Assembly: GCA_964036045.1 (NCBI GenBank)
Contig: OZ038378.1
Coordinates: 185,070,001 to 185,134,000, forward strand
Direction: 5' to 3'
DNA from: Eutreptiella sp. 'Long Island Sound 2002'
Lineage: Eukaryota > Protista > Euglenida
Length of the DNA: 64,000 nt
Shown: piece by piece, positions 1-64,000 of the stretch
How positions within the stretch are numbered: the first letter of the stretch is position 1
How the letters are laid out: every line of letters starts with the position of its first letter
Notes under the pieces: model-generated
The model's database searches: none
The model's input: only the letters and a program-made list of their open reading frames with translations
What the model was told of the DNA's origin: nothing
Translations under genes and position numbers: made by a program

Positions 1-20
1 GTGCCCCCTGTGTGCCTCAG

Positions 21-369
21 GGTGTGATTCTGCTGGATGGCATAGACCTGCGTGAGTACAACGTGTCGTGGCTGCGGGAGCATATGGGGGAAGTGGCACA
101 GCAGCCCTGCCTCTTCGAGCTGTCTGTGGAGGACAACATCCGCCTCGGGAAGCGAGGGGCGACACGCAGTGACGTGGTGGAGGCGGCGCGCCTAGCAAAC
201 GCCTTCGATTTCATCCTGAAGCTGCCGGAGGGCTTCAACACAAAGCTGGGGGACTGTGAACGCACGCAGTTGAGTGGCGGACAGATGCAACGCATCGCCA
301 TTGCCCGGGCTTTTGTCGCGCAACCCCGGATCCTCCTCCTCGACGAATACTCTTCGGCTTTGGATGCAG
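21..369 (+). CDS. ABCB/MDR-type ABC transporter, nucleotide-binding domain exon (gene starts upstream of window)
   Basis: Translation [24 protein letters not shown]-loop..[14 protein letters not shown] (signature) ILLLDE (Walker B) SALDA (D-loop). Acceptor ctcag at 16-20, donor G|gtgcaa at 369/370. Confidence 0.92.
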
Positions 370-435
370 GTGCAACTCCACTCCCCATGCTGAGCTGCGG
401 TCGCAAAGCTCCGGCCTGAAGTATTTCCGGACAGT

Positions 436-513
436 GGGCCTGCGCATAGCGAGTTTGGGGCTGTGCACAGGGAGTGGGGCTGTGCATAGGGAGTGGGGCT
501 GTGCATAGGGAGT
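436..513. repeat. 19-bp minisatellite (GGGGCTGTGCATAGGGAGT) in ABC intron
   Basis: Three near-identical copies at 457-513 plus a diverged copy at ~436-454. Confidence 0.85.
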
Positions 514-1466
514 GGCGCCAGTGGGGCTGTGTGTATGCAGGGGCATGTGATAGTGCATGGGACTGGCCAGCAGGAGGGAGTCTGTGCATCGTTGGGGAGA
601 TGTGCGGACATTTCATGTGATAAGCTGTTGCCATTGGGCCTCCCGATTCCCTTGACCCATCCTCCATGAAAAGTCCACTCCATGCAGACCAGCACCTTCT
701 AACCCCCTGCGCAAAGCTCCATGGCCGGTGCCCAGCCCTCCCCATGTCTGTGCAGGGGCAGAAAAGGTGCCAAAGTCTAGCTGGTGGCGCTGAGCCTACC
801 TGTGCACAGTCTGGAAGCTGAGTGCTCTAAAGATGGTGTTCTAGTGTTTGGGAGGTGTTTCTGGGTGTTCTGAGGTGTGTCAAAGTGAAAATCTGGCATT
901 TCAGATTTCTGATCATTTTTGATTATCTAGAGGGAACACCTGGACAATCTTCAGACACCAGCCAACCATTAATTGCCTTTTCGGCTTTCGAAGTCACTGA
1001 GGACGCCCGTGCGTGCGAGGATCTCAGCGGCAGAACGTCGCCGCTTTGATCCGACGTGCGTACACTCCATGTGGACCGCAGCAACACCGCTCATCATTAA
1101 GGGGGTCTCCGTAGCAGGGGCCTCCATAGTGTTGGCCTCCGTAGTGGTGGAGGAGTTTGAGGCCTTGGGCTTTAAAAAAAATTGTCCAAAGGACCGCATT
1201 TCACTGGCCGTTTGGGAGCGGTTGTGGTGGGGCACCGGGGCATGGGGGCAACTCGGGACGTTCCAAAATGTGCAGATGCAGCGCAAGGTTGGAAAGGGTT
1301 TCTATTCCACACCTGTTGATGGGCAGTAACTACACAAGGACCATGCAGAAGTTTGCCTACACATTGTGTTCTAGTGCCATGTTTGTGAGAATTGTGCTTG
1401 GTGTGGTGAACAGGCAGGTTTTCTATGTGTAGTGTCTTTTTGTGTCGCGCGTTGCGCGCAAGCACG

Positions 1467-1541
1467 GGCTTGTCTAAGCATGAAGACCCTGGTGACCGTT
1501 GTTTTTCTGACCTTGGCCTTGCTTGGACAAGGGGGGAGGGA
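1467..1541 (+). mobile_element. Copy of hairpin + G-run terminal repeat family
   Basis: cttgtctaagca...tgcttggacaag inverted arms followed by ggggggaggg; homologous copies at ~10890, ~11957, ~19970(-) and ~45580(-). Confidence 0.6.
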
Positions 1542-1661
1542 GTAAGACGGGGTAGCGTTATTGCCTCTGCTCCACTTGGGGCTCGACCTCCGTATTTGTG
1601 GTCCGGCGTCATGTTCCATGGCAGCTGAGCCACGCAACCTCCGCTCGCCACGTTGGTACAG

Positions 1662-1931
1662 GGGCAGAGAAGGATGTTCAGAGCTCGCTGGACCAGTTGC
1701 GGAAGGCGGGGTGCACGTCGCTGGTCATTGCCCACCGCCTGACCACTGTCCAAAGTGCAGACCTGATCATTGTCATGGTGGAGGGCGAGTGCGTGGAGAG
1801 GGGCACACATGCCCAACTCATGGCCAAGAACAACATCTATGCCTCACTCGTCTGCCAGATCGACCTCTCCGACGGAAGAGAGAGTGACGACTCAGCGCAG
1901 TTGGACCAATCGATGGGGAGAGACAGTGAAG
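1662..1931 (+). CDS. ABCB transporter NBD, next exon (H-switch and acidic/Ser linker); 3' boundary uncertain (1931, 1949 or stop at 1963)
   Basis: Acceptor tacag at 1657-1661 joins in phase 1 to give ALDA-G-AEKDVQSSLDQL..VIAHRLTTVQSADLIIVM..GTHAQLM..IYASLV, the canonical P-glycoprotein NBD end. Confidence 0.88.
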
Positions 1932-2299
1932 GTTCTGCCTGCAGCTCCTGTAGGATGGGGTAGGCTTAAGGACAGCATCCAGCCACATCCCACCAACCAC
2001 CTCTCCTCTGGTGCCACGGCATGATCTACCACTGCGTTCTCGCGCTTTTGATCACGACTCCAGCTGGCTGCAAGGTCACGCAGTTACATCTGTGAGCAGT
2101 GCCCGTCTTTACCGACAAGGCGTTCTCTTGTTTGTTAGGGAGACTTTGGATGTGTGGTTTGTTGACTGATGGGGGTTAATGCTGAATTGACCATGAGCGA
2201 TTAACCATCACCAAACGTCAGTCAATCACCAATTCTGGGCGGGTGACCATCAACTGCCTGGGTTTGACTGCCCGTTTGGTGATGGTTAGCTGCAGCTGC

Positions 2300-2780
2300 G
2301 CATGTCTTTGACCCATTTTTTTGGCCCATTTTTTGGTCACAAATGGCCCATTTTCAAGGGCCAAATGGTTCAAAGGCCCATTCTTTGAGTTGCCCCCAGG
2401 GCATGGTAGTACCATCTCGCTGCAGAGACAGGTGACAGGAAAACAGAGTCCAAATATACGTCCCACCGCTACAGAGTCCAAATATGCGTCCCGCCGCTGC
2501 GGGCGGCGTGCGAGCTGTGTCTCACAAGGGACAAAATATGTTGTACTTTGGCTGTCAGCTTGACCCGGTCCGTCTGACCGAGCACTCACGAGGCACACAA
2601 GTCTGAGCACAAAAAAATAGGCCCATTTTCAAGGGTTTGTAGGACTTGCAACAGGTGAAGAAGGGTCAAAAGTAGCTCAAAATGGGCTCATTTCACTTGT
2701 TTGTGCAGCCCAAATGGCCGAGGACCATTTTTGGAAGAAAACATTTTTGACCCATTTGTCACCCATTTTTGGTCCCATAC
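2300..2780. repeat. Fragments of a dispersed repeat (gacccatttt..ggcccattttcaagg..gcagcccaaatgg)
   Basis: Shared motifs at 2309-2365 and 2617-2778, and a short match near 33200. Confidence 0.5.
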
Positions 2781-3090
2781 TATTTCTGCTAGGATTGTGT
2801 TAGCAGTGATGTCATGGCCTATTTCTGGCCCTTGTAAGCCCTTGGTGGGGCTAGATACTCCAGAACTGAACTGAACTGCCGCCTGTGCTGTCCATCAACA
2901 ATGAGTTTCTTTTTATTTATATCATTATTTGGCATACTGTGGTGGAAATGCAGTATTAGGAATGCAAAGATCTCTTTTGGTGGTAATTGGCCCTGGTTTA
3001 GGTCTTTTTTAGTATTTCTGTTAGGATCGTGTGAGCAGTGATGTCATTCCCTGTTTTTGGTTTTTGTGAGCCCTTGGTGGGGCTGGATCC
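2780..3090. repeat. ~80-bp diverged direct repeat pair
   Basis: tatttctg(c/t)taggat..agcagtgatgtcat..gcccttggtggggct at ~2780-2860 and ~3013-3090. Confidence 0.7.
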
Positions 3091-3470
3091 CCTTCTTAAA
3101 TATATTTTGTCGAGTTTTCTGCCTCCAAAAAGGGCTGTGGGTCCCTATTTACCTCCCAAAGCCCATGCGATGACCATAACATTTCTTTGGAAAACTGAAA
3201 GTTATGCTGAAAATTTCTTATTGAGACGTAATTGTACCTGTACAGTCGTCCTGTCCGTCCTCCTCCTTCCTCCACGTAACTTCTCTTATTCACTGCTTTC
3301 GCAGTGCTTTTAAGTAACATTCATGGTCAATAGCACTGGCTCCACCCCCCAAAAGGGTCCTGATACGATGGCTTGCCGCTGCACCAACGCCCCACGCAAC
3401 TTCTTATGCACCAAAACCCCAGTCCCTCCCTCTTCTCTTCAAAACCCAAGTCCCTCCCTCTTCTCTTCAG

Positions 3471-3778
3471 GTAGTGGCAGGGCAACGGTGACCCGCGCCA
3501 AAGGCAAGTCCCTGAAGCTTGTGGATGTCACCCCACGTCTGCATCGCCCGCGGTGCGGGAGCCGTGGCGGCGGCACGGTCGGCCGTTGTAATACCCCCAG
3601 CATGACCAGCCACGGCACGTTCCCAAGGTCGGACTCCACTTCGTGTCCGCTGCACATGCCGCTCCTGGGCCACGAGGTGGTGCAGCACTCTTGGGAATGC
3701 GTGCAGCAGTACGGGGAGGATAAGTGGCTGCATGAGATGAGGGATAATTTTGCAGATCAGGGAGGGAGTTGCACGGAG
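3471..3778 (+). CDS. Exon encoding low-complexity linker plus globin A/B helices
   Basis: Strong pyrimidine tract and ttcag acceptor at 3466-3470; GC3-rich open frame ending LLGHEVVQHSWECVQQYGEDKWLHEMRDNFADQGGSCTE; phase-0 donor GAG|gtatgc at 3778/3779. Confidence 0.75.
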
Positions 3779-5249
3779 GTATGCTCCCTGTCTCTTCGCC
3801 CATCTGCCTTGTGTGTGTGTGTGTGTGTGTGTGTCCAGAACTGCATTTGCTCATTCTCTACCAACAGACCGAAAGACGTCTAGGACAGCTCTGCTGTTCC
3901 TGAGGAGTTTTCTTTCAACCGCTTTTCTTGCTTTGTTCTTGTCTCGCGGTTCTCAACGTGTGTGTGTGTGCCGGGTTGCCATTCTCTTTCGTATCATTCG
4001 TGAGTATTTCCCCCCACGATGCCATTGCCCTATTGCCCACCCCCTCCCCCGCCCCCTCCCCCGGTTGTTAGGGGTAGCTGAGCAGAATGCCCACCTCTCG
4101 CAGTTTTTGAACCCGCCCTCTTCACCCCCAACCCAATGGGCGGACAACCAACCCGCCTATCCACGAGTGGAGGGTTCCCTCCTCAAAAAGGAGACACATA
4201 CGTCCACGTGGAAGTGCCAACCGGCATACTCCAGCCTTTGTGGCACACCCCCCCACCGCCCCCTCGGACAGGCCTGAAGAAGAATATTCTTTTGGCATGC
4301 CCCCCCCCCCCCCCCCCGAAACCTCGCTGCCCATCACCGAATTGGGACGCCAATTGCAGCTCAACGTTTTCACCACCCAGGGATCTCATGGAGGAGGATT
4401 TGGTCACATGGGCGGACAAAAACAGTAGCCATGGGAAGCACGGACACTAGCACTGGACCCTGGTTGAATGGATGGGCAGTACACATAGCCCACGGGCAGA
4501 GGTTTGGCCGAGTGAGTGCGAGCATAAGCAAGGACTATACGCATTTGGATATGTGAAGTAGCGGCATGACGGCCATCTTTGTGGCTGCTCAAACACAGTG
4601 CCAGCAGATATGTCACCAGAATGAGCAACAATTAGGACGATGACATAAAGAGTAGGTCCCAACTGGAGCAAACACTTCATCGGGACCGAGCACCTACAGT
4701 TTGGCAACGCTATGAGCCCTGCTGTTGCCGCGCTCGATTTGTTGAATGTAATCTGCGGCCCATCACCAAAATTATTTGAGAGGCAAAGAATGAAATTTGC
4801 TGGAGGACAAATTTGGGTCATTTTTGGTCCACAGACTTTTGGGTCTCCAGACCCCCGCCCCCCCCACACCCCCAACACCCCCTTGAAGTACAGGCCTGGC
4901 CCTCGAACAGCCTGCCCTTTCTGTCCCTCGTGTCAGCATCCTGTCTGTGCAGAATAGGCTGTGGAGAATGCGACTTGCAGAATAAAAAAAATGGGTCGTG
5001 TAGATTATCTCTTGTTGGAGTTTTGTTCAATTTTTTATATCTTTTTGAACTCACACAAGGATAAGGTCAACCTAGTACGGGTTCAACAAAGCAGCTGCTT
5101 GGGTTGTGGATGGAGGTCAACCACTTCTCATTCCCAGACTCACTCATTCCCAAGGCTTCCCAAGGGAGGGCTAGAGCAAAGCTGTTTTCAATTCAAAATT
5201 CGAAATTCAAAATTCAAGGAAATTCACAAAATATCTATAAGGTTGTGTG

Positions 5250-5390
5250 ATTGGATTGAATTAGAGTGCAGGTGTATTGGTTGGATTCAATTGGGGTAGA
5301 TTGGACTGAGTTGGATTGAGCTGATTTGGAATGGAATGGAATTGACTGTAGGATTTGATGACAAAATATTCAACTGAGTGAAATTGAATA
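5250..5390. repeat. Degenerate pentamer (TTGGA/TTGAA-like) microsatellite
   Basis: Periodic ttgga/ttgaa/atgga runs visible. Confidence 0.6.
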
Positions 5391-5587
5391 CAAATGTGCT
5401 TATCAGCGACGTAAGCGGTGAGTATTGCACACCTTGTGATGCATTCATCCACCCATTGATCCCCACAACTCTGCATGTTCCACCTCCAGACAAACCCCTA
5501 CAAATGCATACAAACCCCATGCGAAGCATGGGAAGGACCCGTGTCTTGTCACCCACTGCATGACCAATGTCTCCACTACTCTCCCAG

Positions 5588-5959
5588 GATCAGTGCCACG
5601 CGCTGCGTGACATGGTGCTGCGGATGCTGCGGGAGGGGGTGGAGACGGACCGTCGCGTGCACCACGAGGCGCTGCATTTTGTGGAAACCGACTTCGGGCG
5701 GCTGCTGACCGCATGGCTGTACATGGTCCGGAAGGTCATGGGGGGGAAGTACAACATTCGCGAGGTGCTGGCGTGGAGCTCAGTACTGGAATGCATCCGC
5801 ATGCTCATCGTCGCCTCGGGCCCCCGCAGTGCAGACGACTCTAGTGAGCAGCTGGAGCTTTCACAATCTTTCTCGGAGGCCAACATCCGCAACTTGAGCA
5901 TGTGCTCACTCCCGTCGGAGCACATACCCTCCCTGCCGTCCCCCGACCATTCACTATAG
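5588..5959 (+). CDS. Terminal exon encoding globin E-H helices
   Basis: Phase-0 acceptor cccag at 5583-5587. DQCHALRDMVLRML..RVHHEALHFVETDFGRLLTAWLYMVRKVMGGKYNIREVLAWSSVLECI aligns without gaps to the globin F8-His/G4-Phe/G-H pattern (H-x9-F...LG..F..E...AW). Stop TAG at 5957-5959. Confidence 0.8.
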   Translation, partial: DQCHALRDMVLRMLREGVETDRRVHHEALHFVETDFGRLLTAWLYMVRKVMGGKYNIREVLAWSSVLECIRMLIVASGPRSADDSSEQLELSQSFSEANIRNLSMCSLPSEHIPSLPSPDHSL

Positions 5960-6734
5960 TCACAAGCTGCTGGAAGGCCCAGAGCGGGGTTTCAGGGAAT
6001 GGTCACGAATGTGGTTGAAGAGGGTCGGTGGAACGGTTGCTGTCGGCTAAACGTCCCGTCAGTGGGGGCCGTTAGAGAAACGGAGAGAGCGGGTGGGTCA
6101 CGGGAGAGGGGTTTGCCCCCCCCCCCCCCGCCAATGCATCCTACGTCGCGGAGGATGGGCGGGCCCGGTCCTTGTATGGGAGTCCTTCCCTGCTCTTCTG
6201 CCTTGTGGGCCGGGAGACAATCGGCAACGGCAGGCGGATAACCGCCAATGGCCCAGTTTGTGTCCATTAAGCACCGGCCGCGGGTGAAGTTTCATACGGT
6301 TTCTCCTTCCCAGTGACACACGTCAAATTTAGAGTGTCGCTTCACATTTAATGATAGAACGTCTGCCGTGTGTAGCGCCTGGCCGCATTCTGCAATGGCG
6401 GTGTGGGCATGTGTTGGGCCAGGCGTACATACAAGTCTTTTGTTGGGGTGGTTTGTTTTTGCATGAAGGACAGCCCTGTCACCCCCGTGGGCCACCCCCC
6501 GTGGGGAGGGGGGACAGGGAGGCTCCCCCTGCCGAGTGTGAGCCCTCCCCCTCCCCCTGCCCCTCCAGCATGCTGACGTGGGGCGCGGTGGGGTCAACAC
6601 TTCGCTCTGATCCCACGACGGCGCTTTCCCTCCCCCGCCCCCGACAGACACACATGACCGCGATCAACACAAGCAGGTCGCACAAAAGATATGGCGCTGG
6701 ACACCGCTCGTACTACACAGTACCCAGCCTACTG

Positions 6735-6800
6735 TCCCATCAGGGACTCGAACTCGGTACCTCTTCTCAGACAGCTGAGACGTGACGCCGTTAACGGAGG
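6735..6800 (-). mobile_element. tRNA-derived SINE-like head
   Basis: Minus strand has a B-box GAGTTCGAGTCC (plus 6744-6755) preceded by a tctcag/ctgaga hairpin; no pairing acceptor stem, so not an intact tRNA. Confidence 0.4.
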
Positions 6801-7304
6801 GGGAGTGAGTCCAAGATCCCAAACCTCCCCACTCCATTTGTTTCGGTGTCACATGTGGAGTGCCGGCGCAGTTGCACGGCCCCAAGGCACCTCTGGGAAC
6901 GACTCGACGAGGCAGTGGTTGTGGTTCGTGCTAAACACACAATTTCTACCGCATGCTCATGTGGTATAGAGTGACGGAATACTGTCGTGGGTCGCGGATG
7001 TGTTCCACCGTCCATTGTACCATGATTCCACACAGATGGCACCAAAAAACAGGTGGCAAACGCCGTCCAAAAGGGCCTCGGATTCCTTCCACTCTGTCGC
7101 CTGGCACGACATGCACGACGTCATGGGACCTGCCATAATTAGGGTGGGGTTTGGCGTTGTCCCAATGCTGAGGAAGATTGGGGCAGGGATGGATATAACC
7201 CACACACAAACACAGCACACGCACACAGCGAGCACGCACACACTGCAGACGCCCCTTGTGCGTTGCTGCGGAACAAAAACAGAGCCCGGGTACTCCTGAG
7301 CCAC

Positions 7305-7430
7305 CCAAGGGATGCACCTCAGAGGCGGCCCCAGAAGCGGCTAGATAGGCGGCTGGAGGAGGTTGCCAAATCGGTTCGGGGCGGTTACTGTCGGTTACGA
7401 ATGCCATTGAAGCTGGTACTCGCTGTCAGG
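7305..7430 (+). repeat. Dispersed repeat family (..gcggttactgtcggtta..); diverged relative at ~6000-6130
   Basis: Motif ggcggttactgtcggttac at ~7381 matches acggttgctgtcggctaaac at ~6033; similar ccaaccgccgtcggtta motifs near 35600-35700. Confidence 0.45.
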
Positions 7431-10029
7431 TGTGGTCCAAGTTTCGAGTTGTGCTCAGCATTGACCCTCCGGTCGATTTGTGTGGCGTGAAGGCTCGGCT
7501 GACCTAGTCCCAGCCAAGCCAGTTTGGGTGTCTGCCTTTGCAGTGGCCTCAGTGGATGCGTGCTTTGCATATTGCTGTGACACAGCCGCACCGTCTCCCG
7601 ATTGGGACCCTGGTCCCGGACTGCGGCCCTACCGGGGGCAGTCCGTGCCCACAGGGCATCGTCCTGCGGGAGCCGCGGGGTCTGCGTGCGGGCGGGAGCT
7701 GGGGGCCGGGCACGTCGGTGGCGGCCAAGGGCCGTGCGCCCGCACCCTGTGTGGCAGCTGCCCGTCCGACAGCCCCCGCTGCTCCCCACATGCACACCCT
7801 TCCCATTGTGCGCGCGCAGCATTTTGGTGCTAATCACAAGGGAAGCTCAGGAGTATCTGCCCGTGTTGTGGGGTTGTGGCGGGCAGATACGCACTTCTTT
7901 GCGCGCGTGTCGGGCGTTCCAATTCCCGTCAAATTGGGTCAATGGCTGCACAACGGCGCGCACCGGATTGCGCATGAAGCCTACCACAGATGTCCTGTAA
8001 CGCTTGTTCGTCGAACGCTCTGAGTCCGACGAGCAGTAGGCGTTTGCGCGGTCTCATGTGATATTTTCCATTTTGGAGGAGACACAGAGACTAGGGTCCA
8101 GAATGTGTCCAACGGAAGTGGACACCATCACTGGACGGGTTTGTTGGCCAGGGGACGTAGGTGCTTCTGAACCGGCCGCTTCTGGACACTTTCTTCTCTC
8201 TGCGTGCGCACCATCCCACCGTCTCTCTGGCCTGGGCGCAAGAGGGCAGGAGGGCAGGATGGATTCAGGAAAGTGGCATTTCATTGGCGAGGAGATAGAT
8301 TGCCCCTGCTGTGCCAAGGCAGCAAGCTCAGCAGCAGAGCAGAACAATCATTCTGGATTCACCGCTCTTCATTTGAACCTGGCAATTTGAGCGATGGTTG
8401 GATTGCTTTGTCCCCCCCCCCCCTTTGTATCAATATCAATAGATTAGCAGCCAGAGCATTCACAGTGCTACACCAAAGTAATCGTGCCCATCGGGGCATC
8501 CGCAGCCAAGTCAGGCATTTCCAAGCCCCCGCCCAGGCCACCAGAGTCGTTAAAGCCTAGTGGACCCCTCACGGGAGCTGCCCGCAGGGATAGGCATTGG
8601 AGAGAAGGCGTTTGAGGCAATGAAAACTTGTTCACTGTTGCAGCTGAGGCCGCCCGAACATGTGACCATCCCCGTGCACCCGAAACCCTCCTCTCTTGTG
8701 TGTGTTGAGATGGTGGGGCATGCCAGTGGACGTGATGCCTTGTGAAACACTTCAGTTGGGCAGTGCTCTGTGGCACAGCTTGTGACAAAGGTTCGGTGTG
8801 CTTCGTCCCGTGGACTGGCAGTCTGTGATGTCAGTGTCACACTATTTTTTTCTCATCATGGTCACCAGAACTGCACCCAGAAGTATTTCAAAGCCAACCA
8901 CAGGTACCTCTGAGCATGGTGGGGGTATTCGTGTTGATGTGGGCTGAATTGGTAGGAGAGGTGGGGGAAGTATTCTGGTCAATGGGATATGGACAGCAAA
9001 GAGTGCTGCATCTCACCAATCTGTACACTGCGCGTTCCTCCACATTCCTTGCACTGGTGTTGATGCAGAGCGCTGTCCAGGACGACACCACAAAGTTTAT
9101 TGACGCCCGAACATCACATTGGCACATTGAGCTTCAGGACGGATGGAATTGTACCTCCTGTTTCAAGGAAGTAATCACCCCACCGTGTACTGTGTTGCTT
9201 GTGTGTCATCTCGCCAAATCACCACGTGTTGAGTGCTGGAACTCCCACACAACCCCTTGCCGGGCCCTACGGGGTGATAAAGGGGCATGGGCAGCGCCTT
9301 GGAGCATTTTCCTGAGAGAGCCCCCCAATTTCCCCTAGTTCCCCCCTATTTCCCCGTTCACCCCCCCCTCCTTCCCAATTTCGCGTGCCCCTCATTTCCC
9401 CCCGTTTTCTCTGTTTTTCCTTCAATTTGGCAAGCCAGATTTGCTTGGCATGGAACCTGTTGACCCTAGACAGGTTGGCTTGTATGGTGTGTGCACCGCG
9501 GGCTTTGCTGGCCAAGTTGACGGTTTCAAAGAGGAAAGCTACAGCTGTATCCTGTGCCCAGCATGCAAGGCTTTTGAGTCACCCCCAAGGATGTGGAGGG
9601 GCCACGGAATTTTGAGCACTCACAGGTGTATGTGCACCAACATTTCCCGAACAACCCACAGGTGCATAGGGGGCGGCATTGGGGAAATGGGGATGTTTGC
9701 CAAGAAAATAGCCTAAAAGGCACGTGTGGTGTGTGTGTGTGTGTGTGGTGCAAGTACCCCCTTACCCCCCAGGGACGCCGGTGGCAACCGGAGGCATGGG
9801 ATTACACCAAATGTATTCGGCAAATCGGAGACATTTTATTACTACCGCACAACGCACCAGAGCAGTTTTGTGGACCAAAAACCGTTCCTTGAGATAGGGG
9901 CTCAATGAAATGGGATGGTCAAGGAACAAGGAATGCGGCAAAACAAACGCTCAAGACTCATGTAATTTCAGTTTGTCTTCCTTATCCCTTGTTAAAAAAT
10001 TTTGAATCCATGGTGGGGCAAAGCCGAAG

Positions 10030-12100
10030 TACCCCCCCCCCCCCTTTGTAATAGCTACACCCTTGTCCAAGCTACAATAGGGCTAGGGAGGGAAGCCTGA
10101 CCTACCCAGACGCTCAGAGCCCGAATGGCCGAAGTGTGGCGGCGCCTCCGGCGCCGTATTCATGGATGAACTGTGGCGGCGGCTTTGCCGCCGTGCCTGT
10201 GACGATGCACTGAATGAGAGGGCATAGGTGTGTCGGTGGGGACCTATTGCTGAACTTTCCACTGTTTATGGCCAAGCTACAATAGGCGTAGGGACCGTAT
10301 TAATTTGGTACCTAATTTTAATTTGGTACAAATGTAGTGCAGCCGCATAACACATGGGTTTGGTGACTGATTCTGATTCGGGGACATACACCGATGAGGA
10401 CAAACCCAATTCTGACCTCTCTTCCTCAAGTGATGATTCTAGTGACTCCGATGATAATCCCAATTAAGATATTTGGGCTAAGGCTGCCCGAGGTGTGTGG
10501 GGAATGGCCCATGTCTTTGATGGGAAGTTGTACTTTGCAAGAGACCACATGTAAGGTAATTTCATTCCCAAGAATTTGAAGTTGCCCGAGCCAAAACCAG
10601 CCCCTAAACCTCGGACAAAGGCATCTTCAAAGGCATCTTCAAGTGGTGAGCATGTGCAGTTGTTCCGCATGGTCTTTGATCGCAAGAAGGGTTTCCAATC
10701 CGAACATATGTAGGCTTCTTGTGCCTCGTTGCTTGTAGGAATTTGGGTATGAACCTGAAAATTCATGTCTCAGACACTTTCTTGTGTTTCAATGCCTTTG
10801 GGAACGTGGGTGGAGGTTAAGGTGCACTCATACCATGCACTCACTCACATGTGTGTCGGTAGTTGTATGTGTCGTGCGCAAGCCACGCCCTTGTCTAAGC
10901 TATAGTAGGCGTAGGGACTGTATTAATTTGGTACTTTTGCGTAGCTATTACAAAGGGGGGGGGTAGGAGTCTACGCACCTTTACCACACACTGCTTGCAC
11001 ACACGACGCATGCTAGTCACCCCCCCATCGTATCCCCCGTCACAGCGCATACACACCACCTGCCTTGATAGCCCATGCATTACACAGCTCATAGGGGACC
11101 CCCTAGATGCCTCACCCTCGGAAATTTGGCTTACATGATCACCAAGACGCCTGAACAAATAACATATGTGCAACAACCACATATTGGATGAGATCACTAC
11201 ACACATGGAAGGGGCACTGTGTGCCTGTGGCAGACCACATCTGCACGTACATGACAGGTGAAGGAACTATCACCTTTCCCCACATACTTCCCGTGTCGAC
11301 AGGCGTATCATGCATGAAGTCTATGGCTATGGTTGTACAACAGTTGTACATACGCTAGGTGTCTTTGCCTAAAAGCGCTTCGCTTGTTCATAGACCTATT
11401 GTTGGATTGAGAACTTATTCAATGCCGGAGTAAAAAAAATCCACAGGTGCCCCATCAATCAAATCATTGCATGCACCCGAATCAATAGGATGCTACCACA
11501 GCCATCTGGCACCAAACAAGGACAACCCGGCGGTTAACATTTCTGTTCATGGGGGGAACGTTAGCGCGCCGGGGGCGCGCCGGGCATCTTTTTGGACCCG
11601 TGCCCCTCCAGTGGCCTTTTAGGGGGTGCACTAAGGGGGCGCACTTAGCGCAGTGCAGCTATCTGGGCGTCTCGCTGTACTAGAGACCCACACTTCGAGA
11701 TACTAGGAGCATCATGGTGACCCTTGGCGTAGGTTTTGACTTCTGATTTTGTCCCCTTTGTTGGGGACCCCCGAGAATGCAGGGGTGACGTAGCATTTCC
11801 GCCCTCTTTTGGGCCCCAACCTTCCGGTGCTGTTGAGGAAACCGGGACAATCTTTGAATCCACACTTTGTTGCGTGTTACGTGTTGTGCATTATATTCCC
11901 CTTTCTTCCACCAGCCTGTGTGCTTCGGTAGTATGTGGTGCACACAAGCTATGGCCTTGTCGAAGCTACAGTAGGCGTAGGGACCGTATTGATTTGAAAC
12001 TTTTCCGTAGCTTAGACGGGGGGGGGGGGGGAACCCAGGCACAAACCTAGGCACGAACCCAGGCACATACCAGGCATGAATCTAGGCACAAACCGAGGGT
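10030..12100 (+). mobile_element. Cluster of decayed elements with hairpin/G-run ends and a stop-interrupted ORF relic
   Basis: Hairpin-family copies at 10031-10085, 10270-10310, 10830-10975 and 11955-12031. A plus-strand frame at ~10360-10750 (DSDSGTYTDEDKPNS..DIWAKAARGVWGMAHVFDGKLYF..) reads through only a few stops. 12-bp tandem units at 12034-12098. Confidence 0.55.
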
Positions 12101-12754
12101 CCCCCCTTCATTGCCGGGGAGCTAATCTTCTCATAGTGTGTACTGAACACGTGTTTACGAGCGGTGTGAGTAAATCTGTGTTTAAGACATGTCGCCTACT
12201 GAGACTGAGTTTTTGTTGGCTTCTGGCAACCCCAGGAACCATTCCTCACCCACCCACCCACCCCCACATCACATCTATTAACATCAGTCTTTTCAATTGT
12301 GCCATCTTGCTAGAGATGGCACAAGCAAGACACTGACGGCTCGCTCTTGCCTGTCCGGACCCATTATGCATGCATTTTGTCTGAGCTTGCCTTAAACTAT
12401 ACAAAGCTGTGCACTGATTTCATTGGGTTCACAAGGAGGAGCCCCCCCTTCCCCTCAGAACCCCTTACCCCTTCCCTCCCCCCGCTCAAAGACGAGTGGC
12501 AGGGGAGGGCCAGAAGGGCAGACAAGGTAGCCGGTCTAGCCCCATTACAGCATTGTGCTTTGCATGTGCTTTGAGTGGAAGCCGTTTTCATTGGTTCTGA
12601 TGTGATTGGGCGCCATGGCCAACGTTGCTGTACCCAACATGCACCCCCTCCATGTCCGCAAGCACAGCTTTGTCCAAGCACGGTGGCCCCATGTTGCGGT
12701 GGCTTTCAGGGACCTGAGCCGTGCCTGCACACTGGGTGGGATCAGGCAACCAGC

Positions 12755-12769
12755 CTTTTGACTTTACAG
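12755..12769 (+). promoter_or_regulatory. Putative splice (possibly spliced-leader trans-splice) acceptor 8 nt before the cysK ATG
   Basis: ccttttgactttacAG ending at 12769, ATG at 12778. The trans-splicing interpretation is inference from the probable euglenid context. Confidence 0.45.
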
Positions 12770-12777
12770 GGTCGCCA

Positions 12778-13887
12778 ATGATGATAGTTCTGCCCAACCC
12801 CCGCCTTGCAAGGAGGCTGGCGCACCAAGTGCGGCGCGTTGCCAGCCGGACCGCGGGAGTGGAATCAAATGCGAAGGAGTTGCTGGCGGCCAAAGTGTAC
12901 GAGGACAACTCTCTGGCCATCGGCAAGACGCCCCTGGTGCAGCTGAACCGGGTGACCTTCGGGTGCCAAGCCAAGAAGGTTCTGGCCAAGGTCGAGGGCC
13001 GCAACCCGGCGTACTCCGTGAAGTGCCGCATCGGGGCAGCAATGATCTGGGACGCAGAAGCGCGAGGCGACCTCCGGCCCGGCATGGCGATCGTGGAGCC
13101 GACTTCCGGAAACACGGGGATCGCGCTGGCCTTTGTCGCGGCGGCGCGCGGGTACGACTGCATCCTGACCATCCCCGAGAGCATGAGCGTGGAGCGGCGC
13201 AAGGTGATGAAGGCGTACGGGGCCAAGATCGTGCTCACTGAAGCCGCCTTGGGGATGAAGGGCGCCATCGGCGCTGCCGAGGAGTTGGTCCGGAGGGACC
13301 CCAACCGGTATTACATGCCGCAGCAGTTCAACAACCTCGCGAACCCCTGGATCCATGAGCTGACCACCGGCCCCGAGATCTGGGACGCGACGGACGGCGA
13401 CGTGGACGTGCTGGTGTCAGGCGTTGGGACCGGCGGCACGATTACGGGTGTGTCCAGGTTTTGGAAGCATCAGAAAGGCAAGCCCCTGCACAGTGTTGCC
13501 GTGGAGCCCATCCACTCCCCGATCCTCACTCAGTACCGCAATGGGGAGCCTCTCACGCCCAGCCCCCACAAAATCCAAGGCATCGGGGCGGGCTTTGTGC
13601 CTCGGGTTCTGGATATGGAGATGGTTGACGAGATCGAAACAGTCGATCAAGAGGCTGCCATCGTGATGGCCCGAAGGCTCGCCCAAGAGGAGGGCATGTT
13701 GGTGGGCATCAGCTGTGGTGCTGCTGCTCATGTGGCCGTGGCGCTAGCCCGCCAGGATCGCTTCAGGGATAAGACCATTTGCGTCGTCTTGCCGGATGCT
13801 GGGGAGCGGTACCTCACCACAACCCTTTTTGACAACGAGGTCTACAAGAACTTGGAATCCTCCAAGGCAGGCTCCGGACTTTTGTAA
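12778..13887 (+). CDS. cysK: Cysteine synthase A (O-acetylserine sulfhydrylase), intronless, 369 aa with Arg-rich N-terminal extension
   Basis: [27 protein letters not shown] (PLP lysine), [37 protein letters not shown]: colinear with E. coli-type CysK. Confidence 0.97.
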
Positions 13888-16800
13888 GCTTCAGTGCAAG
13901 ATCCTGTCAGTCGTGGTTTACCTAACAGGCCGCCTGAGATATTACTGTTACTTGAGACCTGGTTTTACTGATACTTTTCTTTTGCATCTGCCAGTGCAGA
14001 GTTTCCTGGCGATTCGAATATTCCCCATTGTTTCGGAATATTGGAGCGGGGTTTTTTGGGGGACGCAGCTCAATTTATGCCTATACTGTCTTCTTTTCTC
14101 TCCGTGCCCTGGCAGAGACGTAGTCTCGCAACTGTGGCAAAGCCTTTTTTACCCATAGAAATATTCCAAATGGTTTGGAAATTCCTGAATCCATCCAAAT
14201 CACAACAATTTTCGTGTCAACGAATCTGTGACCAGCCCAGTGATCCATCCCTGGGCTGCAAACTTTGCCAAAGCTTTTCCTGGTAATTACCTGAAGGTGG
14301 CACTGGACCATTGCTTAGGAAAGTGTTGAAAATCGAACTGAACCACATTTCCTACCAATCCGTGTCTAGTCAACGAACCAAGTGCGGTTTAGACAATGGA
14401 CACTCATCGACGGTTGCTTGGCCCTTGGTTTTGCAAGTTACTTTTGGGCAGTACGACAGCAATAATCATTCTGACAAAGCATGTCATTGACACATACCGT
14501 GTGCACAATTGCCTGCTTCATCAAGTTTTTGGCGTCTGAAGGGGAGCACCTGACGCGGTGCGCGCGCGGCTTTTGGCATCATCTACGGGAAAGGTGTGCT
14601 GTTTCTGGGTCTAAAGTCTAATACACTTGCCAACAGCGAGTAGCATGCCGGGCACAGACCCTGAAAATTCGGAATGGCATTGTGTGGCAAAGAAACAGGA
14701 GGATGAGGGGATGTTTGGATGCGGGCTCAGCATCTCACCACCATCTTCGCTTCATGCAGGTCAACTGCTGGCCGCAAGGCCACCAACATGTTACTTTGCC
14801 AGCGAAGGCCTGTGGCCAGGGATTATATATGGGGATGGACGTGTTTGCATGAATGGTATTCTGCGATGGCTGGGTGGGTTGTGTCGGAGGTTGGGTTTCA
14901 CTGCCTTGCGATGTTTATGTTCACCTTTGCGGAACACACTGCTTTCTTCTGGGCAGCCCAGCACGGAGACACTTCCTCGCAAGCTCAATGGTGGCATTGT
15001 GAACACAGTCAGGGATGGGCGCCACCCCTCCTATTGGCTGGTTGTGTGATGCAGGGCTCATGCCTGGTGCGTTCACCCAAGGATTCAATGCTAGTACTTC
15101 AAGTTAGTCCATTTGTTGAGTGGGTGTGCACTGTTCTGTTGATCCACCCTGCTGGGGGATGTGCATGTGTACGTGTATGTTTACGTTGTGAGTACCCGAC
15201 GCAGAGACATTGTCCCGTCATTTATGCCAAATGTATCGTGTGTGTGGGCACATGCGCCCGTGTGTGTGTGTGTGTGCGTGTGCATGTTCCCAAACACACT
15301 GCCAGAGGCAATGAGCAGCACGTGCTGGCACCAGCATGCACCAACCTTACACTGGACTCAAACATATTGTGATACTCTCACTTCAAAACGTTCTGCGGGA
15401 AGACGTCCACTGCTAACCCTGTTGCAGGGCTTGCATCGCGAATTTATTGGCCCATGTCCAAAATTGCAGAGCAGTGTGGGTTTTTTCAGGAATTCACGCA
15501 GGCTGTGTGTCAGTGTCTTGCCTCCAGACCTAGATTGAATGAGCTCTCACATCAAGTTGTCAAGTAGTGTCCAGGCTTCGTACACTAATATACATGATGG
15601 TAGTACATAGGGACTGGCGCCCAAGACTTGTGAAAACCGTATGATGAGACAATAGTGGTACTGCTTGTCAAGTGATGAGCATGGTGGTCTTGTGGTGTTG
15701 TGGATATTGGCATATGGCACGAATGGCCTGGTCCATAATCATTGAATCCATCAGTGAACAATTTCTTGACAGACCTGTCTGCAAAGCCAGCATCAAACAA
15801 GGATTTGTTTTTTCAATTTTCGCAGGATTGTATGGTCTTTAGTATAATGACAGGTTGGTTTGCTCGTTTTTAAGGTCCTGCACTGGAATCACATTGGGCA
15901 CATTTCATTAAGTTCCACAATGTTTGGAAGGCTACACTTTGCAATGAATGCGACGGACAATTATTTTGCTGAGTGTATGACCCACATAATCCTGGGGATA
16001 AAACTGTAAATTAGGCACAACGCATATCACAGATGTTGTGCAAAATAGTTACAGATTTGGCCTTATGCTGCGTGCTCTGTCGAGAAGGGTTCAGGGTTCT
16101 GGTTTGCTTGGGGGTGTCTCAAGGTGAATTTAAATTCGGGGCTAAAGTGGGGATAGTTGGCACAAAAGTGGGTCGCTGGCCAAACACCCTTTCCTCACGT
16201 ACCTCCCTGATTGCTTGAGGTGGCCTCAAGGGGATACGATCCCCAAAAGCATACAGTGTCTGCCACAACCCTTCAGCACCATTGCCGTGCTTTTGGATAA
16301 ATCTAGAGGCCCATTTCTGAGGAGTTGTTGTGCAATCTCGCTGCTTGCTACCACACAATTGTCTGGGTGTCAAGCTCTTTCACCCCACTTGTGGTTCCCA
16401 CCCAATTGCATCACTATGGAGCACCCAGTTGGACCTACAATTTCAGAAACTGCTTTGTCATACATTTTCTTCCAAACCAGTTCCACCTAAACCAATGTAT
16501 ATTTGAGGGCGATGAGAAAACAACGTTCCGGCGGGCTCAGTTGGGTCTTTTCTGCCAGGGTGTACAGTGTGTCCCTCATGTGTGTGCGTGCGCACATGCG
16601 CACAAAATAGTCTACCATAGCTAGGGCCTAATTTTCGGGGTGTTTGGGGTGTTTGTGTGTGTGCGCGCGCGCGCGTGTGTGTGTGTGCTCAGATGGCTTT
16701 AATATCGCATTGCTTGTGGTGCTTCGTGGTTCTGGGGCCATATCATCGTGCGCATGCACATGCGCGCGCATGTGTATGTTCCGTGCCTGTTTGTTTTGCG

Positions 16801-18849
16801 TCAATCATGTGCACGTGCAAAATAGTCTCTTGTAGGTAGGTGCTAACAATGTTTCAACAAAAATTGTTTAAATCAAAATACGAGTACGCGGCAAGTTTCT
16901 GATTCCCCTTGATGTCCTGATTTGTTTTTGGGAAATCGGGGCATGATGGATACAGGTGGGCTGATTTGACAAAATGTTTTAATGTGCCATCAAAGGCAAC
17001 AATTCAGTGCTGTGGACCTCAAATGGTTGATTCGAACTAACGCTCTTTTTCCTGTTTTCGGAACCTTGGGAATGCCGTGCACGCAGTGCAAATTTTTGTA
17101 TGTTGGCAACTACTTGAACCTTAGTTTTGGGCTTTTTTCACTAGTTGGTTGTTTTATAACACAATTTTTTACGTTAGTCCCTCAACCATGGACCGCACAC
17201 CCAACACGGCGGACACCCATAGACACATCACCAAATCCAAACTTGCCACCTTAGGTAGTAGGCAAAGGAGACACGGAATGGTAAAGCACATATACAAACA
17301 ACCATTGCGCGGTGAAAACACCCACTTGGGGCAACACCTTCAATGAACTTCACAACCATTAAGATTCCAAAACAATTACTCATAGCTTGAGTCATTTGTG
17401 GAACATGGCTTACATATAGCTCTAATTGGAATCTTTTGTTCTTATTTGTTTTGCACCAAGCAAAGATTCATGACACCTCAGCTGCTATGCACGAAGAATA
17501 ACATATTATATGATCATTATATTATATTTTGCCAGATAAGACAATAATGTCCAATCCATGATATCTAAGATTTTCAAATCGTGTTACAAACTACTTATTT
17601 GAATACTTCCAAAAGCACATCGCAATTGTCGGTGTAGGTGCTTTCGTGGATAGTTGACATTTGCTCATAGTATGCGACGATATACACTTCTTTAGACATG
17701 AAAAAAAAACAGAAGCTGTATTGCCTTTTAGACAACATTTTACCACAATTTCATGTTATCTCTTTGTCTGCGCCACACAACATGTACCTGCTTCGTTCAT
17801 CTTCATTGTGGCGTCAAACTATTCAAAATGTTGCACTTTGAACAAAACTTCAACTACAAAAAGCATTCGTACGGGGCAAGCATCGAAACAGATTGAACAA
17901 CAAACACATTATAGACGGCAAAATTTGTATTTGGAGACAACGGTATTGTCCACAAAAGCTTGATCTTTGCCAAGACCTTTATGGTGTTTGGAAACCAAAA
18001 AAGTGTCTTTCAAGTTTGAACATTTTGAATCCTATTTTTTTTGGTGCATGGGGGTTGCCCCCCGGCGAGCATAACACAAAAGCGGCCTAACCACGGGCAA
18101 GTGAGCCCGTGGTGATTTTGAATCCTATGTTGTCACTCCATAAAACGTTCTTACTTGAATTTGACAAAAGTAATCCATGATGGCGCGTAGTCAACAACGA
18201 TTGCTAGATTTCGAAGCTATGACGACCGTTCCGAGGTCGACCTTAGAGACATTATGAATTCAAATAAGTATTCTTCGGCTTTTTCTGAAAATATTTTGTA
18301 GCTTCCGTGGCGGGTTAGCTCTTCCCTTGTTGATGAGTCACTGGCAACCACAATTGTGTATTGAACTGAATGTGAACTCAAGCGCAAGAAACCGGTGCGC
18401 AAAAAAGCAAAAAAGAAGTTGTTGAAAATAAGTGAAAAATCATGGATAACAACCTTCAACGAGCCGCAAATTGATGATGACGCCGGGAACGAACCTATGA
18501 CAAAGTGCATTTATCACGATGAAAATCTTGCAACCTTACATAGGCCTATGAGATATCCAAATTTGGACTATCTAGCAGGGAGATGGGAATGGGGCGGAGA
18601 ATGGGATAAAATGGGAGAGAATAGGGAGAAATAGAAAGCTCCGCCACACTCGATAGTTGTTGCACTTTCTAGAAGCCACTATGCATTTGCTATGCATAGG
18701 TAATGCCAATACGTATGATATTGTCTACATGGGTGTAGTGACTTCTATTGCCACTTTTTGCAATTTGTGGTGTTGCATCAAAAGCAAGTAAGGACGCAAA
18801 GAGGAAAAGCATGCTCATCAATGGCGGATCGATGGATCACGTAACAACG

Positions 18850-19090
18850 TTCTGTCTACAATGGGCACATGTCTACGGTGCTGCAACTGAGTAAAAGCCA
18901 AAGTTTTTCATGGAAAATTGTCCTTGAAGCTTTTGCACCTTTGCCAAAAACTAATGTTTGCGGAAGGACATGGGTTAACACATACAAGTCTGCAAATGTG
19001 GATTCACAAACCCCATTGCACTTGGCAGTCAATTGCATCTCCAAAGATGAGGCCTTTTTCCACAAGCCCTTCAACTTCGTCGATGACTAG
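18850..19090 (+). pseudogene. Ankyrin-repeat-like relic in an AT-rich region
   Basis: A single frame gives T*QRSVYNGHMSTVLQL and NVDSQTPLHLAVN, both resembling the ankyrin TPLHxA..GH consensus; stop-interrupted. Confidence 0.35.
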
Positions 19091-19964
19091 GCATCCAAGA
19101 GCCAGCCAAGGGTCACAACCTCTCGCTTGGCCATGAATAATGTACACCCGCATGAGGCCCAAATGGCCGAGTGTGCATTCTATATGAAAGGGCTCTAAAC
19201 ATGAGGTCGAGTGGTACGAAATAACAAACAACCGAAGCAAAGAACAAAAATACTAAATCGTATCCGTCACAGAAAATCCCGCTTCCAAGTATGTCCTCAA
19301 CCAAAATTGGAGAACCACGAGAAAATAATTATTGTGCCAAAATGAGGAAATAAGACCCATTTATGTTCATTCCTTTTTTTCTCAGTTTTCATCAAGGTTA
19401 CCAAATTTTTTATAGGACCGTGAAGAAAACACTTGGTATGCCAATATCTGGTGGATAAATGGAGAAAATCCGAGGTATCTAAAAGTATCCGGAAAATGGG
19501 ATACATCCTAGCCTTGCTTACATGACCTGAGCTTGATGGTATTTAGAAAACCTTGAGAAATAATCAACACTATGCATGCACACTATGCTATTTGGTGCTT
19601 AAAACGATCATAAAAAAGACCACAAACAAGGTTGACTTCGTCAACTTTGACCAAACCAACACGCCTTTACAAGTGCACCGCGCCTTTTTGCCGCTTTGTC
19701 CTACTCTAATTGAAATGGTCTTCGGGTCAATAGACCTATTCTCTATGTGTCAAGTCTGTGCTCACCATCCTATGTTCAAATGATAGCTATATGGGCCGGC
19801 TACAGCGTTATTTTCGCAGGCAGCCCTTGGGAGGGGAGAGGGGTATGAAAAATTTTTCCATACACATTTGCCCAAAATTTCCTTTAAATGAAGCCGTTTC
19901 AAGGTGCATGGGTGGTTTATGTATAATAATTTGTGATTCCAAGGGTGTTGGTGAAATTCAACGT

Positions 19965-20046
19965 ACACCCTCCCCCCCTTGTCCAAGCACTGCCAAAGGC
20001 ACAAAAAAAAAAGACGGTTTCACCAGGTAGTGGTGCTTGGACAAGG
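19965..20046 (-). mobile_element. Copy of hairpin + G-run terminal repeat family
   Basis: ccttgtccaagcac...gtgcttggacaagg with the C-run on the left; reverse complement matches 1467-1541. Confidence 0.6.
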
Positions 20047-20337
20047 CCGGTGACTGCGCGCGGCACCCCTAGTCAAGAATTGTTTTCAACTTGTGACGTG
20101 TCTCCTAGATCCTAGGGTGTGTCTGCCACAAAAGCAAAGACACATTCAGCACAACTCTGGACTCTGTCAACCTGCATCACAATTTCTCATGTCATGGGTT
20201 GATTCAGTGACAGGGAACTACATGGGCTCAGAATAGAACCCAGTGCCCCGCTTGTATCGCATGCGGATCAATTGCACATGCTGTGCAGCAGATTTGGCTG
20301 CAGCTTTGGTAGGTGCCTTCGTGCGCTTGGGTGCAGG

Positions 20338-20775
20338 CAATACCCGACTTTACAAAGTGCAGGCATGACATACCAGACAATCTCAGGCTGCACCATATTG
20401 GACTTGGAACATTCAGAGAAAAGAAAATTTGTATTGAAAAATCAAACACATGACACCGAGGATGGTGCATTATTGATCCAATACTGCTGGCAAGCCAGTG
20501 AAAGATTGTACGAATTGTTTTAACAAGCAGTGTTGCAACCACAAATGCAGATGAAAAGCACAAAAGACAAGATACTCCGGCTAGACCAACTAGGTTGGGT
20601 CTCTCTGCCTGTGAAAAGAGGTCCCCACTTAGCGACCAGAACACACTGCTTGTGTAGACAGGCAAACGGTGGGCATTGATGTCAATGATCTTCCATGTAT
20701 TTACTGGGGATCAATCAATACCTGACTTTACAAAATGCAGGCATGATGTACCAGACAATCTCAGGCTACTCCATA
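20338..20775. repeat. ~60-bp direct repeat pair
   Basis: caatacc(c/t)gactttacaaa(g/a)tgcaggcatga..ccagacaatctcaggct at ~20338 and ~20714. Confidence 0.75.
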
Positions 20776-21611
20776 GTTGTATTTTATTGGATATTGTGCA
20801 TTGTGCTTTGGTATAGAGTACGGCCTCATTGCAAAGGAAAGTTTATTGTGGGAGAATGTATGAGCAGGTCACGAATTACTTTCTCTTCCTCTGTTTTGTG
20901 CGATTGCATCTATTTTGGCTTCGTGCTTGCATTTTTTTAACCTTTTGCTGTCTCCCCAGTCTGCCCCACCGTTCAGATTCTTTGCTCAGACTTTGTTTAA
21001 AGGCATTATTTGGTGCACAAAGACAAATGGTATTGCTTCGTAGAGGTTGTTTTCAAGCGCTACTCAATAGGTGCACAATTTTGCCCATAATTTCATGCTC
21101 AAGTTTTACTCTCTCCAAATATCTTCATATGGTGGTCAACATAGGCGGACCAAGGTGCACACAAGGAGGGATGCTGGTTCTGTAGTTGTTTGGCATGTCC
21201 AAAACTCCAAGGCATTTTACCCCTTCTCCACAACGAAGGTGTTTTGTGCATCATTTGCACAGTGGCAAGTCCCGACACCATCAAGTGGGTTACATCATCT
21301 TCTTAATGTAGTGCGTACTGCAAAGCACGTTCTGCAAATGCTCAGCCATCTGCTCCGGTCTTGTTGGCATTCTTTGGTATTCTTTGCTTTGTCTTTTGTT
21401 TTTCAGGGTTGATTAAGGAATGTGGATGATTCATCCGGTGGGGTGCCCCTAGGAACTGCATTTCCAGGAATTTTTTTCCATCCCCCTCCTGATGACACCA
21501 TTAGCATGTATGCATGTCAGCGTGTATGCCAGAGCCTTTGGGGGCGTTTTCGCACAGCGCCAATTATTACGGTGATTATCCAGGTAACAACCCTGAAAAC
21601 CACCCACCTGC

Positions 21612-21832
21612 GGAATCATGCACAATCAATTCAAAACTCAAAAATTCAAACATCTGATGCTTGCCATGGGTCCCAGGGATCTAAATTCTGCCCCCTATAG
21701 CCCCGTCCACTGCAGCAGCCATTCAATGACGTCCTTTCAATCTTCTGAACTTACCGAACTCCCGGTGGTGGAGAACAGCCAACTTTTCGCACAGCGCGCG
21801 CACAGCGCGTGCACAGCGCACGATACGCCCCC
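21612..21832 (+). repeat. Intact copy of a ~220-bp dispersed element; a second copy is split and partly inverted at 33777-33930 (+) and 34181-34236 (-)
   Basis: Direct sequence comparison: ggaatcatgcac..gcttgccat|gggtcccaggg..acgccccc. Confidence 0.85.
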
Positions 21833-23026
21833 TTTGGAAAAGACTCCTGCATGTGCATTCCTCTGTTGTGTGCATGCACGAGCAAACCACATAAGACGAG
21901 CACCAGCAGATGAGGAACCCTCATGTTGCACTGCCAGTAAAACTGATACCGTGCGAAACGGACACCATGAGTGTGATTGCACCCATTGGCTCCCCTCACA
22001 GTAGTGTGACCGTGCAAGCACAATCTGTAGCACGATGGTATTTCCCCCGATGACGCAAACGTTACGGTATGCTCTGCGATGCCAGTGACAGTGCGGCTAG
22101 ATTCCCTCACTCCGGCGCTTGACTAAAGGAATGAAATGTAGCAGCTAAAAATTCAGGACGCAAGACCTGTAATGTAACCAGTGACCTGGGGTGGGCCACA
22201 GCTAGGGTTTTGGGAGATGAGGCATGTGTTCACACTTCTATGGGAATTTAAAGTGTCCCAAGGAATGCAGTTCCAATAAAATTCCTTCCAGCGTCTTCTG
22301 TGTCTTTGCAAACATCATAGTTAGCTTGCTCTTACCCTCCTTGGGCATATGGCCTGGCCAAAATGCAAAACTGGAGTCCAACGGGCTCCCCAACTTTGGA
22401 CAAGCAGGTACTTAGGCAGGGGCCGGCAGCCGAGGGGGGGGGGGGGTCGACAGTTAGTGAACCGCTTTCGTTGTCCACGTCAAGGCGATTGTTGGTTTCC
22501 TGTCGCCAGTCGACACTTGGACAGCCAAGCAGAGTCAGGGTCGCCTTGGCTCTGCCGAGGATGCAGGTCAATGTAGGGATTGTGTTCGCATCTCGGATTC
22601 CGGGATGCCTGTGTTTTTTCGCAACCGTGATCGAAAATGGGGGAAATGCAAGGTATCAGTATGTATCCGGTAGACTGGGAACGTAGGAACCCTGCACTTG
22701 GTACAGAGCAGGCTCTCGAGTCCCAAATCCATGGCCCGCAAGTTGACAACCGGCAGCGCTGCATCGTGCTTCACAAATGGGGGCCGTTGCAACATTCTGG
22801 AATCGGCGGGCGGGTGCATGGGCAGCCTCCTGCGCCCGTGTGCTCCTCTGCATCTCCTCTCCTGACCCGCGCTGGCGCGCCACCCTCTCTTGAACCCCCG
22901 TCACAAAACACCAACACTACGCCCACCGCAACGCTCCTGTCGCTGATGTGCTGAGCACGAGCTGTGCATGTGGGGAGACGCTGGTCACGGCATGTGGAGC
23001 GTCGCTGCATTGTACGTGGCCCACCC

Positions 23027-23644
23027 TCAGGCCTCCTTCGTGGCAATGCCCGCCAGGTGGGGAGACAGCAGGAAGTGCTGGCGCGGCGGGCCGTCTCGCG
23101 GGCGCCAGCCTCGATTGGATGCCGGGCTACCTCCCGCCGGCGACAGCTGCCGGTCCAGCGTTTGGCCCAGCGTGAAATACGAGCTCTGCACATCGGAGAA
23201 GCCTGCGCGCTCGATGAGCGGCAGCGGGTTGCGCGTCAAGTGGCACCCGTCGGCAAACGCCTGCTGCAGCGGGTCGTAGAACGCCTGCAGGCCCCGCAGG
23301 ACGGAGCCTCTGGGGGCGGCGACGTGCTCGATGAACAAGTACCGCCCGCCCGGGCGCAGGATGCGATGGATCTCGCGCGCCGCGGCCTCCACGTCCCGCA
23401 CGCTGCACATCACCATCGTGGCCACCACGACGTCGAACGAGGCCGAGGGCAGGGGCAGCTCCTCGGCAAAGGCCCCCACGAGCTCCAGACGGCTGCGGTC
23501 GGCGGTGTCGAGGCCGCAGAGGCGGGCCTCCTCAAGGGCAATGGGGTGCATCGCGAGGTTGGGCTCCACCCCCACGACGCGGGACACACCCGCGTCCGCG
23601 AAGTAGCGCAGCGACGGCCCAGTGCCAATGCCCACCTCGACCAC
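23027..23644 (-). CDS. METTL7-like (Methyltransf_11) class I SAM-dependent methyltransferase exon 3
   Basis: Acceptor cag at 23647-23645; VVEVGIGTG (motif I), VEPN, SFDVVV, LRPGGRYLFIEHV, DGCHLTR, typical of the METTL7/TMT1 family; TGA at 23029-23027. Confidence 0.92.
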   Translation of the reverse strand: MVEVGIGTGPSLRYFADAGVSRVVGVEPNLAMHPIALEEARLCGLDTADRSRLELVGAFAEELPLPSASFDVVVATMVMCSVRDVEAAAREIHRILRPGGRYLFIEHVAAPRGSVLRGLQAFYDPLQQAFADGCHLTRNPLPLIERAGFSDVQSSYFTLGQTLDRQLSPAGGSPASNRGWRPRDGPPRQHFLLSPHLAGIATKEA

Positions 23645-23763
23645 CTGACGGCGCAGGGGCCACGCGGCAACACACGAGAACGTGCAGGCTCATGTGCGTG
23701 TGCCCGTGGGTTCGTGAAGGGCAGAGCCCCAACGGGGGCTTGTGCAGGAACAAATGTGTTTGT

Positions 23764-23800
23764 TGGTGGTGGTGGTGGTGGTGGTGGTGGTGGTGGTGGT
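23764..23800. repeat. (GGT)n microsatellite in methyltransferase intron
   Basis: About 12 uninterrupted GGT units. Confidence 0.9.
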
Positions 23801-24244
23801 GAGCATCGCAGGGCTTTTTTATTGGGTGTGGGGGGTGGGTCCAGCCGCGCCCCCTCCCCCCAGTGGTGCTCAGTTTTTAGAGGCGCCGAAGGCGTCCTAG
23901 GACCCGCGGAGTCGCCCCCCCCCGTGGGGTGGGTCCAGGGGGGCTGGGGGGGTGGTGCCGGGTTGTTAAAAAGGAGCCCTGCGGTGGTGGTGCGCATCAA
24001 TACTATTCCTCAGGGGACATATTCCTTTTTGTGGTTTGTTCGGAGGGGCAAACGATTTCTCCTTCGGTGTCTGTTGTGCCCCACCGGCGCGGGGGTCGTT
24101 GGCCGGGTGCAGTGTGTTGGTTGTTCACCATGGCCCTTTGGACCGCGATGCGTTGCGTGCATGTGTATGACCCCCAATGTACGACCCAGTGCCCCCCAAG
24201 CCCCTTCCCCCCCCCCCCCCCCGCCCCCCCCCCCACGTACACAC

Positions 24245-24655
24245 CTCTTTGCCTGCTAGCGGGACCGATCCGAAGAGCGTCTCCTTCACGCCGGCCATGC
24301 GCCGCTCGTAGTCGCGCATCCCGTTGTGCATGACTTCAGCGAAACGTGCGTCTGACCACAACGCTGCTGGGGTGCTTGCTCTCGCCCCCCGGGTGCAACC
24401 GGCGTGAGAGCAAACCACACCACCAGCCAACATCTCGCGCCTCCCATATATAGCATTGCAGGAGGGGCAATCTGACGCCACGGACTCGGGGTCGCGGCCC
24501 TGCGATGACATCACGTCGCGCGCGCGTGCCTCAAGGTTGCCGTTTGTTGCGCTTTGTTGCCCCACCGCGTTGGCTTGAGTGTTGACGAGGGCCCCCTGAA
24601 GCGCAAGCCGATGCAGTGGTGAGATTAGCATCGTTGATTGAATCGCAATTTGCTT
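24245..24655 (-). CDS. METTL7-like methyltransferase exon 2
   Basis: Pyrimidine tract plus tag acceptor (24657-24656); KQIAIQSTMLISP..CPSC..GRREML..WSDARFAEVMHNGMRDYERRMAGVKETLF..KE; donor GAG|gtgtgt at 24245/24244. Confidence 0.8.
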
Positions 24656-25131
24656 CTACGAGACACCGACAAAGGAAAGGCATTGAAGCACAAACCAAAC
24701 GACCCCACATAAAGACATTGGAGCACAAACACTGAGGGGAGAAGGGAAGCCAATACCACCGGGGGAATAATTTGAGGGGTTTTTTTTGGGAGGGCTAAAA
24801 TTAGGGGGGGAAACATTTGGAACTGGTCCTTAGAAATGAAGGAAAAATTTGGTATAAGGTCCCTTGCTGTTGCTTCATAGTGGATGGCTGCTGTTATTTC
24901 CTGGTGGCCTCTGGATGGTTGCTGTCCTTTGACACATCGCATCCTTAAAATTGAAGGAAATATTTGGTACGAGGTAGGGCTTCCGAATTTGTCCACATCA
25001 AATTTGTCCCTTTCTAAAAATTTCCCCCGGTGGTAGATAACAAGCGAGGTGATAATTAATCTGGCAAGTAATTTAGTCGTATACACATTGACAAGAACAC
25101 GGATTGCAGACGAAAGTCGGAAGCAATGTAC

Positions 25132-25356
25132 CTGTCTGTGGGCATTGATTCGCTTTAGCAAAGCGCCAGCAGGTTGTGGAACCAGCTGCATTCCCGGCTG
25201 GGTCCAAAGTCGTGAGGCATCTTTCTTGAATTGAAGTGTCACACACGCTAGGAGTGCAAGGAAGGTCAAGAGTAGCATGCTCATCGCACGGTTCTTGTGA
25301 TGCGAGGAGGTGTGTGGTTTGTTCAACGTGATGTACTCTGCATCGGTGGATCGCAT
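25132..25356 (-). CDS. METTL7-like methyltransferase exon 1: signal-peptide-like N-terminus
   Basis: MRSTDAEYITLNK..AMSMLLLTFLALLACVTLQF..LWTQP..HRQ, with phase-0 donor CAG|gtacat at 25132/25131 joining exon 2 in frame. Start codon could be 25356 or 25284. Confidence 0.6.
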
Positions 25357-26431
25357 ACATATCAATCCTCGAGAGGACATTTTGCTCAGAAAGAAATCGA
25401 CTAAGTACAACATCACAAGGAACCCCAACTTGTTTACTTTCTGCAGACCCGAATAAATGAGTCTTTTCTTGGCCAACAACCAATTGATTGGTGTTTCCGA
25501 TGGTCCGAAAATGTCGAAAAAAGGGAAGTGTCGACCCATCGCCCGCGACCGCCCACAACACCGCCCAGGACAATTTTTGCATGGGTTTTCGATTCCACAC
25601 AAAACACATCGCAACCTTGGGCCCCTTCCTCCCTCCCTCCCTCCCTCCCTACAATGGTGACGCCATGACCTAAAAAGTGGCTGTTTTCAACTGAAAAGGT
25701 GGGCTCAATGTAACCAGCACAAAAATTGAGCAAGAAACGAGGTCACACCAGGTGTTGATTTCCCCCAAAAGTGTTGAAAAGGGTCGGAAAAAGTCGCAGA
25801 TGGGTATGTTGTCATGCTCATACTCATACTCATCGGCGTAGCGACGACAAATCATGTGATGTTTGAACAATAACAACAAAAAAATGCCATTTTTTCAGGA
25901 GGGTTGGTGCAGAGTATTGTGAAAAGAAAAAAAACCGCTAAAATTGCTTACTGCCTCAGGGCCCGCTCATGTTGGAGGGGTGCACCTTGAAGAGGGCACA
26001 ATACATTACATCCTTCCACAAGAAGGCACGTAAACTCCGGCGAGCGCAGCCCCGCGGTGCCGTGACTTGACTTTGTAACAAACATTGTAGCACACCCGGG
26101 CATTAAAGTCTTTTGCTTTGGCTATGATTTTGAGATGGATGCGCTGTTGTGCAATGCAGTGAATGAAGAATGCTTTGCCCCTATCCCAGCAAAGCCCACC
26201 CAAAGGAATAACAACAGGGGGTGGAAGTTGGAAAAATAGGTGTTGCTCTATGGGTAAATGGCAGTATGGACCTATGGCAATATGGACATATGTGGATTGG
26301 GGCATCCGTGGCCGCACAATAACAACCTGTAAAGAGAGGGTTTAAGGCCAAGATCTCGCACTGCGTGCGCACTGCGTGCATATTGCGCACACAGAGGCTA
26401 GGATACTCACCCAAGAATACCTGTCACCTGT

Positions 26432-26850
26432 TTACCAGAGGGAAGACTGAAAGGTGTCAATACCATAGGGTTGGCCACGTGTCCATCGATACTTCTGGTT
26501 GTAGTTATAACCAACAGCATCGTCGAAGAAGAACTGTCCAGTCTTGGTGTCGACTCGCCACCATCGACTATCGGCGATCGAGAGCCTTCGAGCGACGATG
26601 ACCACGTTGACTTCTCTGCGGTTGTGGACGTGGCCATACCGATCGATGATCTTGAGCATCTCGGTTCGAGAATCACCTTGAAGTCGACCAAGGTTTTGGT
26701 GCACGTACTATCTGTCGGGAAGAGTACTCTGCAGGGCGAATTGGACCGCCTCTACGGATACGAGGCTCGCTGCAGTGTCGGCAATGACGACGTCGAGATC
26801 CGGGTCGTGTCGGCTGTGTACACTTTGTCGATGGGCCTCTTCTAGGGGGA
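26432..26850. other. Coding-like segment of unknown product, open on both strands
   Basis: Plus frame 26471-26845 is open. The minus frame (..DLDVVIADTAAS..DR*YVHQNLG..MLKIIDRYGHVHNRREVNVVIVARR..WWRVDTKTGQFFFDD..) has one internal stop and strong NNC/NNT codon bias. Confidence 0.4.
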
Positions 26851-27177
26851 AATGGTTGACAATTCAAATATGCCACATCCTAAATGCTTGGGAAGCCAAA
26901 AAAACCCTGGTACGGAACCAAAAACTTGTGAAAAGGGGCCAAAACTAGGGTTGGAGTATTTGCCAACATCCAAAACTTCGCACTGCGTGCGCACTGCGTG
27001 CATGGCATTCCCTAAGACAGTTCCATTGAGAGTAGCATCCTTGGCTACACCCTTGGCCGGTAGCCGTATTCTTTCACTTTGGTAGCTCATCCATCGCTTC
27101 ATCGCGTGGGCACTCAGCAGTTCAGAATCGACGTGCTGCTCGTCCTCCCCTTCCCTGTATGTTCATTGTTTGAAACA

Positions 27178-27531
27178 GAGCATAACTCGTAACTCCAAAA
27201 CCCGCGCAAGGGCACAATAAGAGTACAGCAATATGTCCATCTGTGTACCCAGCCTTTGTTGTACATTGTGCAATGCTCTACATTGCTATACTTGCAAAAC
27301 GGTTTGGAAAAGGAGCATAACTCATAACTCCAGAACCCGCACGAGGGCACAATAAGAAGAGTACAGCAATACGTCGATTGATTGTTGTACTTTGTGCATT
27401 GCTGTACATTGCTAGACTTGCAAAATGTAAATTGTCTGAATTGCCTGAAACAGGTACGTTGCTACACTTTGGGAAAAAGAGGCTGAAAAGGGACGTTGCT
27501 ACACTTTGGGAAAAAGAGGCTGAAAAGGGCA
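27178..27531. repeat. Local tandem duplications
   Basis: gagcataactc..gggcacaataag at ~27178 and ~27313; gttgctacactttgggaaaaagaggctgaaaaggg twice at ~27460 and ~27496. Confidence 0.75.
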
Positions 27532-27929
27532 CATTAGAAACATTTGGTGATAGAATTCTCCCTTGAGTAGCACCCCCCCCCCCCCCCCGCCTCAAGCCAC
27601 TGTTTTATGTTGTTATCTTTTGCCGTGCTCTCTGCAGAAGGTCTGGAACACAAAACAGAAACAGTAGCAGGGCATGCTACATGCAACAACAAGCAGGCAG
27701 CAGGCTGAATGACATCACATGGCAGGCCAATTTTCAAACTCAAGCCTCTAAAAAAAAGCATCCGCAAAGGCTTGGGTCTTTGGTCAGCTTAGATGAGATT
27801 CAGTCTGATCTGCAGGTGAACCTAGGAGTGGGGGCATCAACTCCCTCTAGCGAAAGAGAATTCACTTCCGCTTGTTTGTCCTCAGTATGTTGTGCCTTTG
27901 GAGGAATCCTGAAACTACGTGCACACTGC

Positions 27930-29780
27930 ACACTACTTTTGGTATATAGTTCCCAACAAAAGCTCAAAAAAAAAAGCCCCCTTCCAAAGTGCCTCCAAAT
28001 CTAGCCCCCAAAGTGAGGCCATCATTTGCCTCTTGATAGTGACCATCCCTTGGCCTGAGGCAGCAGACAAAAACACAAAATGGCATTCTTTTGGAGACCA
28101 CTGCTGCAAAACAAAAGAGAATTGAGCGTATGAAGCCCATGGGAAGGAATAGAGTGGGGCCAACCAACTTAATGTAGGGTTGTGGATCGGGCCAATTATC
28201 ATATGCCTCTTTTGGGAAGATCATTATGACATTGGGCCACCGGATGCAGATGAAGAATGCCAAGACGAGAAACATTACTACGATACATGTCTTTAATATC
28301 CACAAGATCCGCATTATTGTTCGGGTTGTGTCTTGAACACTCAACCTTTAATACTTTTCACGAGTGAAGCAAATACTTTAGGCTTCTTGTGGTGTCGCAG
28401 AACATCATCTTAAAATTTGTGAGGCAAAAAAATGGGGGGTTAGGGAACACACGCAGATGTAAAGGGAGCATCCTTGCACTGCGCTCGCACTACGCGCTAT
28501 TTTTAAGACCGGATTCCCCCGGAAGAGCCCCCAAGCACACCCCTTCCAAACGCCCTTAAATTAGGTTATCCAAACCCAACTCAAGGCAATTGCAAGCTAC
28601 CTTCCCTTCACAAAGGACATCTTGCGCAATGGGACCGGTTTGGCACCATTTTCAGCGATGGAGGTTGAGATGGGGCAAATTGGCATGTTATCTGATCCAT
28701 GAACGCCCTTTCCCTAATGTACATGGTACTCACACGAGCCTTAATAGCGTCCTTGTATCGAATAATGGGACTTGCCTCAATGCTTCCACTTCCCAATGAA
28801 AACTTTGGCTGCCCGATGCGTGCTTGTCGCCAAGAGACAAAATGGTTCTTTGCCACTCTGCACAGATACAAAGTAGGGCATAGAATTGAGTATGTGCCAT
28901 TGAAACCCTGCCTTCTCGGGGTCCCCATGGTGGGGAGAAATCAACCTAAAAAAGAGTGGATGTGGTGGAAATGAGCAAAAAAGTGTGAAAAAGGGTGAAA
29001 ATGGGTGAAACTGGGTGAAAATCCAAAAATGCCACATCCCCAATGTGAAAGAAGACCTACTTTCAAACAACGATGATGCCCCTAGTATCACGAAGTATGG
29101 TCTAGTTCAGCCAGACGCCCAAATAGTTGCACTGTGCTAAGTGCGCCCCCAAAGCAGACAAATAGAGCAACAAGGCAGTTGTTGGGGTACCAGATGAGTG
29201 ATTATGTGCAAAAAACAGTTGTCTTGCCGCGCAGCAAGCGCCCGACATTGTGCCACGAGGTGACAGCCGTAGCATGGCATCGCAGCGGCACGCGCACACA
29301 GACATACACCACTGCCACAGAGAATAGTGTGAAAGGACTCAAAAGTGGCAGGAAGGCCCAGATAAACCAGAACGAGCGCCGTGGCAACAGAACCATCTCG
29401 CTGGAGGTCAGTACACTTGCACAAAATGTAAGTGGTAGAGCGATGCTGATCCCACTTACCAGTTCTGACAAATAAAGTTAAATCGTAACAGGCAGTGTCT
29501 GGGCATCCATGAAGTAGAGCGGCACCATCAGCTTGGGCATGGCTCTCTGCGGCACTACACCAGACACAGCAACGCCAAAGCGACACATAATATAACAAGC
29601 GCAACCCTCCACCAAACCCCCCAGAATTGGAGGAGTCAGAGAGAGCTCAGCATCATAGGCCACAAGGATGGGAAGAGAGGGTGCTCCATCAATACAACCA
29701 GTGTCCAGTGAGTGCACCCTCCAAGCTTCATGAGGGTGCCACCCGCGCACCGCATGCACCGCGCACGCTGCGTCATTCAA
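27930..29780 (-). pseudogene. Possible decayed multi-pass membrane transporter gene (ENT/MFS-like is a guess)
   Basis: Near-continuous hydrophobic frame 29780-29200 with single stops (..VTI*LYLSELVSGISIALPLTF..AFLPLLSPFTLFSVAVVYV..WHNVGRLL) and further hydrophobic frames at 28344-27933. Confidence 0.25.
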
Positions 29781-32700
29781 GTATCCCGGGGTTTATGCCA
29801 TGCTGCACAACATAGCCCCAGGACTTGGAACGCAGTGAGGGGGTGACGTGCAGCGCACATGCGCATCAGGGTTCATGGATGCGGCCAAACGCATGTGCCC
29901 TGGTGCACCATCTGCACCGCGCGCACCGCGCAGGCGGCACCCTCCATCTCTATGGCCTGGCAATGACTGAATGCGAAGCCTGTCAGTGCTGTCAGGGGAG
30001 TGGACAGTACTGGGGAGGATGCTGTGGGATAGACATTCCACTCTCAAATGTAACATCCCCCCCTTGAATAGCCCACAACCATGTGCAATAGTGTCCCCAC
30101 CCCACAAGGCCATTGTCTTCAAGAGGAGCAGAGTAGTGGGCAACTGAAGTGCAAAGCGCCACTGCTGTGTGCCACTTGGTGATGCGGAACCTCTGGCTGC
30201 TACAATTCCCACTTCGGATGTGCAGCTCTTTTGTGTGACCTGTTTTGTGGGAGTCCGCAAGCACGTCACAAAGCGCTCCACGCATGCACCTCCTGGTATG
30301 CATATGCAGCAATGTTCGGCAGTTCGATCACCTTTCATATTGACACTACGGCTTTGCTGTTTTCCTTGCTCTTGAACCTATTTTGTCAGCACTATGTGCC
30401 TTCATGTTACTGTACAGGTAAGGCGCTCAGGGGGTAAGTCAGGTCAGGTCGTTGCACCTTGCTGCAAAGCTGATACAAAATGATCAAGTGCATCTGTTGT
30501 CCCGCTGTCCCAATAGGAAGTGGTCGGGTAATTGGGAGTGCTGGGGGGGGAGGGGGGGGAGGGGCCCAAAGATACCCACTCACATTACACTTCTTGGGGA
30601 AATAGAGATAAATTGTACATGCCTCCAAGGCAGCCTTGCCGCTGGCTTCCGCCAGGTCAGGAAGGATCTGTATGGGTCAGGCACGGGATGCAGCTGGTTC
30701 AGGGCGCAAGAGCAGCAGAGATCTGAGTGGCACATGGTATGGCGCCAGTTCTCAACCAGCTCCCTCAAGGGACCAGTGGCACACCTGATACCTATGCAGC
30801 GTCAGTGCATCACCAATCCCTCCCACAATGCATGAATCCGGGGGGTTCACCACACAGAAACCTCGTTCATTTAAATTTGACCCAATTCGCATACTGACAT
30901 GAAGAACGCAACCACGCACCGCACGCAGCCAAATTTCAAATCGTCCAACCTGAAGTTAGTCACTGGTAAAGAGAAGATACATGAACCTTCAACTGCAATA
31001 GGTGCTGAACGAACAGCAATTTGGCCATTTACTGCCAGCGATAGGTGGCTGACCACTGGCAATAGGCAATCAACCTCCGGCCCAGAGTCCTGCTCTCAAA
31101 GGGCGGTCCTTAATGGGGGGAAAAGAAGTCTCGTTGTTTAATAGTGTGCACCCTGTACCCTGGCCACATGCAGAGAGTCCAAGTCTCAAACAACATTTCG
31201 AAGAGATCTGCAGACGACAACAATGGTCACCTGATGCATTAAACTATTGTCTATTGCATAAACTAAGGTTAAAGGGCCCCCCCTGCATGAGTCAATCAGT
31301 GTGTGGCTCAAAACTCCACTTTCCCTGATTCTTTTCCCCTTTGGCGTACCCCTGCCGGCTGGGGCCTGGAGCCTGGGGGGAGGGGGAAGCTGTTGGTCTG
31401 TGGTACCACCCTGGGGTGTCTGTATCGCCACCTGGAGGGCCTAGGTCCTCACACCACCCCAGTGCTGACACCACTTGTCCCAGGTCCGATGCCCTCCTGT
31501 CCCTCCCTCCATCTCTGGCGCACTAAATTTCTTTCCCTCCCGCTCTGTCCCTCCACCCTCCCAACCCCTCTCCTTTACAGGTTATCTCTTGCTCAAGTGC
31601 ATACACTGAATGAATTGTGTGCAGGAAATCGTCTCTTGCGACATCTCGCAACGGTTGTGCACTGCGATAGAGCATCACAACCCCAACACTGCTGGAGCCT
31701 TCATGAGTACGAACCATCCATACAGAGCCCCACACACCTCTCCTGCCCTTCAAGTGACTCCCTGTGGGTCACCCTAGGCGCAGCCCATTGTTGTCCACCA
31801 CAGCTGGCCGGTTTGCTGACAGTCTGCAAACATGGGGGAGGGGAGGGAGGGGGAAGTAGGAGGAGGAACTGGCTTGAGGGGTTGGAGGTCCCCAGCTGCA
31901 ATGCCAACTAGTGGCATGGTGCCAACAGGCCGGTCATGGATCCCCCCTATCTCCCCCCTGAACAGGAGTTGTCTGCAGCCGGCCCTTGGGGGTCCTTGCA
32001 CTGTGCATGCACGGCACACACTACTTTTAAGACACAATGTCCAAGAAAGCCTCCAAGTTGACCCCCTGCCAAACATCCACCCAAATCAATCCTTGAACGA
32101 CCAAATTGTGCAGTGCAATTCCCTACCTTCACTACCTTGCCTTGCATGTTTCAGGGCCTGCTCCACCATGCATGGAAGGAGTTTGGTAGAGTATGGGAGT
32201 GATGGGCTCATCCAAGCTGATAAGGTAGACATGCATAAACACATGTATGGTAAGAAGGTGTTAAAAGACATTGTGTGTTATGCTAAAATGCACGCAGCCT
32301 CTAGAAAGGTTTGGGATGTGGCTTTGCAACCCTCCTACACCCTGTAAGCTTTGTCCCACAAGTGGTGCTCACTACAACTCATTGATATGACTACATTACT
32401 ATATAGTTGCACCATTGCACATTGCACTGCAGCGAAGGCACCCCCTCAAACACCTTTGCAATAGGCCATCCAAGCATGCCTTCATGAACAAAGCATGTCA
32501 GGGACCCCTTATGACCCAAGATTGGTTGAATGGTTGCAGACCATTCTAGGACTAGAAGACCCACAACTTGTCTAGGGTTTCGAGAAACATTGACATGTAC
32601 CAACATAGGAATATTCATTGCAATAGCGGGAACCACCTAGGCCACCATACGGGCCGTAGCTATCATGATACCACCACATAGCACTTCCCCAAGGGACGTC

Positions 32701-33929
32701 CGGTACTTGCTTTTTTCCTTAGGGGCCACACTTCAAGCTATGGTGGGATAAACCTGAATTCTTGGACCACCTTTGACAAGCGAAATCTCTTGATGTGGAT
32801 TTGATTTTGGCCAAAGCTAATCGTGAGATTTGCAGTTTGGCAACGGTTTTGAAGATTGCAAATTGCAAATGACAAGGGATTTCATCTAAGCCAGTTGTCT
32901 TTGTCTTTTGACGATGGCATCCAAGGGCACCCAATGGAGACATGCCATGCTTCTCTTGGGCAGCCCTTGCTAACCAAGGGTTGCCCGTGCCCTTGCGAAC
33001 GCACTTGTACTCATGCTTCCCCAGCACGTGGCTTTACAAAGTTGCGCGTTAAGTGGGCCAGGCCACAAGGCACCTTGCAGCAACCTCGACATTCCAAGTT
33101 GAGAACTACCGTTTGCTTTGATGAATAGTGGTTTCGGTGTGGGAGCTTGTGCATGAGCTATGTTTTGAATGTCCCTCAGAATTATTTATTGTTTTTTTGC
33201 AGCCCAATGGCCCCAACCGCTTGCCCATTTCATGTTACTGCTGTGCCGCGCACTGGCTATCATGGTACTACTCATCATGGCACCGGCAAATGAAAATGGG
33301 GTTCCAAATTATTATGACTCTAATTCATTAATTAATATGACTCTACACCCTCCGTAGCTTGGCACAAGGGGGGCGGCTTGGCGGTGAAGACCTTCACCCG
33401 GCAAGGCAACCAAACATTGTGGTTGCCCCTATGGGCAGGTGGCCACGTAGGAACGAACCCCACCCACCAATGCGCTAGGTGACGGTCACGGCTTGCGGTC
33501 CCTCTCCCTGTCCGCAAATAACGGATGTCGGCCGGGCTTTGTCAAATGATGTGCCACCTTGCACTGCCTACCCATATCTTACAGCCCAGCACAACGTGGG
33601 TCACACGACATCGAAGAGGACAACATCCGCCGCGACAACATCCAAGAGGATGCCGAAGGGGCCAGTGCCGTCAGAGGACAGCAGGAGCAAGGGGCAAGAG
33701 CCGTCACAGAGCAGCAGGAAGCAGCCCGGGGAGGCCGAGAGCGGCAGCAGCGGATATGTCAACCAGTGACACAGATTGGTCCCAGGGACCTAAATTCTGC
33801 CCCCTATAGCCCCGTCCACTGCAGCATCCATTCAATGACGTTCTTTCAACCTTCTGAACTTACCGAACTCCCGGTGGTGGAGAACAGCCAACTTTTCGCA
33901 CAGCGCGCGCACAGCGCACGGTACGCCCC

Positions 33930-34493
33930 CTGAGACAAGGGGTGGTGAGGGAGCACTGCCCCAATGCACGTTGCATATTGCCCGTAGGTGGCCAGAGGAT
34001 GGTGCGGGGCACCAAGAGGGGGGGCTGAGGCTCAGGCCGGGGTTTGCTGTACACCTGCAGCGGGCAGGGTCTGGTGGCGTTGAAGACGATGGTGCACCGA
34101 TCCCAGAGTAAAGTCTGCACGCACCCTCTTTCCTTTGCCGCGAGCTCAGTGACAGCCTTGAGCGTCGCCCTGTGGTGCTCATGGCAAGCATCAGATGTTT
34201 GAATTTTTGAGTTTTGAATTGATTGTGCATGATTCCTAGTGTTGCTCGTGTTGGCCACTTGCTTCTGCTGGCCCACCTACGCCATTCTCCATGGCCCCTT
34301 GCTAACCCCCTCCCCCCAAACACAAGGGCACCTTCCGGGGGGCTATTTGGCCTTGCCGCCCTCTGCACTGCACCAAGTCCTCCATTCCTCACACACACTC
34401 GGTGTCCTGTGCAGCCTGCTCCGCCCCGGGGCCACCTACGGGCAATATGCAACGTGCATTGGGGCAGTGCTCCCTCACCGCCCCTTGTCTCAG
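33930..34493. repeat. 64-bp inverted repeat pair (33930-33993 / 34430-34493), one mismatch
   Basis: ctgagacaagggg..gtaggtggcc versus ggccacctac..ccccttgtctcag, compared base by base. Confidence 0.92.
34055..34180 (-). pseudogene. Inverted exon of the class III cyclase-like gene
   Basis: Minus-strand EHHRATLKAVTELAAKERGCVQTLLWDRCTIVFNATRPCPLQ with phase-0 donor CAG|gtgtac at 34055/34054 matches the cyclase G.v..f.GD...fN segment. It joins in frame to the plus-strand exon at 35204. Confidence 0.75.
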
Positions 34494-35203
34494 TTTTCCT
34501 ACGCCTTGGACGCCAAGCTGCCTGCCACCGTCTGAGCTGTACTGCAGCTCAGACGTGGGGAGCTGTTCAGCGCAGGTGTACGCGACATGCGGTTGGATTG
34601 GTTGGTTGGGGGCGGTGACAGCGATGGGTCTAGCACGGATGTCAGTGACTCCAGGAGGAAGAGGCGGCGGGTGGGTAATCGACAGTAGCACTGACGGGGC
34701 CCAAAGGCCTGGCTCTGACCTGAAACCCAACCTTTAGGGGCGCCAGTGGCGCCCTCGGGAAAACACGAACAATGTGTGACGGCGCCTAACGGCGCCTTGC
34801 TGGACTAATGGACCTCTGTGCTCCGCCGCGTTGCGACACGTCGTACTGTTGAGAATGCTGGAGAGACCTGAGACGCCATCGCAAAGAGGCAGGCAATCGC
34901 AAAGAGGGGGTCCGATCGAGTCGTACGCTGCACGCAGTCGTTTCTTACTCTTGTCTTCTTTGCCCCCCCCCCCCCCCCGAACGGTCACGAAGAACAGGGC
35001 GATCCTTAATGACGCTCACAAGTCCTTTTGCATTAGAGGCCGCCCGAACCGCTCACCCAACCGCCAGGCTGGCGTTGGCGGACACCAGCAGCCGAGCCCC
35101 CCCCCCCCCCCCCCGTGCGGTGAGGGACCGACCTGACAAAGCACTTGCGCGCTGGTGGGTCATTCAGGACCGTCATGACGCACTGCCGCTGCTGCCACTG
35201 CAG

Positions 35204-35464
35204 GTCCAGCGGGCCTACCGCGTGGCCCAGCAGCTGCAGGACAGCAAAAGGTCGGTGACCTGCGGCATCGCCTCGGGCATGTCCCTTGTCGGGTCGTGCC
35301 TCCTCGACGGCGAGCCCCATCCCGTGCTGACGGGTGGGTTGGGGGATCAGGCGCATGCTCTGCAGCGCCTGTGCCAAGTCTACGGGGTCCGGTGCCTCTC
35401 GACCAGTGCCGAGGCCCGGGAGCTCGCAACGCTGTGCCAGTTGCAGTGGGTTGATGTGGCGCAG
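35204..35464 (+). CDS. Class III adenylate/guanylate cyclase-like domain exon
   Basis: Acceptor ctgcag at 35198-35203 (alternative at 35167); VQRAYRVAQQL..SVTCGIASGMSLVG..TGGLGDQAHALQRLCQVYGVRCL..QWVDVAQ resembles IGihtG..vG..GdtVN.AsRL; donor CAG|gtatga at 35464/35465. Confidence 0.8.
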
Positions 35465-35706
35465 GTATGAAGCTGGCTTGCTGCCGTGCCTTCGAGCTGA
35501 GACGTGTCTTTTGAGGGAGCGGGTGAGCGGTGATGGCGTGTTTTACTGGACAAGCTATCCCCCCCCTCCCCTTTTTTGTACAAAAAAATGTCGACCTCCA
35601 ACCGCAATCGGTTCCCCTCCAACCGCCGTCGTTTTCCCTCCCAATGCCGTCGGTTACCCTTTCCACCACCATTGATTGCCCTCCCACCGCCGTTGGTTGC
35701 CTTTCA

Positions 35707-36766
35707 AGTGCGACCTATGCAAGATTGCATGCTCTCTGCAATGTTGCAATCATTTTAAAATGAAATGCGCCCAATAATCCAACATGATGTCCTTGAATTT
35801 TGCACCCCTTTGTGCCACACAGAATTATCATGCCTCGTCAGGGCCAAAAATGTCTGAAAATTCCATACTCCAAGGTACATGACCATTTGGTGGCCAACAA
35901 AGTGGTGTGTGTCGCTCCAAGCAGCCCGCATGCCAAAAGCTTGTTCAAAACATGTGATGGTCAGAGCTTTCCCTGGTGGCGAAGTGGTCTATCCCCAGAG
36001 AGCTGCCTGCCCTTAAACGGCTTCTAATGCAGCCCTCGTGGTGTGGTTGCTGGGCGAAATGCCAGCAGTCGCACGGTGTAGCCCTGCATAATTAGAAGTT
36101 CCCCTCACTTCCCACAACCGCTGTGTTGCGGGGTTGGGTACAATCTTGGCGCCATTGATTGGATGGGGGTGGGGCGAGGGCTATGCCTTAAGGGCCGCTG
36201 CCGTCATTCGCTTGAAACAGCGCCATGCCAGGCCTGCACTGTCGGCAGGCTCCAATAGCCTCTGGAGGCACCCACGTAAAGCGCGGCAGCCCCCAGGGAA
36301 ACCCGGGGAGCGGTATGGTCCGTAAGGAGCAAGTAAACTGGTACCATTGCTCGGGGTGTGGGAAGTGAGGGAAACTTCTAATTATGCAGGGCTACACCGT
36401 GCGACTGCTGGCATTTCGCCCAGCAACCACACCACGAGGGCTGCATTAGAAGCCGTTTAAGGGCAGGTAGCTCTCTGGGGACAGACCACTTCGCCACCGG
36501 GGAAAGCTCTGACCATCACATGTTTTGAACAAGCTTTTGGCATGCGGGCTGCTTGGAGCGACACACACCACTTTGTTGGCCACCAAATGGTCATGTACCT
36601 TGGAGTATTGAATTTTCAGACATTTTTGGGCCTGACGAGGCATGATAATTCTGTGTGGCACAAAGGGGTGCAAAATTCAAGGACATCATGTTGGATTATT
36701 GGGCGCATTTCATTTTAAAATGATTGCAACATTGCAGAGAAGATGCAATCTTGCATAGGTTGCACT
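35707..36766. mobile_element. Foldback element: ~410-bp inverted arms (35707-36116 / 36357-36766) around a ~240-bp spacer, inside the cyclase intron
   Basis: Arms are reverse complements with roughly nine differences counted by eye; mirrored ORFs 35800-36027(+) and 36446-36673(-) in the ORF track. Confidence 0.92.
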
Positions 36767-37077
36767 GAAGTTGAAGCCATTGGTGAAGAAGTTGAGTGCA
36801 ACATCATTGTTTTGAGTCCCCTGGGGAGGATCCCTCCGGGTCCAACCCCCCTTCCCCCCCCTTCCAATTGTTCAACCTGATCCAAAGGTCCCGCCTGCAC
36901 CCTCCTGTGGGAACATGCATAGTCCACGTGACGGTGCACGTCACCGCAGGGGGTGGGGGGGGTGAGGATATGTTGGGGGGCCTAAGGAAGCACTTTTTCA
37001 CAATTGTTTTAGAAGTTCGTGAGCTCTTTGCCCTGCACAAGCTGCCCCCAGTGCCTTCATGCGGATTGTCTGGACAG

Positions 37078-37383
37078 GTCGCGGGGCGGACCCAGCCCGT
37101 TGGACTCGTGGCAGTGATGGGACCAAGGCCGGAGGCGGAGGTGAGTGACGAGTGGATGTACGAGCTGGAGCACAAGGCCCAGAGGGACGTGTACAGCCCC
37201 ATCGAGCAGGCGTTTGGGGCTCTACTGTCCAACAAAGGGGACGCCAGGGCCTATCTGCACCAACTGGAGCCCGGAGACCTTGCGCTGCCAGGGGCTGTGC
37301 GCGTGCAGCACATCATGGACCACCATGGAGGCAACGTGCAGGCATACTTCGCCGCGCAGAAGCTGCATGGGCCTGTGCTCTGA
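37078..37383 (+). CDS. Cyclase-like gene terminal exon
   Basis: Phase-0 acceptor ggacag at 37072-37077; VAGRTQPVGLVAV (cf. vkGk..pv) then DEWMYELE..; TGA at 37381-37383. Confidence 0.8.
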   Translation, partial: VAGRTQPVGLVAVMGPRPEAEVSDEWMYELEHKAQRDVYSPIEQAFGALLSNKGDARAYLHQLEPGDLALPGAVRVQHIMDHHGGNVQAYFAAQKLHGPVL

Positions 37384-37559
37384 GGGGTACCATGGAATTC
37401 CTTTGAAGGCCACAAATTGGCCCCCAATGACACACGGGATTCTGAAAGGAAGGAGCATTCTACACTATGGAAAACCCCGTGAGCTACCCGCTGCTGTGGT
37501 GGGGCTGGGCGGTCCCATCGGTTTTGAACACAACCCTTCTCAGGACCCCCTCCGCATGT

Positions 37560-37630
37560 CATAGGCCGGGAATCGAACGCGCGGCAGATGCTTACGATTT
37601 CATGCCCGTAACCAATGAACTACGAGAGTA
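37560..37630 (-). mobile_element. tRNA-derived SINE-like head
   Basis: Minus strand A-box-like TAGTTCATTGGTTA (plus 37609-37622) and B-box GTTCGATTCCC (plus 37568-37578) at tRNA-like spacing; acceptor stem does not pair. Confidence 0.5.
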
Positions 37631-40609
37631 CCCCCATACATGGTGCATTGTCTTTTGGGTGCATTTGCCGGGTTTACCAGCCTGTTCTCCTACAGGGGCA
37701 TGTCGCTACCGAGGTTCTGTGGATACGGCCTGCGCACTGACTGCGTGCGACATGGCTTTTGGCACACTGACTCGGGGCGGATGCCACACCGTGCGGTTGA
37801 AGGGATCGCCACAGGAGGCGCTGAGGTGGTTCTCGGAGCCCTACCGTACGTCCATCAGGGGGTCAGGGAACAGCGACGCATTTATTTGGGTGGGTTTGGG
37901 GGGCCGTGGCTCTGCTGAGAGGCCTGAGATGACTAAATGACTATTAGTCCCCATTATTACTGCCAACCGTTTCACAGGTATGAAATGCACGTCATACGTG
38001 GTGCTGCTGAATGGGCTGTTTGATTCCAGCCCTGCCAGCGATGAGGCCGAAGGTTGTTGAATTTTGGCGAAATGTGTCATCGAACCTCAGCAACAGTTCT
38101 TTCTCCATACTGTTGCCACTGTTGGCTCCATACTCAAGCCCTTTGCAGTGCCTTGTCTCTCGGGAGTGGTAATGCATGCAGACAAAGGGAGAAAGCGACG
38201 CTGCCCTTGGTGTAGGTTGTGATCATCCCCCCCCCCAAGGAGATGTGTCTCAGTCCGAGCCCCCTCCCGTGACACTGCACTTTTGCACTGTGGATGATTG
38301 ATTTGCTCTTTCTGTCCTTGGACAATCGAACTGTTGCAGTGTGTAAAGATTAAAGTGCTCGCTTAATATCACATGTGGCACCTCATGAAACCCATTTGAG
38401 CACCAGATCCTCTGTAATTTCGAAACCGCCTTTGTGAACGAGGGACACCCGTTTCCGAGGCTAGTTGTCAAAACCCAAGTAACAATGCAAAAGAAAATTG
38501 CAACTCGAAGAAATCAACCGCATAAACACTTTGGCATAGAAATCGCAAGCGTTCAATTCTTGGTGACTGTGGGTCTGCACCCCTGCACCCAGCCTTCCTC
38601 AAGCCCTACCCCCCTCGAAGCTCAACCCTTGTAGGCTGTGTGCAATTTCACCTGCAGCAGCTGGTATCACTTGGATCATGTGTTACCTGAGGTTGCTTGT
38701 CTATGGTCTGTGGTCTGTTCGGCTGCTTTGCTGTACGCCACTGCACTAGCTTTGTGGAATGGGTGTACCTCAAGATAAATCACAGTCCTGTGGGCGCTGG
38801 AGGCGCTAGTTCCCAAATGCACTGGGGCCTCCCTTGCATTCAGTGCAGCTCTTGCAGTCTGATGCAAGGGGCATCCTGAGCCCTGATTTAAATGGGCCTA
38901 AGCTCTGTAAAAACGCTTTCCTTGCTTTGTATGGTGTGTACTTCTGTGCAATACCTTGAGTGAAATACCGTTGTGACAAGTGAAGTCAAATGAGCAGACT
39001 GCACATGTATCAGACACGTTGCATACACATTGCATATGTAATGCATTTTGCTGATATGATGTTTGGAATGCCTGTTCCCACGTTTTCCCGTTTTTTGAAT
39101 GCATACCACATTTCACTCGCCATCACTAGTTCAACTGCTTGCAGTCTATTACTTTGGCTGACCTGGTCAGCGGCCAGTCAGTGGGTATTTCTGTGCACTG
39201 TGTGTCTGGGTGTGCTTTGATTTCCGTAGGATTTGCCATGATTTTGAGTCATGAGCTGCAAACTTTGAAAAGTGGAATTCGCTTACATGCAATTTCCCCT
39301 TTTGTGCTGGCATCCTTGCTCCCCTGGCTCCTTCTCCTTCACGCCCCTCCCTCCCTCCCTCCCACATCCACACACCCTCCCTCCCTCCCTCTTTCCCTTC
39401 CTCCCTTTCCAGCTCCCTTCTTTCCTCCCTCTTGACTCTGAAGTCCTAAAACTGAGGTCTCCTTTGCCTTGTCCAAACCACAATCTGCCTAGTGTAACCC
39501 TCCTGGGCATTGGTACCCAACTCCATTATGGACCAAGGTTCCAACATCTCCCGCACCCCACTTCTAGAGGGATTGTCGCTGGTGGTGCTCCGGTACCTGT
39601 CACGCTTTTGGATTACGAGAAACGTTTGGCTGCCTAGGGTTGTTCCTTCTTGTCACCCTTCCAAGCCAATGTTTGGAGGGTGCCAATGACTGTGTACGCC
39701 AGGGACCCCCCCCCCCCCCCCGGCCTCACCAACCACCTCTAACCACAAACGGCCTCATCAGCCACTTTGTGCAAGGGTGATTACGTTGGCGCCAAACACA
39801 GCTCACAATGGGGCATTTGTCGCCCCTCTTTTCTTGGCCCCCCTACCCCTACATGCCCTTTGTGCCGACTTCATTGCCCCTCGTAGAGGTAGCCCATTAC
39901 ACCCATGTCACTCCACAAGACCGTGTGCTATTGCACGTCACACACCGCCCCATTGAACAATGCCCCTTGTGACCCTTGTTCTAAGCCGCCCCTCAGCCTC
40001 TTGGGCCCACTCCTTAGGTCCTCTCAATTTGCCTGCTCTTGGCACCATTTCTATCATTCCGCATCTTCTCACACACACATGCGGCACCATTATGTCGTCC
40101 CTAGGGTGACCAACAGCCCCTCTACCTAGGGTTGTCTAGGTTGTGGGCAATGTTGGTGTTGCATTATGTCCTGCCAACTTTGCTGCTTTGGGCACAAGCC
40201 CAATGCAAGCCCTCTTGGGCGCAAGCCAAACACAAGGCCTCGGTTGCGTACACACACCTCCCTCTCAGTTTAAGGCAACTTTTGGTCTTTTGGGTGCCAA
40301 GCACCACACTTCTTTTCTTGATTGTTTGCCCTCATGCCATATGTGCACTTCTAATGCCCTCTACAACCACCCAATATGCCATTTGAAGTCTTTGTGCTTT
40401 GCCTCATCTAGCAAGCCCCATTTTAGTCTCGTCTAGGTGCAATATGCTTCCCAATCTTGCACTATTCTCACATTCACCATTCCCACACAACATGCAAGTC
40501 TCAACATACCCAGGCCTTAGCAATTGGACCAACACACTTAGCTCCTTCATGGACCGTTCATTGATCTCATTTGGTTGTCCTTAGGCAACGCTAATTGTGC
40601 GAGGCTCAG

Positions 40610-40765
40610 AAAATGATGGTGTTCGCAAAGGTGATCAAAGAAGCAATGAAAGCTGTGGCCGATGCTGAGGTTGAGGCGCTTGACACCCGTGATGATTTGT
40701 GGTGGCAGGCGGCTGAAGAGGGCAACCCCACGTACCCCCTGGCGCTCTTGTCAAAGCTACGTTGA
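40610..40765 (+). CDS. Short coding-like segment, possibly a terminal exon or relic; product unknown
   Basis: ctcag acceptor then KMMVFAKVIKEAMKAVADAEVEALDTRDDLWWQAAEEGNPTYPLALLSKLR*, with protein-like composition. Confidence 0.3.
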   Translation, partial: KMMVFAKVIKEAMKAVADAEVEALDTRDDLWWQAAEEGNPTYPLALLSKLR

Positions 40766-41094
40766 TAATGGAAGTATTGTGTCAATACCGGAGTGAATCT
40801 ACAGTGTGACAACCATCATCAATTGATGCCCGACCACGGGGGGCGGCCGTTTCGAATCCAACATCCCCCCCCCCCCCCCAGACCCCCCAAAGTTTTCGAA
40901 CACGTCTTTCTCCAAATTGAGATTTTAGGGGGAACTTGTGGCGCCACAGGCGCCAAAGAATTTTTTACTGGCGCATAGTATGGAGTACAGTTGTTCATCC
41001 CCCCTATGTGGGTATGCTCAAAATGCTCAGCTCACATTGGGAATTTCAAGAGTAGTGCATAGTGTGCTAAGTTGGAATCACTTTGATCTATCCC

Positions 41095-43330
41095 CACTAT
41101 GGGGACCCCCGAGAAGGCAGGGGTGATGTAGCCATACTGATCTCTCCCCACTTGTCGCCGGGCCGCGATACTGTCGAACCCAACATCCCTTTTACCGAAG
41201 ATCCACCCGCCTTGTAGCTAATGCTATAGAATGCAATGTGAACTACTTCGCTGCGGTGTTCCATCAAACCGTCCATGCTTTGAGTGCCATGGATGTTATC
41301 CATTTGGGTAGGGGTAGTGCGTGAGTCAAGCTACTTGGACTGTATACCCAACTGTTCAGAGGTGCTTGACCCCCCCCCCCCCCTTCAAACCACTCGGAAC
41401 CCCCCCACTCCCTCCCCCAGGGCGCCCTCCTAGATCCCCATACCAACACCCCCCTCCACAGTAGCCCATTTGATTGCCGCCCGTTTGGGGGCCCTTTGAC
41501 CCTAGGATCTATGCAGCCCGTTTGACTTAACCTCGTTTGAGGTCGCCGAGACGGGAGGCTATGCCGCCCATTTGATTCCCGTCCTTTGGGAGGGCGGACA
41601 CTGCATGAATTGCCCATTTGAGTCCTCCCCATTTACGTACCCTAAGACTGCAAGGGTTATGTAGCCATGTGATTCCATCTCACTGTGGGCCCCCCCGTGT
41701 TGCGATGGCTATATTAGCCATTTGATTTGGAATTTTTCGCTGGGCTTGAGACGGCACTTCTTATTTAGCCGCTTTGCTTCCGTCACATTTGGGGACCCGG
41801 AGACTACAACAGACATGCAACGCACACAAGTTTTTCTCTTGACACCTTGGGGGGCGAAACAGGCCACATCCGACCGCCGGGGGAATAGGGAGGCACGAGC
41901 AAGAAAGCTGCTCACAAGCACATTCAACACTGAACATAGTAGCCACGGAGGTGGCACATCGCAAAGAAGTCGATTAATGTCCGTTGACCTCCGTGTCTCC
42001 TACCATGCACACCGCACCATTCAAGCTTGAACCTCTTTCCTTGTCTTGATGTAGCCGGGATGGTAGCCGGCGATGCTTTGGTGTACAAAATGTGAATTTC
42101 GATGTAGTTGTCTTACTAGACTGGCCATCGGGGATACCAGCCAGGCCTTTTTCTTTGTAAGCAGACCACACGAGGTGTTCAGGGGGTTGGGGAAATCCTA
42201 AGTGAGGATAGCTTGGCCGCAACCTATGCGCTAGAAAGAAAGTATTGCCTTCGTGTTCTCAGGCCTCCACAAGGGCTAGCAAGGGTGGTGCCTATGCATA
42301 GCAACTATCCACACCGAGGAACTTGGTGCAACACAATGCAATGTGCTTCACAGGAGAGGATATGCATTGCTAGCACGAATCCCTTGCTACAACGATTGTT
42401 GCTTGCACGGTTTTTGTGACGTCGTCATTTCCATTTGCGGGTATGCCACCCCGTAGACGTCGCAGCAGCTCCAAGGTTGCCTTGTTATGCACTCCGTACT
42501 TCCATAGCTCGCAGCCATCCCTCCCTAGCTCCTTTCCCGCATACATCATCCTCTGGTCCCGGCATCTCACCCGTCTTGCCGAACACTTGCTGCTTAATGT
42601 TGCCGACCTTGTCTCACAGGCGGTACAAGGAGGCCATGACTGTGCGCCCAGGCGTTTTGACGTGTCGCACCTCGGAGCTAGCCCCGCTGCAGTAGGGTGT
42701 GTGTGTGGGGGTCACCGCCCCCTTCTTCCGCCCCCTCGCTTGTCGCATTCTCAGGCACCAGGGCCCCCTCGGACATGGTGGCAAGAGCTGCCCTGGTCGT
42801 GACGAGGGCATGCCCTAGTCCCCGTCCCGTCAATTTGAGGCCCGAGCAAAATAGAGGGACATGCTTTCGAAACAGGTGGTGTCGTGTGTGGATGCCAACG
42901 ACTGTGATGCGGCAGCAGCTTGCATGCACACAAAGCCAATTGGACGGGGCCTTTCGCAGGCTGGTGTGGACAGGGCCACGGACAGGGCGGCGCCAGAAAA
43001 TCTGGGGCCGCACATGTGATTGCTTCCGATTCGGGCACCGCCACACGGCAAGGGTTATGGACGCCATTTGATTCCTTCCAACTGGCACCTGTGACAGAAT
43101 AGTAGTTATGTAGCCCATAAGCATCCTCCCTATTTAAGACCCCCTAGACGACATGGGATATGTAGCCCACTCCATTGCTGCCCATCCCAGGACCCCGAGA
43201 CAGCACGGGGTATGAAGTCCATTTGCTTCCTCATGTTTTGGGGACCCTCACGCAACATGGATTACGGACCCCTGGTAGGCATGACGTTGCGTAGCCCATT
43301 TTATGCTTCTCCATTTTGGGACCCTGAGAG
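41095..43330. repeat. Two degenerate ~50-bp-unit arrays (41095-41730 and 43040-43330), same orientation
   Basis: Recurring tatgtagcccatttgattcc / ggacccc motifs at ~41127, 41460, 41507, 41560, 41659, 41710, 43054, 43105, 43157, 43208, 43290. Confidence 0.6.
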
Positions 43331-45575
43331 GAATAAGACATAGAACATCCCACATACTTGTGATTTTGTGGCCAGAAATGAACCCCCACTCATTGGCCTT
43401 GTCCAGCAACTTGTTTCTCACCATCCTCTTGCTGCAATGCCGGAAAATGAGTGCAGAATGTGCCGCCGCAAGGCTCGTGCTCAAAGTCCAGGTCTTTGGC
43501 GCCCTCTGATCCAAGGGGCATGCGCCGTAGTTTGGGGCTACGGCTGCAAAATTTTGTACTCATCCCTTGATCCGTGTGCCCCACCATCTTTATCCCTCAT
43601 GACCGCATGTTTGACCACACGGACAAGATTTGCTAAGAATTCGTTGCAATTGCAAAAGGATTAGAAGACAACAAAGATAGCATCTACGAGGCTGTCAATG
43701 TTACCCACATCAACTCACCTGTGAAGTATGGAGGACTAGGCCTTGGGCAAATATATTGGACATGCAAAACCAGCCATTGCTCCAAGGGTTGCCGCGGAAA
43801 CCCATTGGCAGACTATCCACGTTGGTGGCTCAACCCGTTGCGTTTATGATGGCACCATTGCGGGACTACGTCATGGTGTTGTCCTCGTTGGGAGGAAGTA
43901 CTACACTCGCTTTGGCACCACGTAGGAGGCCGCCCACCTCGTCCAACCTCATAGATGAGCGGTCATTGGGCGGAAAAGAATGGATGAGGCAACAAGAGGT
44001 AGCAGTAGGCATCCCCGAAATCGCAGAGGGTACATTACACTGTGGAGTCCAAAGGAGGGCCCTATAGAATGAGAGCTCCCCACGGGAGTCACACTAGTGA
44101 GTGTAGCAGGAATGCCATGTTGCACCAATTGTTAACAAGCAGAAGGCGACATATGTTATGGAGATGGTCGCAAGCTAATGTCATCAGTAGGCAGGCCCGT
44201 ATTCCGGAACACGGCTTTCAGAATATTACGGAATCTACCGGAAATATTACGGAACGTTCCGGAATTTTGTACACACATTTTAGGATATTGTGACCGGTCA
44301 AGGAAGGTGCTTGCAGTCTGATCCAAACAAATTGCACCATATTTTCATCGTTCCGGTCAATGGATCAGATTGCAAACAATAATCATGTGGTCACAACAAG
44401 TAATTGGCAATAATGGGTATCATCATGTTGTGACACATCAACATACACTTAGGCCACAGTGCTGTGTTGTGGTGTGCTGTGCAAGGCAGTGCGGGATGGG
44501 GAATTTTTTCACCATTGGTTCCGCAGAGATTCACCGGCAATTCAATTCCTATAAAGAATTTTCCATATTGTTAACCACTCCCTGACATGTTAGTGTCCAA
44601 ATGGCTCGAAGCTGAGGCACAGGGGCAAGACGGCGGGGGTGGCCATAGCGGGGAGGCATTTGATCACATATCCTCGGAAGGGTCCTTGAAGACATAAAGG
44701 ACACTCAAAGTCAGCAGAGGAAGGTGGGTCTTCAAAAACTAGGTGGCACACGTCATTGTAGGGCTGCTCGTGGCCATTTACTTATGCCCTCCCCCAACAA
44801 AGAGACATAGAGGCCGCCAGCTGCAGGAGAGGAGCTTACAGGTTTTTGTTTTTAACTCTCACTTTTCGCTCTTTCCACCCCTTGAGCGTCCTCCCGCCCC
44901 CCCCTTGTAGAGCAAGAAGGGAACCCCGCTTGCCCAGGCACCAGATAACAAAGAAAGTATGGCCAAAAAAAATCCAAAGTGGCGCTGTCAGTGGCCCCGT
45001 GTGTTTAACTGACCGTTATTTTTTTCTTTTTAGTGGGACTGGTTGTTTAACGGAGCAAGGGGTTTTGTTTGGGTTTTTGGGTTGGACCCTTCTGCCAAGA
45101 CCCCTCCATGCTGGGGCACGGTGGCATCTATGTGGTTGTTGTTAACTCTTGGTGGCCAACGGCATGTCGAGTGGCGTGTTGCGATGTATTGCCTGCCTAT
45201 ATCCTAACAAGTGCAAAATCAAAGCTTTCGCCCACACCCTGTGCTTTCAACTCTGCTTTCAGTTACCTACAAGAGGAACTAGCATTGCGTGGCGACATAT
45301 CTTGATTGTTGACCAAAAGCCCCGCTCAAAAGCGGCGTCTTAGCCAAGATGAAGAAAAACGGGTTGGCTTCTTACCATGGCTTTGTCCCAGGTGAAGAAG
45401 AGGGTTCTGGTTGCGGCACTGCAGGTAGCGTATTATGTGGCACAAGGGAGGCCAAAGAAATTGCAATTGTGACATTGCTGGCACAAGAACACAAAGAAGA
45501 TATTTGTGCAAGAAAACAAACACATTACTTTTCTGTTCATTATTTTCTGCAAGACGCATGAGTCAACCCCCCCCC

Positions 45576-45720
45576 CCCCCCCGTTTGTATAAGCTACGCC
45601 AAAATACCAAATTAATTCAGTCTCTGCGCTTTCTGTAGCAGGGGCCTAGCTTACGCTGAACACCTACAACTACCGACACACACGTGAGTCAACGCATGGT
45701 ACTTATCACTTGTGTACACA
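45576..45720 (-). mobile_element. Copy of hairpin + G-run terminal repeat family
   Basis: Reverse complement matches 10830-10975 over ~140 bp (tgtgtgtcggtagttgta..attaatttggta..gtagct..gggggg). Confidence 0.7.
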
Positions 45721-47937
45721 ACTTCATTTACCTTAGAAATCACACGTCCTATTCAAGCACGGCTTTCTCACCAAACGCACAACACACCGCCAAGCAATTG
45801 CCGCTGCATACACTCCCCGAGAAGTGCAACACCATCTCAATCAAAGTTGGGAAAACGTAGTTTGTAGTTCAAAATACATCTTTTCCACCTTCTCAAATAA
45901 AACCAAAGAGCCAAATAATACTGTACCACTCTTCCTTTTTTTTTTTTTTTTTTGGAATTCTTTTTTCGGCAAGATATGACGCCTAGAAAAATAGATAGCC
46001 AGAAGAAAAATTAAAACGAGTCGAGTTACACGCAGGGCCAATTGCATGCACTCAACATTGAAATTTCCTACTGAGGAGTGTCCATGACGGGCCCATATGT
46101 GTCTGCTACCCCCTAATAAGAGGGCAGGCTGCAACATGCCGTGCGCTTGGCAGAGGAAGGAAGCGCACCCCTTGGTTAACTCTTATTACAATGCCTCATT
46201 TGTAGTTTTGGACCTCTCAAAGGATCCAATTTTGGATTGGTTTTTGTAGACACAAGAGAGACATGCTTCGTTCGAATTTTTCATTTGCGATGATTACATG
46301 TATGTACAATTTGGCGTAAAAGTGTTGCTCAATATTGCTGTAGACCCACTGCATCACAACACCCACATGCAACACAATTTTTTGGGGAAAAAGAATGCAT
46401 TGCAAGCAATCTATCCTTCATGCCATTAAAAAAGCAAATTGCGCAAGCGGTGATTTCTGTGACTGGAAGTTCCGATATCTGACTTTGGTCACATCTCAAG
46501 CAACAACAATTAGCACTTCTACATCTCCTCAGCCGCAACAAACGCAAGCATCACATCCCTGATTGGATCCCCCTCTTCCAATTCTTCCATCGTAGCGATG
46601 CAGATCCTTACCGGACCGATTTCTGTTCCCCGATGTCCTCGTACGTTATTATTGTATGCTAGAAATGTGCAACAAGACACTGTACCGAAACTCCATTCGG
46701 TGATGTTCCCCTTTCAAGTGGACACACAGAATGAAGGAAAGGAAGAAAGGTCTGCAGCTCATATTGCGGGAAGCGGGGTGCAGAAATCCCTTGAACTCCC
46801 GGATGATGCGCGGGAGTTGTCGGGGGCTGCTACCCGTCGTTGGCGTTGTTTTTGTTAGCGGACGTTGCGGCGTTGTCGTTTTCCTCGCTGCTGCTCCTGC
46901 GCTCCCAAGCTCTCTTCTCCTCATCCTAGGCCGCGTACCGTGCATTGGAGTCACTTGATGGATACTTGGACTGTGGTGCATCCGGCTTGGTGTGTGTGGT
47001 CTCCTGGGAGTTCTGGAGCTGCTAGATCCTTTGCGGCTTCGTCTAGGCTCATGCCCACTCCGGCGGGATGCGCCGTTGTAGAGTAGGCCCCCCACAAAGA
47101 TCTCCATGCACGATGGTGGAGACCATGAAACGGAGAAGCTAGTGGGGGCTATAGCCTCGCCGAGGTTTCGCAATCTTGCAGCGCTGTGCAACCATTTTGA
47201 AGCGTATCTAGGGAGGCGCGGAGGTCAGAACAAGTTTGGGTTCTACTCCCATCAGAGTTTTTGAACCTACTAATCCCTTAGGGAGGATGATGCGGCTAGG
47301 TTGTGTTTTCAGCTTGAATGGCTCTTTATTACTGTTTTTGTTGTTTTAAGGTGACAAGCTGTCCCTTCACCGTGTCAAACATCTTGAGCTGGACACGTTG
47401 TGTCGTGCAGTGTCGCTTTTGCTCGTGGTGGCGGTGATGAGTGTCTTACTTGATTACAGAAGAGCGCTTATGATTTCGGTACAAAATGCGCAAGTTGACG
47501 TACAATGCAAATATTTACCCTTGCGCATACCGGCTTGGCGCCGTAGCATTCACATACCGTGGAACTGAATACTCCAACCATTAACACTGTTAAATCTTCA
47601 AAGGATCGAAAAATACAATCTTCGAAATCGCCACAAGATCAGGCGACGATGACATCGATCGCACGAGCAAACAGGCCTAAAATAAGAATTTTTACGGTTG
47701 AAACATTAAATTTCGAAGTGTCTGGGTGTGTTGGGGTAGGTGTGTTTTGGGGCGGGCCGGAGCTGAGAGGTGAGTGGTGAGTAGGTGTAGGCTGGGGGGC
47801 TTGGGAGAGGTTGGTCATTTTTTTGCAAGCTGATTTGGGGCGGGGGGGGCGGGGGGGGGGTGTTGTTGTTTTTTGAAGTGAGGAGTGAAGTGAATGATGC
47901 GCATTATTGAACGGTGGTACGGGCGCAAAATCATTGG

Positions 47938-48186
47938 TGTTGTGTGTGTTCTCGAGGTAAATAATTCACGACAAGTTAGACACGCTCCTTTCCTGTGCGA
48001 TCTTGGCCTCGGAGCTCGCTAGAACACGAATTCGTCACCCTAGCGGAGGGGTAGAGGCCCCCAACCGCGTCACTCATCTCCTACTTCCTGTCTTCGCGCA
48101 TTTGTTGTCCGTTGCACTTGCATCCCCACTTGTCTTGGTACCTTTTACACCAACAATACTCTTGTGTAGTTGGGTTGGTGGTGACA
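47938..48186 (-). mobile_element. Putative 3' LTR of a Ty3/gypsy retrotransposon
   Basis: On the minus strand begins TGTCAC a few bases after a GGAGGGGGGG polypurine tract (plus ~48193-48203) and ends ..CAACA; lies downstream of pol remnants. Confidence 0.55.
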
Positions 48187-48267
48187 TCAGGAACCCCCCC
48201 CTCCACGGCCGAAGATTTGCATCATCACATGTTGCCCATTTGGTTCATTTGTGATTTTTAGAGACTT

Positions 48268-48446
48268 TGTTTCTTTCTTTCTTTTTCTTTTTTTTTGTTT
48301 TCTTTTGTTTTCTTTTTCTTTCTTTTGCTTTTCTTTTCTTTTCTTTTTCTTTTCTTCTCTTTTCTTTCCTTTTCTTCTCTTTGCTTTTCTTTTCTTTTCT
48401 TTTCTTTCTTTCTTTTCTTTTCCTATCTTTTTCTTTTTTCTCTTCA
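48268..48446. repeat. ~180-bp almost pure pyrimidine tract ((T)nC)
   Basis: tttctttcttttt.. run with very few purines. Confidence 0.9.
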
Positions 48447-48499
48447 AAAAATCACTTCTTAGCTTCAGCCAACCGTCTCGGTTTGAGCTTACTGGGGGG

Positions 48500-50400
48500 T
48501 TGCTTGGTATTGTGCCTAGATTAGGGTAGAACAGCCAATGTAGTTGGCCCGTGTAGGGTTTCACTTGTAGTTCCAATGCCCAACAGGAACTAGGTGAAAC
48601 TTATCTGGGTGATATCCATGCTTGTGTATGCCATCACATTTGATACCAGTGTTCTTGAATCGTTGATGTGCCAGTTGGTATGATGCTGCCTTCGTTGGTA
48701 TCTTTTGCAATTGGAAGATTACGCCCGCACCACCAAATTGCAAAGGATATGAGCAATCACGAACTCAAAGGCTTGTGTCTTTCGCTTTTTTTTGTCACGT
48801 GCCTGCCTTGAGTTCAGCCCTGGTAGGTGGAGCAAAATCATGCCAAATTTGTCACAGCTTGTGTCTTTCAGAGTACAGCACCAAGGTGGTGCAACAAGGG
48901 CTGACTTTGTTGTGTGCCCCATCGGAGCTGCAGTACACAAACGTGCTTGACACTGCATGGCGGTGCCCAGCATATGACAAGGAGGAACTGGCCCTAGAAC
49001 CCTTTGGGGAGATGGGGGGCTAGATCTCTCTTTTGGGCTGGGCTCCCCTCGGTCATTGAAGCGCTTTAAACGGGGAAGGCAAGAGGCGGAAAGTGGGGTC
49101 GAACGGCCCCAATCCCCCCCAACCCAACAATGAATGCCTCCCACACGCTGCATCTGTCCTTTGATTTTCGGTAGTTTTGATGAAAATTGGTGGTGGGTGG
49201 CTCTGCATGCAGGTTGCATTCTAAAGAGAAACACTTTAGGTTGCAAGGGGGACGTCCTTCAAGAAGGGCTGATGTTGGGTGTGTCAGCTTCTCTGAAAGG
49301 TTTGCGCAGTGTGTGTGCAGTGCCCCAACGTCCCATTACGTGTTGTTACCACCCCGTTGACACTTTTGGGCAACTTGTTACGATCGGCTACACTTTGTTC
49401 CGGTTCTTTTGCACTTGTTGCAGTCTCCTTTTGGCCACCCAAGGCCAGGACATCCTTGGAGGATTGGAGTGCCATCACAGCAAATAGAGGTGTATAGAAG
49501 TGTCAAGCAGACGGTTTGCATGAGCCGAACTTTGTGTGCCCAACTGAACTGAATGGAAGAGGGGGTGCTCTGCGGGCAAAACAACAAAGGTGCGGATCGT
49601 GAGAGCCAACGAAGTCGCAGACACAACGAAATTTTAGGCGTCCTCTTAAAAAAGGTAATTCAGCAGTGTAATCAAATTGTGAAAAGCGGAACCAAAGGGT
49701 CAATTCTTTTCGGCTATGCATAACCTTCCTTACCCAAGAAAGGTCAAATAGAATAAGACATCCTGCAAAGCATAATCGCCTTGGGTGTGAGTCTGAAATT
49801 GGAAATGTGCAAGACATGTCTGCACGGGTGCCACTCTCAATAAGTGAGCCGGGTCTTGTTTCAAATGCCCTAGCCCGTGCGCCTGCCCCATCGGGTGTGC
49901 CCCAAGGCACACTTGTCATCCGTATATCCCAATTTCAGCGCCAATGCCAACAACCTTGCCACAGCAAGCTGGATGGGTGGTGCAAGTGGGTCGTGCGGAT
50001 GAAGACAGCAAGGGGGAGAGCGCCATGTGCTTTCCTCGGACTACTGCCCCGCGTCGTTGAGGTCATCCCACATCCAAGTCTGATGCACGGACACTGGCTC
50101 TGCCCGCACAGAGGCAGCACGGGAACCACGCGCAATACGCGCGCGGTGCCGGGGCCCCTCACATCTTCATTTGGCGTGGCTAGTGGACCAATAGACCCAA
50201 GCGCATTCTTCAGCTCTTGGAACTGTGTGGCTTGTTCTTCACCCCAGTTCCTTGTTTTGTCTTTCTTCTTGAGATCGGTCAAATAGTTGCTTGTGTTGTG
50301 TACAATAATTACAAGCTCCCCATAAGGCTTGTATATCCCCAACCCCTTGGGTCCCGTTGCTTCTGATCGTTGCTCTAAAGATAGGAGCCACGTTGGCTTG
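48500..50400 (-). mobile_element. Degenerate Ty3/gypsy pol (RT-RNase H connection, RNase H and integrase remnants)
   Basis: LTDLKKKDKTRNWGEEQATQFQELKNALGSIGPLATP (~50290-50165) matches the LT.LLKK..W..EQ..F..LK..L..P.LA.P consensus; weaker ..WFRFSQFDY.. and SSDG..W remnants follow. Confidence 0.7.
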
Positions 50401-53400
50401 GATGGGTCTCCACCAGTGCTACCGGCCGGCTGCTTCCGCTTACCATTGATTTTATGAGCAGAATAGCTCAGGTTTGGTTGTGCTGCGTAGCTTTCATAGC
50501 CGAACGGGACACATGCAATGATCAATGGAAACCCAGAAAAGAGGCACTTGCAGATGCAAAGTGACGTTGGGCACTAGCTTTGTGCAGTTGTGGTGTGTGC
50601 TGCTGTTGTGTACAAGGTTTGCGTTATGGTGTTGCGGAATGTTGCGGAGTGGTGTTGTGCAGCAACGTTGGGTTTGGGATGACATTTTTGACCATTCAGA
50701 AGGATCGCAGCCAGGGCGGCAGTACCTTGCAACTGGTCCTAGAAGTCATCGTCTTGTTGCCTTTACACTTCCAACAGCCGCTACTGCACCCGATCTTGCT
50801 GCTGCTGCAGCCAATCCTGCACCTGAATGAGAGAGGCCAAGAGCCGGGATGGGGTAGGCAAGGGACCTTAAGAACCTTTGCTATGATAATTGAATGTCAA
50901 TTCATAGTTTTGTAGAAAACGGAGTAGAGTTGGCTTTGAACCATCTTCGCTAATGACATGCGGGTCCCCATGCGGCGCCCTGTCGTAGTGCAGCGTCAGG
51001 CGTGGCGACCGAGCTAGCCGGCATGTAGGGGCCCATCCTTCTTCCGTGCCTTGCGCACCACCTCACACACTTTTCTTTTCGGTTTCTTGTTCGTTGCGCT
51101 CCGCACTGCGCCTCCAGCGCCGCGGCGTCACCTGCGACCCCGTTCGCCTGCGCGTCGTCCTCCCGCGGCCGCCTTGTGCTATGGCTCCCGGGAACCATCG
51201 AATCATCAAATTATAAATTAATTTCAGCTTGATCAATTTGCTCATGAGGTGGAAAACGATGAAAAGCAAAAGCATGTAAGCGTATAGACAAGTAAACGAT
51301 ACTCTTCCTTGCCCCCCCTCTTCACTACCAATCTCCTAATTTCCACCCTATGGGAGGAAGGCCACACAAAAGATACACACACCCAAATACAAAAAAACAT
51401 CGCAACACAAAAAAACACATGCAACTCCCTAGGGGCTGTAGCTAACGAACGCAGGCGGCTGGTGGCCGAGCCCAAAAGATCAATAGCCAGACAAATCAAA
51501 ATCTTGGAACCTCATTTCTACCGCGCTCATTATTCATTTGTTACGACGATGCTTTGAAACAATGCAAAGGAAAGAGACATGCTACAAAGGAAGAGACCTG
51601 CGATGTCCCATACCATGCTATGCAACGGTATTGCCTCGTCAACGGGACATGCCATGTTTTGCATTTTCCTCATCGGCTCTTTGCAATGCATTGTACTCCG
51701 AGCTATCCCCATGGTATGGGGCAAGGTGTTCCCATAACCTCGCGTTGGGTGATGGGACCGCCCATAAGGCATTGGTTGAGTAGCCACGTTTCACATATTT
51801 GGGCCCCCTAAAGGGCACCACTTCTAAATGTGTTGTAGACCTAGTGTACACTCGAACCCACACCCAGCATCAAATATCTCCTTTGCGAGCCTTGTACGAA
51901 GCATGAATTTCAAATGGCTTTGGGCCACCTTGGCGGTCGAGAAAATACCACGCCTTGCCATCGAAGCGTGGGACCGCTTATAGTATCTCTTGCTGCATAA
52001 ACTAGTCGGGATAGCCATTTATCTCATTGTACTCCTTGCATCCTTCCTTCTTGTTGCCCTGCACAAGCATTTGCACACTCCTTTGTAGCTATGATTTTTA
52101 CAAGAAGCTCCCTATTGCAAAAGAGGGCAAGATATTTGGTCTTCTAAACAGAAGGTGTTCATGTTGGGGCAAGCGGTCCTTTGTTGTTTGATTTTCATCC
52201 CGCGTTGCCTCGTGGGGACAGTCAAATATAGACCTATTTGCACACACGGTGTTGTGTTACAAATTTGTGGCAAATGTTGTCCGTGGGCCATTTTCGGCCG
52301 TTTGCTCCGCTTACCGTTGGTTTGGGTAGCTGAATAGCTCAATGTTGGTTGTGCTGCGTAGCTTTCATATCCGAACGGGACGCATGCAATGACCAATGGA
52401 AACACACAATAGAGGCACTTGCACATGTACAGTAACGTTGGGCAGTTGCTTTGTGCAGTTGTGGTGTGTGCTGCTGTTGTGTACAAGGTTTGCGTTATGG
52501 TGTTGCGGAATGTTGCGGAGTGGTGTTGTGCAGCAACGTTGGGTTTGGGATGACGATTTTGATCATTTAGAAGGATCGCAGCCAGGGCGGCAGTACCTTG
52601 CAGCTGGTCCTAGAAGTCATCGTCTTGTTGCCTTTACACTTCCAACAGCCGCTACTTCACCCGATCTTGCTGTTGCTGCAGCCAATCCTGCGCCTGAATG
52701 AGAGAAGCCAAGAGCCGGGATGAGGTAGGGAAGGGACCTTAAGAACCTTTGCTACAATAATTCAATGTCAGTTCATAGTTTTCGCAGAAAGCAGATCACA
52801 CTTGGCCTTGAAGCATCTTCGCTAATGACATGCGGGTCCCCATGCGGCGCCCCGTGGTAGTGCAGCGTGAGGCGTGGCGACCGAACTAGCCGGCATTTAG
52901 GGCCCGTCCTTCCTCCGCAGCTTGCGCGCCACCTCACACAATTTTCTGTTCGGTTTCTTGTTGGTTGTACTCGGCACTGCGCCTCCAGCGCCGCGGCGTC
53001 ACCTGCGACCCCGTTTGCGTGAGCGTCGTCCTCCCGTGGCCGCCTTGTGCCGTGGCTCCCGTGAACCATCCGAATCATCAAATCATGAATTAATTTCAGC
53101 TTGCCCAATTTGCTCATGAGGTGGAAAACGATGAAAAGCAAAAGGATGTTAGCGTATAGACAAGTAAACAATACTCTTCCTTGCCCCCCCTTCACTGCCA
53201 ATGTGTTTCTCCCAATTTCCACCCTATGGGAGGAAGGCCACACAAAAGATATACACACCCAAATGCAAGAAAACATCGCAACACAAAAAAACACACGCAA
53301 CTCCCTAGGGGCTCTAGGTGACGAACGCAAGCGGCTGGTGGCCGAGCCCAAAAGATCAATAGCCAGACAAATCAAAATCTTGGAACCTCCTTTCTACCGC

Positions 53401-53886
53401 GCTCATTGTTCATTCGTTACGCTGATGCTTTGAAAGAATGCAAAGGAAAGAGACATGCTACAAAGGAAGAGACCTGCGATGTTCCATACCATGCTATGCA
53501 ACGGTGTTGCCTCATCAACGGGACATGCCATGTTTTGCATTTTCCTCATCAGCTACTTGCAATGCATTGTACCCCGAGGTATCCCCTTGGTATGGGGCAC
53601 GGTGTTCCCATAACCTCGCGTTGGGTGATGGGACCCCCCATAAGGCATTGGTTGAGTAGCCACGTTTCACATATTTGGGTCCCCTAAACGGCACCACTTC
53701 TAAATGTCTTGTAGACCAAGTGTAGCCTCCAACACAACACCCAGCATCAAATATCTCCCATGCGAGCCTTGTACAAAGCATGAATTTCAAATGGCTTCGG
53801 ACCTTGGCGGTCGAGAAAATACCACGCCTTGCCATCCAAGTGTGGGACCGCTTATAGTATCTCTTGCTGCATAAACTAGTCGGGAT

Positions 53887-54079
53887 TGGAGTCCGCTGCA
53901 AGCTCAAAGACCAAAGTTACAGCAAAAGATTGCTGGTGGGCAAGGCCTGGTAAACCCACTGGTTGTAGACCCACTGGGCCGGCAAATACAGAAGCCCATT
54001 TGGCTTTAGGGCTTCTTTTGGCAGAATAATTGCTGCACTGCTCATATCCCACAATATAAAAACACCGTTATGGAGGAAC
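53887..54079. other. 193-bp unique insertion at a unit junction of the array
   Basis: Interrupts cgggat|agccattt, which is contiguous in the other units. Confidence 0.8.
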
Positions 54080-57000
54080 AGCCATTTATCTCATTGTACT
54101 CCTTGCATCCTTCCTTCTTGTTGCCCTGCACAAGCATTTGCACACTCCTTTGTAGCTATGATTTTTACAAGAAGCTCCCTATTGCAAAAGAGGGCAAGAT
54201 ATTAGTCTTCTAAAAAGAAGGTGTTCATGTTGGGGCAAGGGGTCCTTTGTTGTTTGATTTTCATACCGCGTTGCCTCGTGGGGACAGCCAAATATAGACC
54301 TATTTGCACACACGGTGTTGTGTTACAAATTTGTGGCACATGCTGTCCATGGGCCATTTTCGGCCGTCTGCTTCCGCTTACCATTGGTTTGGGTGGCTGA
54401 ATAGCTCAGGTTTGGTTGTGCTGCGTAGCTTTCATAGCCGAACGGGACGCATGCAATGACCAATGGAAACACACAATAGAGGCACTTGCAGATGCAAAGT
54501 AACGTTGGGCAGTGGTTTTGTGCAGTTGTGGTGTGTAGTGGTGTTGTGTACAAGGTTTGCGTTATGGTGTTGCGGAATGTTGCGGAGTGGTGTTGTGTAG
54601 CAACTTTGGGTTTGCGATGACAATTTTGATCATTCACAAAGTCTCCCGCCAGGGCGGCAATACCTTACAGCTGGTCCTAGAACTCATCGTCTTGTTGCCT
54701 TTACACTTCCAACAGCCGCTACTGCGCCCGATCTTGTTGCTGCTGCAGCCAATCCTGCATCTGAATGAGAGAAGCCAAGAGCCGGGATGGGGTAGGAAAG
54801 GGACCTTAAGAACCTTTGCTATGATGATTGAATGTCAATTCATAGTTTTGCAGAAAATGGATTAGACTCGGCCTTGAGGCATCTTCGCTAATGACATGCG
54901 GGTCCCCATGCGGCGCCCCGTCGTAGTGCAGCGTGAGGCGTGGCGACCGAACTGGCCGGCTTGCAGGGGCCCATCCTTCCGCCGTGCCTTGCGCGCCACC
55001 TCACACATTTTACTTTTCGGTTTCTTGTTGGTTGCGCTCGGCACTGCGCCTCCAGCGCCGCGGCGTCACCTGCGACCCCATTCGCCTGCGCGTCGTCGTC
55101 CCGTGGCCGCCTTGTGCCGTGGCTCCCGTGAACCATCCGAATCATCAAATTATCAATTAATTTCAGCTTGCCCAATTTGCTCATGAGGTGCAAAACGATG
55201 AAAAGCAAAAGCAGGTTAGCGTATAGACAAGTAAACAATACTCTTCCTTGCCCCCGGCGGAAAGCATGATATGGTGGATGGGGGCAGCTGCCAAGGCAAG
55301 TAGGGCCGTGGTGATCCCGGCGCTTGCCAATGGGGGCAGCTGCCAAGGCAAGTAGGGCCATGGTGATCCCAGCGCTTGCCACAACGGGGGCAGAATGCCT
55401 TGGGGTTACAACGGGGGCAGAATGCCTTGGGGTTACATGTGCGGCATCTGTCTTGGCGTGTAGTGCCGTCGCCGCACGTACACAATTTGTGACCCCGTGA
55501 CCCCGACTGTCGCTGACGGGGGGACGGAACTGCTTCGTCAATGGCGGTTGCAGCGGAATCCTGTGCCCGGGCCCCTGCCACTGCCGCTGCCTTTGCTCCT
55601 CCGCCAGCCCGTTGTGGTCGTTGTGGTAATGGAGGGCAATGGTGGGCAAAGCGGCACTCGGCTGCTGCTGTTGTTGCTGCTTTTCGCCTCAGGCTCGACC
55701 TACAAGTGAGTGGTGTCCTGTTTGCAGGTACTTGGGGCAGTTTGTCTGCTCTCTAGCAGAATCGCTTTTGTCCTTACGCAGCTCACTAGCGCACTTCGCA
55801 TCCTATGGTTCTAACGTCAAAACAACGTTGCTCTCAGTCATGAATTCTGTTCTCTAAAACACCATACGCACGGAACCCTTCTAGAGCACCTCGCCACGCC
55901 GCCGTATTTCGTTGTTGTTCATACATTGCTGCCCATACGCCGCACGTTGCTCCTGTCTTGGTGAAAGCAAATTTTCTAAATTGTAATAAGACCGGTCATC
56001 TACTCGTCAACTTTTGCTTGTTCTTTAAATCTGGCGGTCTCATCCTTCAATTGTTTGATTGATATATGTTTCGGCAAACGCACAACGAGCAATGCACAGA
56101 GAAATTTAGATCCATTCAGCACTTTTCGCGGTTCACAAAACACATCGTCTTATCCCTAAACAAAAGCACAACGAAAAATCCACGCATAAAAAGAAAGTAC
56201 CTTTTTGTTCTACATTCTTTCTTCTCGGCTTTGCCGTCAGCCCTATGCTAGCATAATTGCATCTGTAAACCTGCAGCACCTGACTGCTGGCTACTACTCT
56301 GCATTGGGTGCCCAACAAGACAACCAGCCAACCCAATCCCCAACCCTACGCCTCAGACCAATCGCTGGCAGGTCCCAGACGGCCGTCCCCGCCTGCTCAA
56401 TGCCCCCAGTAGAGCCAAGGCCTCCGCAGCGTGCCACGACCGCCTAGGCAGGGTTCCCCAATAGCAGTGCTATCCCCAACCTGTGGCTTTGTAGGCACTG
56501 CGGCAGCCGCGGTACCAAGCCTGTGCCCTTCGCAGACAAAATCCTATGTACGTACTGATGAAACTAAGACTGATCGACATGGCTAAAGGGGTCCCGGAGC
56601 TGCGTCATAGCAACCCTTCACTGCCAATTTGTTTCTCCCAATTTCCACCCTATGGGAGGAAGGCCACACAAAAGATACACACCCCCAAATACAAAAAAAC
56701 ACCACAACACAAAAAACACACGCAACTCCCTAGGGGCTGTAGCTAACGAACGCAGGCGGCTGGTGGCCGAGCCCAAAAGATCAATGGCCAGACAAATCAA
56801 AATCTTGGAACCTCCTTTCTGCCGCGCTCATTGTTCATTCGTTACGCCGATGCTTTGAAGTAATGCAAAGGAAACAGACATGCTACAAAGGAAGAGACCT
56901 GCGATGTCCCATACCATGCTATGCAACGGTGTTGCCTCGTCAACGGGAAATGCCATGTTTTGCATTTTCTTCATCGGCTACTTGCAATGCATTGTACTCC

Positions 57001-60000
57001 GAGCTATCCCCATGGTATGGGGCAAGGTGTTCCCATAACCTCGCGTTGGGTGATGGGACCCCCCATAAGGCATTGGTTGAGTAGCCACGTTTCACATATT
57101 TGGGTCCCCTAAACGGCACCACTTCTAAATGTCTTGTAGACCAAGTGTAGCCTCCAGCACAACACCCAGAATCAAATATCTTCTTTGCGAGCCTTGTACA
57201 AAGCATGAATTTCAAATGGCTTCGGACCTTGGCGGTCGAGAAAATACCACGCCTTGCCATCCACCCGTGGGACCGCTTATGGTATCCCTTGCTGCATAAA
57301 CCAGTCGGGATAGCCATTTATCTCATTGTACTCCTTGCATCCTTCCTTCCTGTTGCCCCGCACAAGCATTTCCACACTCCTTTGTAGCTATGAGTTTTAC
57401 AAGAAGCTCCCTGTTGCAAAAGAGGGCAAGATATTTGGTCTTCTAAACAGAAGGTGTTCATGTTGGGGCAAGGGGTCCTTTGTTGTTTGATTTTCATCCC
57501 GCGTTGCCTCGTGGGGACAGTCAAATATAGACCTATTTGCACACATGGGTGGTATTACAAATTTGTGGCAAATGTTGTCCATGGGCCATTTTCGGCCGTC
57601 TGCTTCCGCTTACCGTTGGTTTGGGTAGATGAATAGCTCAACTTTGTTTGTGCTGCGTAGCTTTCATAGCCCAACGGGACACATGCAATGATCAATGGAA
57701 ACCCAGAATAAAGGCACTTGCAGATGCAGAGTAACATTGCGCAGTGGTTTTGTGCAGTTGTGGTGTGTAGTGGTGTTGTGTACAAGTTTTGCGTTATGGT
57801 GTTGCGGAATGTTGCGGAGTGGTGCTGCGTAGCAACTTTGGGTTTGCGATGACGATTTTGATCATTCAGAAGGATCGCAGCCAGGGCAACATTACCTTAC
57901 AGCTGGTCCTAGAACTCATCGTCTTGTTTCTTTTACACTTCCAACAGCCGCTACTGCGCCCAATCTTGCTGCTGCTGCAGCCAATCCTGCGCCTGAATGA
58001 GAGAAGCCAAAAGCCGGGATGGGGTAGGCAAGGGACCTTAAGAACCTTTGCTATGATGATTGAATGTCAATTCATAGTTTTGCAGAAAATGGATTAGACT
58101 CGGCCTTGAGGCATCTTCGCTAATGACATGCGGGTCCCCATGCGGCGACCCGTCGTAGTGCAGCGTGAGGCGTGGCGACCGAACTGGCCGGCTTGCAGGG
58201 GCCCATCCTTCCGCCGTGCCTTGCGCGCCACCTCACACATTTTACTTTTCGGTTTCTTGTTGGTTGCGCTCGGCACTGCGCCTCCAGCGCCGCGGCGTCA
58301 CCTGCGACCCCATTCGCCTGCGCGTCGTCGTCCCGTGGCCGCCTTGTGCCGTGGCTCCCGTGAACCATCCGAATCATCAAATTATCAATTATTTACAGCT
58401 TGCCCAATTTGCTCATGAGGTGCAAAACGATGAAAAGCAAAAGCAGGTTAGCGTATAGACAAGTAAACAATACTCTTCCTTGCCCCCGGCGGAAAGCATG
58501 ATATGGTGGATGGGGGCAGCTGCCAAGGCAAGTAGGGCCGTGGTGATCCCGGCGCTTGCCAATGGGGGCAGCTGCCAAGGCAAGTAGGGCCATGGTGATC
58601 CCAGCGCTTGCCACAACGGGGGCAGAATGCCTTGGGGTTACAACGGGGGCAGAATGCCTTGGGGTTACATGTGCGGCATCTGTCTTGGCGTGTAGTGCCG
58701 TCGCCGCACGTACACAATTTGTGACCCCGTGACCCCGACTGTCGCTGACGGGGGTACAGAACTGCTTCGTCAATGGCGGTTGCAGCGGAATCCTGTGCCC
58801 GGGCCCGTGCCACTGCCGCTGCCTTTGCTCCTCCGCCGGCCCGTTGTGGTCGTGGTGGTAATGGAGGGCAATGGTGGGCAAAGCGGCACTCGGCTGCTGC
58901 TGCTGTTGCTGCTTTTCGCCTCAGGCTCGACCTACAAGTGAGTGGTGTCCTGTTTGCAGGTACTTGGGGCAGTTTGTCTGCTCTCTAGCAGAATCGCTTT
59001 TGTCCTTACGCAGCTCACTAGCGCACTTCGCATCCTATGGTTCTGATGTCAGAACAACGTTGCTCTCAGTCATGAATTCTGTTCTCTAAAACACCATACG
59101 CACGGAACCCTTCTAGAGCACCTCGCCACGCCGCCGTATTTCGTTGTTGTTCATACATTGCTGCCCATACGCCGCACGTTGCTCCTGTCTTGGTGAAAGC
59201 AAATTTTCTAAATTGTAATAAGACCGGTCATCTACTCGTCAACTTTTGCTTGTTCTTTAAATCTGGCGGTCTCATCCTTCAATTGTTTGATTGATATATG
59301 TTTCGGCAAACGCACAACGAGCAATGCACAGAGAAATTTAGATCCATTCAGCACTTTTCGCGGTTCACAAAACACATCGTCTTATCCCTAAACAACAGCA
59401 CAACGAAAAATCCACGCATAAAAAGAAAGTACCCTTTTGTTCTACATTCTTTCTTCTCGGCTTTGCCGTCAGCCCTATGCTAGCATAATTGCATCTGTAA
59501 ACCTGCAGCACCTGACTGCTGGCTGCTACTCTGCATTGGGTGCCCAACAAGACAACCAGCCAACCCAATCCCCAACCCTACGCCTCAGACCAATCGCTGG
59601 CAGGTCCCAGACGGCCGTCCCCGCCTGCTCAATGCCCCCAGTAGAGCCAAGGCCTCCGCAGCGTACCACGACCGCCTAGGCAGGGTTCCCCAATAGCAGT
59701 GCTATCCCCAACCTGTGGCTCTGTAGGCACTGCGGCAGCCGCGGTACCAAGCGTGTGCCCATCGCAGACAAAATCCTATGTACGTACTGATGAAACTAAG
59801 ACTGATCGACATGGCTAAAGGGGTCCCGGAGCTGCGTCATAGCAACCCTTCACTGCCAATTTGCTTCTCCCAATTTCCACCCTATGGGAGGAAGGCCACA
59901 CAAAAGATACACACCCCCAAATACAAAAAAAAACACCGCAACACAAAAAACACACGCAACTCCCTAGGGGCTGTAGCTAACGAACGCAGGCGGCTGGTGG

Positions 60001-61271
60001 CCGAGCCCAAAAGATCAATAGCCAGACAAATCAAAATCTTGGAACCTCATTTCTACTGCGCTCATTGTTCATTCGTTACGCCGATGCTTTGAAGCAATGC
60101 AAAGGAAAGAGACATGCTACAAAGGAAGAGACCTAGGATGTTCCATACCATGCTATGCAACGGTGTTGCCTCGTCAACGGGAAATGCCATGTTTTGCATT
60201 TTCTTCATCAGCTACTTGCAATGCATTGTACTCCGAGCTATCCCCTTGGCATGGGGCAAGGTGTTCCCATAACCTCGCGTTGGGTGATGGGACCCCCCAT
60301 AAGGCATTGGTTGAGTAGCCACGTTTCACATATTTGGGTCCCCTAAACGGCACCACTTCTAAATGTCTTGTAAACCAAGTGTAGCCTCCAACACAACACC
60401 CAGCATCAAATATCTTCTTTGCGAGCCTTGTACAAAGCATGAATTTCAAATGGCTTCGGACCTTGGCAGTCGAGAAAATACCACGCCTTGCCATCCACCC
60501 GTGGGACCGCTTATAGTATCCCTTGCTGCATAAACCAGTCGGGATAGCCATTTATCTCATTGTACTCCTTGCATCCTTCCTTCCTGTCGCCCTGCACAAG
60601 CATTTGCACACTCCTTTGTAGCTATGATTTTTACAAGAAGCTCCCTATTGCAAAAGAGGGCAAGATATTTGGTCTTCTAAACAGAAGGTTTTCATGTTGG
60701 GGCAAGGGGTCCTTTGTTGTTTGATTTTCATCCCGCGTTGCCTCGTGGGGACAGTCAAATATAGACCTATTTGCACACATGGGTGGTGTTACAAATTTGT
60801 GGCAAATGTTGTCCATGGGCCATTTTCGGCCGTCTGCTTCCGCTTACCGTTGGTTTGGGTAGATGAATAGCTCAACTTTGTTTGTGCTGCGTAGCTTTCA
60901 TAGCCCAACGGGACACATGCAATGATCAATGGAAACCCAGAATAAAGGCACTTGTAGATGCAGAGTAACGTTGCGCAGTGGCTTTGTGCAGTTGTGGTGT
61001 GTAGTGGTGTTGTGTACAAGTTTTGCGTTATGGTGTTGCGGAATGTTGCGGAGTGGTGCTGCGTAGCAACTTTGGGTTTGCGATGACGATTTTGATCATT
61101 CAAAAGGATCGCAGCCAGGGCAACATTACCTTACAGCTGGTCCTAGAACTCATCGTCTTGTTTCCTTTACACTTCCAACAGCCGCTACTGCGCCCGATCT
61201 TGCTGCTGCTGCAGCCAATCCTGCGCCTGAATGAGAGAAGCCAAGAGCCGGGATGGGGTAGGGAAGGGACC

Positions 61272-61493
61272 CCCCCCTTTGGGACACTCAGCAGGCACAA
61301 ATGAGGCAATAACGGCACCAACCCCTGAAAACGCTCCGTGTTGGCATGAAATTACGCGTCCCAGAGAGATACATCGACATACCACATTGGTATTTATTAA
61401 TGTTCGCTTCAACGGGAAACAAATTTTGTCTGTATACAGACTGGGTCACTCGCACAGCAAGGTGATCTTTGTTTCATGGTGTACCACCCGACC
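61272..61493. mobile_element. 222-bp insertion private to one array unit, with GACC duplicated at its ends
   Basis: Other units read gggaccttaagaa; here gggacc[..ccgacc]ttaagaa. The size matches the longer period of this unit. Confidence 0.75.
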
Positions 61494-64000
61494 TTAAGAA
61501 CCTTTGCTATGATGATTGAATGTCAATTCATAGTTTTGCAGAAAATGGATTAGACTCGGCCTTGAGGCATCTTCGCTAATGACATGCGGGTCCCCATGCG
61601 GCGCCCCGTCGTAGTGCAGCGTGAGGCGTGGCGACCGAACTGGCCGGCTTGCAGGGGCCCATCCTTCTGCCGTGCCTTGCGCGCCACCTCACACATTTTA
61701 CTTTTCGGTTTCTTGTTGGTTGCGCTCGGCACTGCGCCTCCAGCGCCGCGGCGTCACCTGCGACCCCATTCGCCTGCGCGTCGTCGTCCCGTGGCCGCCT
61801 TGTGCCGTGGCTCCCGTGAACCATCCGAATCATCAAATTATCAATTAATTTCAGCTTGCCCAATTTGCTCATAAGGTGCAAAACGATGAAAAGCAAAAGC
61901 AGGTTAGCCTATAGACAAGTAAACAATACTCTTCCTTGCCCCCGGCGGAAAGCATGATATGGTGGATGGGGGCAGCTGCCAAGGCAAGTAGGGCCGTGGT
62001 GATCCCAGCGCTTGCCAATGGGGGCAGCTGCCAAGGCAAGTAGGGCCATGGTGATCCCAGCGCTTGCCACAACGGGGGCAAAATGCCTTGGGGTTACAAC
62101 GGGGGCAGAATGCCTTGGGGTTACATGTGCGGCATCTGTCTTGGCGTGTAGTGCCGTCGCCGCACGTACACAATTTGTGACCCCGTGATCCCGACTGTCG
62201 CTGACGGGGGTACAGAACTGCTTCGTCAATGGCGGTTGCAGCGGAATCCTGTGCCCGGGCCCCTGCCACTGCCGCTGCCTTTGCTCCTCCGCCAGCCCGT
62301 TGTGGTCGTGGTGGTAATGGAGGGCAATGGTGGGCAAAGCGGCACTCGGCTGCTGCTGCTGTTGCTGCTTTTCGCCTCAGGCTCGACCTACAAGTGAGTG
62401 GTGTCCTGTTTGCAGGTACTTGGGGCAGTTTGTCTGCTCTCTAGCAGAATCGCTTTTGTCCTTACGCAGCTCACTAGCGCACTTCGCATCCTATGGTTCT
62501 GATGTCAGAACAACGTTGCTCTCAGTCATGAATTCTGTTCTCTAAAACACCATACGCACGGAAACCTTCTAGAGCACCTCGCCGGGCCGCCGTATTTCGT
62601 TGTGGTTCATACATTGCTGCCCATACGCCGCACGTTGCTCCTGTCTTGGTGAAAGCAAATTTTCTAAATTGTAATAAGACCGGTCATCTACTCGTCAACT
62701 TTTGCTTGTTCTTTAAATCTGGCGGTCTCATCCTTCAATTGTTTGATTAATATATGTTTCGGCAAACGCACAACGAGCAATGCACAGAGAAATTTAGATC
62801 CATTCAGCACTTTTCGCGGTTCACAAAACACATCGTCTTATCCCTAAACAAAAGCACAACGAAAAATCCACGCATAAAAAGAAAGTACCTTTTTGCTCTA
62901 CATTTTTTCTTCTCGGCTTCGCCGTCAGCCCTATGCTAGCATAATTGCATCTGTAAACCTGCAGCACCTGACTTCTGGCTGCTACTCTGCATTGGGTGCC
63001 CAACAAGACAACCAGCCAACCCAATCCCCAACCCTACGCCTTAGACCAATCGCTGGCAGGCCCCAGACGGCCGTCCCCGCCTGCTCAATGCCCCCAGTAG
63101 AGCCAAGGCCTCCGCAGCGTGCCACGACCGCCTAGGCAGGGTTCCCCAATAGCAGTGCTATCCCCAACCTGTGGCTCTGTAGGCACTGCGGCAGCCGCGG
63201 TACCAAGCCTGTGCCCATTGCAGACAAAATCCTATGTACCTACTGATGAAACTAAGACTGATCGACATGGCTAAAGGGGTCCCGGAGCTGCGTCATAGCA
63301 ACCCTTCACTGCCAATTTGTTTCTCCCAATTTCCACCCTATGGGAGGAAGGCCACACAAAAGATACACACCCCCAAATACAAAAAAACACCGCAACACAA
63401 AAAACACACGCAACTCCCTAGGGGCTGTAGCTAACGAACGCAGGCGGCTGGTGGCCGAGCCCAAAAGATCAATAGCCAGACAAATCAAAATCTTGGAACC
63501 TCATTTCTACTGCGCTCATTGTTCATTCGTTACGCCGATGCTTTGAAGTAATGCAAAGGAAAGAGACATGCTACAAAGGAAGAGACCTACGATGTTCCAT
63601 ACCATGCTATGCAACGGTGTTGCCTCATCAACGGGACATGACATATTTTGCATTTTCTTCATCGGCTATTTGCAATGCATTGTACTCCGAGCTATCCCCA
63701 TGTTATGGGGCAAGGTGTTCCCATAACCTCGCGTTGGGTGATGGGACCCCCCATAAGGCATTGGTTGAGTAGCCACGTTTCACATATTTGGGTCCCCTAA
63801 GCGGCACCACTTCCAAATGTCTTGTAGACCAAGTGTAGCCTCCAGCACAACACCCAGCATCAAATATCTCACATGCGAGCCTTGTACAAAGCATGAATTT
63901 CAAATGGCTTCGGACCTTGGCGGTCGAGAAAATACCACGCCTTGCCATCCACCCGTGGGACCGCTTATAGTATCCCTTGCTGCATAAACCAGTCGGGATA

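Follow-up and report, generated by a model that had tools for sequence, protein, structure and literature searches.

A probable lineage-specific cytosolic extension at the C-terminus of an ABCB-type exporter of Eutreptiella sp.

At the start of a stretch of 64,000 nucleotides from Eutreptiella sp. 'Long Island Sound 2002' (the window, in what follows), the reading frame of an ABC transporter can be read into a stop codon shortly after its nucleotide-binding domain (NBD), and additional coding exons lie downstream. The question raised by this locus is whether the transporter ends there or is spliced onward, and to what it would then be joined. A first-pass annotation had proposed a fusion between an ABC exporter and a globin. 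Here it is considered, with a probability of roughly 0.6, that the window carries the 3' end of a single ABCB-type (P-glycoprotein/MDR-like) exporter gene with a lineage-specific cytosolic extension (Table 1).

Table 1. Exons, introns and untranslated region at the start of the window
Feature	Positions	Strand	Support and remarks
ABC exon: NBD portion with Q-loop region, LSGGQ, Walker B (ILLLDE) and D-loop (SALD)	21..369	+	Pfam; PDB; X1-X3 contigs; preceded by AG at 19-20
Intron 1, GT..AG	370..1661	+	joint 369/1662 in all four runs
ABC exon: H-loop (IAHRL), NBD end (...YASLVCQ), 25-residue acidic Ser/Asp tail	1662..1931	+	X1-X4 contigs; NCBIfam
ABC frame read on into an unspliced intron 2: 10 more codons, TAG at 1961-1963; includes the unused donor 1950-1951	1932..1963	+	translation
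Intron 2, GT..AG, 1539 nt	1932..3470	+	joint 1931/3471 in X1
Internal coding exon: basic linker, then the two short helices that open the helical region	3471..3778	+	X1 record 1; single open frame; GC3 0.72-0.76
Intron 3, GT..AG, 1809 nt, phase 0	3779..5587	+	joint 3778/5588 in X1 record 1
Last coding exon: about 76 residues of His-, Cys- and Trp-rich helices, 45-residue acidic Ser-rich tail, TAG at 5957-5959	5588..5959	+	contigs in all four runs
3' untranslated region (minimal span)	5960..6109	+	X1 record 6 extends 109 nt past 6000; X2-X4 contigs extend 46-99 nt past it

The introns are rich in repeats. In intron 1, tandem repeats of 19-21 nt occupy 433-544 and dispersed ones lie at about 1274-1536. 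Intron 2 is full of dispersed repeats (D2, D3, D6, D7) and ends in a 28-nt pyrimidine-rich unit tandemly duplicated at 3412-3467, directly before the acceptor of the 3471 exon. Intron 3, which opens with a (TG)n run, also holds poly-C runs and, at about 3850-3960, a dispersed repeat that is highly transcribed. Neither the Rfam scan nor the tRNA scan of the window gave a match.

Splicing of the ABC frame to the downstream exons

The RNA data consist of the assembled contigs of four runs (X1-X4), which were compared with the first 6000 letters of the window. X1 is a metatranscriptome run, and contigs, which drop rare variants and short tips, show presence and not absence. A single 804-nt contig of X1 (record 1; depth 5.7, no mismatches, 0 other letters) contains the exon chain 203-369, 1662-1931, 3471-3778 and 5588-5646, and all three introns skipped by it are GT..AG; as aligned, its blocks span 203-366, 1659-1929 and 3469-3776, with a further 61 nt from 5586 on. 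The first joint, 369/1662, was found in 4/4 runs, with one contig per run. The second, 1931/3471, which had been predicted before any RNA was consulted, is exact (1539 nt skipped, GT..AG, cut +2, side 255 nt, no mismatches) and comes from a single assembled contig of one metatranscriptome run. The third, 3778/5588, is also exact in the same record, its positions 743 and 744 being contiguous. Coverage of exon 3471-3778 comes from the fused contig alone, X2-X4 being devoid of it, and the last exon is covered by contigs in all four runs.

The splice sites agree with these joints. Phase-1 GT donors occur at 1932-1933 and at 1950-1951, and the AG acceptor at 3469-3470 is of matching phase, so that the positions and phases given in the first-pass annotation were verified; use of the second donor (1949/1950) was not seen in the RNA contigs. 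The joined coding sequence within the window measures 1299 nt, a multiple of 3 with 0 internal stops, and its frame is open from the NBD to the terminal TAG, adding 225 residues. Across 3471-3778 the only open frame is that starting at 3473 (phase 1 from 3471), the other two containing 4 and 5 stops, and this exon joins 5588 in phase 0, as had been anticipated. No Met occurs in the extension before residue 44, and the GC3 of the codons that precede this residue is 0.72 (0.74-0.80 in the other coding exons; mean 0.57 and maximum 0.72 in intron windows), which bears out the description of some 43 GC3-rich codons ahead of any ATG. Taking into account that one RNA contains the ABC NBD exons together with the 3471 and 5588 exons in one open frame, 3471-3778 behaves as an internal exon and not as a 5' untranslated region, and ATG 3602 becomes an internal Met in the fused reading.

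Two other gene models have to be weighed. In euglenids, mRNAs acquire a spliced leader, which is joined at an AG acceptor of the ordinary kind. In an unlikely arrangement of two genes, the ABC protein would end at TAG 1963 and a separate 182-residue protein would begin at ATG 3602, its mRNA receiving the spliced leader at AG 3469-3470. The fused contig would then represent a minor by-product, formed when a cryptic donor of a read-through precursor uses the downstream trans-splice acceptor. The strong, duplicated pyrimidine tract before 3470 and the availability of ATG 3602 are in keeping with this model; the cis junction is, however, in frame, and the 43 codons before that ATG are open with coding-like GC3, a combination expected by chance in about 1 in 15 cases by a rough estimate. 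In favour of two genes, the junction 1931/3471 appears in one run only, and contigs would not retain a 26-nt leader, since the tip that it forms is below the length of the assembler's word. Against them, the 3' untranslated region that the first gene would require after 1963 is covered by no contig in the four runs, and the ABC-exon and last-exon contigs have similar word depths per run (about 4-8, a soft indication with one figure per contig).

It could also be proposed, and we regard it as rather unlikely, that the gene has alternative last exons, with a short form that keeps intron 2, stops at TAG 1963 and is polyadenylated close by, and a long form, both substantial, in which case the extension would be a regulated add-on. 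A donor placed inside a coding exon, 30 nt ahead of an in-frame stop, is the usual layout for alternative 3' ends, but sequence from 1934 onward is in no contig of any run. An X2 contig (record 8) ends at 1932, within one base of the point of divergence, although with a low depth (5.3) that makes it weak evidence. Neither of the forms named beforehand as contrary to the fusion, a transcript polyadenylated after 1963 and a separate 5' end at 3471, was found among the contigs of the four runs, positions 1934-2200 being represented by zero contigs; in both cases minor forms could escape contigs.

The nucleotide-binding domain and the region beyond it

Judged from its sequence, the NBD belongs to the ABCB type (MDR/TAP), a class read from this domain, with Walker A and the type IV exporter transmembrane domains (ABC_membrane) expected upstream of the window, past whose start X2 and X3 contigs continue. 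The exon peptide 21-369 matches Pfam ABC_tran with an E of 2.2e-14, and a PDB chain search gave ABCB1/P-glycoprotein chains at E = 1e-65 over 115 residues, in both NBDs of the chain, the best matches being ABCB1, ABCB4 and ABCB11. Q-loop, LSGGQ signature, Walker B, D-loop and H-loop are all readable in the translation. NCBIfam MsbA/HlyB-type profiles stop at about residue 64 of the 1662-1931 piece, and the ABC domain is the only one reported by Pfam and NCBIfam on the four exon peptides. Known ABCB proteins, to our knowledge, extend no more than a few tens of residues beyond the NBD. ABCB1/P-glycoprotein and plant ABCB1/ABCB19 (PDB 6qex, 8zpx, 8woi) have this NBD type in common with the Eutreptiella protein, from Q-loop to H-loop, whereas the latter runs 225 residues past the NBD via two extra exons.

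The sequence that follows the NBD is heterogeneous in composition. It starts with an acidic, Ser-rich stretch of 25 residues (pI 4.1), corresponding to the Ser/Asp-rich linker that had been noticed after the H-switch. Exon 3471-3778 then contributes a linker of 57 residues, rich in Arg/Gly/Ser/Thr (pI 11.8), which is predicted to be disordered and bears several R/KxxS/T sites. Next comes a small helical region, some 105-120 residues long, which contains 8 His, 5 Cys and 4 Trp, and the C-terminal end is an acidic Ser-rich tail of 45 residues. AF2 models, made from the separate exon peptides and not from the joined domain, are of low confidence: in the 3473-3778 peptide (overall pLDDT 39) residues 1-77 have a pLDDT <50, with helices predicted at 74-80 and 82-95, and in the 5588-5842 peptide (pLDDT 63) helices are predicted at 2-16, 22-51 and 57-76. 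Comparison of this second model with the PDB by Foldseek gave a best E of 5, and VIA-align wide a best Z of 6.6, with generic helical bundles.

Relatives of the extension were searched by several routes. HMMER over 1.84 billion (1.84e9) proteins returned 0 relatives, and phmmer against PDB chains gave no match at E <= 10 with the 5588-5956 peptide and chance matches only (E 0.4-0.6; restriction enzymes, steroid isomerase) with 3602-3778. An encoding contig was not found in a JGI metagenome scan with the last exon, a word search with the last exon and the ORF 3323-3880 gave no match, and no paralogues of the extension were found elsewhere in the window. An ESM-feature search with the 3471-3778 exon peptide gave no match either. 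Whole, the 123-residue last-exon peptide retrieved globin clusters first (0.77) in such a search, and its tail-trimmed version retrieved ARM/TPR/HEAT-like repeats (0.86-0.90).

The globin question

The idea that the last exon encodes a globin domain can draw on motifs recognised by eye: an A-helix-like VVQHSWECV, an H..R..V stretch, and a pattern of HHEALHFVETDF followed by LL..LYMV.K.MGG and VLAWS, which we take to resemble the E7, F8, G and H regions of 3/3 globins. According to this reading, the helical region would be a divergent, shortened haem-binding globin and the pump would be gas- or haem-regulated, and the globin clusters heading the language-model search with the 123-residue peptide (0.77) point in the same direction. 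Against it, neither exon peptide gave a Pfam match at E <= 10 to Globin (PF00042), truncated globin/Bac_globin (PF01152) or Protoglobin (PF11563), NCBIfam gave no globin match, and among PDB chains phmmer with the separate exon peptides detected no globin at E <= 10. Against an HMM of the flavohaemoglobin-type (Hmp) globin the joined region reaches -1.3 bits, a value equalled or bettered by 358 of the 1641 scored shuffles (2000 made), and hhalign gives a probability of 0.2% to its match with the Hmp-type profile; this profile, built from E. coli Hmp relatives with 64-100% identity to Hmp, constitutes a narrow and weak test.

In length, too, the region falls short of a 3/3 globin, by 20-40 residues; compared by eye with what we take to be the typical spacing of this fold, about 20 residues are missing from the A-like motif to the putative distal His, and presumably some 8 from the latter to the putative proximal His. 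In the partial AF2 model, of low confidence, a single helix of 30 residues occupies the place where the F-G corner belongs, and globins are absent among the Foldseek and VIA-align matches of this partial model. Moreover, trimming of the tail turns the language-model matches from globins into ARM/TPR-like repeats, and the ESM globin clusters were set aside as globin evidence because they were lost in this way.

Globin-coupled sensors and other chimeric globins (PMC1457004) share with this protein the idea of a sensor domain joined to an effector, together with a few short motifs that are alike by eye; their globin is, however, recognisable by profiles and usually N-terminal, whereas the Eutreptiella domain is too short and lacks profile, structure or relative support. 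No description of an ABC-globin fusion was found in the literature searched. No profile, PDB, relative or stable language-model match backs the globin reading, and we hold it to be very doubtful. Neither the globin label for 5588-5959 nor the gas- or haem-regulated exporter derived from it found support in profile, PDB, HMMER or partial-fold comparisons. From the proposed fusion, what stands is the presence of both extra exons with the ABC exons in one RNA and one open frame; the globin identity, with no profile, PDB or relative match, is not supported.

A broader version can be formulated, in which the His/Cys-rich helices form a shortened and strongly diverged sensor, globin-like or of another haem- or metal-binding kind, placed on the last NBD of an ABCB exporter. 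It is judged highly improbable. Metal or haem binding by these helices is a possibility, with candidates for a proximal (F8) His among the 8 His of the region. If true, this would be the first ABC exporter with an ATPase directly gated by haem, O2/NO or redox state.

A possible cytosolic module on an ABCB pump

Returning to the single gene with a lineage-specific extension, it is proposed that the ABC frame would not stop at TAG 1963, the donor located in the acidic tail after 1931 being cis-spliced in frame onward. The resulting protein would carry, after its last NBD, a 225-residue cytosolic extension formed by acidic tail, basic disordered linker, helical region and acidic Ser-rich end. This extension may serve regulation or docking as a lineage-specific module, connected to the NBD through a flexible and possibly phosphorylated linker; it would then influence NBD dimerisation or ATPase activity, or link the pump with a partner.

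Cytosolic modules that gate ATPase activity include the C-terminal domains of MalK, MetN, ModC and OpuAA (CBS in the latter) and the disordered R region of CFTR. The likeness consists in an extra cytosolic module after or beside the NBD and in a Ser/Thr/Arg-rich disordered linker similar in composition to a phospho-regulated region; it involves no sequence or fold relation, and most of the examples are bacterial importers. By analogy with these systems, we infer a regulatory or docking role for the extension. No description of such a layout for eukaryotic ABCB pumps was found in the literature searched.

The locus also has consequences for annotation: with an in-frame stop 30 nt past the used donor, gene finders would end the ABC gene too early and annotate a spurious 182-residue orphan downstream. 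Without a globin identity, the case is one of lineage-specific domain accretion, interesting but not exceptional. As no relative of the extension turned up among 1.84 billion proteins, its role can be learned only by experiment. If the fused form is the main product, Eutreptiella would possess an ABCB exporter whose ATPase bears a sizeable additional cytosolic module, which could indicate a new way to regulate or anchor ABCB pumps.

Reading frame and splice sites

On the + strand, 21-369 and 1662-1963 code for all but the N-terminal third of an ABC nucleotide-binding domain (NBD); the Walker A motif and the membrane domains belong to the start of the gene, upstream of the window. The Q-loop region, LSGGQ signature, Walker B (ILLLDE), D-loop (SALD) and H-loop (IAHRL) can be read in the translation, which gives an ABC_tran match in Pfam (2.2e-14). 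Among solved structures, the nearest are those of ABCB1/P-glycoprotein, plant ABCB1/19, ABCB4 and ABCB11 (about 1e-65). In those features that can be tested within the window, the membrane part being outside it, this NBD is an ordinary member of the ABCB group. The usual end of the domain is ...NNIYASLVCQ, and the NCBIfam exporter profiles (MsbA, HlyB, TAP) stop at residue ~64 of the second NBD piece; the NBD is therefore complete at ...LVCQ. Past this point, an acidic, Ser-rich stretch of 25 residues (pI 4.1) continues in the same frame until a TAG.

Across the exon at 3471-3778, two of the three frames are interrupted, by 4 and 5 stops, and the one left open carries on the ABC frame. The first Met of this exon is codon 44, and the GC3 of the 43 preceding codons is 0.72, compared with 0.74-0.76 in the ABC exons and 0.80 in the last exon; this value equals the maximum among 97 intron windows (mean 0.57). 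When joined by script, the exons add up to 1299 nt, which is divisible by 3 and free of internal stops, giving within the window 207 residues of ABC sequence followed by an extension of 225 residues. The donors, the acceptor, the open frame with its coding-like GC3 and the phase-0 join to the last exon had all been described accurately in the first-pass annotation.

Coordinates of the exons, splice sites and neighbouring features
Feature	Position	Remarks
ABC exons	21-369, 1662-1931	+ strand
Donors GT	after 1931, after 1949	both phase 1
ABC frame stop	1961-1963	TAG
Acceptor AG	3469-3470	behind pyrimidine tract
Second extension-side junction	GT 3779, AG 5586-5587	joins 3778 to 5588 in phase 0
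Last exon	5588-5959	closes at TAG 5957-5959
G-rich unit, intron 1	433-544	five in tandem, starts 19-28 nt apart (AGTGGGGCTGTGCATAGGGAG-like)
TGGCCCATTTT..GG motif	2309-2365, 4814-4835, 6249-6270	short, recurring in introns and downstream spacer; probably part of a dispersed element
Repeat families, intron 2	2428-2600; 2712-2863 / 3010-3088	RNA contig depth 34-140; A-rich loose ends behind 2598; 'goes back 161' joint
28-nt tandem pair, intron 2	2443-2498
79-nt unit, intron 2	2778-2856, 3010-3088	84% identity
Pyrimidine-rich 28-nt unit	3412-3467	tandem duplication, 96% identity, immediately before the acceptor in use; AG after second copy only
Short dispersed repeat, intron 3	3850-3960	RNA contig depth 140-435 in 4/4 runs, against ~5 for exons
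PALP-domain ORF	12721-13884 (+)	uninterrupted, 388 codons; full-length domain of a pyridoxal-phosphate-dependent enzyme, 2.2e-70

A spliced transcript joining both parts

Four RNA-type sequencing runs (X1-X4, X1 being a metatranscriptome) contain 12-19% of the words in 1-6000, roughly the exon share of this region, on which their contigs were placed. One X1 contig, 804 nt long and free of mismatches (word depth 5.7), covers 203-366, 1659-1929 and 3469-3776, its final 61 nt running on from 5586. With the stated offsets applied, its junctions are 369/1662, 1931/3471 and 3778/5588, all GT..AG, and since its positions are contiguous at every joint, the exons directly abut in the transcript. Since a de Bruijn assembly cannot make an exact GT..AG junction from only 4 shared letters, the spliced, fused molecule exists. 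The predicted junction from 1931 to 3471 is thereby borne out by one contig from one run, on which 3778/5588 also rests; 369/1662 is present in 4/4 runs. This contig is the sole X1 contig on 3471-3778, and bin depths match what single contigs account for. The last exon is covered in 4/4 runs, with contigs reaching up to 109 nt beyond 6000.

It could be proposed that two genes are present, the fused RNA being a by-product of a read-through precursor that uses the trans-splice acceptor of a downstream gene starting at ATG 3602. This is quite unlikely: the 43 codons before that ATG are open and coding-like, the junction is in frame, and contigs from the 3' UTR expected of an ABC mRNA ending at TAG 1963 are missing from 1934-2200 in X1-X4. 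It is also possible, albeit improbable, that both a short and a long isoform are made, a proposal to which an X2 contig ending at 1932, adjoining the point where the forms diverge, lends slight support. As to the forms that the first-pass annotation named as contrary to a fusion, neither a contig on 1934-2200 nor a loose end at 3471 among the contig ends listed was found, in contigs that lose rare variants and short tips, such as a 26-nt spliced leader. Taking into account these losses, and that each contig has a single depth value, the contigs give no proportion of the fused to any other form. A single transcript, in a single frame, codes for the ABCB NBD together with the orphan extension.

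Dispersed repeats crowd introns 1-3, and RNA contigs of 90-95% identity, derived from other copies, pile up on them to a depth of as much as 435 at 3801-4000. Many contigs at that identity, with differing flanks, fall on the repeat at 3850-3960; behind 3918, one of them ends loosely in poly(A). This repeat has the look of a multi-copy element that is transcribed, or of a 3' end module in common use. In the window as a whole, Rfam and tRNA scans found nothing. The PALP-domain ORF appears to be a single-exon gene amid an otherwise intron-rich region.

Nature of the extension

The extension comprises 57 strongly basic residues (pI 11.8; 11 K+R, 16 S+T, 12 G+P), a stretch of 123 residues with 8 His, 5 Cys and 4 Trp, and 45 acidic, Ser-rich residues. 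The presumed linker shifts in charge, acidic first and basic after, and has R/KxxS/T sites along it. AF2 modelling used single sequences, each exon peptide by itself. In the peptide from 3471-3778 (mean pLDDT 39), residues 1-77 are below 50 and helices are placed at 74-80 and 82-95; in the first 85 residues of the last exon (pLDDT 63, pTM 0.39), they are placed at 2-16, 22-51 and 57-76. From these positions, the folded part is predicted to be helical and about 105-120 residues long.

No match to either extension exon peptide was found in Pfam (Globin, Bac_globin and Protoglobin included) or NCBIfam. A phmmer comparison of the last exon with all PDB chains had no result at E <= 10, and that of 3602-3778, within the preceding exon, yielded chance matches only (E 0.4-0.6). 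No relative of the extension was found by word search, in a JGI metagenome scan or by HMMER run exhaustively on 1.84 billion representatives, and no paper was found on an ABC-globin fusion or such an ABC extension. By these sequence searches, the extension is an orphan.

The first-pass annotation had proposed a candidate globin domain in it, for which every test run (Pfam, NCBIfam, PDB phmmer, HMMER, language model, partial fold, Hmp profile) was negative or unstable. A language-model search with the 123-residue peptide placed globin clusters at the top with 0.77, a level often reached by shuffled sequences; once the disordered tail was cut off, the top places went to unnamed clusters and ARM/TPR/HEAT-like repeats (0.86-0.90), with no globin among the matches listed. 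The partial AF2 model had no Foldseek match (best E 5), and a wide VIA-align comparison returned generic helical bundles only (best Z 6.6), without a globin in the best 50. A profile built from 45 relatives of E. coli Hmp, narrow and therefore a weak test, scored the joined 123-residue region at -1.3 bits with all filters off, 358 of the 1641 scored shuffles (2000 made) being equal or better; hhalign against this narrow profile gave 0.2% probability. By eye, we take VVQHSWECV, and HHEALHFVETDF followed by LYMV.K.MGG and VLAWS, to be globin-like motifs. On this presumed reading, the putative distal His would follow the A-like motif ~20 residues sooner than in a 3/3 globin, and the putative proximal His would in turn come ~8 residues too soon after it. 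That the extension is a globin is very doubtful.

Proposed role of the extension

The extension would be cytosolic, because it is placed after an NBD, with a flexible linker tethering it and a small helical module at the end. Most economically, this module would serve in regulation or docking, either by affecting NBD dimerisation or by tying the pump to a partner. Such a role may be likened to that of the C-terminal regulatory domains of MalK, MetN, ModC and OpuAA, or to the R region of CFTR. With its many His and Cys residues, the extension might also sense metal, haem or redox state.
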